Of a DNA stretch of 32,000 nucleotides, positions 1 through 32,000 are shown piece after piece. The notes beneath the pieces are model-generated. The model was not told where the DNA came from. It did no database searches and worked only from the letters and a program-made list of their open reading frames with translations. The stretch is from assembly GCA_039920285.1 (NCBI GenBank), contig JBDSDX010000001.1:540001-572000 (forward strand), written 5' to 3'. Source of the stretch: Candidatus Saccharimonadota bacterium. GTDB lineage: Bacteria; Patescibacteriota; Saccharimonadia; Saccharimonadales; Saccharimonadaceae. Each line of letters opens with the position of its first letter. The first letter of the stretch is position 1. Position numbers and translations under genes: made by a program.

Positions 1-1
1 C

Positions 2-682
2 CGCGGTGGAGGTGTCAAACGACATCACCGTCTCATGACTCACAACCTACCAGCTGGTACCGTTGCGACTATTGAGCAGATTGAATATGACCCAAACCGT
101 AGTGCGCGTATCGCTCGTATTAAAGACCAAGATCAAAACTACCACTACGTCCTTGCTGACACAGCAATGACCGTTGGAAAAGTGATCAAGAGCGGTGCAG
201 ATGTCCCTGTTGAATCTAGCAACCGTATGCCATTGGCAAACATCCCTGTTGGTTCACAGATCTACGCAATCGAGATTAACCCAGGTAAGGGAGCCCAAAT
301 GGTTCGCTCAGCTGGGACAAAAGCTCAGTTGATGGCGAAAGAAGGCGACTACGCCCAAGTCCGTCTCCCTTCAGGTGAAGTCCGTCGATTCCGTCTCGAA
401 GCAACTGCTGCCCTCGGTATTGTTGGAAACGTCCAACACCAGAACATTAAGATCGGTTCTGCTGGTCGTAACCGACGCAAGGGTATCCGTCCATCTGTTC
501 GTGGTGTTGTTATGAACGCCGCAGATCACCCACATGGTGGTGGTGACGGTGGACGTCATGGCCCAGGTAAAGCACCACGTACACCATGGGGTCAATTGAC
601 CCTTGGGTACCGAACACGTCGACGTAAAGATGTCGCCGGACTAATTGTAAGATCACGCCACGAAGCGAAGAGGAAACGATAA
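2..682 (+). CDS. rplB: 50S ribosomal protein L2 (C-terminal part; 5' end lies upstream of the window)
   Basis: The frame is open from the window edge. The translation carries the L2 C-terminal signature ...[30 protein letters not shown]...PWG. Its stop overlaps the rpsS ATG, and its position matches the S10 operon order. Confidence 0.97.
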
Positions 683-945
683 TGAGTCGATCACTGAAAA
701 AAGGTCCATTCATTGACTTCAAGCTGGCCAAGAAAGTGGCTGCTCTAAGTCTGGAAGACCGCACGATTATTAAAACGTGGGCACGCGCTAGCACGATCAC
801 TCCAGAGATGGTTGGACGTACTATTGCTGTTCACAACGGTAAAGTTCATGTCCCTGTTCTCGTTTCTGAGAACATGGTTGGCCATAAGTTAGGCGAATTT
901 AGCCCAACTCGTAAGTTCCGTAAACACGGAGGCAAGGCGAAATAA
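682..945 (+). CDS. rpsS: 30S ribosomal protein S19
   Basis: 87 aa, [12 protein letters not shown]...HNGK.H.PV...[12 protein letters not shown], a typical S19. It follows rplB. Confidence 0.97.
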
Positions 946-947
946 TC

Positions 948-1349
948 ATGGCTGACAATACTACCGTACGCGCATATGCGAAAAACGTTGATCAAACTCC
1001 CCGCAAGGTTAGCCTTGTTGCGAGCTTGGTGCGTGGTCGGACAGTTGCAGATGCAATCGTCATTTTGAACCACACTCCAAAGAGAGCTGTTCGCCCACTT
1101 ATTAAAGTGATCGAAAGTGCTCGAGCAAACGCAGTCAACAATCACGGATACGATGGTAAAACACTCGTTATCTCGACATTGTCTGTCACTACTGGCACAA
1201 GGTTGAAGCGATTCACCCCTGCAAGCCGTGGCCGTGCACTGCCTTTCCAAAAGAAATCTGCCAACATTCTCATTGAAGTATCTGGCGAATTGAAACCTAA
1301 GAAGCCTGCAGCTCCAAAAGCTGTCGCAGCGAAAGAGGAGAAGAAATAA
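948..1349 (+). CDS. rplV: 50S ribosomal protein L22
   Basis: 133 aa with the L22 pattern (SPRKV.LVA.LVRG..V..A..IL....K.A...) and a Lys/Ala-rich tail. The synteny is correct. Confidence 0.95.
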   Translation: MADNTTVRAYAKNVDQTPRKVSLVASLVRGRTVADAIVILNHTPKRAVRPLIKVIESARANAVNNHGYDGKTLVISTLSVTTGTRLKRFTPASRGRALPFQKKSANILIEVSGELKPKKPAAPKAVAAKEEKK

Positions 1350-1978
1350 TGGGCCAAAAAGTAAACCCAATCAGCTTCCGACTCCAGGTCCACAAGAACT
1401 GGGACTCACGCTGGTTCGCACCGAAAAAAGACTTCGCTCGCTTGCTTATTGAAGACATCCGCGTCCGTGCTGCAGTTGAAAAACGATTTGAAAGTCGTCC
1501 AACTATTAGCCGCGTTGAGATTGAACGTTCACCAAACCTCATGACCGTCACGATCCACACTGCAAAAGCAGGTGTCGTCATTGGTCGTGGTGGTGCTGGT
1601 GTGACTGAACTGAAGGCTGAGCTCGAGAAGATTGCGAGCTTACCAGTTCGTATTAACATCGAAGAAGTGAAGCGTCCTGACATGTCAGCAAAATTAGTCG
1701 CTGAGAACATCGCTCACCAGCTTGAACGCCGCGGTAACTTCCGTCGTGCCACTAAAATGGCCGCACAGAATACTATGGCTGCTGGTGCAAAGGGTGTTCG
1801 TATCCAGGTTGCTGGACGACTGAACAACGCTGAAATGGCTCGTCGTGAAAAAGTTATCCTTGGTTCAGTGCCACTGCACACGATTCGTGCTGATATTGAC
1901 TTCCATACCGCACGTGCAAAAACACCTGCCGGTATCATTGGTGTCAAAGTATGGATCTATAAGGGCGAGAGAGGTTAA
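1349..1978 (+). CDS. rpsC: 30S ribosomal protein S3
   Basis: 209 aa starting [12 protein letters not shown], with KH-domain motifs. Its start overlaps the rplV stop. Confidence 0.97.
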
Positions 1979-1983
1979 TCGAT

Positions 1984-2397
1984 ATGTTACTTCCAAAGAA
2001 AACTAAGTATCGAAAAGTCCGTAAGGGCAAAAACGAAGGAAATGCCACTCGTGGCAACTATGTCGCTTTTGGCGACTACGGTCTTCAATCTCAAGAAAAT
2101 AGCGATATTACCTCACGCCAGATCGAAGCATCACGTCAAGCGATGACTCGACACATCAAACGTGGTGGTAAAATCTGGATCCGTATCTTCCCACACATTC
2201 CACGTACTCGTAAACCACAGGACGTGAAGATGGGTAGCGGAAAAGGTAACCCAGAGTTTTGGGTCGCATTGGTCAAACCTGGAACAGTTATGTTCGAGAT
2301 GAAGGGTGTTGAGGAATCAGTAGCTCGCGAAGCGATGCGCCTGGCTGCTCACAAACTTCCAGTTAAGACTAAATTCGTGATGAGGGAGCAAGCATAA
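1984..2397 (+). CDS. rplP: 50S ribosomal protein L16
   Basis: 137 aa, [11 protein letters not shown]...[13 protein letters not shown]...RMGSGKG.PE.WVA.VKPG, a typical L16. Confidence 0.97.
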
Positions 2398-2645
2398 TGG
2401 CTGACGTAAAGAAAACCACGACGAAGGCTCCTAAGGTCACAAAGAAGGCTAATGAAGTGAAGACAGTCGATCAACTAAGGGATGATTTGGTGAAAGCAGA
2501 TGCTGCACACCTTGAATCACGGAAGAGTCACCGCCTCGGCGAACTCGTCAATCCTCACGTTTTGACTGTTCAACGTAAAGACATTGCCCGATTACACACT
2601 GCAATCAACGCCGCACACCGCTCAGCAATTAAGGAGGAAAACTAA
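2397..2645 (+). CDS. rpmC: 50S ribosomal protein L29
   Basis: 82 aa lying between L16 and S17. It has an L29-like helical core (LR..L......L...K..H.LG.L.NPH....RKDIAR..T) and a start overlapping the rplP stop. Confidence 0.9.
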   Translation: MADVKKTTTKAPKVTKKANEVKTVDQLRDDLVKADAAHLESRKSHRLGELVNPHVLTVQRKDIARLHTAINAAHRSAIKEEN

Positions 2646-2646
2646 T

Positions 2647-2922
2647 ATGGCGAAGCAACTCACCGGTATTGTCACCTCTGATAAGGCTGACAAAACTATC
2701 ACTATCACGGTCACAAGCCGCGAGACTCACCCAATTTATGGCAAGCAGTACACTGTGAGTCGTAAATATACTGCTCATGATGAAAAGAATGAAGCGCACA
2801 TGGGCGACAAAGTAACTATTTCTGAAACTCGACCAATTTCAAAGACAAAGTCTTTTAATTTGATCAGTGTTAACGAAAAGTCACACGGTTCAATTGAACT
2901 GAAGGACGAGGGAGAAGCATAA
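2647..2922 (+). CDS. rpsQ: 30S ribosomal protein S17
   Basis: I chose the internal ATG at 2647 ([20 protein letters not shown]...), which gives a typical S17 N-terminus. The track ORF start at 2584 overlaps rpmC. Confidence 0.93.
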
Positions 2923-2923
2923 T

Positions 2924-3292
2924 ATGATTCAACAAGAATCTCGTCTGAAAGTTGCTGATAACTCTGGTGCTAAGGAAATCCTTTGTATCCGTGTTCTCGG
3001 TGGAACTCGTCGACGTTACGCTCACGTTGGTGACATCATTGTCGCTACTGTGAAAGAGGCTAACGCGACTGGAACCGTAAAGAAGAAATCAGTCATCAAA
3101 GCTGTTGTTGTTCGAACCCGTAATCAAATCCGCCGTAAAGACGGAAGCACGATTGTGTTCGATGACAATGCTGCAGTGATTATTAACGATGATAAAACAC
3201 CTAAGGGTACTCGTGTCTTCGGACCAGTACCTCGCGAACTGCGTGACCTTGGCTATGCTAAGATCATCAGCCTTGCACCGGAGGTACTCTAA
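2924..3292 (+). CDS. rplN: 50S ribosomal protein L14
   Basis: 122 aa, [25 protein letters not shown], the canonical L14. Confidence 0.97.
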
Positions 3293-3293
3293 T

Positions 3294-3608
3294 ATGGCAC
3301 GTATTGTAAAAGGTGACACCGTCAAATTGATCAGCGGTGCTCAAAAGGGCACAACTGGTAAAGTTCTTGGCGTTAGCGCTAAGGGTATCCTCGTCGAGGG
3401 TATTGGCCAGAAACACCGTCACGTTAAACCAAGTCAACTCAACCCACGTGGTGCTCACAAAGACATTCATGTTGCTGTGCCTGCTCACAAGGTTGCATTG
3501 GTCGTTGATGAGAAGAGCGGCAAGACCAGCCGTGTCGGATATGTAAAAAATGCTGACGGTAAGACAGTTCGTCTTGCACGCCAAGCTAATAGTAAGGAGA
3601 TCAAGTAA
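3294..3608 (+). CDS. rplX: 50S ribosomal protein L24
   Basis: The ATG at 3294 gives MARIVKGDTVKLISGAQKG..GKV (KOW motif). The longer track ORF from 3189 overlaps rplN. Confidence 0.93.
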   Translation: MARIVKGDTVKLISGAQKGTTGKVLGVSAKGILVEGIGQKHRHVKPSQLNPRGAHKDIHVAVPAHKVALVVDEKSGKTSRVGYVKNADGKTVRLARQANSKEIK

Positions 3609-4186
3609 TGGCATCAGCTACTACTACCGCTCCTCGCCTGAAAGCCTTGTACAGTACTCAGTACGCCAAGGAACTACAAGCCGAACTCGGACTTTCGAAC
3701 ATCCACCAAGTGCCTAAGCTCGAAAAAATTGTAGTCAGCGTTGGAATCGGTAAGAACAAAGACGACAAGCACCACTACGAAGTTGTGCGTAACACCGTTA
3801 CCAAGGTCACTGGACAACACCCAGTTGATCGTATGGCAAAGAAATCAATCGCTGGATTCAAGATTCGTGCCGGCATGAACCGTGTTGGACTCAGTGTGAC
3901 GCTTCGTGGAGCTCGTATGTACGAATTCCTCGATCGACTCGTTAATATCTCATTGCCTCGCGTTCGTGACTTTCACGGCGTCAGCAAGAGTGCTTTCGAC
4001 CAAGCTGGGAACTACAACCTCGGCGTCACCGATCAATCAATCTTCGCTGAACTTAGTTTCGAGGAAACACAACATATTCATGGTCTCCAGATCACCTTTG
4101 TTATCAAAGCTGGAAATAAAGTGAACAGTCGTGCATTACTTGAAAAATTCGGAGTCCCATTTGAGAAGGAAGGAGGCATTCGCTAA
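3608..4186 (+). CDS. rplE: 50S ribosomal protein L5
   Basis: 192 aa with PRLK..Y......L......N.HQVP.L.KIV...G, a typical L5. Confidence 0.96.
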
Positions 4187-4455
4187 TGGCTAAAACATCA
4201 GCCGTCGCTCGCGACGAGAAACGAAAGAAAATGATTCTGAAGTATGCTGCAAAGCGTGCCGAATTGAAAGAAATGGGAGACCTCGAAGGCCTCCAAAAGC
4301 TGCCATTGAACAGTTCACCAACTCGTTGGAAGAACCGTGATATGTTACATGGTCGTCCGCGCGCATATATGCGTCGTTTCGGCCTCAGCCGTATTAACTT
4401 CCGTGAACAGGCTTCAGCTGGCCGAATTCCGGGCATCACTAAGAGTAGCTGGTAG
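4186..4455 (+). CDS. rpsN: 30S ribosomal protein S14 (long, Cys-free C- form)
   Basis: 89 aa, [15 protein letters not shown]...RNR....GRPRAY.R.FGLSR..FRE.A..G.IPG..KSSW. It has no CxxC zinc-ribbon motifs. Confidence 0.93.
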
Positions 4456-4469
4456 GAAAGGAAAACGAT

Positions 4470-4871
4470 ATGTCACTACAAACTACAGACCCAATCGCTG
4501 ACCTTCTCACCCGCATTCGTAATGCTGTCATGGTTGGAAAAAGCGAAATCACCGTTCCATCAAGTAAATTGAAGGTTACCGTTGCCAAAGAACTGAAAAA
4601 AGCCGGCTACCTGACGGCAGTCAAGGTTGAATCAGCAAAACCACGGGACATTTTGATGATTACCATCAATAACCCTGGTGAAAACTCAACAATTAGCGAA
4701 ATTACCCGACTTTCAAAACCTGGTCGCCGCGTATACGTGAGTGCAACCGAGATCCCACGTGTCAAATCTGGTCGTGGAATTGTGTTGATTAGTACCAGCA
4801 AGGGCGTCATTACCGGCAGCGAAGCTTACAAGCAACGCCTCGGTGGTGAACTGCTACTGAAAGTTTATTAG
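4470..4871 (+). CDS. rpsH: 30S ribosomal protein S8
   Basis: 133 aa starting DPIADLLTRIRNA, with the ending ...GGELL..VY typical of S8. Confidence 0.96.
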   Translation: MSLQTTDPIADLLTRIRNAVMVGKSEITVPSSKLKVTVAKELKKAGYLTAVKVESAKPRDILMITINNPGENSTISEITRLSKPGRRVYVSATEIPRVKSGRGIVLISTSKGVITGSEAYKQRLGGELLLKVY

Positions 4872-4886
4872 AAGAAAGGATAGATC

Positions 4887-5420
4887 ATGAGTCGAATCGG
4901 AAAACTACCAATTCAAATCCTGCAAGGCGTGACAATCACGGTCGCTGATGATGCTATTACTGTCGTTGGTCCAAAAGGCCAACTCGTAGTACCACATCTT
5001 TCTGACGTGACAGTTACCCTCGAAGGAGAAAACGCTATTGTCACCCGTAAGGATGACCAACGTATTGCAAAGGCCCAACACGGCCTACAACGAGCCCTCC
5101 TTAACAACGCTGTCGACGGTGTCACAAAAGGTTTCGAAAAGAAACTTGAAGTGAACGGTGTCGGTTTCCGCGTTAACGGTGGAGGCAAAGCTATTGAGAT
5201 GGCCCTCGGCTTCTCACACCCAGTTCACTACACCGCTCGCGATGGAGTTGAACTCACAGTGAACAAAATGGAAATCACCGTCACTGGTATCGACAAACAA
5301 CTTGTTGGTCAAACCGCTGCTGAGATCCGTTCATTGAAAAAGCCTGAACCTTACAAGGGTAAAGGTATTAAGTATGCCGATGAAGTGATTCTTCGAAAAG
5401 CTGGAAAGGCAGGTAAATAA
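4887..5420 (+). CDS. rplF: 50S ribosomal protein L6
   Basis: 177 aa, MSRIGK.PI..., ending PEPYKGKGI.Y..E.I..K.GK. Confidence 0.96.
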   Translation: MSRIGKLPIQILQGVTITVADDAITVVGPKGQLVVPHLSDVTVTLEGENAIVTRKDDQRIAKAQHGLQRALLNNAVDGVTKGFEKKLEVNGVGFRVNGGGKAIEMALGFSHPVHYTARDGVELTVNKMEITVTGIDKQLVGQTAAEIRSLKKPEPYKGKGIKYADEVILRKAGKAGK

Positions 5421-5422
5421 TC

Positions 5423-5776
5423 ATGAGTAATCTGACTAAAAAACTGCTCAACCGTGCACTTCGTTCAAGTCGCGTCCGAGCAAAGATCACCGGTACAGCC
5501 GAACGACCTCGTCTCACTGTGACAATCAGTAACAAGCACGTGAGTGCTCAGCTTATTGATGATGTTGCGATGAAGACGATTGTGTCTGCAACAACTGTCG
5601 GTACGAAGCAAACTGGTTCAATGACCGAACAAGCCGCAGTTGTCGGTACGGACATTGCCAAAAAAGCTAAAAAAGCCAAGATTAACGCAATTGTCTTCGA
5701 CCGTAACGGCCGACAATATGCACAGCGACTTGCAGCACTTGCTGATGCAGCGCGCAAGGAAGGTTTGGAGTTCTAA
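5423..5776 (+). CDS. rplR: 50S ribosomal protein L18
   Basis: 117 aa with the pattern RPRL.V..SNKH..AQ.IDD.....V.A.T, ending FDR.G..Y.GR..ALAD.AR..GL.F. Confidence 0.95.
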   Translation: MSNLTKKLLNRALRSSRVRAKITGTAERPRLTVTISNKHVSAQLIDDVAMKTIVSATTVGTKQTGSMTEQAAVVGTDIAKKAKKAKINAIVFDRNGRQYAQRLAALADAARKEGLEF

Positions 5777-5777
5777 T

Positions 5778-6338
5778 ATGGCTGACCAACGAAATAACAA
5801 TGGCCCACGTGGACGACGCGAACAAGCGCCGGCGGAGCCAAAACAATTTGAAGAGCTCGTTATCAACGTCGACCGTGTGTCTCGTGTGGTAAAGGGTGGA
5901 CGACGTTTCCGCTTCAAGGCTCTTGTCGTTGTGGGTGACCACAAAGGTAAAGTCGGTGTCGGTGTTGCTAAGGGTGCTGACGTTCAAGTCGCCATTGCTA
6001 AAGCAACTGACGTCGCTAAAAAGAACCTGATCGTTATTCCAATCATCAACGAAACCATTCCTCACGAAAATGAGGTTAAATACTCTGGTGCACGTGTGCT
6101 TTTGAAGCCTGCTGCTCCTGGTACCGGTATCATTGCTGGTGGTGTGGTTCGATCAATTATTGGTGTGACTGGTATCCGAAACTTGCTTTCGAAATCACTT
6201 AATTCAACCAATAAGGTAAACATCGCGTATGCGACAGTAGAAGCGCTCCGAAGTCTTGTTCCTAAGGACGAATGGCTCAATGCACCAAAGAAGAAAGCGG
6301 TTGCTGAAAAGCCTGCAAAAACTGAGGAGGCTGCGTAA
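5778..6338 (+). CDS. rpsE: 30S ribosomal protein S5
   Basis: The ATG at 5778 gives MADQRNN...VINV.RVS.VVKGGRRF.F.ALVVVGD..G.VG.G.GKA. The track start at 5640 lies inside rplR. Confidence 0.95.
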   Translation: MADQRNNNGPRGRREQAPAEPKQFEELVINVDRVSRVVKGGRRFRFKALVVVGDHKGKVGVGVAKGADVQVAIAKATDVAKKNLIVIPIINETIPHENEVKYSGARVLLKPAAPGTGIIAGGVVRSIIGVTGIRNLLSKSLNSTNKVNIAYATVEALRSLVPKDEWLNAPKKKAVAEKPAKTEEAA

Positions 6339-6820
6339 TGACTAAGTATAACGAACTCGACCTGACCGCAAACCGCGATCGCAAACGTGTTGGCCGTGGA
6401 ATCTCAGCTGGTGGTGGTAAAACCGCTGGCCGTGGTACTAAAGGACAGGGTGCACGTACAGGTAAAAAACTAGGTCCAACATTTGCTGGTGGTCAACGTT
6501 CACTCGTTGCAGCAGTGCCAAAGGCTCGTGGGTTTAAGAGTCGCCGTACTCCTGCTCAAGTTGTCTATCTCGATCACTTAAATGCTTTCAAAGGTAAGAC
6601 TGTCGATAACTTTGTATTGTTCGAAGAAGGCTACATCGCCTCAGCGTTCACAGCAACAAAGGTCATCGCACGTGGTGAATTGACTGAAAAAGTCACACTA
6701 CATGTCGCAGGAGCAAGTAAAAGCGTTGAAGAAGCCATCAAAAAAGCTGGTGGCGTATACGTAAAAACTCCTGTTCCACTTCGCCAAAGCACCAAAGAAG
6801 CTGAAGCAACAGACAAGTAA
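6338..6820 (+). CDS. rplO: 50S ribosomal protein L15
   Basis: 160 aa with L......R.RKRVGRG...G.GKT.GRG.KGQ. Its ATG overlaps the rpsE stop (TAATG), leaving no room for rpmD. Confidence 0.94.
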   Translation: MTKYNELDLTANRDRKRVGRGISAGGGKTAGRGTKGQGARTGKKLGPTFAGGQRSLVAAVPKARGFKSRRTPAQVVYLDHLNAFKGKTVDNFVLFEEGYIASAFTATKVIARGELTEKVTLHVAGASKSVEEAIKKAGGVYVKTPVPLRQSTKEAEATDK

Positions 6821-6837
6821 CACTTTACTTATCTATA

Positions 6838-6866
6838 TAAACACGCTCTCCGGGGCGTGTTTTATG
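6838..6866 (+). terminator. Rho-independent terminator after rplO
   Basis: Stem AACACGC (6840-6846) pairs with GCGTGTT (6855-6861) across a tctccggg loop, followed by TTTAT. Confidence 0.7.
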
Positions 6867-6895
6867 TTGCGTGTATGAAATTATTAGGGTATAGT
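6867..6895 (+). promoter_or_regulatory. Sigma70-like promoter driving the rplO-secY spacer RNA
   Basis: TTGCGT (6867-6872), a 17-nt spacer, then TATAGT (6890-6895). The predicted TSS is near 6902. Confidence 0.55.
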
Positions 6896-6901
6896 TTGCC
6901 A

Positions 6902-7395
6902 CATGATTCGCGCCCTCGGGAGTGATGATGCCAACGCAGAGTAATAAAAGGCGAAGGTTTCGTGGAAACGTCCAAAAAAATAAGCCGATATCGGCGCCAG
7001 ACCAGAGAGGTCATTTGGACGGTTAACTGGGTCAGAGAGAATGGACGGCGGATACATCTGAGATACTTCTCGATGCTTCACCGCTGTTAGTTCCTCGCTC
7101 GATGCGCACGAAGGCCATTCACGGGTAAGGGGAGTGTCGCCCCCTAGAGACGTGATAAAAACCGAGTTAAAGGAAACGCTCGGGCTGGAAAATATCGGGC
7201 ATGTGACAAGGCCAGTGTCGAGAGTGGGCTCTCCGCTGCTCACACCCTGTCGACGGATGATCGACCGCCCTCCTGCGAGACTGGAGATTAACGACGCATT
7301 CCTTCCGGAAGTGTACGTCGTGGGTGGGGCTTGGCTTAATCGTCAACGCCCCACCCGAATATTCAATTAATACAACGCCTGATTGGCGTTTTTGT
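6902..7395 (+). ncRNA. Structured non-coding RNA; best guess is a divergent, expanded RNase P RNA
   Basis: The region is bracketed by the promoter and terminator listed here, has no credible ORF, and is hairpin-rich with locally higher GC.
Colinear blocks resemble RNase P conserved regions:
- GTGGAAACGTCCAA (6962-6975), compared with GAGGAAAGUCCGGG.
- CAGAGAG (7033-7039).
- GGTAAGGG (7124-7131).
- CAAGGCCA (7207-7214).
- TTGGCTTA (7331-7338), compared with CCGGCUUA.
The putative P4 shows a compensatory change, CCAA/TTGG. No covariance-model search was run. Confidence 0.45.
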
Positions 7396-7398
7396 TTG
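7374..7398 (+). terminator. Rho-independent terminator of the spacer RNA
   Basis: AACGCC (7374-7379), loop tgatt, GGCGTT (7385-7390), running into TTTTTGTTTG. Confidence 0.7.
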
Positions 7399-7425
7399 TC
7401 CCGTCGACCGAGCCTGTAGTATAAT
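7396..7425 (+). promoter_or_regulatory. Sigma70-like promoter for secY
   Basis: TTGTCC (7396-7401), an 18-nt spacer, then TATAAT (7420-7425), about 50 nt upstream of the secY ATG. Confidence 0.5.
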
Positions 7426-7474
7426 GACTGTAAAGAGTTACTAACCTGAGAATAGATAAGACAGAAATCGACCG

Positions 7475-8887
7475 ATGAATTGGAAAACAATCTTTAGATC
7501 ACTCAAAAACCGCGACATGCAAAAGCGGTTGCTTATTGTATTAGCAATTGTTGTTGTCTACCGTTTACTCTCACATATACCTGTGCCGTTGGCGCAACCG
7601 ACTGAGCTTCGTGAGGTGATCAATAGTGTGGTGAGTAGTACCGACTTTGGTGGGTTCTTAAACCTCCTGACCGGTGGCGCGTTGTCGAGCTTCTCAATTG
7701 TCCTGGTAGGTATGACACCGTTCATTACCGCCTCTGTTATTACGCAACTTTTGACGAAAGCTATTCCGCGTCTCGAAGAACTTCATAAAGATGGTGAATC
7801 TGGTCGTCGTAAGATCAACCAGTGGACTCGTTTCGTGACTGTACCTCTCGCGATTGTCCAATCTATTGCCTTTATCTACATCCTTCGTGAGACTGTCCTC
7901 GCGGGTAATACGACTGTTCTTGCAAATGCGACGACTATAGAATGGGTTGTCGCGGTAACAGCTATGACGGCTGGCTCAGTCTTGCTGATGTGGCTTGGAG
8001 AGTTAATTACTGAGCAGGGTGTCGGTAACGGTATTAGCTTGATTATTTTCGCGGGTATTATCAGTCAACTTCCCTCAATGCTTTCAACGATCGTCACATC
8101 GCTATTTGATACAAGTGCAGGTTCACTGAATGTCTTCAATTGGTTTACACTACCGGTGAATCCATTAGTGTTCGTGGTGACGATAGCCATCGCTCTCGTG
8201 TCTTTAATACTGCTCTATGTACTGGTGAAGATCAACGAAGCACAACGCATCATCACGGTTAACTATGCAAAGCGTGTCCAAGGTAATAGTAATTATGGTG
8301 GCGTGAAGAGCATTCTCCCAGTTAAGCTTATTGCTGCCGGTGTGATCCCCGTCATCTTCGCCGTTGCATTCTTGTCACTACCAGCCTTCCTAGGACAGGT
8401 TCTAAAGGCCACAGGCAACCCTGCATATCTCGAACTGGCTAATAACTTGATTCTCTGGTTCCAGGCCCCTTCACCGGGCAAATTCACGGGTTCAACGCTC
8501 CAAGCGTTCATTTACCCAGGTGCATACTTCGCCCTCGTTATCATGTTTACGTATTTCTATACTGGAATTGTCTTTAATTCAAATGAAATCGCCGAGAACC
8601 TTCAAAAACAGGGTGGCTTCATTGAAGGTGTTCGCCCAGGTAAAACAACCGAAAAGTATCTGACGACAACCGTTAATCGATTGATCTTATTCGGATCACT
8701 CGTACTGGGTCTCATCGCAGTTACTCCATTCCTCGCTGAATACATGCTATATCACTTCGCGGGTATTTCCGGTACGAACCTCTCAATTGGTGGTACAGGG
8801 CTTCTCATCGTGGTCTCTGTTGGTCTTGAATCGCTTCGACAGATCAACTCACGTGCTCTTATGGTTACGTACGACGACTACAAGTAG
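7475..8887 (+). CDS. secY: Preprotein translocase subunit SecY
   Basis: 470 aa, polytopic. The N-terminus ...RLLIVLAIVVVYRLLSHIPVP and the GISLIIFAGI motif are typical of SecY, and the synteny position after rplO fits. Confidence 0.97.
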   Translation: MNWKTIFRSLKNRDMQKRLLIVLAIVVVYRLLSHIPVPLAQPTELREVINSVVSSTDFGGFLNLLTGGALSSFSIVLVGMTPFITASVITQLLTKAIPRLEELHKDGESGRRKINQWTRFVTVPLAIVQSIAFIYILRETVLAGNTTVLANATTIEWVVAVTAMTAGSVLLMWLGELITEQGVGNGISLIIFAGIISQLPSMLSTIVTSLFDTSAGSLNVFNWFTLPVNPLVFVVTIAIALVSLILLYVLVKINEAQRIITVNYAKRVQGNSNYGGVKSILPVKLIAAGVIPVIFAVAFLSLPAFLGQVLKATGNPAYLELANNLILWFQAPSPGKFTGSTLQAFIYPGAYFALVIMFTYFYTGIVFNSNEIAENLQKQGGFIEGVRPGKTTEKYLTTTVNRLILFGSLVLGLIAVTPFLAEYMLYHFAGISGTNLSIGGTGLLIVVSVGLESLRQINSRALMVTYDDYK

Positions 8888-8889
8888 TC

Positions 8890-8918
8890 TTGATAAATTA
8901 GTCTAAATCTGGTATAAT
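8890..8918 (+). promoter_or_regulatory. Near-consensus sigma70 promoter upstream of the orphan ORF
   Basis: TTGATA (8890-8895), a 17-nt spacer, then TATAAT (8913-8918), immediately after the secY stop. Confidence 0.6.
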
Positions 8919-8982
8919 CGTATTGTTTTTAGTGACCAAGTCGATTCACGGCGAAGCACTAATGCACCTATGACAGAGGAGA

Positions 8983-9543
8983 ATGATGGCACCCAAACAG
9001 CCGTCTCACCAGACCTTGCGGGAGCTCCGCGAGATCACTAAGCCGCTTCAAGCGATCAACCACCAGCGCGAAGCACTCATACTGAGCGTCCAGCGCCTGC
9101 GTCATGACACCATCATGATGGCAGATGGTCGCGAGGTCGGACGTTACCGTGGCGACATGACGAGAGTGCGCTCGAAGGCCAAGCTTCAGAAGAAGAAAGC
9201 CAAGGTGTTCACGGAGATCGAATGGCTCGCCAAATGCGGTGAGCTGTCGAAGAGCTTCCACTACAGCTACCCGGTCGGCCAGCGACGTGCTGCCCACATG
9301 GTCAACTACGCCATGCAGGACGGCTACCAGCTGCCCGGAGAGTGGGCTGACATCATCTGGCTTGTCCAGGGGTGGGAAGATCGCATCAACTTCCGTAACC
9401 GTTACACAGATCAGCGCGTCATCATGACGCCTGGAATGAGCACGGAGACGCGGGAGAACGGCTCGCTACCGACAATCTACTTTGAGATGGTCACCATCGA
9501 GGAGTATGAGCTTCACCGCAAGTCGGAGCACGTCGCCGCATGA
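8983..9543 (+). CDS. Hypothetical protein (186 aa), compositionally foreign; I recognise no family
   Basis: GAGGAG lies 5-6 nt upstream of ATGATG. The ORF spans the whole high-GC patch, where four hand-counted 60-nt lines gave 58-65% GC. GAG/AAG/CTG/CGC-type codons dominate, unlike the neighbouring genes. The antisense ORF 8968-9297 looks like a GC shadow. Confidence 0.6.
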   Translation: MMAPKQPSHQTLRELREITKPLQAINHQREALILSVQRLRHDTIMMADGREVGRYRGDMTRVRSKAKLQKKKAKVFTEIEWLAKCGELSKSFHYSYPVGQRRAAHMVNYAMQDGYQLPGEWADIIWLVQGWEDRINFRNRYTDQRVIMTPGMSTETRENGSLPTIYFEMVTIEEYELHRKSEHVAA

Positions 9544-9779
9544 ACCAGGAACGTCCACACCATGGACGAGCTCCAGGAAAGGTCAGACCCTCCTCTGTCC
9601 TTATCCCTATACTTTTAATGAATTTAAAGGCGTAGAGATGAGGTGGATATTGACGCGTCATCGTCATATCGATACAATTAGATCACTAACACAGTTATGA
9701 CCGAGTGCTCTCGGGTGTGATATTCTTGAAAACACTTTACGGACACGATCTTTTACTGTATAATTCACTACTGTAACTT

Positions 9780-10004
9780 ATGGTAGCTCAAAAGGAAGTC
9801 ATTAAAATGCGAGGTAAGGTGGTGGAAGCACTGCCTAATACGCAATTTAAGATAGAACTTGAGAACGGCCTGAGCATCATCGCACATATAAGCGGAAAAA
9901 TGCGTAAAAACTATATCCGCTTGGTGCCTGGTGACATGGTGGACGTTGAGATGACCCCTTATGATCTCACAAAGGGAAGAATCACGTACCGCCACAAAGA
10001 TTAA
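9780..10004 (+). CDS. infA: Translation initiation factor IF-1
   Basis: 74 aa, ...I.M.G.VVEALPN..F.IELENG....[29 protein letters not shown]. Confidence 0.95.
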
Positions 10005-10030
10005 CGTAATAACAGGAGTATTCATTTCTC

Positions 10031-10147
10031 ATGAAAGTTCGTGCGAGTGTGAAAAAAATCAGTCCGGATGACCAGATTGTTCGCCGTAAAGGTGTTCTCC
10101 GTGTTATCAACAAGAAAAAACCTAAGAATAAGCAAAGGCAGGGTTAA
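10031..10147 (+). CDS. rpmJ: 50S ribosomal protein L36 (Cys-free C- form)
   Basis: I read this 38-aa ORF by hand; it is too short for the ORF track. Sequence [38 protein letters not shown]. It sits between infA and rpsM, and the four zinc-ligand Cys residues are absent. Confidence 0.9.
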
Positions 10148-10149
10148 GC

Positions 10150-10536
10150 ATGGCTCGAATCGCAGGGATTGTAATCCCAGCTGAGAAGCAAGTTCAGATC
10201 GCTTTGACGTATGTATACGGCATCGGTCCACACTTCGCGTCGACCATCCTTGCGGCGGCCAACATTGAGCCGACCACTCGGGTGAAAGATCTCACCGAGG
10301 CTGAAGAACAACGTATTCGAGAGTTAATCGATCGTGATTATACTGTCGAAGGTGATTTACAGCGCCTCGTCACTAACAATATTAAACGCTTGAAAGACAT
10401 CAACGCTTACCGCGGACTCCGACACAAGGCCGGTCTTCCAGTAAACGGTCAACGCACCCGTACGAATGCACGAACTCGTAAGGGACGCGCAGTTGCCGTC
10501 GGTGGTGCTCAACCTAAAGCAGCGACTAAGACTTAG
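10150..10536 (+). CDS. rpsM: 30S ribosomal protein S13
   Basis: 128 aa, MARIAGI.IP..K.V.IALTY.YGIG, a typical S13. Confidence 0.96.
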
Positions 10537-10548
10537 GAAAGGAACGAA

Positions 10549-10956
10549 ATGGCTGAAACTACTACAACAACAACCGCTGCGCCTCGTAGCAAAAAGCAAC
10601 GCCGATCAGTTCCCTCTGGTCAGTTGCACATTCAAGCGACATTCAACAACACAATCATCACGTTTACTGACAAAAAAGGTAACGTACTCACACAGAGCAG
10701 CGCTGGAGCGACTGGTTTTCGCGGAAGTAAGAAGGGTACAGCATATGCTGCCCAAGTTGCTTCCGAAAAAGCCGCTGAAGTCGTTAAGGGTCAGTTCGGT
10801 ATGAATACAGTCGATGTATTTGTGAAGGGTGTTGGTCTAGGCCGTGACGCTGCGATTCGCGCGTTAGGTGGCTTTGACATCACAATCGAAAGTATTAAAG
10901 AGGTAACTGGTGTTCCACATGGTGGCGTTCGTCCTCGAAAGGCACGAAGAGGCTAA
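10549..10956 (+). CDS. rpsK: 30S ribosomal protein S11
   Basis: 135 aa with G..HI.A.FNNTI.T.TD..GN......SAG..GF.GS.K.T.YAAQ. Confidence 0.96.
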   Translation: MAETTTTTTAAPRSKKQRRSVPSGQLHIQATFNNTIITFTDKKGNVLTQSSAGATGFRGSKKGTAYAAQVASEKAAEVVKGQFGMNTVDVFVKGVGLGRDAAIRALGGFDITIESIKEVTGVPHGGVRPRKARRG

Positions 10957-10958
10957 TT

Positions 10959-11576
10959 ATGGCACGAGATACTTCACCAATTGTTAAACAAAGCCGACGT
11001 GAGGGCTATGCTCTTCACCCGAAGGCTCATAAGGTCATGGCAAAAAAGACTGGTATTCCTGGTCAACACGCTAATGGTCGTCAAGGTAAGCCTAGTCTTT
11101 ACCTGACACAACTCCGTGAAAAGCAGAAGGTTCGTCGTTTGTACGGTCTCCTTGAAAAGCAATTCGCGAAACTCATGAACGAAGCAAGCCGCCGCGATGG
11201 CTTGGCTGGCGAAAACCTCCTGCAACTACTGGAACTCCGCCTCGACAACGTCGTCTACCGCGCTGGTTTTGCAACCAGTCGTCGTGCTGCTCGTCAACTC
11301 GTTGGTCACGGACACTTTATTCTGAACGGTCGTCGTGTTGATATTCCATCAATTCGCGTTAAGGCCGGTGATGAACTCGTTGTTCGTCCAAAGAGCACCA
11401 AGTCTGGTTACTTTAGTCTTCTTGACGAAGTAGTTAAGACCGCAAGCCCACTCGCATTGAGTTGGTTGAAAAGCGATGCAAAGAAAATGACCATCACGGT
11501 AACTGGCGCTCCACTGCGTTCTGAAGCCGAAGCAGATATTAACGAACAACTCATCGTTGAGTATTACTCACGGTAA
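10959..11576 (+). CDS. rpsD: 30S ribosomal protein S4
   Basis: 205 aa with the S4 domain (RLDNVVYR.GFA.SR..ARQLV.HGH....G.RV.IPS). Confidence 0.96.
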   Translation: MARDTSPIVKQSRREGYALHPKAHKVMAKKTGIPGQHANGRQGKPSLYLTQLREKQKVRRLYGLLEKQFAKLMNEASRRDGLAGENLLQLLELRLDNVVYRAGFATSRRAARQLVGHGHFILNGRRVDIPSIRVKAGDELVVRPKSTKSGYFSLLDEVVKTASPLALSWLKSDAKKMTITVTGAPLRSEAEADINEQLIVEYYSR

Positions 11577-11597
11577 TAAGGGTAAGGAGCCTACTAC

Positions 11598-12521
11598 ATG
11601 TCAAAAGTCATTCACAACCCAGCACTTGCAAGCGTCGATGAACACAGCGCGACCAGTGCATCGTTCGTTATTGAACCGCTTCACGCCGGCTACGGCAACA
11701 CGCTTGGCAACAGCCTTCGCCGTGTACTACTTTCAAGCATCAAAGGTGGCGCTATCGTTGCTTTCCGCATCGAAGGTGTCAGTCACGAATTCACAACTGT
11801 TCCTGGTGTTAAAGAAGATGTCGTTGACATCATGCTGAACCTCAAGAATGTCAAAATCAAGATCAGTACCGACGAGCCAGTCGAACTGCGTCTTGAGAAA
11901 AAGGGCACCGGCGTTATTACTGCTGGTGACATCAAAACGACAGCTGATGTCGAAGTGATCAACCCTGATCAAATCATTGCAACCATCGACGACCCTAAAA
12001 AGTCTGTCATCATGGACTTTGTTGTTGAATCAGGACGTGGTTACGAAACTATCGAAGAAGCCAGTGTGAACCGCCTCCACAGCGACATGATCGCCCTGGA
12101 TGCAATCTTCACTCCTGTTCTCCGTGTTCGTTACAAGGTTGACTCGACTCGTGTCGGTCAAGAAACAAACCTCGACAAACTTATCTTGAATGTTGAAACT
12201 GACGGTTCTATGAGCCCACGCGAAGCATTTGAAGAAGCCTCAGCTATTCTCGTTAACCAATATACTGCCCTCGCCGGTAGCACTTCAGTCGAAGCTGCTC
12301 CAGCCCTGGGTCAGGATACCGAAGAAGAGTCAAATGAGCTCAACACTCCAATTGAAGAGTTGAACCTCAGTGCTCGTACTGCGAACGCGCTCATCAACAA
12401 CGAAATCCGCACTGTCCGTGACCTTGTCACTCTCAGCGAACAAGATCTTCGTGAATTGAAGGGCTTCGGTAGCAAGGCTTTGGATGAAGTTAAAGATAAA
12501 TTGGCAGAACTGGAAATCTAA
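11598..12521 (+). CDS. rpoA: DNA-directed RNA polymerase subunit alpha
   Basis: 307 aa with EPL..G.G.TLGN.LRR.LLSS..G and a C-terminal domain carrying LS.R..N.L....I.TV.DL. Confidence 0.96.
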   Translation: MSKVIHNPALASVDEHSATSASFVIEPLHAGYGNTLGNSLRRVLLSSIKGGAIVAFRIEGVSHEFTTVPGVKEDVVDIMLNLKNVKIKISTDEPVELRLEKKGTGVITAGDIKTTADVEVINPDQIIATIDDPKKSVIMDFVVESGRGYETIEEASVNRLHSDMIALDAIFTPVLRVRYKVDSTRVGQETNLDKLILNVETDGSMSPREAFEEASAILVNQYTALAGSTSVEAAPALGQDTEEESNELNTPIEELNLSARTANALINNEIRTVRDLVTLSEQDLRELKGFGSKALDEVKDKLAELEI

Positions 12522-12523
12522 AG

Positions 12524-12973
12524 ATGCACCGACACGGATATAAAGGACGTAAATTTGGCCGCGAACGTGATCAACGACGCGCGCTCCTCAAGGGCTTGGC
12601 AACAAGCTTAGTTGAGCACGGTAAGATTGAAACAACGCTTCCAAAAGCTAAAGAACTCGTCCGCTACATTGAAAAACTCGTCACAAAGGCGAAAAAAGGC
12701 GATCTTGCAAACCGTCGTATGGTCATTGCTGGCCTCTCGACTCAAGCAGCTGCCTTTCGTCTTGTTGATGTTATCGCCCCTCAGTTAGGTGGCCGCACAA
12801 GTGGTCACTTCAGAATTGAACGAACTCGCCTCCGTCTTGGTGACGGTGCACAAATGGCTACGATTGGTTTCGTTGATGAAATCTCTGAAAAGCCAAAAGT
12901 CGCTACACCAGTCGTTGCTGCGAAGCCTGCCGCTAAACCTGCAGCTAAGACAGCTGTAAAGGAGAAGAAATAA
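12524..12973 (+). CDS. rplQ: 50S ribosomal protein L17
   Basis: 149 aa, MHRHG..GRK.GR....R.ALL..L...L..H..I.TT..KAKE. Confidence 0.95.
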   Translation: MHRHGYKGRKFGRERDQRRALLKGLATSLVEHGKIETTLPKAKELVRYIEKLVTKAKKGDLANRRMVIAGLSTQAAAFRLVDVIAPQLGGRTSGHFRIERTRLRLGDGAQMATIGFVDEISEKPKVATPVVAAKPAAKPAAKTAVKEKK

Positions 12974-13416
12974 TGGCTATTAACGCAAAGACATTTAGTC
13001 AAAAACCAGCTGACGTTACTCGTGAATGGTTCTTGATTGATGCTGCATCAGCTCCACTTGGGCGTGTCGCGACACAAATTTCCAAGTACCTGATCGGTAA
13101 ATACAAGACTACTTACACTCCTCACGTTGATGGTGGTGACTACGTTGTTGTTATCAACGCTGAAGCACTTGTCGTCACTGGTGACAAGGAAACTGGCAAA
13201 ATTTATTACCGACACAGTGGTTTCCCTGGTGGTATTAAAGAAGCAACGTTGAAGGAAGTTCGTGAAAAGAACCCTGAACGTATCATTGAAGCTGCAGTAA
13301 AAGGTATGTTACCTCGTAATAAGCTCGCTCCAGGCCGTTTGGCTCGTCTGCGTGTCTTCCCTGGCGACGTACACACTCACACTGCTCAAACTCCAAAGAA
13401 AGTAGAGATGAAGTAA
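12973..13416 (+). CDS. rplM: 50S ribosomal protein L13
   Basis: 147 aa with W..IDA....LGR.A..I...L.GK.K..YTPH.D.GD.VVVINA. Confidence 0.96.
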   Translation: MAINAKTFSQKPADVTREWFLIDAASAPLGRVATQISKYLIGKYKTTYTPHVDGGDYVVVINAEALVVTGDKETGKIYYRHSGFPGGIKEATLKEVREKNPERIIEAAVKGMLPRNKLAPGRLARLRVFPGDVHTHTAQTPKKVEMK

Positions 13417-13417
13417 T

Positions 13418-13816
13418 ATGGCTGAAGGTACTTATTTTTACGGTCTCGGACGACGCAAAAGTGCAACTGCTCGAGCACGTCTCTATGCAGGTAAGGGAAG
13501 TGTCGTGATTAACGACAAGCCAGCTGAAGATTACCTTTCTGGTAACAAATCACTGATTGCCGAAATCACTGACCCATTAGCCCTTGTGAACAAGCAAAAA
13601 GACTTTGATATTACTATCCGCGTTCAAGGTGGTGGTGTATCTGGTCAAGTTGATGCAATCAAGTTGGCAATCGCCAAAGCATTGACGACTGCTCACTCTG
13701 ATCTCCGTACGACCCTGAAAAAAGCTGAGTTCCTGAAACGTGACTCACGTGAGAAAGAACGAAAGAAGTATGGTCTTCGTTCAGCACGTAAGCGCGAACA
13801 GTTCTCTAAGCGTTAA
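13418..13816 (+). CDS. rpsI: 30S ribosomal protein S9
   Basis: 132 aa, ...GRRK.A.AR..L..G.G...IN, ending RD.R.KERKKYG...ARK..QFSKR. Confidence 0.96.
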   Translation: MAEGTYFYGLGRRKSATARARLYAGKGSVVINDKPAEDYLSGNKSLIAEITDPLALVNKQKDFDITIRVQGGGVSGQVDAIKLAIAKALTTAHSDLRTTLKKAEFLKRDSREKERKKYGLRSARKREQFSKR

Positions 13817-13833
13817 ACCAACACACACAAAAA

Positions 13834-13856
13834 GGCCCTGTACAAGGGTCTTTTTG
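13834..13856 (+). terminator. Rho-independent terminator after rpsI
   Basis: GGCCCT, loop gtaca, AGGGTC, flanked by an upstream A-run and a downstream TTTTT. Confidence 0.65.
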
Positions 13857-13979
13857 TTTGGTAAAAAATAGCCATAGTTCATTCGAAACAGAACTATAGG
13901 GAACATCTGCAGCGGCGGAGGTGATACATCATTTGTCGAACACCCCTCCAACAGAGCTAAATAGGGTATAATAAGGCAT

Positions 13980-15017
13980 ATGAGTAAACCTGTCGTCTTA
14001 ACTGGGCTGCGTGCAAACAATAACCTGACTATTGGGAACTATTTTGGTGGCATGTTACCTATTATCGATATGGCTAAAAAACGGTCTGACGACTTCCAGA
14101 TCAATATGTTCATACCTGATCTGCATAGCTTTACGACACCCGTCGATCATGCCCATCTGAATGACCAAATTTTATTGACGGCGAAACTATTTGTCGCGGC
14201 TGGTCTTCCTTTAGACAATGAAGGCATATATTTGTATCGTCAAAGTTACCTATCTGCTCACAGTGAACTCGCTTGGATACTCGATTGCTTTACTGGCATC
14301 GGTGAAATGGCCCGTATGACGCAGTTTAAGGACAAATCAGAGGGTTTAGGGGATGATCGCATCAGTGTTGGCCTTTTTAACTATCCTGTCCTCATGGCAG
14401 CTGATATCTTGTTGTACAACACCGAGTACGTGCCCGTTGGCGATGACCAGAGTCAACATCTTGAATTTACCCGAGATATTGGCGAACGCCTCAACAGTCG
14501 TTTCGGCGATATTTTCACAATTCCAAAAGCCGTCAAAGATCAGCATGAATTTTTTGGTAAAGACCAGGGACTTCGTATCAAAGACCTCATTGACCCTTCG
14601 AAGAAGATGAGTAAGAGCGACGAATCAGGCCGAGGAGTTATTTTCTTGAGCGACACACCCGAAGAAGCTGCTAAAAAAGTAATGGGTGCGACAACCGACG
14701 ATAAAGCTGAAATTCATTTTAGCCGCGAAGAACAACCAGGTATTAGTAACCTACTTGAGATTCTCGCTCTGCTTCGTTCAAGTCCACTTGATGCAGTTAT
14801 TGCAGAGTTTGAGGGACAGACTCGTTACGGAGACTTCAAAGCAGTTGTTGCCGAAGAAGTGAAGCAGTTCTTAACTGATTTCCAAAGTACGTTGAGTGGT
14901 GTGGACGAGTCAGCAGTTTTGGCGAAACTTGAACAATCTGAACAAGCACTCACTTCAGTAGCCAATGAGACTCTCCTTAAAGTTCAGCAAGCCGTTGGAC
15001 TTCGTCCGAAAGCCTAA
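13980..15017 (+). CDS. trpS: Tryptophan--tRNA ligase
   Basis: 345 aa class I aaRS with a TIGN-type HIGH region (LTIGNYFG), GDDQSQHLEFTRDIGERLN (characteristic of TrpRS) and KMSKS. Confidence 0.93.
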   Translation: MSKPVVLTGLRANNNLTIGNYFGGMLPIIDMAKKRSDDFQINMFIPDLHSFTTPVDHAHLNDQILLTAKLFVAAGLPLDNEGIYLYRQSYLSAHSELAWILDCFTGIGEMARMTQFKDKSEGLGDDRISVGLFNYPVLMAADILLYNTEYVPVGDDQSQHLEFTRDIGERLNSRFGDIFTIPKAVKDQHEFFGKDQGLRIKDLIDPSKKMSKSDESGRGVIFLSDTPEEAAKKVMGATTDDKAEIHFSREEQPGISNLLEILALLRSSPLDAVIAEFEGQTRYGDFKAVVAEEVKQFLTDFQSTLSGVDESAVLAKLEQSEQALTSVANETLLKVQQAVGLRPKA

Positions 15018-15019
15018 CA

Positions 15020-16192
15020 ATGAAAGCTGAAAATAACGAAATAAAGGCAGTTCTCCGCCAGTATGGTCTTGCTGATGAAGGCTCGTCACGACGTGCAATC
15101 TCACAGGTAAAAGAACTTGATCCCCAGTTCGCGAGTCGTTTGGTTTCTTTCTATTACGAAAATGTGAAATATTTCTTAATTTATGATGATACAGCTGAAG
15201 ATGATGAAGCAAATATCTTGGCAGAGCTTCGTAAAGACCAACCTCATTTAAAGGGTGCTCTTGTTCAAAATCCGCATGATGACCAATTATCATACGGTAC
15301 TCGTTTTAAAGGTAAAGAAATTTATTTATTTGCTGTTGCACCTCTGAAACGGCGTCTTGACCACGAGCTTGCTGAGCGATATCCAAATCTTTCACGGAGT
15401 ACGATTCAAAAATACATTAAAGCCGGCTACGTCACCGTTAACGGTGAAGAGATCACTCAGGTTCGCCGCGATGTATTTGATGCCGACGATATAGCAATGA
15501 CTCCCCCTGAAGCAACTGATTTTTCCGCTCAAGAAATTCCTATTATCTTCATTGATGATAATGTTATTGTGATCAATAAACCAGCCGGCGTCCTGTCACA
15601 TAGTAAAGGTGCTTTGAATGATGAGTTTACCGTGGCTGAATTCTTCCGTCGCTATACGACAGATGGCCTAGAAAGTAGCCGTCCGGGTATTGTTCACCGT
15701 CTCGACCGTGATACCAGTGGTGTTATGATTGGCGCACGTAACGAAGAGACGGCGGTACTTTTGAAAAAACAATTTGCTGATCGTAAAACTAAAAAAGAAT
15801 ATGTTGCCGTTGTTGAGGGTATTCCTAAGGTTCTCAACGCCGTCATTGATCTGCCTATTGGTCGCAACCCAGCGACACCAAGTCAATTCCGTGTTGATGC
15901 GAGTGGAAAAGATGCAGTGACGACCTATGAAGTTATTGCAATGAACGAAAAGCAGTCACTCGTAAAGTTCTGGCCTAAGACTGGCCGGACACACCAACTT
16001 CGTGTCCATGCGGAATATATCAACATTCCTATCGTTGGTGATCGTGTCTACGGCGATTCTAAAAAAGCTGATAGGCTATACCTCCACGCCCATACACTCG
16101 AAATTACTATCCCGACGTCCGATCGACGCGTCTTTACGGCACCGGTGCCACCAGAATTTACGGAGCATTTCCCTGGAGTGGGAAATGTCTAA
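15020..16192 (+). CDS. RluA/RluD-family 23S rRNA pseudouridine synthase with an N-terminal extension of about 110 aa
   Basis: 390 aa with an S4 domain (RLD..L....P.LSRS.IQK.I..G.V.VNG) and the catalytic motif HRLDRDTSGVM. The first ~110 aa match nothing I recognise. Confidence 0.85.
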   Translation: MKAENNEIKAVLRQYGLADEGSSRRAISQVKELDPQFASRLVSFYYENVKYFLIYDDTAEDDEANILAELRKDQPHLKGALVQNPHDDQLSYGTRFKGKEIYLFAVAPLKRRLDHELAERYPNLSRSTIQKYIKAGYVTVNGEEITQVRRDVFDADDIAMTPPEATDFSAQEIPIIFIDDNVIVINKPAGVLSHSKGALNDEFTVAEFFRRYTTDGLESSRPGIVHRLDRDTSGVMIGARNEETAVLLKKQFADRKTKKEYVAVVEGIPKVLNAVIDLPIGRNPATPSQFRVDASGKDAVTTYEVIAMNEKQSLVKFWPKTGRTHQLRVHAEYINIPIVGDRVYGDSKKADRLYLHAHTLEITIPTSDRRVFTAPVPPEFTEHFPGVGNV

Positions 16193-17012
16193 TTTATACT
16201 TCCATCCATACACCCGCACTCAATTAGATCACTATAAAGAAGACTTACCGCAGTCTTTATTGATCTATGGTCCCTCTGGGATCGGTTTGGGTGCTGTTAT
16301 TACTCATCTTTCTGATGAACTAGGCATAGTCGCACAAGTAGTGCTCCCCGAGAAGGATGAGAAGGTAGATATTGAAAAAGGAACAATTACCGTTGACAGC
16401 ATTCGTCGTTTGTACGACATGACGAAAACAATTGAAACTGGTCGACGCATGATTGTCATTGATTATGCTGAACGAATGGGAACCCAGGCACAGAACGCAT
16501 TCTTGAAGCTGCTGGAAGAACCGGGCAAGAACACGCACTTCATTTTATTGTCACATAAGACATCAAAGATGCTGCCGACTATTCGATCACGCGCTCAAGC
16601 GTTTGAACTTCGACCTATCACTAACGAACAGTCTGGTGATCTTCTCGATAAATTGAATGTAGGTGACTCTCAGAAACGTACGCAACTACTCTTTATGGCG
16701 AATGGCCTTCCTGCTGAACTGACCAGATTAGCGGAAAACGAAACGTACTTCAGACAACGTGCCCAGATTGTACGCGATGCGCAACAATTTCTTCAAGCCA
16801 GCGCCTACGATCGTCTCGTCCTCGCAACGAGCTATAAAGATGATCGTGCTCAGAGCCTATTACTCTTAACTGACGCTTTGAAACTCCTTCAAAAGAATAT
16901 CCAAGAAGGCAAGTCGAGTCTGATTCCAAAGATTGAGCAAGTCTTAAAAGCCTACGAACGGATTGAAGCGAATGGTAACATCCGTCTACAACTCGCCGGG
17001 GCTATGGTATAA
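16185..17012 (+). CDS. holB: DNA polymerase III subunit delta' (clamp-loader AAA+ subunit)
   Basis: The ATG at 16185 overlaps the upstream stop by 8 nt. Motifs: LLIYGPSGIGLG..., IVIDYAERM...AQNAFLKLLEEPG..T.FIL, LPTIRSRAQ. Confidence 0.8.
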   Translation: MSNLYFHPYTRTQLDHYKEDLPQSLLIYGPSGIGLGAVITHLSDELGIVAQVVLPEKDEKVDIEKGTITVDSIRRLYDMTKTIETGRRMIVIDYAERMGTQAQNAFLKLLEEPGKNTHFILLSHKTSKMLPTIRSRAQAFELRPITNEQSGDLLDKLNVGDSQKRTQLLFMANGLPAELTRLAENETYFRQRAQIVRDAQQFLQASAYDRLVLATSYKDDRAQSLLLLTDALKLLQKNIQEGKSSLIPKIEQVLKAYERIEANGNIRLQLAGAMV

Positions 17013-17020
17013 TATAAACA

Positions 17021-17674
17021 ATGTTAGGCCTTATAGTCATCGTGATTCTCGGCGCCTGGGCACTTTACCAACGACAAACAATTGGTGAAGTTGCATCTGA
17101 TCTTCCTTTGAAGTTATCGGATAAACTTGACCAGCTCTGGTCAATTGCACAATCTTCTTTGGTTGATCGTAAGTACCTTCGTGCTGAAAAGGCACTCCTG
17201 ACCATTTTGCGTGTCGATGAACGCAACGCAAGTGCCTATAACCGCCTTGGTATCCTCTACGCAAAGCAACAACAGTACAAAGAGGCGATCGAGTGTTTTG
17301 AAATCGCTCAATCACTTGAGCCAAGTGCCAGTAGCCTTCACAACGTCGGTTTGATCTACTATGAGACAAAAGCGTACGAGAAGGCAGCCTTGGCCTTTGA
17401 ACAAGCGTTAGCGATAGACAGTGATCACGCTGCACGTCACATTGCATATGCTAAGGTCCAAGAAAAGCTCGGCAGTGACCGCAAGATGATCGATTCACTC
17501 GAACGTGCTGTCGAACTTGACCCTATCCCTCAAACCCTGACAATTTTAGCTGAAGCGTATGAACGGACAGGTGAGGTGCAATTAGCACTCGACCTGCGTG
17601 AACGTGCAGCGCGAATGATTATCCCTGAAGGTCAAGCCTCACGTGTACGACAACCGCGTCGCGTGGTAATGTAG
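17021..17674 (+). CDS. TPR-repeat protein with an N-terminal membrane anchor
   Basis: 217 aa with the hydrophobic N-terminus MLGLIVIVILGAWALY, then repeated TPR-like units (A..YN.LGI.Y..Q..Y.EAI..FE.A...). Confidence 0.75.
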   Translation: MLGLIVIVILGAWALYQRQTIGEVASDLPLKLSDKLDQLWSIAQSSLVDRKYLRAEKALLTILRVDERNASAYNRLGILYAKQQQYKEAIECFEIAQSLEPSASSLHNVGLIYYETKAYEKAALAFEQALAIDSDHAARHIAYAKVQEKLGSDRKMIDSLERAVELDPIPQTLTILAEAYERTGEVQLALDLRERAARMIIPEGQASRVRQPRRVVM

Positions 17675-17697
17675 ATATATTTAAAGGAGTAAAGAGC

Positions 17698-18099
17698 ATG
17701 ACAGAAGATTACGACAAGATGTTACATGAACGAGCAGCAGGCATGGTACGCGCCAACGGCATCGTTTCAATAGTATTTGGATCACTTGGGGTGCTCGTAG
17801 GACTTCTCTATATGTTGGTGTTTGCCTTTGGTGGAACATCGGATTCATATGAGTCTTATGACGTAGTGACTGGTTTGATTTTTGCCTTACTAGTGTTTAT
17901 ATTTGCGGTTCTTCCACACATCTTCTTGATTATTTCAGGAGCAACACTCGTTCGTTTACCGTCTGGAAAGGTTGCTCGTGGTCTGACGATTGCTAACCTT
18001 GTCATTGGCGCACTCTGGAACCTCGTTATTTTGATCATGTCGATCATAAGTCTGACACAGATGAATGACTATGAACGCGGTCACCATCACAAAAAATAA
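17698..18099 (+). CDS. Small integral membrane protein (3-4 predicted TM helices), function unknown
   Basis: 133 aa with AGGAG 8 nt upstream of the ATG and long hydrophobic segments. A terminator follows. Confidence 0.6.
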   Translation: MTEDYDKMLHERAAGMVRANGIVSIVFGSLGVLVGLLYMLVFAFGGTSDSYESYDVVTGLIFALLVFIFAVLPHIFLIISGATLVRLPSGKVARGLTIANLVIGALWNLVILIMSIISLTQMNDYERGHHHKK

Positions 18100-18117
18100 G
18101 TTTTTTGATAAAAGAAA

Positions 18118-18142
18118 ACACCTCACGAAAGTGGGGTGTTTT
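18118..18142 (+). terminator. Rho-independent terminator, probably bidirectional
   Basis: ACACCTCAC, loop GAAA, GTGGGGTGT, with TTTT downstream and AAAA upstream. It sits between the + strand membrane gene and the - strand tRNA-Tyr. Confidence 0.7.
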
Positions 18143-18145
18143 GCT

Positions 18146-18230
18146 TGGTGCTGGAAGTAGGACTCGAACCTACGGAGCCTTACGGCGGGAGATTTACAGT
18201 CTCCTGTGATTGCCACTACACGATTCCAGC
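18146..18230 (-). tRNA. tRNA-Tyr (anticodon GUA), class II long variable arm, CCA encoded
   Basis: Hand-folded cloverleaf:
- Acceptor GCTGGAA/TTCCAGC.
- Anticodon stem GGAGA/TCTCC with loop CTGTAAA.
- T-arm GTAGG-TTCGAGT-CCTAC. Confidence 0.95.
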
Positions 18231-18235
18231 TAATC

Positions 18236-18312
18236 TGGAGCCGCTTCTCGGATTCGAACCGAGGACCTACTGTTTACAAAACAGTTGCTCTAACCAACTG
18301 AGCTAAAGCGGC
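18236..18312 (-). tRNA. tRNA-Thr (anticodon UGU), CCA encoded
   Basis: Hand-folded cloverleaf:
- Acceptor GCCGCTT/AAGCGGC.
- Anticodon stem ACTGT/ACAGT with loop TTTGTAA.
- T-arm CTCGG-TTCGAAT-CCGAG. Confidence 0.95.
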
Positions 18313-18330
18313 ATACACTCTATTTTAGCA

Positions 18331-18406
18331 TGGAGCCGCGATCGGGAGTTGAACCCGAGACCTCATCCTTACCATGGATGCGCTCTACCAACTGAGCTAT
18401 CGCGGC
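18331..18406 (-). tRNA. tRNA-Thr (anticodon GGU), CCA encoded
   Basis: Hand-folded cloverleaf:
- Acceptor GCCGCGA/TCGCGGC.
- Anticodon stem CATCC/GGATG with loop ATGGTAA.
- T-arm TCGGG-TTCAACT-CCCGA. Confidence 0.95.
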
Positions 18407-18555
18407 ATATTGTACACTCGGCGCACATGCGCTTTACGATCAATGGTGAGCTACCGCGGTATATAACGATAGTACTCGATCGATTTTAACATATTTTTAT
18501 CGTTGATTCAATCTGTTAAGAGTAACTTGTTAATATATTTTACCCTTCTCAGGAC

Positions 18556-18584
18556 TTGATTCCCCAGAGGTAGTTTGCTATAGT
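18556..18584 (+). promoter_or_regulatory. Sigma70-like promoter for rpmG
   Basis: TTGATT (18556-18561), a 17-nt spacer, then TATAGT (18579-18584). Confidence 0.55.
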
Positions 18585-18620
18585 AGACCACTGAAAGTCG
18601 ATATCATTTAAGGATTATCT

Positions 18621-18827
18621 ATGCCAAAGAAGAACACAAAGCGCAAACTCGTTGGATTAGTCAGTGAACTGACTGGTCACCGTACGTATTACACAACCAA
18701 AAATACCCAAAACACGACTGAAAAGATCAGCTTGAAGAAGTATGACCCGGTTGCTCGTAAGCACGCTACCTACACCGAAACCAAGAAGAACCTTGGTCGC
18801 AACGAAGTTAAAGCTCGTAAGAACTAG
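18621..18827 (+). CDS. rpmG: 50S ribosomal protein L33 (Cys-free C- form, short C-terminal extension)
   Basis: 68 aa. ...[20 protein letters not shown]...[21 protein letters not shown] resembles the E. coli-type Cys-free L33. Confidence 0.88.
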
Positions 18828-19504
18828 TTCTCTTCTGATTTGTCGAGAACTCGCGCCAGCCATAGTGCTGACGATATAGCTGCTTCAAGGAGCGTTTCAG
18901 TTAATTTTGATTCGATCGTGTAAACATACAGTTTATTATTCAAAATCTCAATAGCATGCGGCCATAATCTGGCCGCTATTGTTTGCGTCACGATAGGTGT
19001 GAAAAGTTCCTCGATAGATAGGGCATGTGTCGAGGTCGAATATAACTCATAGCGGTTATGGAACTCCTGACTATGGCCACCACGAAAGATGCTATTCACT
19101 ACCTGAAGTTGGTGTGTTGAATCGAAAAACTTATCATATGCCTGTGTCTGTTGGCCAAGAGGGTGCATGAAGAGATGAGGGAGAGGTTCATTACTCTCCA
19201 AACTCAGCTGTAATATAACCCAGTTTTGTTCAGTTTTTACGCGGTTTCGGTCAGTGACAACATCGTAACGATCGACAACGCTAATATCGTACCCATCATA
19301 TGAACCGACTGCGTAGTGTTCATCTTTATGAGTTGTTGAGACAGTAATACCTCTGATATCATCGTATTCATCTGTTTTGCGATCAACGGTACCAAAATAC
19401 ACGAGTCCAATCGTTTGTGAGAAGTGCTTCAAGACGGTACCACGTGCACGCGCAGCCGGTGAGTGACGTGTTATAAAACGACTAAAAACCCCACCGACAG
19501 CCAT
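18824..19504 (-). CDS. Hypothetical protein (226 aa), last gene of the glucan operon
   Basis: Its ATG shares one nucleotide with the GH15 stop (TAATG), implying translational coupling. I recognise no motif. Confidence 0.65.
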
Positions 19505-21453
19505 TATTTCAGATCTTTCCCGATAACATCAAGCATAGTGGACAGGTATTCAGCATGTGACCAGGTCAGAGGGGCTGGAGAGACGAGAGAATCGTTAAGT
19601 GGGTTAATCTGCTCACCTAACATACCCGTCGACATTGCATGGTCTTTAATCCAGTTCAAGATATAGAAGACTTCTTTCATATTATCTTGCTCGAGTTCAT
19701 ATTGAGCCAACCAAAGTGTCGTAATATACCACCAGTTACCAGTCACTGTCTCATCACCACGTCGATAATTATCATCTTCGTAGCGGGGGAGTCCTGGTTC
19801 ATCATCAAGAACATGGAAACGTTCTTTCATTGTCGTAATTGAAGCTTTCATCTCTGGGCCATTTAAGTCAAATAATCCGAACATAAAGACACCGAAAATT
19901 GCGGATGTATCGATAACCGCATCTTTAATCACTTCGCCATTTTTTACGATGAGACCCTTATAAAACACTTGACGCTCTTCATTAAAGAGATATTTATGGG
20001 CAGCTTGTTGAATATCACCGGCAGCACTGCGCCATTTAACGGCAGATTCTTCGTCTCCAGCTTCTCCCGCTAATTCAGACGCAGCCAGCAGTGCGCCGTA
20101 TGTAACCGAAGTAGTATACGTAGTCGTTAAGAATACTTCTTCCCACAAGTCATAGCTTGGTTTTGGTAACCCGGTAACTTCATCAATATAGCCAACGAGA
20201 AATTCTGCCATAGGTTTGATCATCGAGACATAGAAATCTTTAATCAAATTCTTATCTTTGTTCGTGTGAGCAAATTGACTAAACATAAATATAACCAGTG
20301 CGGTTTCATCTTCTTGAATTGGTGCCGCAACAGTGCCATCTTCATGAACATATGGATGCCAACTACTTCCGAGGGCTCCGTCAGCGCGATATTTATGCAT
20401 CAAGAATCCACCTGGGTGAAGGCCACGTTTACAAAATTCAAAGAAACGGTATGGTTCATCGAAATAGCCCATGCGAATCATTGGCCACATAGTATAGGCG
20501 CCGTCTCGTGGCCAACTGTAGGCGTAGGCATCCTTAGAATAGTTGAGCATCGTGCTGTCAGTACTCGCAATCACTGCGCCGCGCTTATCCATCTGTGACT
20601 TCATGATCATAACACTGTGCAAGAACAAGTCTTGATGCTCTTTTGGCACTTTATGAGCAAGGTTAATAGCTGGTTTTAACCACTCATGCCACCAGCTGGC
20701 TGTATCATGAAGTCGTTTAGCAAAACCATCCTGTTTTACTTGTTTATGGATGTAGAGTGCTTCACGGGTCGACATACCGCAAGCAACCCAATAATGTACT
20801 CTTTCGGAACTTTGAGCAGCGACTTGCAACGTAAATCCTAAGATTGAATCGACACGTCCATGTTCAACAGCATTATTTCCCAGGAGTCCATCTTCAGCGT
20901 CCTTGTACGATCCTTCGTGATCGACATCGCCGAATATACCAATGGTGTGTTGGTCAAAGACTTTTCCTTCGTGGCTTCCAGAGATAATAAAAGCACGACG
21001 ACCACGATAGTGAAGTATCGCATCACTGTCAGGTAACCACTGTGCGGTATCGGTATTGCTCCGAGAATCACCGATTGCAAAAGCTTGATACATAAAGAGT
21101 TTTATCTCACGTGCCGTATCAGCAAGGTTTATAACATGGATATTACGCATGAACAGACTCACTTCAGCATCAACACAGTCATCGAACTCGATGATAATAT
21201 TGAGTTTTTCATTTTTCGCGAAAGTATGACCGATTAACGAGGTATGAGGATACCCAAATTTGAATGCCCAGTCACCCTCGTCGTCGAGCCAGCTTAAAAC
21301 GCCGTAGACGTAGACACCGACGCGGTGACGAAGATTGGCACCTGCTGCGTGGTTTTCAAAGCCGACGTATGGATAGTAGAAGTCGTGCACTAATCCATAT
21401 TTGTTGAGTCCGACATGAAGTTCACCGTTGCCCAGGACGATGGGTCTAGCCAC
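19504..21453 (-). CDS. Glycoside hydrolase family 15 (glucoamylase/glucodextranase-like)
   Basis: GH15-type (alpha/alpha)6 motifs: ...YAYSWPRDGAY..., ...DLWEE..., ...LGEQINP...PLTWSHAEY. I chose the GTG at 21453 because GGAGG lies 5 nt upstream. The alternative ATG at 21501 would overlap GH57 by 56 nt. Confidence 0.88.
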   Translation of the reverse strand: MARPIVLGNGELHVGLNKYGLVHDFYYPYVGFENHAAGANLRHRVGVYVYGVLSWLDDEGDWAFKFGYPHTSLIGHTFAKNEKLNIIIEFDDCVDAEVSLFMRNIHVINLADTAREIKLFMYQAFAIGDSRSNTDTAQWLPDSDAILHYRGRRAFIISGSHEGKVFDQHTIGIFGDVDHEGSYKDAEDGLLGNNAVEHGRVDSILGFTLQVAAQSSERVHYWVACGMSTREALYIHKQVKQDGFAKRLHDTASWWHEWLKPAINLAHKVPKEHQDLFLHSVMIMKSQMDKRGAVIASTDSTMLNYSKDAYAYSWPRDGAYTMWPMIRMGYFDEPYRFFEFCKRGLHPGGFLMHKYRADGALGSSWHPYVHEDGTVAAPIQEDETALVIFMFSQFAHTNKDKNLIKDFYVSMIKPMAEFLVGYIDEVTGLPKPSYDLWEEVFLTTTYTTSVTYGALLAASELAGEAGDEESAVKWRSAAGDIQQAAHKYLFNEERQVFYKGLIVKNGEVIKDAVIDTSAIFGVFMFGLFDLNGPEMKASITTMKERFHVLDDEPGLPRYEDDNYRRGDETVTGNWWYITTLWLAQYELEQDNMKEVFYILNWIKDHAMSTGMLGEQINPLNDSLVSPAPLTWSHAEYLSTMLDVIGKDLK

Positions 21454-22675
21454 GCAGACCTCCTGTCTTGTGTGTTTCGTGCAAACGCCAACGTAGGTCA
21501 CGGATCACGTTAATGTAATATAAAAATGCATCGTAAGGTGACTCGTACGGACTAAAGTAGGCGTGAACATCACCATCGGTGAACCATTTAGTACACATAT
21601 AATACGCGTGGTCAGAGGTTTGGAGATGACGCCAATCTGAAATCAAAGTTTCGTCACCAGTTCGTAAGATATCAGCTTCGAGAGAGTAAAGGTGAGTAAG
21701 TGCCTCTTGCTGCATCGAGTTACCAGTCCAGGCGGTTAAATCACGCTCACTATCGGCCCATGTGACCGTACTCGGCATACTAATCGTTCCGGCAGGTTTA
21801 TTTACGTCAATCGCCTCAGATACGGTATAGAAGGTATTGTTCGGGTCGGTGAGCCATCGTTCAACGAAGTCTCCGAAGAAATCGAAGATACCAGTGTCTG
21901 CCCATTGGTGTTCACCGAAGGTTTCGTAGTCCATAAAGAGATTGACCAGGGGTTGATCTTCAATCGATTTGTTCATCCACTCAGTATATTTATCGACAGT
22001 TAGTGGCCATTCTTGCCATGCGCGGTTACTGAAACGGAAGGCGAGGTCATCGCTCAGACGATAGTTCTTCAGTAGAAGTGCAATATTTTCAGTTCCCTCT
22101 GGTTTGTACACGAAGTTAGGGCTTCGCCAGTCAAGAATAGGATCCCAACCTTCGGCAACAATACCCTTAAAGCCGTAGGCATCAGCCCATTTACCAAGCT
22201 CGTCATTGTACGCCAACTCAGTATTTCTAAAGACACTTGTCTCAACACCAAAGAGTTCTTTGATCTTATCAGCGTGCATCTGAACCTGTTTCTCAAACTC
22301 GGTTCGACTATAAAAGAAAGCAAGAGAGTGATAATACGTCTCGGATAAGATTTCGACTCGTCCGGTATCAACAATACGCTTGAAGCTCTCAATAATTTCA
22401 GGATCCCACTGCTGAGCTTGTTCCAGGAATGTCCCTGTAATACTGAGAGAGACTTTGAAGTCAGGTTGTGAGGCGAGGAGCTTTTCAAGAAGAGCATTCA
22501 TCGGACGATATGACTTTTCGGCAACTTTACGGAAGATCTTCTCGTTGTTTCGATCACCCAGCGCATCCGTATCAGTAAAGTAGTTGTGATCTATCGCGGT
22601 ATCAAAGACACTGTAATCCCGGACACGGAGAGGTTGGTGTACATGCAGATAGAGCGTAATTCCACGTTGGCTCAT
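21446..22675 (-). CDS. Glycoside hydrolase family 57 (alpha-amylase / alpha-glucan-active enzyme)
   Basis: 409 aa with an N-terminal LYLHVHQPLR motif and GRVEILSETYYHSL, both typical of GH57. The start overlaps the GT4 stop (ATGA). Confidence 0.9.
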   Translation of the reverse strand: MSQRGITLYLHVHQPLRVRDYSVFDTAIDHNYFTDTDALGDRNNEKIFRKVAEKSYRPMNALLEKLLASQPDFKVSLSITGTFLEQAQQWDPEIIESFKRIVDTGRVEILSETYYHSLAFFYSRTEFEKQVQMHADKIKELFGVETSVFRNTELAYNDELGKWADAYGFKGIVAEGWDPILDWRSPNFVYKPEGTENIALLLKNYRLSDDLAFRFSNRAWQEWPLTVDKYTEWMNKSIEDQPLVNLFMDYETFGEHQWADTGIFDFFGDFVERWLTDPNNTFYTVSEAIDVNKPAGTISMPSTVTWADSERDLTAWTGNSMQQEALTHLYSLEADILRTGDETLISDWRHLQTSDHAYYMCTKWFTDGDVHAYFSPYESPYDAFLYYINVIRDLRWRLHETHKTGGLRG

Positions 22676-23889
22676 GCGAGAACCCTTGCAAGCGGACGCT
22701 GATACAGACTTTTACATTGTTTCGCGACATCGTTCCATGACACCTGAGCATACTCTTCGAGCACATTTTCGCGAAGAGAATTACGGAGCGAGTCTGAAGT
22801 CGCAATACCGACAATTTGATCTGCCAATCGGTCAACATCCCAAAAATCATACTTCATCGTATTGCTTAGCACTTCACTGACACCAGATTGACGAGTCAAG
22901 ATGAGCGCATTTCCATGGTGGGCCGCTTCGAGGGCGGTGAGGCCAAATGGTTCACTGACAGAGCTCAAAACAAAGATATCTGCCACACTATACGCATCGC
23001 GCCACTGTTTACCACGAACGAAACCGGTAAAGAATACTTTATCGGCAATACCAAGGTCAGAGGCAAGTTGAATAAGTTCATTTCGCTGTTCGCCGTCACC
23101 AGCCATCAAGAGAGCGATGCGGTCGTATTTATCAATCGCCTTGGCTGTCGCTCTCACAAGATACTCTAAACCTTTTTGAATAGTAAAACGAGTGATTGCC
23201 GTCATGATAGTGTAGCCTTCGCTCTTGAGTTCTTCGAGATAGCGATATGTGCGACGATCGTATTCATAGCCATCATTAAAACTTTCAACATCAATCGCAT
23301 TATGCACAACTTCAACCTTATCTGCAGGAATACCATATTTTTCGACAATAATACGCTTGGTAATGTCACTCACGGCAATAACTCTATCGGCGACCATAAG
23401 ACCTTGGTATTCAATTTCGTGGACAATAGGGTTACCAGAATGTCCACCAGCACGATCAAACTCAGTTGCGTGAACATGAACGATCAAGGGTTTGTCTGTC
23501 AGTTGCTTGGCACGAATCCCAGCTTCCATAGTAAGCCAGTCATGAGCATGAATAGCATCGAAGTCATTATCTTTTGTGAGTTGTTCAACAAACTTGGTAT
23601 ATTCGCGTTGTACACCACGAATGTCCCTTGGCATTTCACCAGGAATCATAGTTGTTTGGGCAACGAACTGACTCTCATAGGCACCCATTCCGTAACGTTC
23701 GAGAGGAGTTAAAGAAGTTGCGGCATGAATTTTCATAAAATCAATCGTTGAATGTTCAGCTTCATACGGCACGACAAAGTCGATAGAGACACCATCTTGT
23801 GCTAAGGCTTTCGCAAGATGATAGCAAGCAACGCCAAGTCCACCACTATTGTGTGGAGGTAGCTCCCATCCCAACATTAATATTTTCAT
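22672..23889 (-). CDS. GT4-type glycosyltransferase (glycogen/alpha-glucan synthase-like)
   Basis: 405 aa, MKILMLGWELPPHNSGGLGVACYHLAKAL..., with a C-terminal E..G...LEA motif (EPFGLTALEAA). Confidence 0.9.
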   Translation of the reverse strand: MKILMLGWELPPHNSGGLGVACYHLAKALAQDGVSIDFVVPYEAEHSTIDFMKIHAATSLTPLERYGMGAYESQFVAQTTMIPGEMPRDIRGVQREYTKFVEQLTKDNDFDAIHAHDWLTMEAGIRAKQLTDKPLIVHVHATEFDRAGGHSGNPIVHEIEYQGLMVADRVIAVSDITKRIIVEKYGIPADKVEVVHNAIDVESFNDGYEYDRRTYRYLEELKSEGYTIMTAITRFTIQKGLEYLVRATAKAIDKYDRIALLMAGDGEQRNELIQLASDLGIADKVFFTGFVRGKQWRDAYSVADIFVLSSVSEPFGLTALEAAHHGNALILTRQSGVSEVLSNTMKYDFWDVDRLADQIVGIATSDSLRNSLRENVLEEYAQVSWNDVAKQCKSLYQRPLARVLA

Positions 23890-24009
23890 ACCCCTTGCAA
23901 CGAGTAACCAATAGGCTAGTCGACACTCCTTTGTTTTTTGGCCAATTTCAATTTCAATTATAGATGTAAGCTTATGCTTTTACAACAGTAAAACGGGCGA
24001 TATAACAGA

Positions 24010-25170
24010 TTATTTCTCGTCGAATTCGCTAATGTCGTGTGCGCGCCACGTATTCACTGCTTTTTTGTACGAAATGAGTTGAGAATAGCCCCATAGTTCC
24101 ATCCAGCGTCGAACCCAGTATCCAGCCTTGCCGGACACATAGATACCGTGCCATTCGACGTAGCCCCAGCCTTCACCAACAGGAAAGCCGCACATGACCG
24201 AGCGAGGATGAAAAGCAAACCGTGGCCGCTTTGTAATGACGCGAGAGAGGTGCTTCGCAACGTAGGTACCTTGTTGCATTGCTGGCCATGCCATGCCACT
24301 AAATTTCACTGAGTTGTTGTCACCGATCACGTACACGTGCGGAAGCGCTTCAAGGTAAGGGTTTACGTTGACCCGTCCATTCGGAGCAAGATGGAACATG
24401 TCAGCGTGAGCGTTAAAGAAAGGGTTATTGGCGACGCCAGATGTCCATATAGCCGTCGTTGTGGGTACTTGCTTACCATCAATCGTAATAAAGTCACCCT
24501 GAAGTTCACTGACTTTATGGTTCACAAGGACTTTCACCCCAATACTCTTTAATCGTTTCGAAACAATGTTAGATGCAGTTGTCGATGAACGAGGCAAAAT
24601 ACGAGGTGCAGCCTCAACCAGAGTCACTTTCGCTCTCGAATTCTTTAAACGATGAACCCTCACAAGGTAGCGGAGATAATCACTCAAAGCACCAGCAAGC
24701 TCGACGCCCGTTGGGCCGGCACCAATAACGAAATATTCCTTATCAAGTTTTCGTTCAACAACTTCCTTATTGATATGCTCCTGAAATGCATCAACTTCAG
24801 CTAGAGACTTGATACCAAATGCGTGTTCTGCGACACCGGTAATATTGAAGTATGTCGTCACAGAACCCATCGCCAGAATGAGCGTATCGTAGTGGTATTG
24901 ATTTTGTTTACTAATAACAATGCGACGCTGAGTATCAAGATTTTCAATCTTATCTTTAACTACAGTAACGTTCGGATGGTCTATAAAGATGTCATTGAGC
25001 GGGAATACTGATTCTGATTCATTACGACCAGTCGCCGTCGCATAGAGACTCGCATGGTGAAGGAAATAGGATTCATTAGAGATAAGTGTCACCTTACCAG
25101 TCTGACGCTTGGAGAGCTCCAGAGCAGCTTTGATACCAGCAAATCCGCCACCAACAATTACGATATTCAT
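24010..25170 (-). CDS. ndh: Type II NADH:quinone oxidoreductase (NDH-2)
   Basis: Starting at 25170 gives MNIVIVGGGFAGIKAA (first Rossmann GxGxxG); a second one is at GAGPTGVELAG. The longer track ORF to 25287 would run into tRNA-Trp. Confidence 0.9.
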   Translation of the reverse strand: MNIVIVGGGFAGIKAALELSKRQTGKVTLISNESYFLHHASLYATATGRNESESVFPLNDIFIDHPNVTVVKDKIENLDTQRRIVISKQNQYHYDTLILAMGSVTTYFNITGVAEHAFGIKSLAEVDAFQEHINKEVVERKLDKEYFVIGAGPTGVELAGALSDYLRYLVRVHRLKNSRAKVTLVEAAPRILPRSSTTASNIVSKRLKSIGVKVLVNHKVSELQGDFITIDGKQVPTTTAIWTSGVANNPFFNAHADMFHLAPNGRVNVNPYLEALPHVYVIGDNNSVKFSGMAWPAMQQGTYVAKHLSRVITKRPRFAFHPRSVMCGFPVGEGWGYVEWHGIYVSGKAGYWVRRWMELWGYSQLISYKKAVNTWRAHDISEFDEK

Positions 25171-25230
25171 TACGCTAATGGTATCAGGCTTATGTGAAGC
25201 GGTAAAGCACTTTCGGTAAATTCTCGTATC

Positions 25231-25239
25231 TGTTAGAAT
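25231..25239 (+). promoter_or_regulatory. Extended -10 promoter element for tRNA-Trp
   Basis: TGtTAGAAT lies 12 nt upstream of the tRNA 5' end. The -35 is weak. Confidence 0.4.
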
Positions 25240-25250
25240 GTGAAAGCTAT

Positions 25251-25325
25251 AGGGGCATAGTACAACGGTTAGTACATAGGTCTCCAAAACCTAGGATCGT
25301 GGTTCGATTCCACGTGCCCCTGCCA
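25251..25325 (+). tRNA. tRNA-Trp (anticodon CCA), CCA encoded
   Basis: Hand-folded cloverleaf:
- Acceptor AGGGGCA/TGCCCCT.
- D-arm GTAC..GTAC.
- Anticodon stem TAGGT/ACCTA with loop CTCCAAA.
- T-arm CGTGG-TTCGATT-CCACG. Confidence 0.95.
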
Positions 25326-25333
25326 AGAAAATG

Positions 25334-25359
25334 GACTGATATTTATATCAGTCTTTTTT
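25334..25359 (+). terminator. Rho-independent terminator after tRNA-Trp
   Basis: GACTGAT, loop atttat, ATCAGTC, followed by TTTTTT. Confidence 0.75.
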
Positions 25360-25410
25360 CTTGATTGAAGCATGTTGAGTTGAAACAGAATCTACGAACG
25401 AAGTGAGTAA

Positions 25411-25504
25411 GATCGTGGTTCGAGCACGAGGAGCAGCGAAAATGTGTTTACATATTTTCGTGTGACGATGCTGCTATCTTTAGATATTCCACGTGCCTCT
25501 GCCA
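25411..25504 (+). repeat. Second copy of the tRNA-Trp 3' portion, split in the T-loop by a 63-nt structured insert
   Basis: GATCGTGGTTCGA (25411-25423) is identical to 25295-25307. TTCCACGTGCCTCTGCCA (25487-25504) matches 25308-25325 with one C>T change. The insert 25424-25486 holds nested helices AGCAGC/GCTGCT and CGAAAAT/ATTTTCG. I found no matching 5' acceptor half. Confidence 0.7.
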
Positions 25505-25553
25505 AGCAAGAGCAGTTTACAAATACCGTCTTTTATGGTATTTTAATTGTATT

Positions 25554-26009
25554 ATGATATTTCCAGTATACCGTACCGAACTCGTCTTATCACAACCCGA
25601 AACTTTTGCACGAAGCTCTTATCTTCTCGGAGATCAACTGCAGAGTTTTTTCACAGATGAAGTTGCAGGTTCAATAGCTGTTGGATCTCAAGTCATCTCT
25701 TCATCAGAGGTCTATAAATTAGGTGAGATTTCAGTGGAGCCACCTATAGAGAGGATTTACGATATCCTGACTGAAAATATATTTTTTGCTCATGTTGGTG
25801 TCGAAGATCATGGTAAAAATAGTATACCTGATTACGTTGAATCACCGATAGATCTTAAGGCTCGTGGGCGTTTTAATGACATTGACGTATCAATTGCGGG
25901 ACTCTACTATCAATCAAATAAACATGTGGGATGGATGAATATTTCGCCACGATTAGCATTGTTCAAGACTATCTCTGACGAAGATCAGCGAAAAATGCTA
26001 GGACTATAA
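25554..26009 (+). CDS. Hypothetical protein (151 aa)
   Basis: This is the only sizeable ORF in the interval. It is AT-rich and has no motif I recognise. Confidence 0.5.
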   Translation: MIFPVYRTELVLSQPETFARSSYLLGDQLQSFFTDEVAGSIAVGSQVISSSEVYKLGEISVEPPIERIYDILTENIFFAHVGVEDHGKNSIPDYVESPIDLKARGRFNDIDVSIAGLYYQSNKHVGWMNISPRLALFKTISDEDQRKMLGL

Positions 26010-26062
26010 GTTCTAAGCTCGTCCGCTAGGGGCTACCAAGAAGCATTTTCAATTCTGTTAGT

Positions 26063-26620
26063 TCAGAGGTATTTTGTTTGTTCAATATATGCTACGAGTT
26101 CACTATTTGCTTGATCAAGAAGGTAAGGGGCTAGGTCCTCAGGGTGATTTATTTGCATTGATTTGAATTCATCGATCGAAACCACCTCAAATCCTACACC
26201 TTCGCCTCCTTCGATCTTCAAATCTAGTGGATCCCCGTCATATGCATAGGCATACGAGGCACGCATCACATTACTCAGGTACTCTTTTCCATGGTTATCT
26301 TCAATATAGTTTACATATCTAATAGGTAGTTTTGAGAGTCGAGTCACATCAATAGTTACGCCTGATTCTTCGAGGGACTCTTTAATAGCTGCTTGGTCGT
26401 AGCTCATACCTTGTCCAACATGACCACTAACTGTTGTTGTTAGCTTTCCTGGGCTGTTTAATTTGCTCATACTGCGACGTTGAAGGATAAGCTTCTTGTC
26501 AGGAGTATAGAAGAGTATAAGAATCATACGGCATATAAGACCTTCTTGATGAACTTTTTCACGTTCAGCATAGCCGACAATCTCGTCTTGCTCGTTAACG
26601 ATGTCTAGAATCTCTGTCAT
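26063..26620 (-). CDS. Nudix-family hydrolase (IDI-like)
   Basis: 185 aa with a degenerate Nudix box GHVGQGMSYDQAAIKESLEESGV (G-x5-[E>M]-x7-[R>K]-E-x2-EE-x-G). Confidence 0.8.
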   Translation of the reverse strand: MTEILDIVNEQDEIVGYAEREKVHQEGLICRMILILFYTPDKKLILQRRSMSKLNSPGKLTTTVSGHVGQGMSYDQAAIKESLEESGVTIDVTRLSKLPIRYVNYIEDNHGKEYLSNVMRASYAYAYDGDPLDLKIEGGEGVGFEVVSIDEFKSMQINHPEDLAPYLLDQANSELVAYIEQTKYL

Positions 26621-26714
26621 CTCTAGTAGTATAACCTAAGCCTATCTTAATTTATAAAAGTTCGATGCTCACAGGCCAGGGGCTGCCAGGTGGAATAGAC
26701 CAGCCTCAGCTAGT

Positions 26715-27401
26715 CTATTTTTTTGTTAAATTAGGAGAAATGCGTTTCCGTATCGAAAGCTTTCTTACGATAAATAGCACAATAATAACCCAGGCCAGGC
26801 CAATACTCCAACCTGCGACAACGTCAGTAGGGTAGTGTACCCCTAAGTATAGTCGAGAGGCGCCAATCATGAGTAATACAAACGTACCAACAATCAACGA
26901 GGTGAGTCTCCAGCGGGTATTCCATAACATTATGATGACTGATGCAATAAGCGCCATACTAATCATGCTGTGGCCGCTAGGAAACGAGAAGTCTGTTTCC
27001 ACGACAAGCCTATGCCATAAAGCAGGACGATCTCTATGAAAAATAAGTTTTAATATAAAATTAGCCGCTGTTGCGCCGCCGACGCCGAAGAAAACAAGAA
27101 GTGCATTAAGCCGCTTTTTTTTATATAGCAAAAATGCCAGTATCGCTATGGTTATAAACATTAGATATATCGGACCAGCTATAGTCGTAACACATACAAA
27201 CAAAGCATCTAAAAATGGTGTGCTGAAGTTATGAATCCAATAAAGTATCTGCGTATCAAATAGTACTGGTTCATGTTCAAGAATCTCACCTGCAATTTTT
27301 GAAAATAGTATAACTGGAGTCCAAAAGAGTAGTAATGCGACGAGTAGTCTGAAAAGTTGAACTCGCTCGAATTGTTTTATATATTTTTTTATTGATTCCA
27401 T
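26715..27401 (-). CDS. PAP2-family membrane phosphatase (undecaprenyl-diphosphate / phosphatidate phosphatase-like)
   Basis: 228 aa, polytopic, with the three PAP2 motifs KLIFHRDRP, PSGH and SRLYLGVHYPTD. Confidence 0.88.
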   Translation of the reverse strand: MESIKKYIKQFERVQLFRLLVALLLFWTPVILFSKIAGEILEHEPVLFDTQILYWIHNFSTPFLDALFVCVTTIAGPIYLMFITIAILAFLLYKKKRLNALLVFFGVGGATAANFILKLIFHRDRPALWHRLVVETDFSFPSGHSMISMALIASVIIMLWNTRWRLTSLIVGTFVLLMIGASRLYLGVHYPTDVVAGWSIGLAWVIIVLFIVRKLSIRKRISPNLTKK

Positions 27402-27464
27402 GAGTCATTATTATATCAATGTTTAATTCTCATATACAAAATTTATCACGACGATGCTTTTGTT

Positions 27465-27731
27465 ATGATTAATATATTAAGTACAAAAAATATGAATGCT
27501 ATAAGAGAACTTGAATCAATTAATGAAATGATTTCTGCCGATAAAGCTGGTATTTTATTGGTGCATGGCCGTCTTAAGCCCAGTGCACTCATCGTGATGC
27601 AAGGCAATGTGTACCAGCTTGGACACGAAACTGCTCACATTACCTCTGCATCCATCTCACGCCTATACGCTGTCCTTGCGGAACTCGGATTGTCATACGT
27701 CACTACAACAAAAGTTATGAAAAATTCATAA
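27465..27731 (+). CDS. Hypothetical protein (88 aa); possibly the N-terminal half of a gene split by a TAA
   Basis: It is in the same reading frame as the ORF at 27762-28088, separated only by TAA (27729-27731) and 10 sense codons. Confidence 0.4.
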   Translation: MINILSTKNMNAIRELESINEMISADKAGILLVHGRLKPSALIVMQGNVYQLGHETAHITSASISRLYAVLAELGLSYVTTTKVMKNS

Positions 27732-27761
27732 GGTAAGTCGTTTGGGCATGGCCAAGAAGTC

Positions 27762-28088
27762 ATGCGGATCTTCGTGGCACGTGACCAATCAAAAGCTGAT
27801 CGACTTAAGATTTTGTTTGATGACATCGAAGAGAATCATCATGAGGCCGGGTTACTACTGGGGTATCCCCGAACAGCCGTTGAAGCATTTTTGACGCCGG
27901 ATATGCTTGAAATGAATGATGAACCAATCTCAACTGAAGACGTAAGTGTTGAAAACATGCGCTTACTAGGCCACCGACTTTCTGTAGATAACTGGAGAGA
28001 TGAAGTAAAATATCTTGAAAAAAGTGGTGAGTATCTCAAGACAATAAGTCCCACTATCTATGGTTCTCTTATCGAACCAGAGGTCTGA
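27762..28088 (+). CDS. Hypothetical protein (108 aa); possibly the C-terminal half of the same split gene
   Basis: It is in frame with 27465-27731. I recognise no motif. Confidence 0.45.
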   Translation: MRIFVARDQSKADRLKILFDDIEENHHEAGLLLGYPRTAVEAFLTPDMLEMNDEPISTEDVSVENMRLLGHRLSVDNWRDEVKYLEKSGEYLKTISPTIYGSLIEPEV

Positions 28089-28128
28089 CACACTTCGATG
28101 ACTACGACGCATTTGATATGATACATAG

Positions 28129-28647
28129 ATGATACAGTTCCAAGCAACACTAAAAGCAATCAGTCATTCAACTATTTTGCAGTTACCTGAAGCTGCGAGT
28201 AGGAAATTACCATCTCGTGGACAAGTCTTCGTAAAGGGAACTCTTAACGGCTACGCTATTCAAGAAGTCATTGAACCAGATGGAAATATGGGTCACTGGC
28301 TCAAGTTAAACAAGCAACTACTGGATATGCTTAAGTTGAGTGTTGGCGACAACGTCACACTTGAGGTCGAACCAAGTAAAGATTGGCCAGAGCCAACAAT
28401 ACCCGCTGATTTTTCAAAGGCTTTAAAGACTGCTCCATCGAGCGTTCAGGAACTATGGCCAGCAATTACTCCCATGGCACGGTGGGAATGGATTCGTTGG
28501 GTCAGCTCAACCCATGTTGTCGATACACGAAAACGCCGCGTTGAAGTATCAATATCAAAAATGGAATCAGGCAAGCGGCGACCGTGTTGCTTTAATCTTT
28601 CGTCATGTACTGACCCCGATCTCGCAAAAAGCGGCAAACTTATCTAA
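28129..28647 (+). CDS. DUF1905 + YdeI/OmpD-associated family protein
   Basis: 172 aa. The N-terminal part has a beta-barrel-like pattern (...LP......LPSRG.V.V.GTLNG). The C-terminal part has W..ITP.AR.EWI.W......ETR.RR.......ESGKRRPCC. Both are recalled family patterns, not searched. Confidence 0.8.
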   Translation: MIQFQATLKAISHSTILQLPEAASRKLPSRGQVFVKGTLNGYAIQEVIEPDGNMGHWLKLNKQLLDMLKLSVGDNVTLEVEPSKDWPEPTIPADFSKALKTAPSSVQELWPAITPMARWEWIRWVSSTHVVDTRKRRVEVSISKMESGKRRPCCFNLSSCTDPDLAKSGKLI

Positions 28648-28678
28648 TGAGTATTTTTTCTTTTGGTATGATGGCTAC

Positions 28679-29383
28679 ATGAATAGTATTGAAACACCCC
28701 ATCCAGAAGAGAAGCACAAATCTCAACGTGCGAACTGGCTTCGTGCGGCCATATTAGGTGTTGATGACGGTATTGTCTCGACCTCAAGTATCATGCTCGG
28801 GCTTCTTGCAGCACAGGCTGATATTAAGATTGTGCTCACCACTGGCATCGCCTCTCTCGTCGCAGGTGCAATCTCGATGGCTGCAGGTGAGTATGTGTCA
28901 GTCAGTTCACAGCGCGACGCCGAACTCGCTGATATTGATATTGAACGACGCGCCTTGAAGGCTAACCCAAAAGGCGAATTGATCGAACTAGCCGATATAT
29001 ATGAAGGAAGAGGGTTATCTAAAACGCTTGCTCTAGAAGTAGCTAAAGAGTTACATAAAGTAGATGCAATTGGTAGTCATGCTAGAGATGAACTGGGTAT
29101 TAACAGTCGCATGCGTGCACACCCATTTCAAGCAGCAGGGAGCTCGGCTAGCGCCTTTGCTATTGGCTCGCTGGTCCCGTTATCTGTCGCGCTTATATTA
29201 GGTGTAACCGGCAGTCCGTTCATTGTTGCCATTTCACTCCTTTTCCTCGCTGTTTTTGGCTTCATCGGAGCAAGTGTCGGTGGAGGAAATCGCGTTATAG
29301 CCGCGGTACGCGTATTAGTAGGTGGTGGTTCCGCAATGGCAATCACTGCGCTCATCGGGCATATAATCGGTGTTAACTTGTAA
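28679..29383 (+). CDS. VIT1/CCC1-family iron/manganese transporter
   Basis: The ATG at 28679 gives ...RANWLRAAILGVDDGIVSTSSIMLG...AGAISMAAGEYVSVSSQRD, then C-terminal TM helices. The track start at 28514 overlaps the YdeI-like gene. Confidence 0.88.
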   Translation: MNSIETPHPEEKHKSQRANWLRAAILGVDDGIVSTSSIMLGLLAAQADIKIVLTTGIASLVAGAISMAAGEYVSVSSQRDAELADIDIERRALKANPKGELIELADIYEGRGLSKTLALEVAKELHKVDAIGSHARDELGINSRMRAHPFQAAGSSASAFAIGSLVPLSVALILGVTGSPFIVAISLLFLAVFGFIGASVGGGNRVIAAVRVLVGGGSAMAITALIGHIIGVNL

Positions 29384-29409
29384 TCGTACCTGCCCTTACG
29401 AACTGATTA

Positions 29410-29667
29410 TTACTCTCGTAAAGATTTTGGTGGTATCAAAGCAGTGTCCTCGAGCAACTCAACTCTCTGCTTGGCGACTGCATCGTCCCATGATTCACCA
29501 GATTCTTGTTCAATGATGAAAAGATTATGATCAACAAATCCTCGTCCTTCAGTAACGAGTTCTGTATATAAAATATCTTCTAATAATTTTGTGTGTAGGG
29601 TATCTAATCGTTCGCGTGCCGTTTGTTTATCCATAACCACAACTATAGCACCGTTCCTAATAAGCAT
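29410..29667 (-). CDS. Hypothetical protein (85 aa), acidic
   Basis: This is the only ORF in the interval. It is divergent from the tail-fibre-like genes and has no motif I recognise. Confidence 0.45.
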   Translation of the reverse strand: MLIRNGAIVVVMDKQTARERLDTLHTKLLEDILYTELVTEGRGFVDHNLFIIEQESGESWDDAVAKQRVELLEDTALIPPKSLRE

Positions 29668-29763
29668 ACTAGCTGGTATACTTATTTATATGCGTAAGCA
29701 TTCTGAGGATATAGGATATATGGAGATCCAGAACGCCAAAGAACTCTTCTTGAGGGTCTCTTT

Positions 29764-30270
29764 ATGAGTTTTCCCCAACGACTTCCTTTAGTTAATAGCG
29801 ACGATGGCCAATGGGGTGATATTCTTAACCAATATCTCAGTTTGCAACACTATGACACTGGGAGTGATAATGCACTCAACGGTGGTCACAAAGTCGTCAC
29901 GATTCGTCCTGGTACAACAGCAACCGGCACTGCGCCACTTAAATTCTCTTCAGGAAGTTTACTGACGACACCTGAACCAGGTGCGGTCGAGTTCTTAACT
30001 GATCAACTCTATTTCACACAAACTACTGGCTCAACTCGTAAAAAGGTTGCTATCTACGACGATACGTCAGGCGCAACTGGTGATTTATACTATCGTGATG
30101 CGAGTGGCTACTTCAAACGACTTCCAATCGGGACGAGCAGTCAAATTTTGACAGCAAACGCCGGTCTTCCCACATGGCAATCTGCGAGTGGCGTCATCAA
30201 CAATATGGATGGTGGTGCGGCATCGGCTATATATGGTGGAGCTATCGCCGTAAACGGAGGAGGTGCCTAG
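29764..30270 (+). CDS. Phage tail-fibre-like protein (small)
   Basis: 168 aa with GAGGG 8 nt upstream. An N-terminal ...DGQWGDILNQYL... and an internal APLKFSSGSLLTTPEPGAVEF..DQLYFT resemble patterns I recall from actinophage minor tail / tail-fibre proteins. It is Gly-rich at the C-terminus and has no signal peptide. Confidence 0.65.
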   Translation: MSFPQRLPLVNSDDGQWGDILNQYLSLQHYDTGSDNALNGGHKVVTIRPGTTATGTAPLKFSSGSLLTTPEPGAVEFLTDQLYFTQTTGSTRKKVAIYDDTSGATGDLYYRDASGYFKRLPIGTSSQILTANAGLPTWQSASGVINNMDGGAASAIYGGAIAVNGGGA

Positions 30271-30271
30271 T

Positions 30272-31270
30272 ATGAGTACCTTGATTCAGTTTAGGCGTGA
30301 TACCCAAGCAAACTGGGCAAGTGTGAACCCAATACTCGCACAAGGTGAATTAGGTCTCGTCACTGACACGGGCGCATACAAAATGGGTGACGGCACCAAC
30401 GCATGGAACACATTACCGTACCATGAGATCACTCCCGCAGTTCAGACACTGACATTCTCAAATCAAGTTGACCCTTCAACACCCGCGGCCGGCACAACTG
30501 TTTTATATTCACGAACGGTTGCCGGAAGATCTTTCCCTAAATACATTGGTCCATCAGGTCTGAACAGCCCTTTGCAACCAGCTATTTTCCAAAACTCACT
30601 CTGGCTGGTTCAACCGAATACAACATCATCCGTTTCTGCAATTGGTGGCGCAGTGGCGTCGGCAGGTACGCTATCAACTCCAACCCCAAACTCAACCTCA
30701 TTTGGCGTTTCGACGAACTTCTTAAGTGGTGCGGTCGCGAATAACACGGCTGGAACAAGCCAGAACATTGCACCCCTCAATACCTCATCGGGCGTCGCCA
30801 GCAATGGTGGTTTCTTTTTTGTCTGCCGTCTTTGGTACCCTGATGCGAACTACGGCTCAGGCTCAACAGGCTCACGTCATTTTATCGGCTTATCAGACCA
30901 AACCTTCACCGCAACTGTCACCTCTGATAACCCTGCTGGATCAAGAATGGGCTTTGCAATGAGCACCAACCTTGGCGAAACAACCTTCCAATTTTCGACA
31001 AAAAATGGAACTGCAGAAACACGAACCGATACAGGAGTTTCGTTAGTATCAAATAATCTTTATGACTTTTATATATTTCTTCCTGCTGGTGGCACAACCG
31101 TATCGTGGAGAATCGATAATTTATCGACTAGCACCATAACTGAAGGTGACACGACAAGTACCATCCCTGGCACCAGTACCTATCTACGTGCAGGTTTTCA
31201 ATTGGCAACGCTCACAACCGTCGCGAGAAACGTCAGAATGAAGAAAATCTACGTCGAAACGGATAATTAG
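30272..31270 (+). CDS. Phage tail-fibre / receptor-binding-like protein with an Mtd-N-like N-terminal motif
   Basis: The ATG at 30272 has GGAGGAGG 8 nt upstream. The N-terminus IQFRRDTQANWASVNPILAQGELGLVTDTGAYKMGDGTNAWNTLPY matches the conserved N-terminal module of phage tail fibres, hyaluronidases and Mtd (from memory). The C-terminal ~220 aa is Ser/Thr/Gly/Asn-rich and looks like a beta-sandwich. Confidence 0.7.
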   Translation: MSTLIQFRRDTQANWASVNPILAQGELGLVTDTGAYKMGDGTNAWNTLPYHEITPAVQTLTFSNQVDPSTPAAGTTVLYSRTVAGRSFPKYIGPSGLNSPLQPAIFQNSLWLVQPNTTSSVSAIGGAVASAGTLSTPTPNSTSFGVSTNFLSGAVANNTAGTSQNIAPLNTSSGVASNGGFFFVCRLWYPDANYGSGSTGSRHFIGLSDQTFTATVTSDNPAGSRMGFAMSTNLGETTFQFSTKNGTAETRTDTGVSLVSNNLYDFYIFLPAGGTTVSWRIDNLSTSTITEGDTTSTIPGTSTYLRAGFQLATLTTVARNVRMKKIYVETDN

Positions 31271-31271
31271 T

Positions 31272-31745
31272 ATGAAAATAGCACTTCCGATTGTCATTGT
31301 AAGTATCATCGTCATAGTTTCACTTGCAGTCGTATATGTTATTTTAAGCAAAAAAAACGTAACACCAACTCAACCAGCATCAACTAGCATTCAACAAGAA
31401 AATGTCGATGCAAAAGCATTGAAAACTGATGATAGAAACGGTGCTTACCTTGATTATTCTGACACTGTTATCGCAGATACTCCGGGTACAAAAATTCTAT
31501 TCTTTCACGCACCATGGTGTCCACAGTGTCGTGAACTAGATAAAAGCATCACAACAGACGGCATCCCAAACGGAGTCACGGTTATTAAAGTTGATTACGA
31601 CTCGCATCAAGCATTAAGGAAGAAGTACGGTGTCACTTTGCAAACGACGCTAGTCAAGGTGGACGACGCGGGTAATAAAATCTCGAGTTACGTCGCATAC
31701 GAGGAACCTCAGTTCAGCGCGGTTGAACGCGAGTTACTCAATTGA
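31272..31745 (+). CDS. Membrane-anchored thioredoxin-fold protein (CPQC active site)
   Basis: 157 aa with an N-terminal TM helix (IALPIVIVSIIVIVSLAVVYVIL) and FFHAPWCPQCREL. Confidence 0.85.
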   Translation: MKIALPIVIVSIIVIVSLAVVYVILSKKNVTPTQPASTSIQQENVDAKALKTDDRNGAYLDYSDTVIADTPGTKILFFHAPWCPQCRELDKSITTDGIPNGVTVIKVDYDSHQALRKKYGVTLQTTLVKVDDAGNKISSYVAYEEPQFSAVERELLN

Positions 31746-32000
31746 TTGAACTTTTTGTTCTCTCCTTCGTTGCAGGTATACTCACTGTACTGGCCCCTTG
31801 TATCCTTCCTCTTTTACCCGTAATCGTGGGTGGAAGTTCACTACACGGAAACAATAAGCAGAAAGTAACACTCAAACAACCCCTCATTATCATTGCGAGC
31901 CTCATCGTATCAGTTATTGCTTTTACCTTATTGCTAAAGTTCACAACTGCGCTCCTGGGTATACCGTCAGAGGTATGGGCAATCATATCAGGTGGTATAG
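31742..32000 (+). CDS. ccdA: CcdA/DsbD-family thiol:disulfide electron-transfer membrane protein (N-terminal part; runs off the window)
   Basis: I read this frame by hand; it is not in the ORF track. A TTG at 31742 overlaps the upstream TGA. Translation (M)IELFVLSFVAGILTVLAPCILPLLPVIVGGS... carries the CcdA signature LAPC.LP.LP. Confidence 0.8.
   Translation, partial: MIELFVLSFVAGILTVLAPCILPLLPVIVGGSSLHGNNKQKVTLKQPLIIIASLIVSVIAFTLLLKFTTALLGIPSEVWAIISGGI

Follow-up and report, generated by a model that had tools for sequence, protein, structure and literature searches.

Few bacterial RNAs are known that have a gene of their own, reach about 0.5 kb and fold into a structure supported by covariation, and several of these have proved to act as ribozymes, to form the core of a ribonucleoprotein or to build large assemblies. 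RNase P RNA of class A (RF00010) is several hundred nucleotides long, is encoded by a stand-alone gene, folds into many helices and is nearly universal. OLE (RF01071), ROOL, GOLLD and the raiA motif RNA are long (about 0.5 kb) multi-helix non-coding RNAs with their own transcription signals, a structure supported by covariation, a narrow taxonomic range and a function that is not evident from sequence. RNA polymerase-binding RNAs of the 6S and Ms1 type act in trans and depend on their shape; they are non-essential, and their sequence evolves fast while the structure is kept. Trans-acting small RNAs with a C-rich seed, such as RsaE, have their own promoter, an intrinsic terminator and, 5' of a conserved hairpin, an unpaired stretch rich in C.

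The element described here lies between rplO and secY in a metagenome-assembled genome (MAG) of Saccharimonadales (Saccharibacteria / TM7, CPR) and shares features with each of these systems. Similar to class A RNase P RNA, it is a multi-helix, stand-alone gene of several hundred nucleotides, and it carries five M1-like strings in order, but it has no covariance model match and no conserved CR-I (GAGGAAAGUCC), CR-IV/V or P4 helix, and it appears dispensable and restricted to one clade where RNase P RNA is nearly universal. It resembles OLE, ROOL, GOLLD and raiA in every respect listed above, and differs from them in that it has no Rfam 15 match, few conserved unpaired nucleotides and only one module, of 170-220 nt, conserved family-wide, and in being fixed in the ribosomal-protein/secY cluster and not near phage, tRNA or oap genes. 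With the 6S and Ms1 type, our working analogy for the mechanism proposed below, it shares the non-essential character and the fast turnover of sequence with retained structure; it differs from 6S in missing the defining rod with its central bubble, in a length more than double that of 6S and in having no Rfam match. It is 3-5 times longer than RsaE-type RNAs, with which it shares the transcription signals and the C-rich stretch, and its helices are conserved, not a seed.

From these comparisons of sequence we consider it likely that the element is an autonomous structured non-coding RNA of about 495 nt, read from the + strand and belonging to a family not in Rfam 15, because it is conserved above the neutral level, its indels break the reading frames, its promoter-like site and terminator keep their positions among members, and its 3' module covaries strongly. 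The explanation as a whole, in which identity is weighted over mechanism, is in our judgement reasonably probable. It would add a fairly large structured RNA class, new in CPR bacteria, that is clade-restricted and dispensable, with only its 3' third broadly conserved. The genomes of CPR bacteria are tiny and have little DNA to spare, and a structured RNA that stays fixed at one locus throughout a clade is therefore probably useful for the episymbiotic lifestyle.

Organization of the rplO-secY gap

The gap between rplO and secY measures 654 nt (6821-7474 of the window, by which we mean the whole 32-kb stretch of DNA that was analysed). The nearest relatives of the window by SecY are Saccharibacteria and Microsaccharimonas MAGs. 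Read from its rplO end, the gap begins with the terminator of rplO and a site resembling a promoter, continues with some 495 nt in which no ORF is conserved, and closes with an intrinsic terminator and then the promoter of secY. The features referred to below are as follows.

6338-6820: rplO, with rpsE before it
6840-6866, + strand: rplO intrinsic terminator, stem AACACGC / GCGTGTT and then a T-run, read from the sequence
6867-6895, + strand: promoter-like site, -35 TTGCGT, 17-nt spacer, -10 TATAGT
6902-7203, + strand: 5' domain, about 300 nt, variable between lineages and rich in local helices
6969-7021, + strand: helix CGTCCAA (6969-6975) / TTGGACG (7015-7021), within the inverted repeat 6966-6976 / 7014-7024
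7120-7154, + strand: central hairpin, outer stem CACG/CGTG, inner stem GGGG/CCCC, with GGTAAGGG just before it
7162-7183, + strand: predicted hairpin CCGAG ... CTCGG
7204-7375, + strand: conserved 3' module of about 170 nt with six helices, covered by covariance models R1 and R2
7210-7213 with 7227-7230, + strand: H1
7249-7253 with 7261-7265, + strand: H2
7270-7273 with 7283-7286, + strand: H3
7291-7296 with 7316-7321, + strand: H4
7299-7302 with 7307-7310, + strand: H5
7322-7335 with 7342-7356, + strand: H6, a 14-bp GC-rich hairpin
7374-7398, + strand: intrinsic terminator of the RNA gene, stem AACGCC / GGCGTT (7374-7390, called by the scanner) and T-run
7396-7425, + strand: secY promoter, TTGTCC, 18-nt spacer, TATAAT, called by the scanner as strong
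7475-8887: secY, followed by an ORF without assigned function, infA, rpmJ, rpsM, rpsK, rpsD, rpoA and rplQ

The two outer signals bound the RNA gene and lie outside it. Upstream, the stem of the rplO terminator reads ACACACC/GGTGTGT in relatives, so that its bases have changed and its pairing has been kept; downstream, the TGTAGTATAAT box of the secY promoter is kept in relatives with and without the RNA. Relatives with a short gap have the rplO terminator and the secY promoter only. The element itself would thus be a stand-alone RNA gene at 6867-7398 on the + strand with its own promoter and its own intrinsic terminator, and would consist of two parts, the lineage-variable 5' domain and the conserved six-helix 3' module.

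The GC content is 0.54-0.55 within the element and about 0.45 in the flanks. Folding of the gap region against shuffled sequences gave z = -3.1 on the + strand and -2.6 on the - strand, values so alike that the strand cannot be told from folding energy alone. Searches of the gap for tandem repeats and for long direct repeats were negative; its sole long inverted repeat is the one at 6966-6976 / 7014-7024, and no paralogue of the element was found within the window or the other loci.

Transcription signals

The sequence-only reading that first drew attention to this gap had proposed a complete transcription unit, and both of its ends are borne out as strings at their coordinates. The promoter-like site at 6867-6895 predicts a transcription start at about 6901-6903, although in the window its -35 hexamer is weak (three of six matches), its score of 8 equals the background median and the scanner makes no call. 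The -10 box is unchanged across close relatives, and of 15 family members 14 have, at the homologous position, a site scoring at least 9, a score that about 15% of random windows reach; across the family these sites are sigma-70-like and lie 45-79 nt past the rplO stop. It is this invariance of the -10 box, together with the conserved position, that gives weight to the weak site in the window.

At the other end the scanner calls the stem 7374-7390, which is followed by the T-run, as had been proposed. A stem with a T-run is found about 15-25 nt past H6 in 14 of 16 sequences, L004 being without a clear one and L111 having a weak T-run. The terminator after the RNA is present in L083 even though another gene separates the RNA from secY. 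In L083/L084 and L111 there are about 350-1000 extra nt between the RNA and secY (in L083/L084 this stretch contains a 340-aa ORF), and a terminator-like hairpin still ends the RNA. The layout shared by the members is therefore the rplO terminator, the promoter-like site, the 5' part, a module of 172-223 nt, an AU-rich linker, the terminator (in most members) and the TGTAGTATAAT box.

Coding potential and conservation

The earlier reading had seen no believable ORF in the gap, and comparison with relatives agrees: no ORF in the gap has a Pfam match, and the frames are not conserved. Among the window, L162, L001 and L164 the translated similarity is equal in several frames on both strands, with frame switches, and no conserved in-frame ORF with a codon-position bias was found in these four close sequences. 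Mismatches between the window and L162 fall 47/40/50 by codon position, and most indels among close homologues are not multiples of three, so that every reading frame is broken. A protein-coding gene was rejected on these grounds, and as judged from sequence the element is non-coding.

We compared the divergence of the element with that of its neighbouring genes. The fourfold-degenerate sites of rplO and secY show 37-52% identity between these four genomes, which is near saturation, against 63-70% for the 3' module in all pairs. Conservation well above the level of fourfold-degenerate sites supports the view that the element is under selection. The 5' domain behaves differently from lineage to lineage, with 72% identity between the window and L162 and 44% between the window and L001, although by SecY L162 is closer to L001, with 97% of amino acids identical, than it is to the window. 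This implies that the 5' domain of L001 and L164 has evolved unusually fast, or has been exchanged.

Relatives and distribution

We collected 160 SecY-anchored loci from genomes and metagenomes, as well as loci found through L15 proteins. Both genes are present in 146 loci, whose gaps measure between 19 and 3742 nt; 72 of these gaps are shorter than 300 nt. Inserts in the longer gaps are unrelated: some are protein genes, and others are ORF-less sequences, 420-1300 nt long, that blastn sorts into several clusters. The full-length element aligns with three other distinct lineages, namely L162/L163 (GCA_028286325.1), L001 and L164/L165, and throughout the gap the Logan contig L161 does not differ from the window; blastn and nhmmer searches with the whole spacer returned the four closest lineages only.

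More distant members were recognized by their 3' module (see below). A neighbour-joining tree of SecY groups the lineages that have the RNA into a single clade; their SecY is 86% or more identical to that of the window. Short-gap lineages (L081, L095/L105, L086 and L009) are nested within this clade. Partial deletions are also seen, of H2-H5 in L093 and L094 and of H2-H3 in L005. The family thus appears to be vertically inherited in one Saccharimonadales clade (Microsaccharimonas and relatives) at a constant locus with repeated loss, and the repeated loss and partial deletion imply that its function is dispensable. No partner gene co-occurring with the RNA was found within about 4 kb; a 186-aa ORF after secY, considered as a partner protein, occurs only in L105 and is hence unlinked to the RNA. 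A literature search found no record of an rplO-secY RNA in Saccharibacteria or Patescibacteria.

The gap is a hotspot for inserts in its own right, with unrelated inserts by lineage. When the proteins encoded in the gaps of relatives were compared by tblastn with the ORF-less gaps, matches were obtained in L010, L033 and L035 and never in the window; at least one gap, that of L010, is the remnant of a minus-strand gene that is present in L007, L012 and L013.

Covariation in the 3' module

A first covariance model (R1), which covers 7204-7375 and was trained on the four close sequences, gave weak full-length matches on the + strand in the gaps of L107, L091, L083 and L111, and a second model (R2) was built from the R1 sequences and three of these four. 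With R2 the source sequences and other close relatives score 111-151 bits. The module in the window is matched along the whole length of the model, at 135-171 bits. New matches were found in L087 (56 bits), L111 (41), L004 (37), L096 (27) and L005 (27), and with filters off also in L099, L085 and L093 at E<0.003, with weak, correctly placed matches in L166, L089 and L092. In total there are about 15 distinct copies of the module, and the credible R2 matches are all full length, on the + strand and inside the rplO-secY gap, while R2 found no match in 96 other loci totalling 582 kb. A separate scan of viral_contigs with the H2-H3 motif gave one chance match within an ORF, which is not an R2 match.

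To describe the agreement between sequence change and pairing we used an alignment of 12 distinct sequences (A7). Because A7 is fitted to the model its main covariation count leans towards the structure, and with this in mind 92.1% of the 406 pair cells hold standard pairs and double changes are found in 27 of the 37 pairs. None of 500 shuffles reached the observed value on four of five measures, two of 500 did so for further pair types, and controls in which the partners were slid by 1-3 columns gave 39-49% paired cells and at most 8 pairs with double changes. On a structure-blind MAFFT alignment of the H2-H5 region from 12 sequences, H2 remains 84% paired with double changes in 5 of 6 pairs, against 20-48% paired in the slid controls. 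The strand was assessed from the imperfect pairs, and the excess of G-U over A-C cells (31 vs 14), with pairing of 92% on the + strand and 88% on the - strand, favours the + strand. These results bear on the suggestion, made with the first reading, to look at spacers of related genomes: the 3' module is conserved in about 15 distinct rplO-secY gap sequences and covaries in the 12 that were aligned.

Within the module, H6 contains the perfect 9-bp helix of the earlier reading, GGGTGGGGC (7322-7330) with GCCCCACCC (7348-7356), whose strings and coordinates are correct, and extends it by TTGGC (7331-7335) / GTCAA (7342-7346), with C7347 bulged and a 6-nt loop. The extension reads TCGGC/GCCGA in L001 and L164, and in other clusters the tip is exchanged for inserts of up to about 90 nt. 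One of the hairpin loops of the module is mostly GGAA-like and one mostly A-rich; few of the unpaired bases are strongly conserved, and no pseudoknot-like stacks were found among the unpaired columns.

The 5' domain and central hairpins

In the 5' domain we find no blocks in common across clusters, either with MAFFT E-INS-i or in a search for shared k-mers. Its length is more constant: the rplO stop and the start of the module lie 308-383 nt apart in all but one of 12 members, the exception being L107 (663 nt). The helix at 6969-7021 encloses two hairpins, at 6984-6995 and 7000-7012, and reads CGTTCGG/CCGGACG in L162, which amounts to two A-U to G-C double changes. The first of the enclosed hairpins, noted in the earlier reading and correctly placed there, changes in the comparison with L162 from GCCGATATCGGC in the window to GCCAAACATTGGC in the relative. 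Further downstream, the outer stem of the central hairpin at 7120-7154 is CGGT/ACCG in L001 and L164, with three double changes, and the predicted hairpin at 7162-7183 reads CAACG/CGTTG in the same two lineages according to the alignment. A covariance model of the central hairpins (R3, 7102-7185) matched only the four closest relatives and nothing outside that cluster. The proposal of a structured RNA over the full 0.5 kb would thus draw, for its 5' part, on four sequences only, and the module alone is common to the family. As defined by sequence comparison, the element is one member of an RNA family absent from Rfam 15.

Comparison with RNase P RNA and other known RNAs

The earlier reading had left a choice between an unusual rnpB and an undescribed structured RNA, with a divergent, expanded RNase P RNA as its leading idea. 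Two observations favour RNase P. The gap contains five short blocks in the same order as motifs of E. coli M1 RNA, and CPR genomes carry diverged RNase P RNAs that the Rfam thresholds often fail to detect (Lui et al. 2021, PMC8172020). The same study found that diverged CPR RNase P RNAs are still detected by RF00010 at lowered cut-offs (PMC8172020). At gathering scores Rfam 15 reports only tRNAs in the 32-kb window, with no rnpB, and no known-family match to the element in 14 related loci. In sensitive mode at E<=10, region 6780-7500 yields terminator-like noise only and no RNase P (RF00010/RF00011), tmRNA, SRP or 6S, and the gaps of the distant members L091 and L087 likewise yield none of these four; the covariance search that had been suggested as a check on RNase P therefore gave no match. 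OLE, ROOL, GOLLD, HEARO and raiA (Rfam 15) are not found in the window, in the 14 related loci at gathering scores, or in L091 and L087 at E<=10, ARAGORN predicts no tmRNA in 6700-7600, and a regular-expression search of the 75 long gaps for tmRNA motifs was negative.

The five strings are present where they had been reported, but blocks 1, 2 and 5 are unconserved even in the nearest relatives, and the bases assigned to RNase P helices belong to other helices. In the block at 6962-6975, taken as CR-I and the 5' strand of P4, positions 6969-6975 pair locally with 7015-7021 in the helix that shows compensatory double changes in L162, and the block is partly deleted in L001 and L164. The proposed 3' strand of P4, TTGGC (7331-7335), lies in the tip of H6, which covaries and has given way to other sequence elsewhere in the family, and the proposed P1 pairing uses bases that fall within the better-supported local H6 hairpin. 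The lack of ACAGAA before the P4 3' strand, which had been listed as an anomaly, is real. In none of the 75 long gaps does a CR-I or CR-V motif occur at an expected or consistent position. The distribution points the same way, since the gap is under 300 nt in 72 of the 146 relatives and losses occur within the RNA-positive clade; an element absent from many close relatives is a poor fit to an essential gene such as rnpB. With no covariance model match, the CR-I, P4 and P1 bases placed in other helices and a patchy presence, we give RNase P RNA a negligible chance and reject it for practical purposes. On this comparison the ordered short motif matches arose by chance, whereas the other half of the earlier alternative, a structured RNA, is supported by covariation and conservation. 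A tempting RNase P mis-annotation is in this case corrected by relatives.

Possible functions

How such an RNA would act can be approached through what is kept in it and what is not. It may act in trans by its shape, giving a protein or a second RNA a platform or scaffold to bind; we regard this as the likeliest of the possible mechanisms and hold it tentatively, by analogy with the 6S and Ms1 type. It is favoured because helices rather than single-stranded bases are conserved, because the tip of H6 accepts large inserts, and because the sequence turns over fast with pairing kept. Such an RNA would resemble 6S, Y RNAs or OLE and not a ribozyme or a secY leader. A bolder proposal, which we think rather doubtful, is that it forms a large structured RNA class of one Saccharimonadales (CPR / Patescibacteria) clade with the rank of OLE, ROOL and GOLLD, in which the 3' module would be the core of a ribonucleoprotein or a catalytic or assembly-forming RNA, and the fast-changing 5' domain would give lineage-specific specificity.

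The signals on either side of the RNA also fit a base-pairing regulatory RNA, since trans-acting small RNAs have their own promoter and intrinsic terminator as well, and C-rich seeds that target Shine-Dalgarno sequences are known in Gram-positive small RNAs such as RsaE. Here the exposed C-rich stretch 5' of H2 (CUCACACCCUG in the window, CCUCCCCCUA or CACUCCA in relatives), which is apparently unpaired in all 11 A7 sequences that have H2, would pair with the Shine-Dalgarno regions of mRNAs, and the 3' module and terminator would supply stability or a protein handle. A length of about 495 nt far exceeds that typical of small RNAs, the sequence of the C-rich linker varies and no target was identified for it, the unpaired columns show no pseudoknot or other stacked pairing, and what is conserved is the helices and not a single-stranded seed; we consider this mode of action improbable. 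Slightly less probable still is a cis-acting leader of secY, in which transcripts begun at the 6867-6895 promoter would continue into secY past a regulated terminator at 7374-7398, the structured RNA responding to a signal in the manner of a riboswitch or protein-binding attenuator. The RNA has the orientation of secY, lies directly upstream of it in most members and has its terminator some 100 nt from the start of secY, but the conserved TGTAGTATAAT-box promoter lies between that terminator and secY and serves secY in element-free relatives too. The 350-1000 nt that separate the RNA from secY in L083/L084 and L111, where the terminator-like hairpin is retained, also argue against a leader, as do the lack of any conserved alternative pairing seen with the terminator arm and the few conserved junction bases, unlike those of ligand pockets.

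The element could also have no function as an RNA, being the decaying remnant of an inserted gene or a hairpin element acting at the DNA level. It sits in a hotspot of unrelated inserts, one of which (L010) is indeed a minus-strand gene remnant, it is patchy and partly deleted in some lineages, and its folding z-scores are similar on both strands. However, it shows no protein similarity to the insert genes of relatives, its conservation is well above that of fourfold-degenerate sites, its promoter and terminator are conserved, and its helices carry many double compensatory changes with more G-U than A-C pairs; we therefore regard an absence of RNA function as very unlikely and retain the autonomous structured RNA as the preferred explanation. 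Beyond the element itself, the comparison draws attention to the Saccharimonadales rplO-secY junction, a hotspot that accumulates lineage-specific genes and RNAs.

The rplO-secY junction

Among the related loci collected for comparison (L001-L169), the rplO-secY junction is an insertion hotspot, with gap lengths that range from 19 to 3742 nt. The unrelated inserts found there include minus-strand genes of 218-280 aa (in L007/L012/L013, L047-L074, L063 and L075), several of which carry a hydrophobic stretch close to the N-terminus, as judged by eye. A 283-aa ORF lies in the gap of L071/L073, and L023 has one ORF of 348 aa and another of 279 aa in its gap. The 526-nt gap of L010 is ORF-less; of the minus-strand gene that its relatives L007/L012/L013 carry, the two ends are still present, as are fragments recognisable in translation. 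This gap therefore represents a decayed gene and not an RNA gene, which shows that ORF-less gaps at this junction are not all occupied by the RNA under study.

A different ORF-less unit is present at the same site in a sister clade (L112, L114, L125, L137, L103 and L123), with a promoter of its own, TTGAC...TAGTATAAT, a terminator, AACCTCC...GGAGGTTTTT, and long-range complementary G-rich and C-rich segments, GAGGGAGGG ... CCCTCCCTC. The second-round covariance model of the conserved 3' module (R2) did not match the unit in any of these six loci. The sister-clade unit could be a very diverged relative of the RNA in the window, or it could belong to a second RNA family.

Uneven evolution of the RNA

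Judged by SecY, L001 is the closest relative of L162 (97% amino-acid identity), and yet the 5' domain of the RNA in L162 (window 6902-7203) is 72% like that of the window versus 44% like that of L001; L001 and L164 have, in addition, a 44-nt deletion. This discordance points to accelerated change or recombination, which would be limited to the 5' domain. The 3' module has itself been partly lost in some members, with helices H2-H5 missing in L093 and L094 and H2-H3 in L005, although the GC-rich hairpin H6 and the terminator are retained in all three. Either the 3' module is built of separable parts or it is decaying in these lineages.

The secY-infA interval

The usual occupants between secY and infA are adk and map. 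The window has in this interval:

8983-9543, ORF of 186 aa, with an unusually high G+C of 0.58-0.60

This ORF has no Pfam match, and among about 170 related loci its sole homologue is in L105 (49% identity). At the corresponding position, L162 and L164 carry a 139-aa ORF, also with no match in Pfam.

Other genes in the window

Rfam matches across the whole 32-kb window comprise four tRNA genes and no others:

18149-18406, minus strand, three clustered tRNA genes
25251-25322, plus strand, one tRNA gene

No rpmD (encoding L30) lies between rpsE and rplO in the window, in agreement with the lack of L30 for which CPR bacteria are known. The stop codon of rpsE (5778-6338) overlaps the start codon of rplO (at 6338) in the sequence TAATG.

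Follow-up and report, generated by a model that had tools for sequence, protein, structure and literature searches.

We propose that two adjacent genes of a Candidatus Saccharimonadales MAG, here called geneA and geneB, each specify one half of a phage-style fibre, which the Saccharibacterium would have kept as a cellular gene pair; taken as a whole, we hold this explanation to be moderately probable. Its core is very probably right, namely that the pair specifies a selected, cellular, two-part fibre of the phage type, paralogous to a module associated with the pam pilus operon. A role of this fibre as a surface adhesin or in host recognition is advanced tentatively. Both genes lie intact and side by side on the + strand of the core chromosome, near the end of a 32-kb stretch of DNA (the window), and their features are collected in Table 1.

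Table 1. Features of the geneA/geneB locus (positions counted from the first nucleotide of the window)
Feature	Position	Strand	Basis and remarks
85-aa ORF	29410-29667	-	divergent neighbour of geneA
Upstream intergenic region	29668..29763	+	between divergent 85-aa ORF and geneA; sequence read directly
geneA, 168 aa, candidate proximal fibre/adaptor protein	29764..30270	+	ORF, ATG start; homologues; pN/pS
geneA residues 1-143, conserved Saccharibacteria N-terminal fibre module	29764..30192	+	alignment A2, profile search
Parts of the geneA module			head, residues 1-42; repeat-like unit 1, 43-100, 'APLKF..GAVEF..LYFT'; repeat-like unit 2, 101-143, 'GATGDxYYRD..LP.W'
geneA residues 144-168, phage-type connector tail SGVINNMDGGAASAIYGGAIAVNGGGA	30193..30267	+	shared motif in viral and Saccharibacteria loci
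A/B junction	30256..30274	+	GGAGGAGG (30256-30263) within last geneA codons; stop TAG 30268-30270; 1 nt; geneB ATG 30272
geneB, 332 aa, candidate distal tip protein	30272..31270	+	ORF; homologue-supported start; AlphaFold2; pN/pS
geneB Mtd_N domain, residues ~5-42 of the 332-aa protein	30284..30397	+	Pfam PF18454
geneB concanavalin-A-like (legume-lectin / SO2946-like) beta-sandwich	30470..31267	+	AlphaFold2, Foldseek, BFVD, phrog_13925
Thioredoxin gene, membrane-anchored	31272..31745	+	Pfam Thioredoxin E 1.5e-7; start 1 nt after geneB stop; then CcdA/DsbD_TM

The first-pass annotation of the window had described two neighbouring + strand genes of 168 aa and 332 aa, flanked by an 85-aa minus-strand ORF and a thioredoxin/CcdA pair; our analysis confirmed both ORFs and both neighbours, and the sequence motifs quoted there were all found in the translations. 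GeneB was listed as 30263-31270 (335 aa, GTG start), and homologues favour the ATG at 30272 (332 aa, 'MSTLIQFRRDT'). The homologues of geneA form 642 clusters at 60-78% identity, assigned to Saccharibacteria/Saccharimonadales wherever named, and those of geneB at least 150 clusters; hence, both proteins are more than chance ORFs. A Shine-Dalgarno-like GAGGG, read directly from the sequence, stands at 29752-29756, 7 nt before the geneA ATG. The promoter is presumed to lie in the intergenic region upstream, where a scan for the sigma-70 consensus returned no convincing candidate. The thioredoxin gene probably shares a transcript with geneB; it is a context gene with no demonstrated role in the fibre, and its adjacency to geneB is not kept at the orthologous locus L002.

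Our analyses show geneB to be of the phage tail-fibre tip type, in which an Mtd_N domain is followed by a concanavalin-A-like (ConA-like) beta-sandwich. The N-terminal module of tail fibres, hyaluronidases and Mtd, recognised from the sequence at first reading, passes the Pfam cut-off (PF18454, E 1.9e-13, 50.5 bits against 26.3; residues 8-45 of the 335-aa translation, positions 1-36 of the 37 in the profile). The N-terminus also matches many PHROGs of tail-fibre, tail-spike and hyaluronidase proteins, and a geneB profile aligns to residues 7-55 of phage hyaluronidases in the PDB (E 2e-8). Since these searches place geneB among tail-fibre families, its phage-derived reading stands, and we regard the Mtd_N domain as a putative fibre-docking/trimerisation module. 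The AlphaFold2 model has a mean pLDDT of 90.5 and is all-beta from about residue 70. Compared with the PDB by Foldseek, it matched legume lectins and SO2946 (2a5z) at E ~1e-7 with target-normalised TM scores of 0.5-0.6 (SO2946 itself at E 1.8e-7 and 0.61), moderate scores that set the ConA-like assignment at the level of the fold. In BFVD, the matches were phage proteins annotated 'SO2946-like C-terminal domain', including Q5ZGE4 of Flavobacterium phage 11b (TM 0.75/0.73), and the C-terminal domain was also detected by phrog_13925 (E 1.4e-14, residues 69-334). The beta-sandwich suggested earlier is borne out, and its size has to be corrected from ~220 to ~265 aa. The protein ends in Y-x-E-T-D, of which Y327, E329 and D331 are invariant in alignment A1. 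The ConA-like fold occurs in glucanases and alginate lyases as well. The C-terminal domain is presumed to be the ligand-binding tip. Full-length homologues of geneB are present in real phage genomes, beside portal, terminase, crAss ring-protein and tail/tail-fibre genes, and its relatives at 56-69% identity are tip proteins of crAss-like contigs and of an actinophage-like contig.

The first-pass annotation had taken both genes to be tail-fibre-like, which holds for geneB and for the last ~25 aa of geneA and fails for the N-terminal ~145 aa of geneA. This N-terminal part is a Saccharibacteria-specific module, and the remainder is a connector of the phage type. The module shows a mean column identity of 64% with 28 invariant positions (alignment A2), and its pattern QRLPxVNxDDGxWG...NGGH... 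is present in the window geneA. Exhaustive profile searches found it as the N-terminus of proteins from 130 to 2900 aa long and, in giant proteins, revealed tandem arrays of the units 43-100 and 101-143; fusions to fibres of up to 2775 aa occupy the same genomic slot, and in P0243 the geneA-type repeat gave a summed Pfam Gp34_trimer match of 31.4 bits. Profile searches with geneA against Pfam, PHROGs, NCBIfam and the PDB returned no match. A pattern search of IMG/VR gave 49 matches, none of which was confirmed, and isolated phages yielded weak repeat-level matches to the N-terminal module at most. Kinship of geneA with the phage 11b gene that precedes the tip gene, and with a phage shaft protein (L012), was considered and rejected, as hhalign showed no relation. 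The AlphaFold2 monomer model of geneA was poor (pLDDT 65), and for this reason the Foldseek search with it, which gave no significant match, was set aside as evidence.

The probable link between the two proteins is the 25-aa tail of geneA, which reads INNMDGGAASAIYGGAIAVNGGGA and is of the NMDGG...VNGGGA type. The layout of the junction is consistent with translational coupling. In 11 of 12 phage contigs, the ORF that immediately precedes the geneB homologue has the connector motif at its end, and the motif is also found in crAss-like phages. Of the 6477 ORFs in 80 viral loci, 25 terminate in the connector, and for 21 of these 25 the next gene starts with Mtd_N; read from the other side, a connector-ending gene directly precedes 13 of 15 geneB-like genes. 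The Saccharibacteria loci behave alike, the connector ending three of 6086 ORFs, all three directly upstream of Mtd_N tips. Moreover, among the short A proteins the class of the tail tracks the type of partner with no exceptions: the NNLDGG...DGGxA tail pairs with Mtd_N tips and the GLxQQQVMAIxSMRI tail with 443-aa tips, and the 232-243-aa form of the family pairs with 'B700' partners. For the 700-aa partner, a reading as siphophage baseplate was rejected (faint Dit_N match, E 0.066; no PHROG support). Since the same tail motif ends the phage shaft gene before geneB-like tips, A and B most likely form one fibre. On synteny and co-variation, from which both this joint and the trimerisation are argued, it is quite probable that A and B are physically joined through the connector, which is predicted to dock on the Mtd_N domain of geneB.

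Could the pair be what is left of a decayed prophage, its last tail-fibre genes without current function? Genes of the geneB type are common in phages, the closest relatives outside Saccharibacteria are phage genes, and the GC content rises slightly over geneB (0.494, against 0.42-0.45 in the flanks). Against this, neither ORF is truncated and their translation signals are coupled, and comparison with the orthologues at L002 gave pN 0.162 and pS 0.839 for geneA and pN 0.125 and pS 0.779 for geneB, so that synonymous sites are saturated while few replacements are tolerated. These values show strong purifying selection on both genes as judged from the coding sequences, which therefore are not a decaying remnant. 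The same pair recurs in other Saccharibacteria (L002, L173) with different cellular neighbours, and the N-terminal module of geneA was not found in viral collections. Upstream of the pair, the window encodes ribosomal proteins, SecY, RpoA and a class I (Trp/Tyr-type) aminoacyl-tRNA synthetase, together with GH15/GH57/GT4, NUDIX, PAP2 and VIT1 proteins; thioredoxin, CcdA/DsbD_TM, FKBP and MarR genes occupy the 2.7 kb past the window end. As noted at first reading, no phage genes flank the pair: hallmark genes for virion, lysis or integration were absent from the window and from these 2.7 kb, where a continuing prophage had been looked for, and neither a phage gene, an integrase nor a flanking repeat was found in the 30 kb upstream and 2.7 kb downstream. 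The remnant reading is thus already largely refuted and scarcely credible, and the preference for domestication expressed in the first-pass annotation is upheld.

The description of the pair as stand-alone is accurate for the window locus and not for the geneA family, whose usual home is shown to be beside the pam operon, after a small Tat-signal-like protein. At least two pam families were found at 59 of the 77 Saccharibacteria loci carrying the geneA module, and the small Tat-signal-like gene (~68 aa) lies within 450 nt upstream of the module in 51 of the 77. Neighbours of the pam-linked copies match NCBIfam CPR_Pam_pilin_C (156 bits) and a PamR-like model (180 bits); an initial assignment of the neighbouring secreted proteins to a WxL/Csc surface cluster, on a sub-threshold Pfam WxLIP_PGBD match, was replaced by this one. 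At L173 the order is TatS, A (168 aa), B (Mtd_N), pam operon, MazE and MFS, in agreement with the neighbourhood described for M. amalyticus pam. Of 88 loci, 30 have tatC no more than 10 kb away, in most cases immediately upstream, and tatA/tatC often adjoin the module. The adjacency to pam persists down to ~54-60% geneA identity and across many genome rearrangements. Among 195 GTDB loci of the module, the labels are almost all Saccharibacteria, Patescibacteria or unclassified MAGs. In the MAG itself a paralogue (P0225) heads a pam locus (L001), after a small Tat-signal-like gene; since the same genome has a pam-linked copy elsewhere, that in the window is a second one, detached from pam, and the window holds no Tat-signal gene, tatAC or pam genes (a 69-aa gene downstream of the window, considered as a Tat-signal protein, was ruled out on inspection). 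The window geneA is 65-71% identical to the pam-adjacent copies, with the 28 invariant positions common to both. Neither geneA nor geneB matches the NCBIfam CPR_Pam models, their fold differs from the Ig-like donor-strand-exchange fold of the Pam components and they have no Sec signal; the two proteins are neighbours of the Pam pilus system and not pilins.

This co-localisation agrees with a bioRxiv report by Troman et al. (10.64898/2026.03.03.709456), in which a 'tail fibre-like protein' is consistently co-localised with the pam operon of CPR bacteria. The report gives it one sentence, with no architecture, partner logic or function; all Pam components bear Sec signals there, the tail-fibre-like protein stands outside the assembly model, and the supplement contains no relevant entry. 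By its place beside pam, that protein may belong to the geneA family. In the pam-linked module, the copies 65-71% identical to geneA have the small Tat-signal-like gene on one side and the pam chaperone/pilin genes on the other. The window pair has the conserved A protein in common with this module; it stands apart from pam, tatAC and any small Tat-signal-like gene, and its tip, 35% identical to the pam-linked tips, groups with phage tips.

The same neighbourhoods bear on two further readings. A and B could be fibres of a phage-like particle (tailocin, eCIS or GTA) or of a resident or helper phage with its other genes elsewhere in the chromosome, released by lysis and so in no need of a signal peptide. 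Connector and tip are of the phage type, signal peptides are absent, and our view of the 795-kb genome comprises the window and two other short loci only. We nonetheless judge such a particle quite improbable: no sheath, tube, baseplate or capsid gene is among the constant neighbours of the 77 loci (Pfam blank or non-phage, no structural PHROG matches), which are pilus genes and a glycosyltransferase-like and a methyltransferase-like gene, and the geneA module is absent from IMG/VR by pattern search and meets isolated phages at the level of weak repeat matches. The other reading accepts a surface fibre and dissociates it from the Pam pilus and from host recognition, as a biofilm or particle lectin or a protein that binds or remodels cell-wall glycans, with pam adjacency a matter of history. 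The window copy does not lie beside pam, the assembly model of the pam preprint works without a tail-fibre-like protein, and glucanases and alginate lyases share the fold of the tip; yet an adjacency kept while geneA diverged, and a modular tip exchanged in the manner of phage receptor-binding proteins, as is typical of specificity determinants, make this reading improbable.

The modularity of the tip is apparent when the window pair is compared with pam-linked copies, to which geneA is 70-71% and geneB 35% identical. In a neighbour-joining tree the window tip is nested in the phage-tip clade, apart from the pam-linked tips, and it shares 65-69% identity with the tips of crAss-like phages whose shaft proteins carry the same connector. 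The GC content of these phages is 0.30-0.38, against 0.46 for the Saccharibacterium genome, and the ring protein of the crAss-like contigs had no match among isolated phages. Such closeness to phage tips, the absence of an export signal and the repeated replacement of tips, which resembles an arms race, would all suit anti-phage interference, in which fibre parts in the cytoplasm mis-assemble with those of an incoming phage, or tips mask receptors, so that phage infectivity is lowered. This reading is very improbable. No PADLOC family was matched at E<=0.01 by geneA, geneB, the 85-aa ORF or related cluster proteins; the module is linked to pilus and Tat genes, not to defence islands; a conserved geneA module with fusions up to 2775 aa suits a structural appendage better than a decoy; and the phages in question differ from the genome in GC.

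Several known systems can be compared with the pair. The phage tips with Mtd_N and ConA-like domains (PHG11b_33 of Flavobacterium phage 11b, members of phrog_13925 and the crAss-like L172/L175/L176) have the same two domains in 332-344 aa, reach 69% identity and TM 0.75/0.73 in BFVD with geneB, and follow a shaft gene that ends, like geneA, in an NxDGG...xDGG connector. They differ in that the upstream partner of geneB has a Saccharibacteria-specific module instead of being a phage shaft or collagen-like protein, and in that the window pair lies in the core chromosome without virion genes. Mtd of Bordetella phage BPP-1 forms receptor-binding trimers with which the tail fibres end. The likeness to Mtd suggested earlier extends to the N-terminal Mtd_N domain, for which Mtd is the source, and no further: the C-terminal domain of geneB is ConA-like, whereas Mtd bears its DGR variable region on a C-type-lectin fold. 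No C-type-lectin fold is among its top PDB structural matches, and Mtd is absent from its PDB sequence matches at E<=1. The idea of a diversity-generating retroelement fails for the window locus, with the wrong fold, no repeat of the geneB 3' region in the 32-kb window, and no reverse transcriptase among the scanned window neighbours or in 2.7 kb downstream. Streptococcal prophage hyaluronidases (HylP; 2c3f, 2yvv, 6x3m) align with geneB over their first ~50 residues (E 2e-8 to 3e-7); unlike in HylP, the C-terminal domain is a jelly-roll sandwich, and since the similarity is confined to profile residues 3-51, geneB has no triple-stranded beta-helix catalytic region. The chaperone-usher tip adhesins FimH and PapG offer a functional analogy only: here too a lectin-type domain is genomically tied to a donor-strand-exchange pilus, and PamT, the tip pilin described for that pilus, lacks such a domain, whereas geneA and geneB have neither a pilin domain nor a Sec signal, are phage-derived and are putatively attached to the pilus. 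The fibres of tailocins and extracellular contractile injection systems are domesticated from phages, being receptor-binding modules that cells have retained and whose tips can be swapped. Tips of the geneB type are exchanged likewise; unlike in these systems, there are no sheath, tube or baseplate genes beside the module in any of the 77 loci.

For the fibre that we favour, we envisage the following arrangement. GeneA, probably trimeric, would form the proximal part, its conserved N-terminus anchoring the fibre to a conserved Saccharibacteria structure, either the cell envelope or the Pam pilus; a geneB trimer would receive the NMDGG...VNGGGA tail of geneA in its Mtd_N domain and, through the ConA-like domain, bind a surface glycan or another ligand. 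The fibre might then serve as an exchangeable adhesin or host-recognition device, an adhesion role that we still infer. Export is the weakest step. As the first-pass annotation stated, neither protein has a signal peptide; transmembrane segments are likewise absent (highest 19-residue Kyte-Doolittle mean 0.82 for geneA and 0.87 for geneB), and the N-termini show neither the RR motif nor the hydrophobic region of a Tat signal. For lack of a signal peptide, A and B may be exported through Tat, escorted by the small Tat-signal protein. That ~68-aa neighbour of the family carries (S/T/D)R(K/R)xFL and a hydrophobic region, with RK more often than RR (46 against 13), and scores under the cut-offs of NF038009 'Tat system-associated protein' (E 7e-11) and of TIGR01409; it could instead be a translocase accessory. 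Since the proteins have no signal peptide or transmembrane segment and the window no Tat or pam gene, surface display is something that we only infer, and A and B may act in the cytoplasm or after release by lysis. For Southlakia epibionticum, keyword searches in the Tn-seq paper and the accompanying tables revealed no obvious orthologue and no TatC, hence the module may be absent from genetically tractable oral strains. The literature on Saccharibacteria together with tail fibre, Mtd, WxL or surface fibres held nothing on the geneA family, and a paper on the TM7x prophage makes no mention of fibres.

We speculate further on a cell-owned modular fibre, a model that is unlikely to hold in all its parts. 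A folded geneA oligomer would hitch-hike through Tat on the ~68-aa escort, be mounted on the Pam pilus or envelope, and receive interchangeable lectin-like tips via the connector/Mtd_N joint. Tips would be traded with phages, including phages of the parasitised Actinobacteria, so that epibiont and phage share host-receptor specificities; the pair in the window would then serve as an additional tip cassette, broadening or changing the host range.

Type IV pili and, very recently, Pam pili have been implicated so far in host finding by CPR epibionts, and we know of no specificity determinant identified for the Pam pilus. What our findings add is a fibre of the phage type that occurs phylum-wide, is under selection and has exchangeable lectin-like tips; it is tied to the pam operon and Tat genes, and a concrete joint between connector and Mtd_N can be proposed for it. 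Were export found to depend on Tat through a small escort, a fibre would be secreted by an unusual route. Should the tips determine host specificity, epibiont-host pairs would become predictable from sequence, shifts in host range would be explained by the exchange of cassettes with phages, and the module would represent a rare case of a phage receptor-binding module in a pilus-associated cellular function.

The proximal fibre or adaptor gene (geneA) and the distal tip gene (geneB) lie where the first-pass annotation had placed them, and its 332 aa for geneB is upheld by homologue starts. The TAG stop of geneA is separated from the geneB ATG by 1 base and GGAGGAGG is contained in the last geneA codons; hence, by their sequence, translation of the two genes is almost certainly coupled. 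GAGGG lies 7 nt upstream of the geneA ATG. As had been claimed, neither protein appears to carry a signal peptide, since both lack a hydrophobic segment (maximal 19-residue Kyte-Doolittle means of 0.82 for geneA and 0.87 for geneB). The window belongs to the core chromosome of a Candidatus Saccharimonadales MAG (795,370-bp contig), encoding ribosomal proteins L2 and S3, SecY, RpoA, a pseudouridine synthase, tRNAs and a class I (Trp/Tyr-type) aminoacyl-tRNA synthetase, along with a GH15/GH57/GT4 group, NUDIX, PAP2, DUF1905 and VIT1; downstream, an exactly matching contig of the same sample continues with thioredoxin, CcdA/DsbD_TM, FKBP and MarR. The reported absence of flanking phage genes holds, as neither the window nor this contig showed any phage gene, integrase or flanking repeat.

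The thioredoxin/CcdA pair noted earlier indeed follows geneB, the membrane-anchored thioredoxin starting 1 nt past its stop. This adjacency is not kept in L002, the locus of the orthologous pair in another Saccharibacterium. A DsbA/thioredoxin-like gene also lies near the operon for the Pam pilus of CPR bacteria in locus L173, and disulphides are reported in Pam pilins. Since geneA contains no cysteine and geneB one, any thioredoxin link would concern other envelope proteins. The acidic predicted ORF divergent from geneA has no match in Pfam, PHROG, NCBIfam or PADLOC. GC over geneB is raised relative to the flanking kilobases (0.42-0.45), which fits either foreign origin or a Gly/Ala/Ser/Thr-rich composition. 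Two mechanical ORF calls overlap their neighbours: the VIT1 ORF probably starts 3' of the DUF1905/OmdA gene, since its Pfam match begins only at residue 76, and the oxidoreductase ORF probably starts later, since its TTG-start call overlaps tRNA-Trp.

Coordinates of the gene pair and of features compared with it
Feature	Sequence	Coordinates	Strand	Remarks
geneA	window	29764-30270	+	168 aa
geneB	window	30263-31270 (listed, GTG start); homologue-supported ATG 30272	+	335 aa as listed; 332 aa from ATG, MSTLIQFRRDT...
Interval over geneB	window	30001-31000		GC 0.494, GC skew -0.105
Acidic ORF	window	29410-29667	-	85 aa
Thioredoxin	window	31268-31745 (with the geneB stop); gene 31272-31745
CcdA/DsbD_TM	L171	1167-2380 (region of the thioredoxin/CcdA pair)
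Overlapping ORF calls	window	28129-28647 / 28514-29383
Overlapping ORF calls	window	24010-25287 / 25251-25325
Small Tat-type gene	L001	507-716		equivalents in ~50 loci beyond these three
Small Tat-type gene	L091	5451-5660
Small Tat-type gene	L173	9281-9490
phrog_1574 / glycosyltransferase-like gene	L087	12898-13623		241 aa, conserved; equivalents in ~35 loci
Methyltransferase-like gene	L087	13647-14306		~200-220 aa; equivalents in ~35 loci
geneA-type ORF	L092	9992-10495		137 aa
geneB-like gene, Flavobacterium phage 11b	L090	6259-7795 (with the 168-aa gene)		342 aa, after a 168-aa gene
geneB-like tip	L177	8001-8999		56% identical to geneB

geneB is a protein of the phage tail-fibre tip type, as anticipated: it passes the Pfam threshold for the fibre-docking domain Mtd_N (E 1.9e-13), and the PHROG search returns many tail-fibre, tail-spike and hyaluronidase families for its N-terminus and phrog_13925 for residues 69-334. 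In the AlphaFold2 model (61 homologues, pLDDT 90.5) a concanavalin-A-like sandwich takes up the C-terminal ~265 residues; the beta-sandwich guess was thus right, its size of ~220 aa too small. Against PDB the model finds legume lectins and Shewanella SO2946 (E ~1e-7, target TM 0.5-0.6); in the viral library the top hits share its architecture and come from phages, e.g., Flavobacterium phage 11b (TM 0.75/0.73). An Mtd-type C-type lectin was considered and rejected on this fold. Hence, the proposed likeness to Mtd and hyaluronidases is confined to the N-terminal module; the family profile aligns to solved streptococcal phage hyaluronidases over the first ~50 residues and no further. The window contains no DGR-type repeat; the first-pass annotation had suggested looking for one in the rest of the genome.

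geneA matches nothing in Pfam, PHROGs, NCBIfam or PDB, so that its reading as a recognisable tail-fibre family found no backing, and its monomer structure model is poor. Its homologue clusters (n=642, 60-78% identity) bear, where named, Saccharibacteria/Saccharimonadales names, and the 195 family loci of a GTDB scan are essentially all in Saccharibacteria/Patescibacteria MAGs. An exhaustive profile search (13,691 clusters at E<=1e-3, 272 at E<=1e-30) revealed residues 1-~150 as the N-terminus of proteins of 130 to ~2900 aa, often long fibres of repetitive sequence, and units 43-100 and 101-143 as tandem repeats, with as many as 39 copies, in giant proteins. Such giants include P0241 (4745 aa), P0243 (1254 aa), P0253 and P0272. 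In a repeat protein, the 101-143-type unit (DPLTTxGDxxYR..LxxGxxGQVLT..GLPxW) gave a summed match to Pfam Gp34_trimer, the T4 gp34 trimerisation domain; the sole isolated-phage match of geneA is a 1253-aa protein 3' of a central-tail-fibre-J-like gene.

geneA ends in ~25 residues, INNMDGGAASAIYGGAIAVNGGGA, that are distinct from the rest. Of the 12 IMG/VR phage contigs that carry a full-length geneB homologue, 11 have immediately 5' of it an ORF, of collagen-like or other shaft type, that ends with the same connector, N-[IV]-D-G-G...[IV]-D-G-G-x-[AP], and this motif also ends the ORF before the tip in crAss-like phages. Within 80 viral loci it ends 25 of 6477 ORFs, 21 of which directly precede an Mtd_N-start gene, and 13 of the 15 geneB-like genes follow such an ORF; within 80 Saccharibacteria loci it ends 3 of 6086 ORFs, each geneA-type and directly before an Mtd_N tip. 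The motif is thus specific, and geneA combines a Saccharibacteria-specific module with a connector of phage type. Moreover, among the short geneA-family proteins sampled, the type of C-terminal extension tells in every case which partner follows: connector tails precede Mtd_N tips and GLxQQQVMAIxSMRI tails precede 443-aa tips with a ConA-like domain like geneB's, while the 232-243-aa form precedes '700-aa' proteins. Given this synteny and co-variation, we infer that the geneA tail docks onto the geneB Mtd_N, both forming one fibre. At L092, a geneA-type ORF lacks the connector tail, yet an Mtd_N tip follows; a frameshift, misassembly or genuine truncation could account for this.

The description as a stand-alone pair is correct for this locus, where pam genes, the small Tat-signal-like gene and tatA/tatC are all absent from the window, but not for the genome or the family. 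Of 77 loci with the geneA module, 59 hold two or more families of a conserved cluster of secreted proteins, and 51 have a ~64-70-aa gene within 450 nt upstream. NCBIfam identifies the cluster as the Pam system (pilin 156 bits, cut-off 55; a PamR-like match of 180 bits stays under the equivalog cut-off), the donor-strand-exchange pilus of Ca. Mycosynbacter amalyticus, which is implicated in contact with its Gordonia host and has Sec signals on all components; in one sentence and without analysis, a tail fibre-like protein is said to co-localise consistently with the operon (Troman et al., 10.64898/2026.03.03.709456). The order in L173 (small gene, 168-aa geneA, 344-aa Mtd_N tip, pam genes, MazE-like, MFS) agrees with that neighbourhood. 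In the window's own genome a pam locus (L001) is headed by a geneA paralogue, P0225 (67% identical), with a 443-aa ConA-type tip; hence, the window pair is a second, detached cassette. None of the 77 neighbourhoods supports the idea that such pairs are fibres of an unseen phage-like particle, nor do PHROG scans of the pam-linked cluster. Glycosyltransferase-like and methyltransferase-like genes separate the '700-aa' partner from the first pam chaperone gene (L087); their products could modify fibre or pilus.

The small upstream protein, unmentioned in the pilus paper (10.64898/2026.03.03.709456), has a (S/T/D)-R-(K/R)-x-F-L motif (RK 46 times, RR 13 times), a hydrophobic stretch after it and GFGxxKFG conserved at the C-terminus, and resembles NCBIfam NF038009, 'Tat system-associated protein' (E 7e-11, under cut-off). 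Of 88 loci, 30 have tatC and 26 have tatA no more than 10 kb from the geneA gene, usually immediately 5' of it, against about 2-3% expected by our estimate for a single gene in a ~0.8-Mb genome; in L001 the small gene, tatC, tatA and the paralogue follow one another. This suggests that the signal-less fibre proteins may be exported by Tat as folded complexes. Anti-phage interference by geneA/geneB is conceivable given the phage-compatible connector and missing export signals; it lacks PADLOC support and is hard to square with the existence of long, fused fibre variants.

The first-pass annotation had left open a domesticated protein or a decayed prophage remnant. A comparison with L002, whose neighbourhood differs (TetR upstream, glyoxalase downstream), shows saturation at synonymous sites and little non-synonymous change (geneA, pN 0.162, pS 0.839; geneB, pN 0.125, pS 0.779). 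The pair, kept in this different context, thus appears functional rather than decaying, which favours domestication and essentially excludes the remnant. The C-terminal domain of geneB evolves faster than its N-terminus, and relative to pam-linked loci geneA retains 70-71% identity while geneB falls to 35%. A neighbour-joining tree unites the window tip with its Saccharibacteria orthologues (71-81% identity), all with a geneA partner, in a clade that lies within the phage tips; the tips of pam-linked loci belong to other clades, one of which also holds a phage. From these placements, tips have been exchanged repeatedly with the phage pool on a conserved geneA scaffold.

Full-length geneB homologues occur in real phages: beside portal and head genes (L006), with terminase, portal and head genes and a tail-fibre gene immediately 5' (L012), and in a Mu-like prophage (L174). 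The closest relatives outside Saccharibacteria (65-69% identity) are on crAss-like contigs L172, L175 and L176. These are of low GC (0.30, 0.34 and 0.38), carry CrAss_Ring_1/2 and crAss_MUZ, and their tips have the same C-terminal ...ARNVRMKKIYVETD as geneB; isolated phages offer no match to their ring protein. In Flavobacterium phage 11b the gene sizes equal those of the window pair and the geneB-like gene sits between the head-tail adaptor and tail-completion/Neck1 genes, a neck-fibre-like position; no relationship of its 168-aa protein to geneA was detectable (hhalign E 0.11). The phage-like contig L177 (GC 0.625) encodes an r1t-type holin, LtfC, DUF732 and Ku. The tail protein adjoining its tip matches only minor tail proteins of Mycobacterium and Gordonia phages, and the known hosts of cultured Saccharibacteria are Actinobacteria. 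This hints that epibiont and phage may have receptor specificity in common.

The component domains and the concept of domesticated phage receptor-binding proteins are known, as is the tail-fibre-like neighbour of pam, mentioned in the preprint (10.64898/2026.03.03.709456). In the searchable literature we did not find the two-gene architecture, the Saccharibacteria-specific anchor module, the connector/Mtd_N joint that phages share, repeated tip exchange, the Tat-gene linkage or detached cassettes like the window pair. The best-supported reading is a cell-owned two-part fibre that may act in adhesion or host recognition: the conserved N-terminus of geneA, the proximal part, would bind a conserved Saccharibacteria structure, and geneB would serve as an exchangeable lectin-like tip, possibly working together with the Pam pilus.
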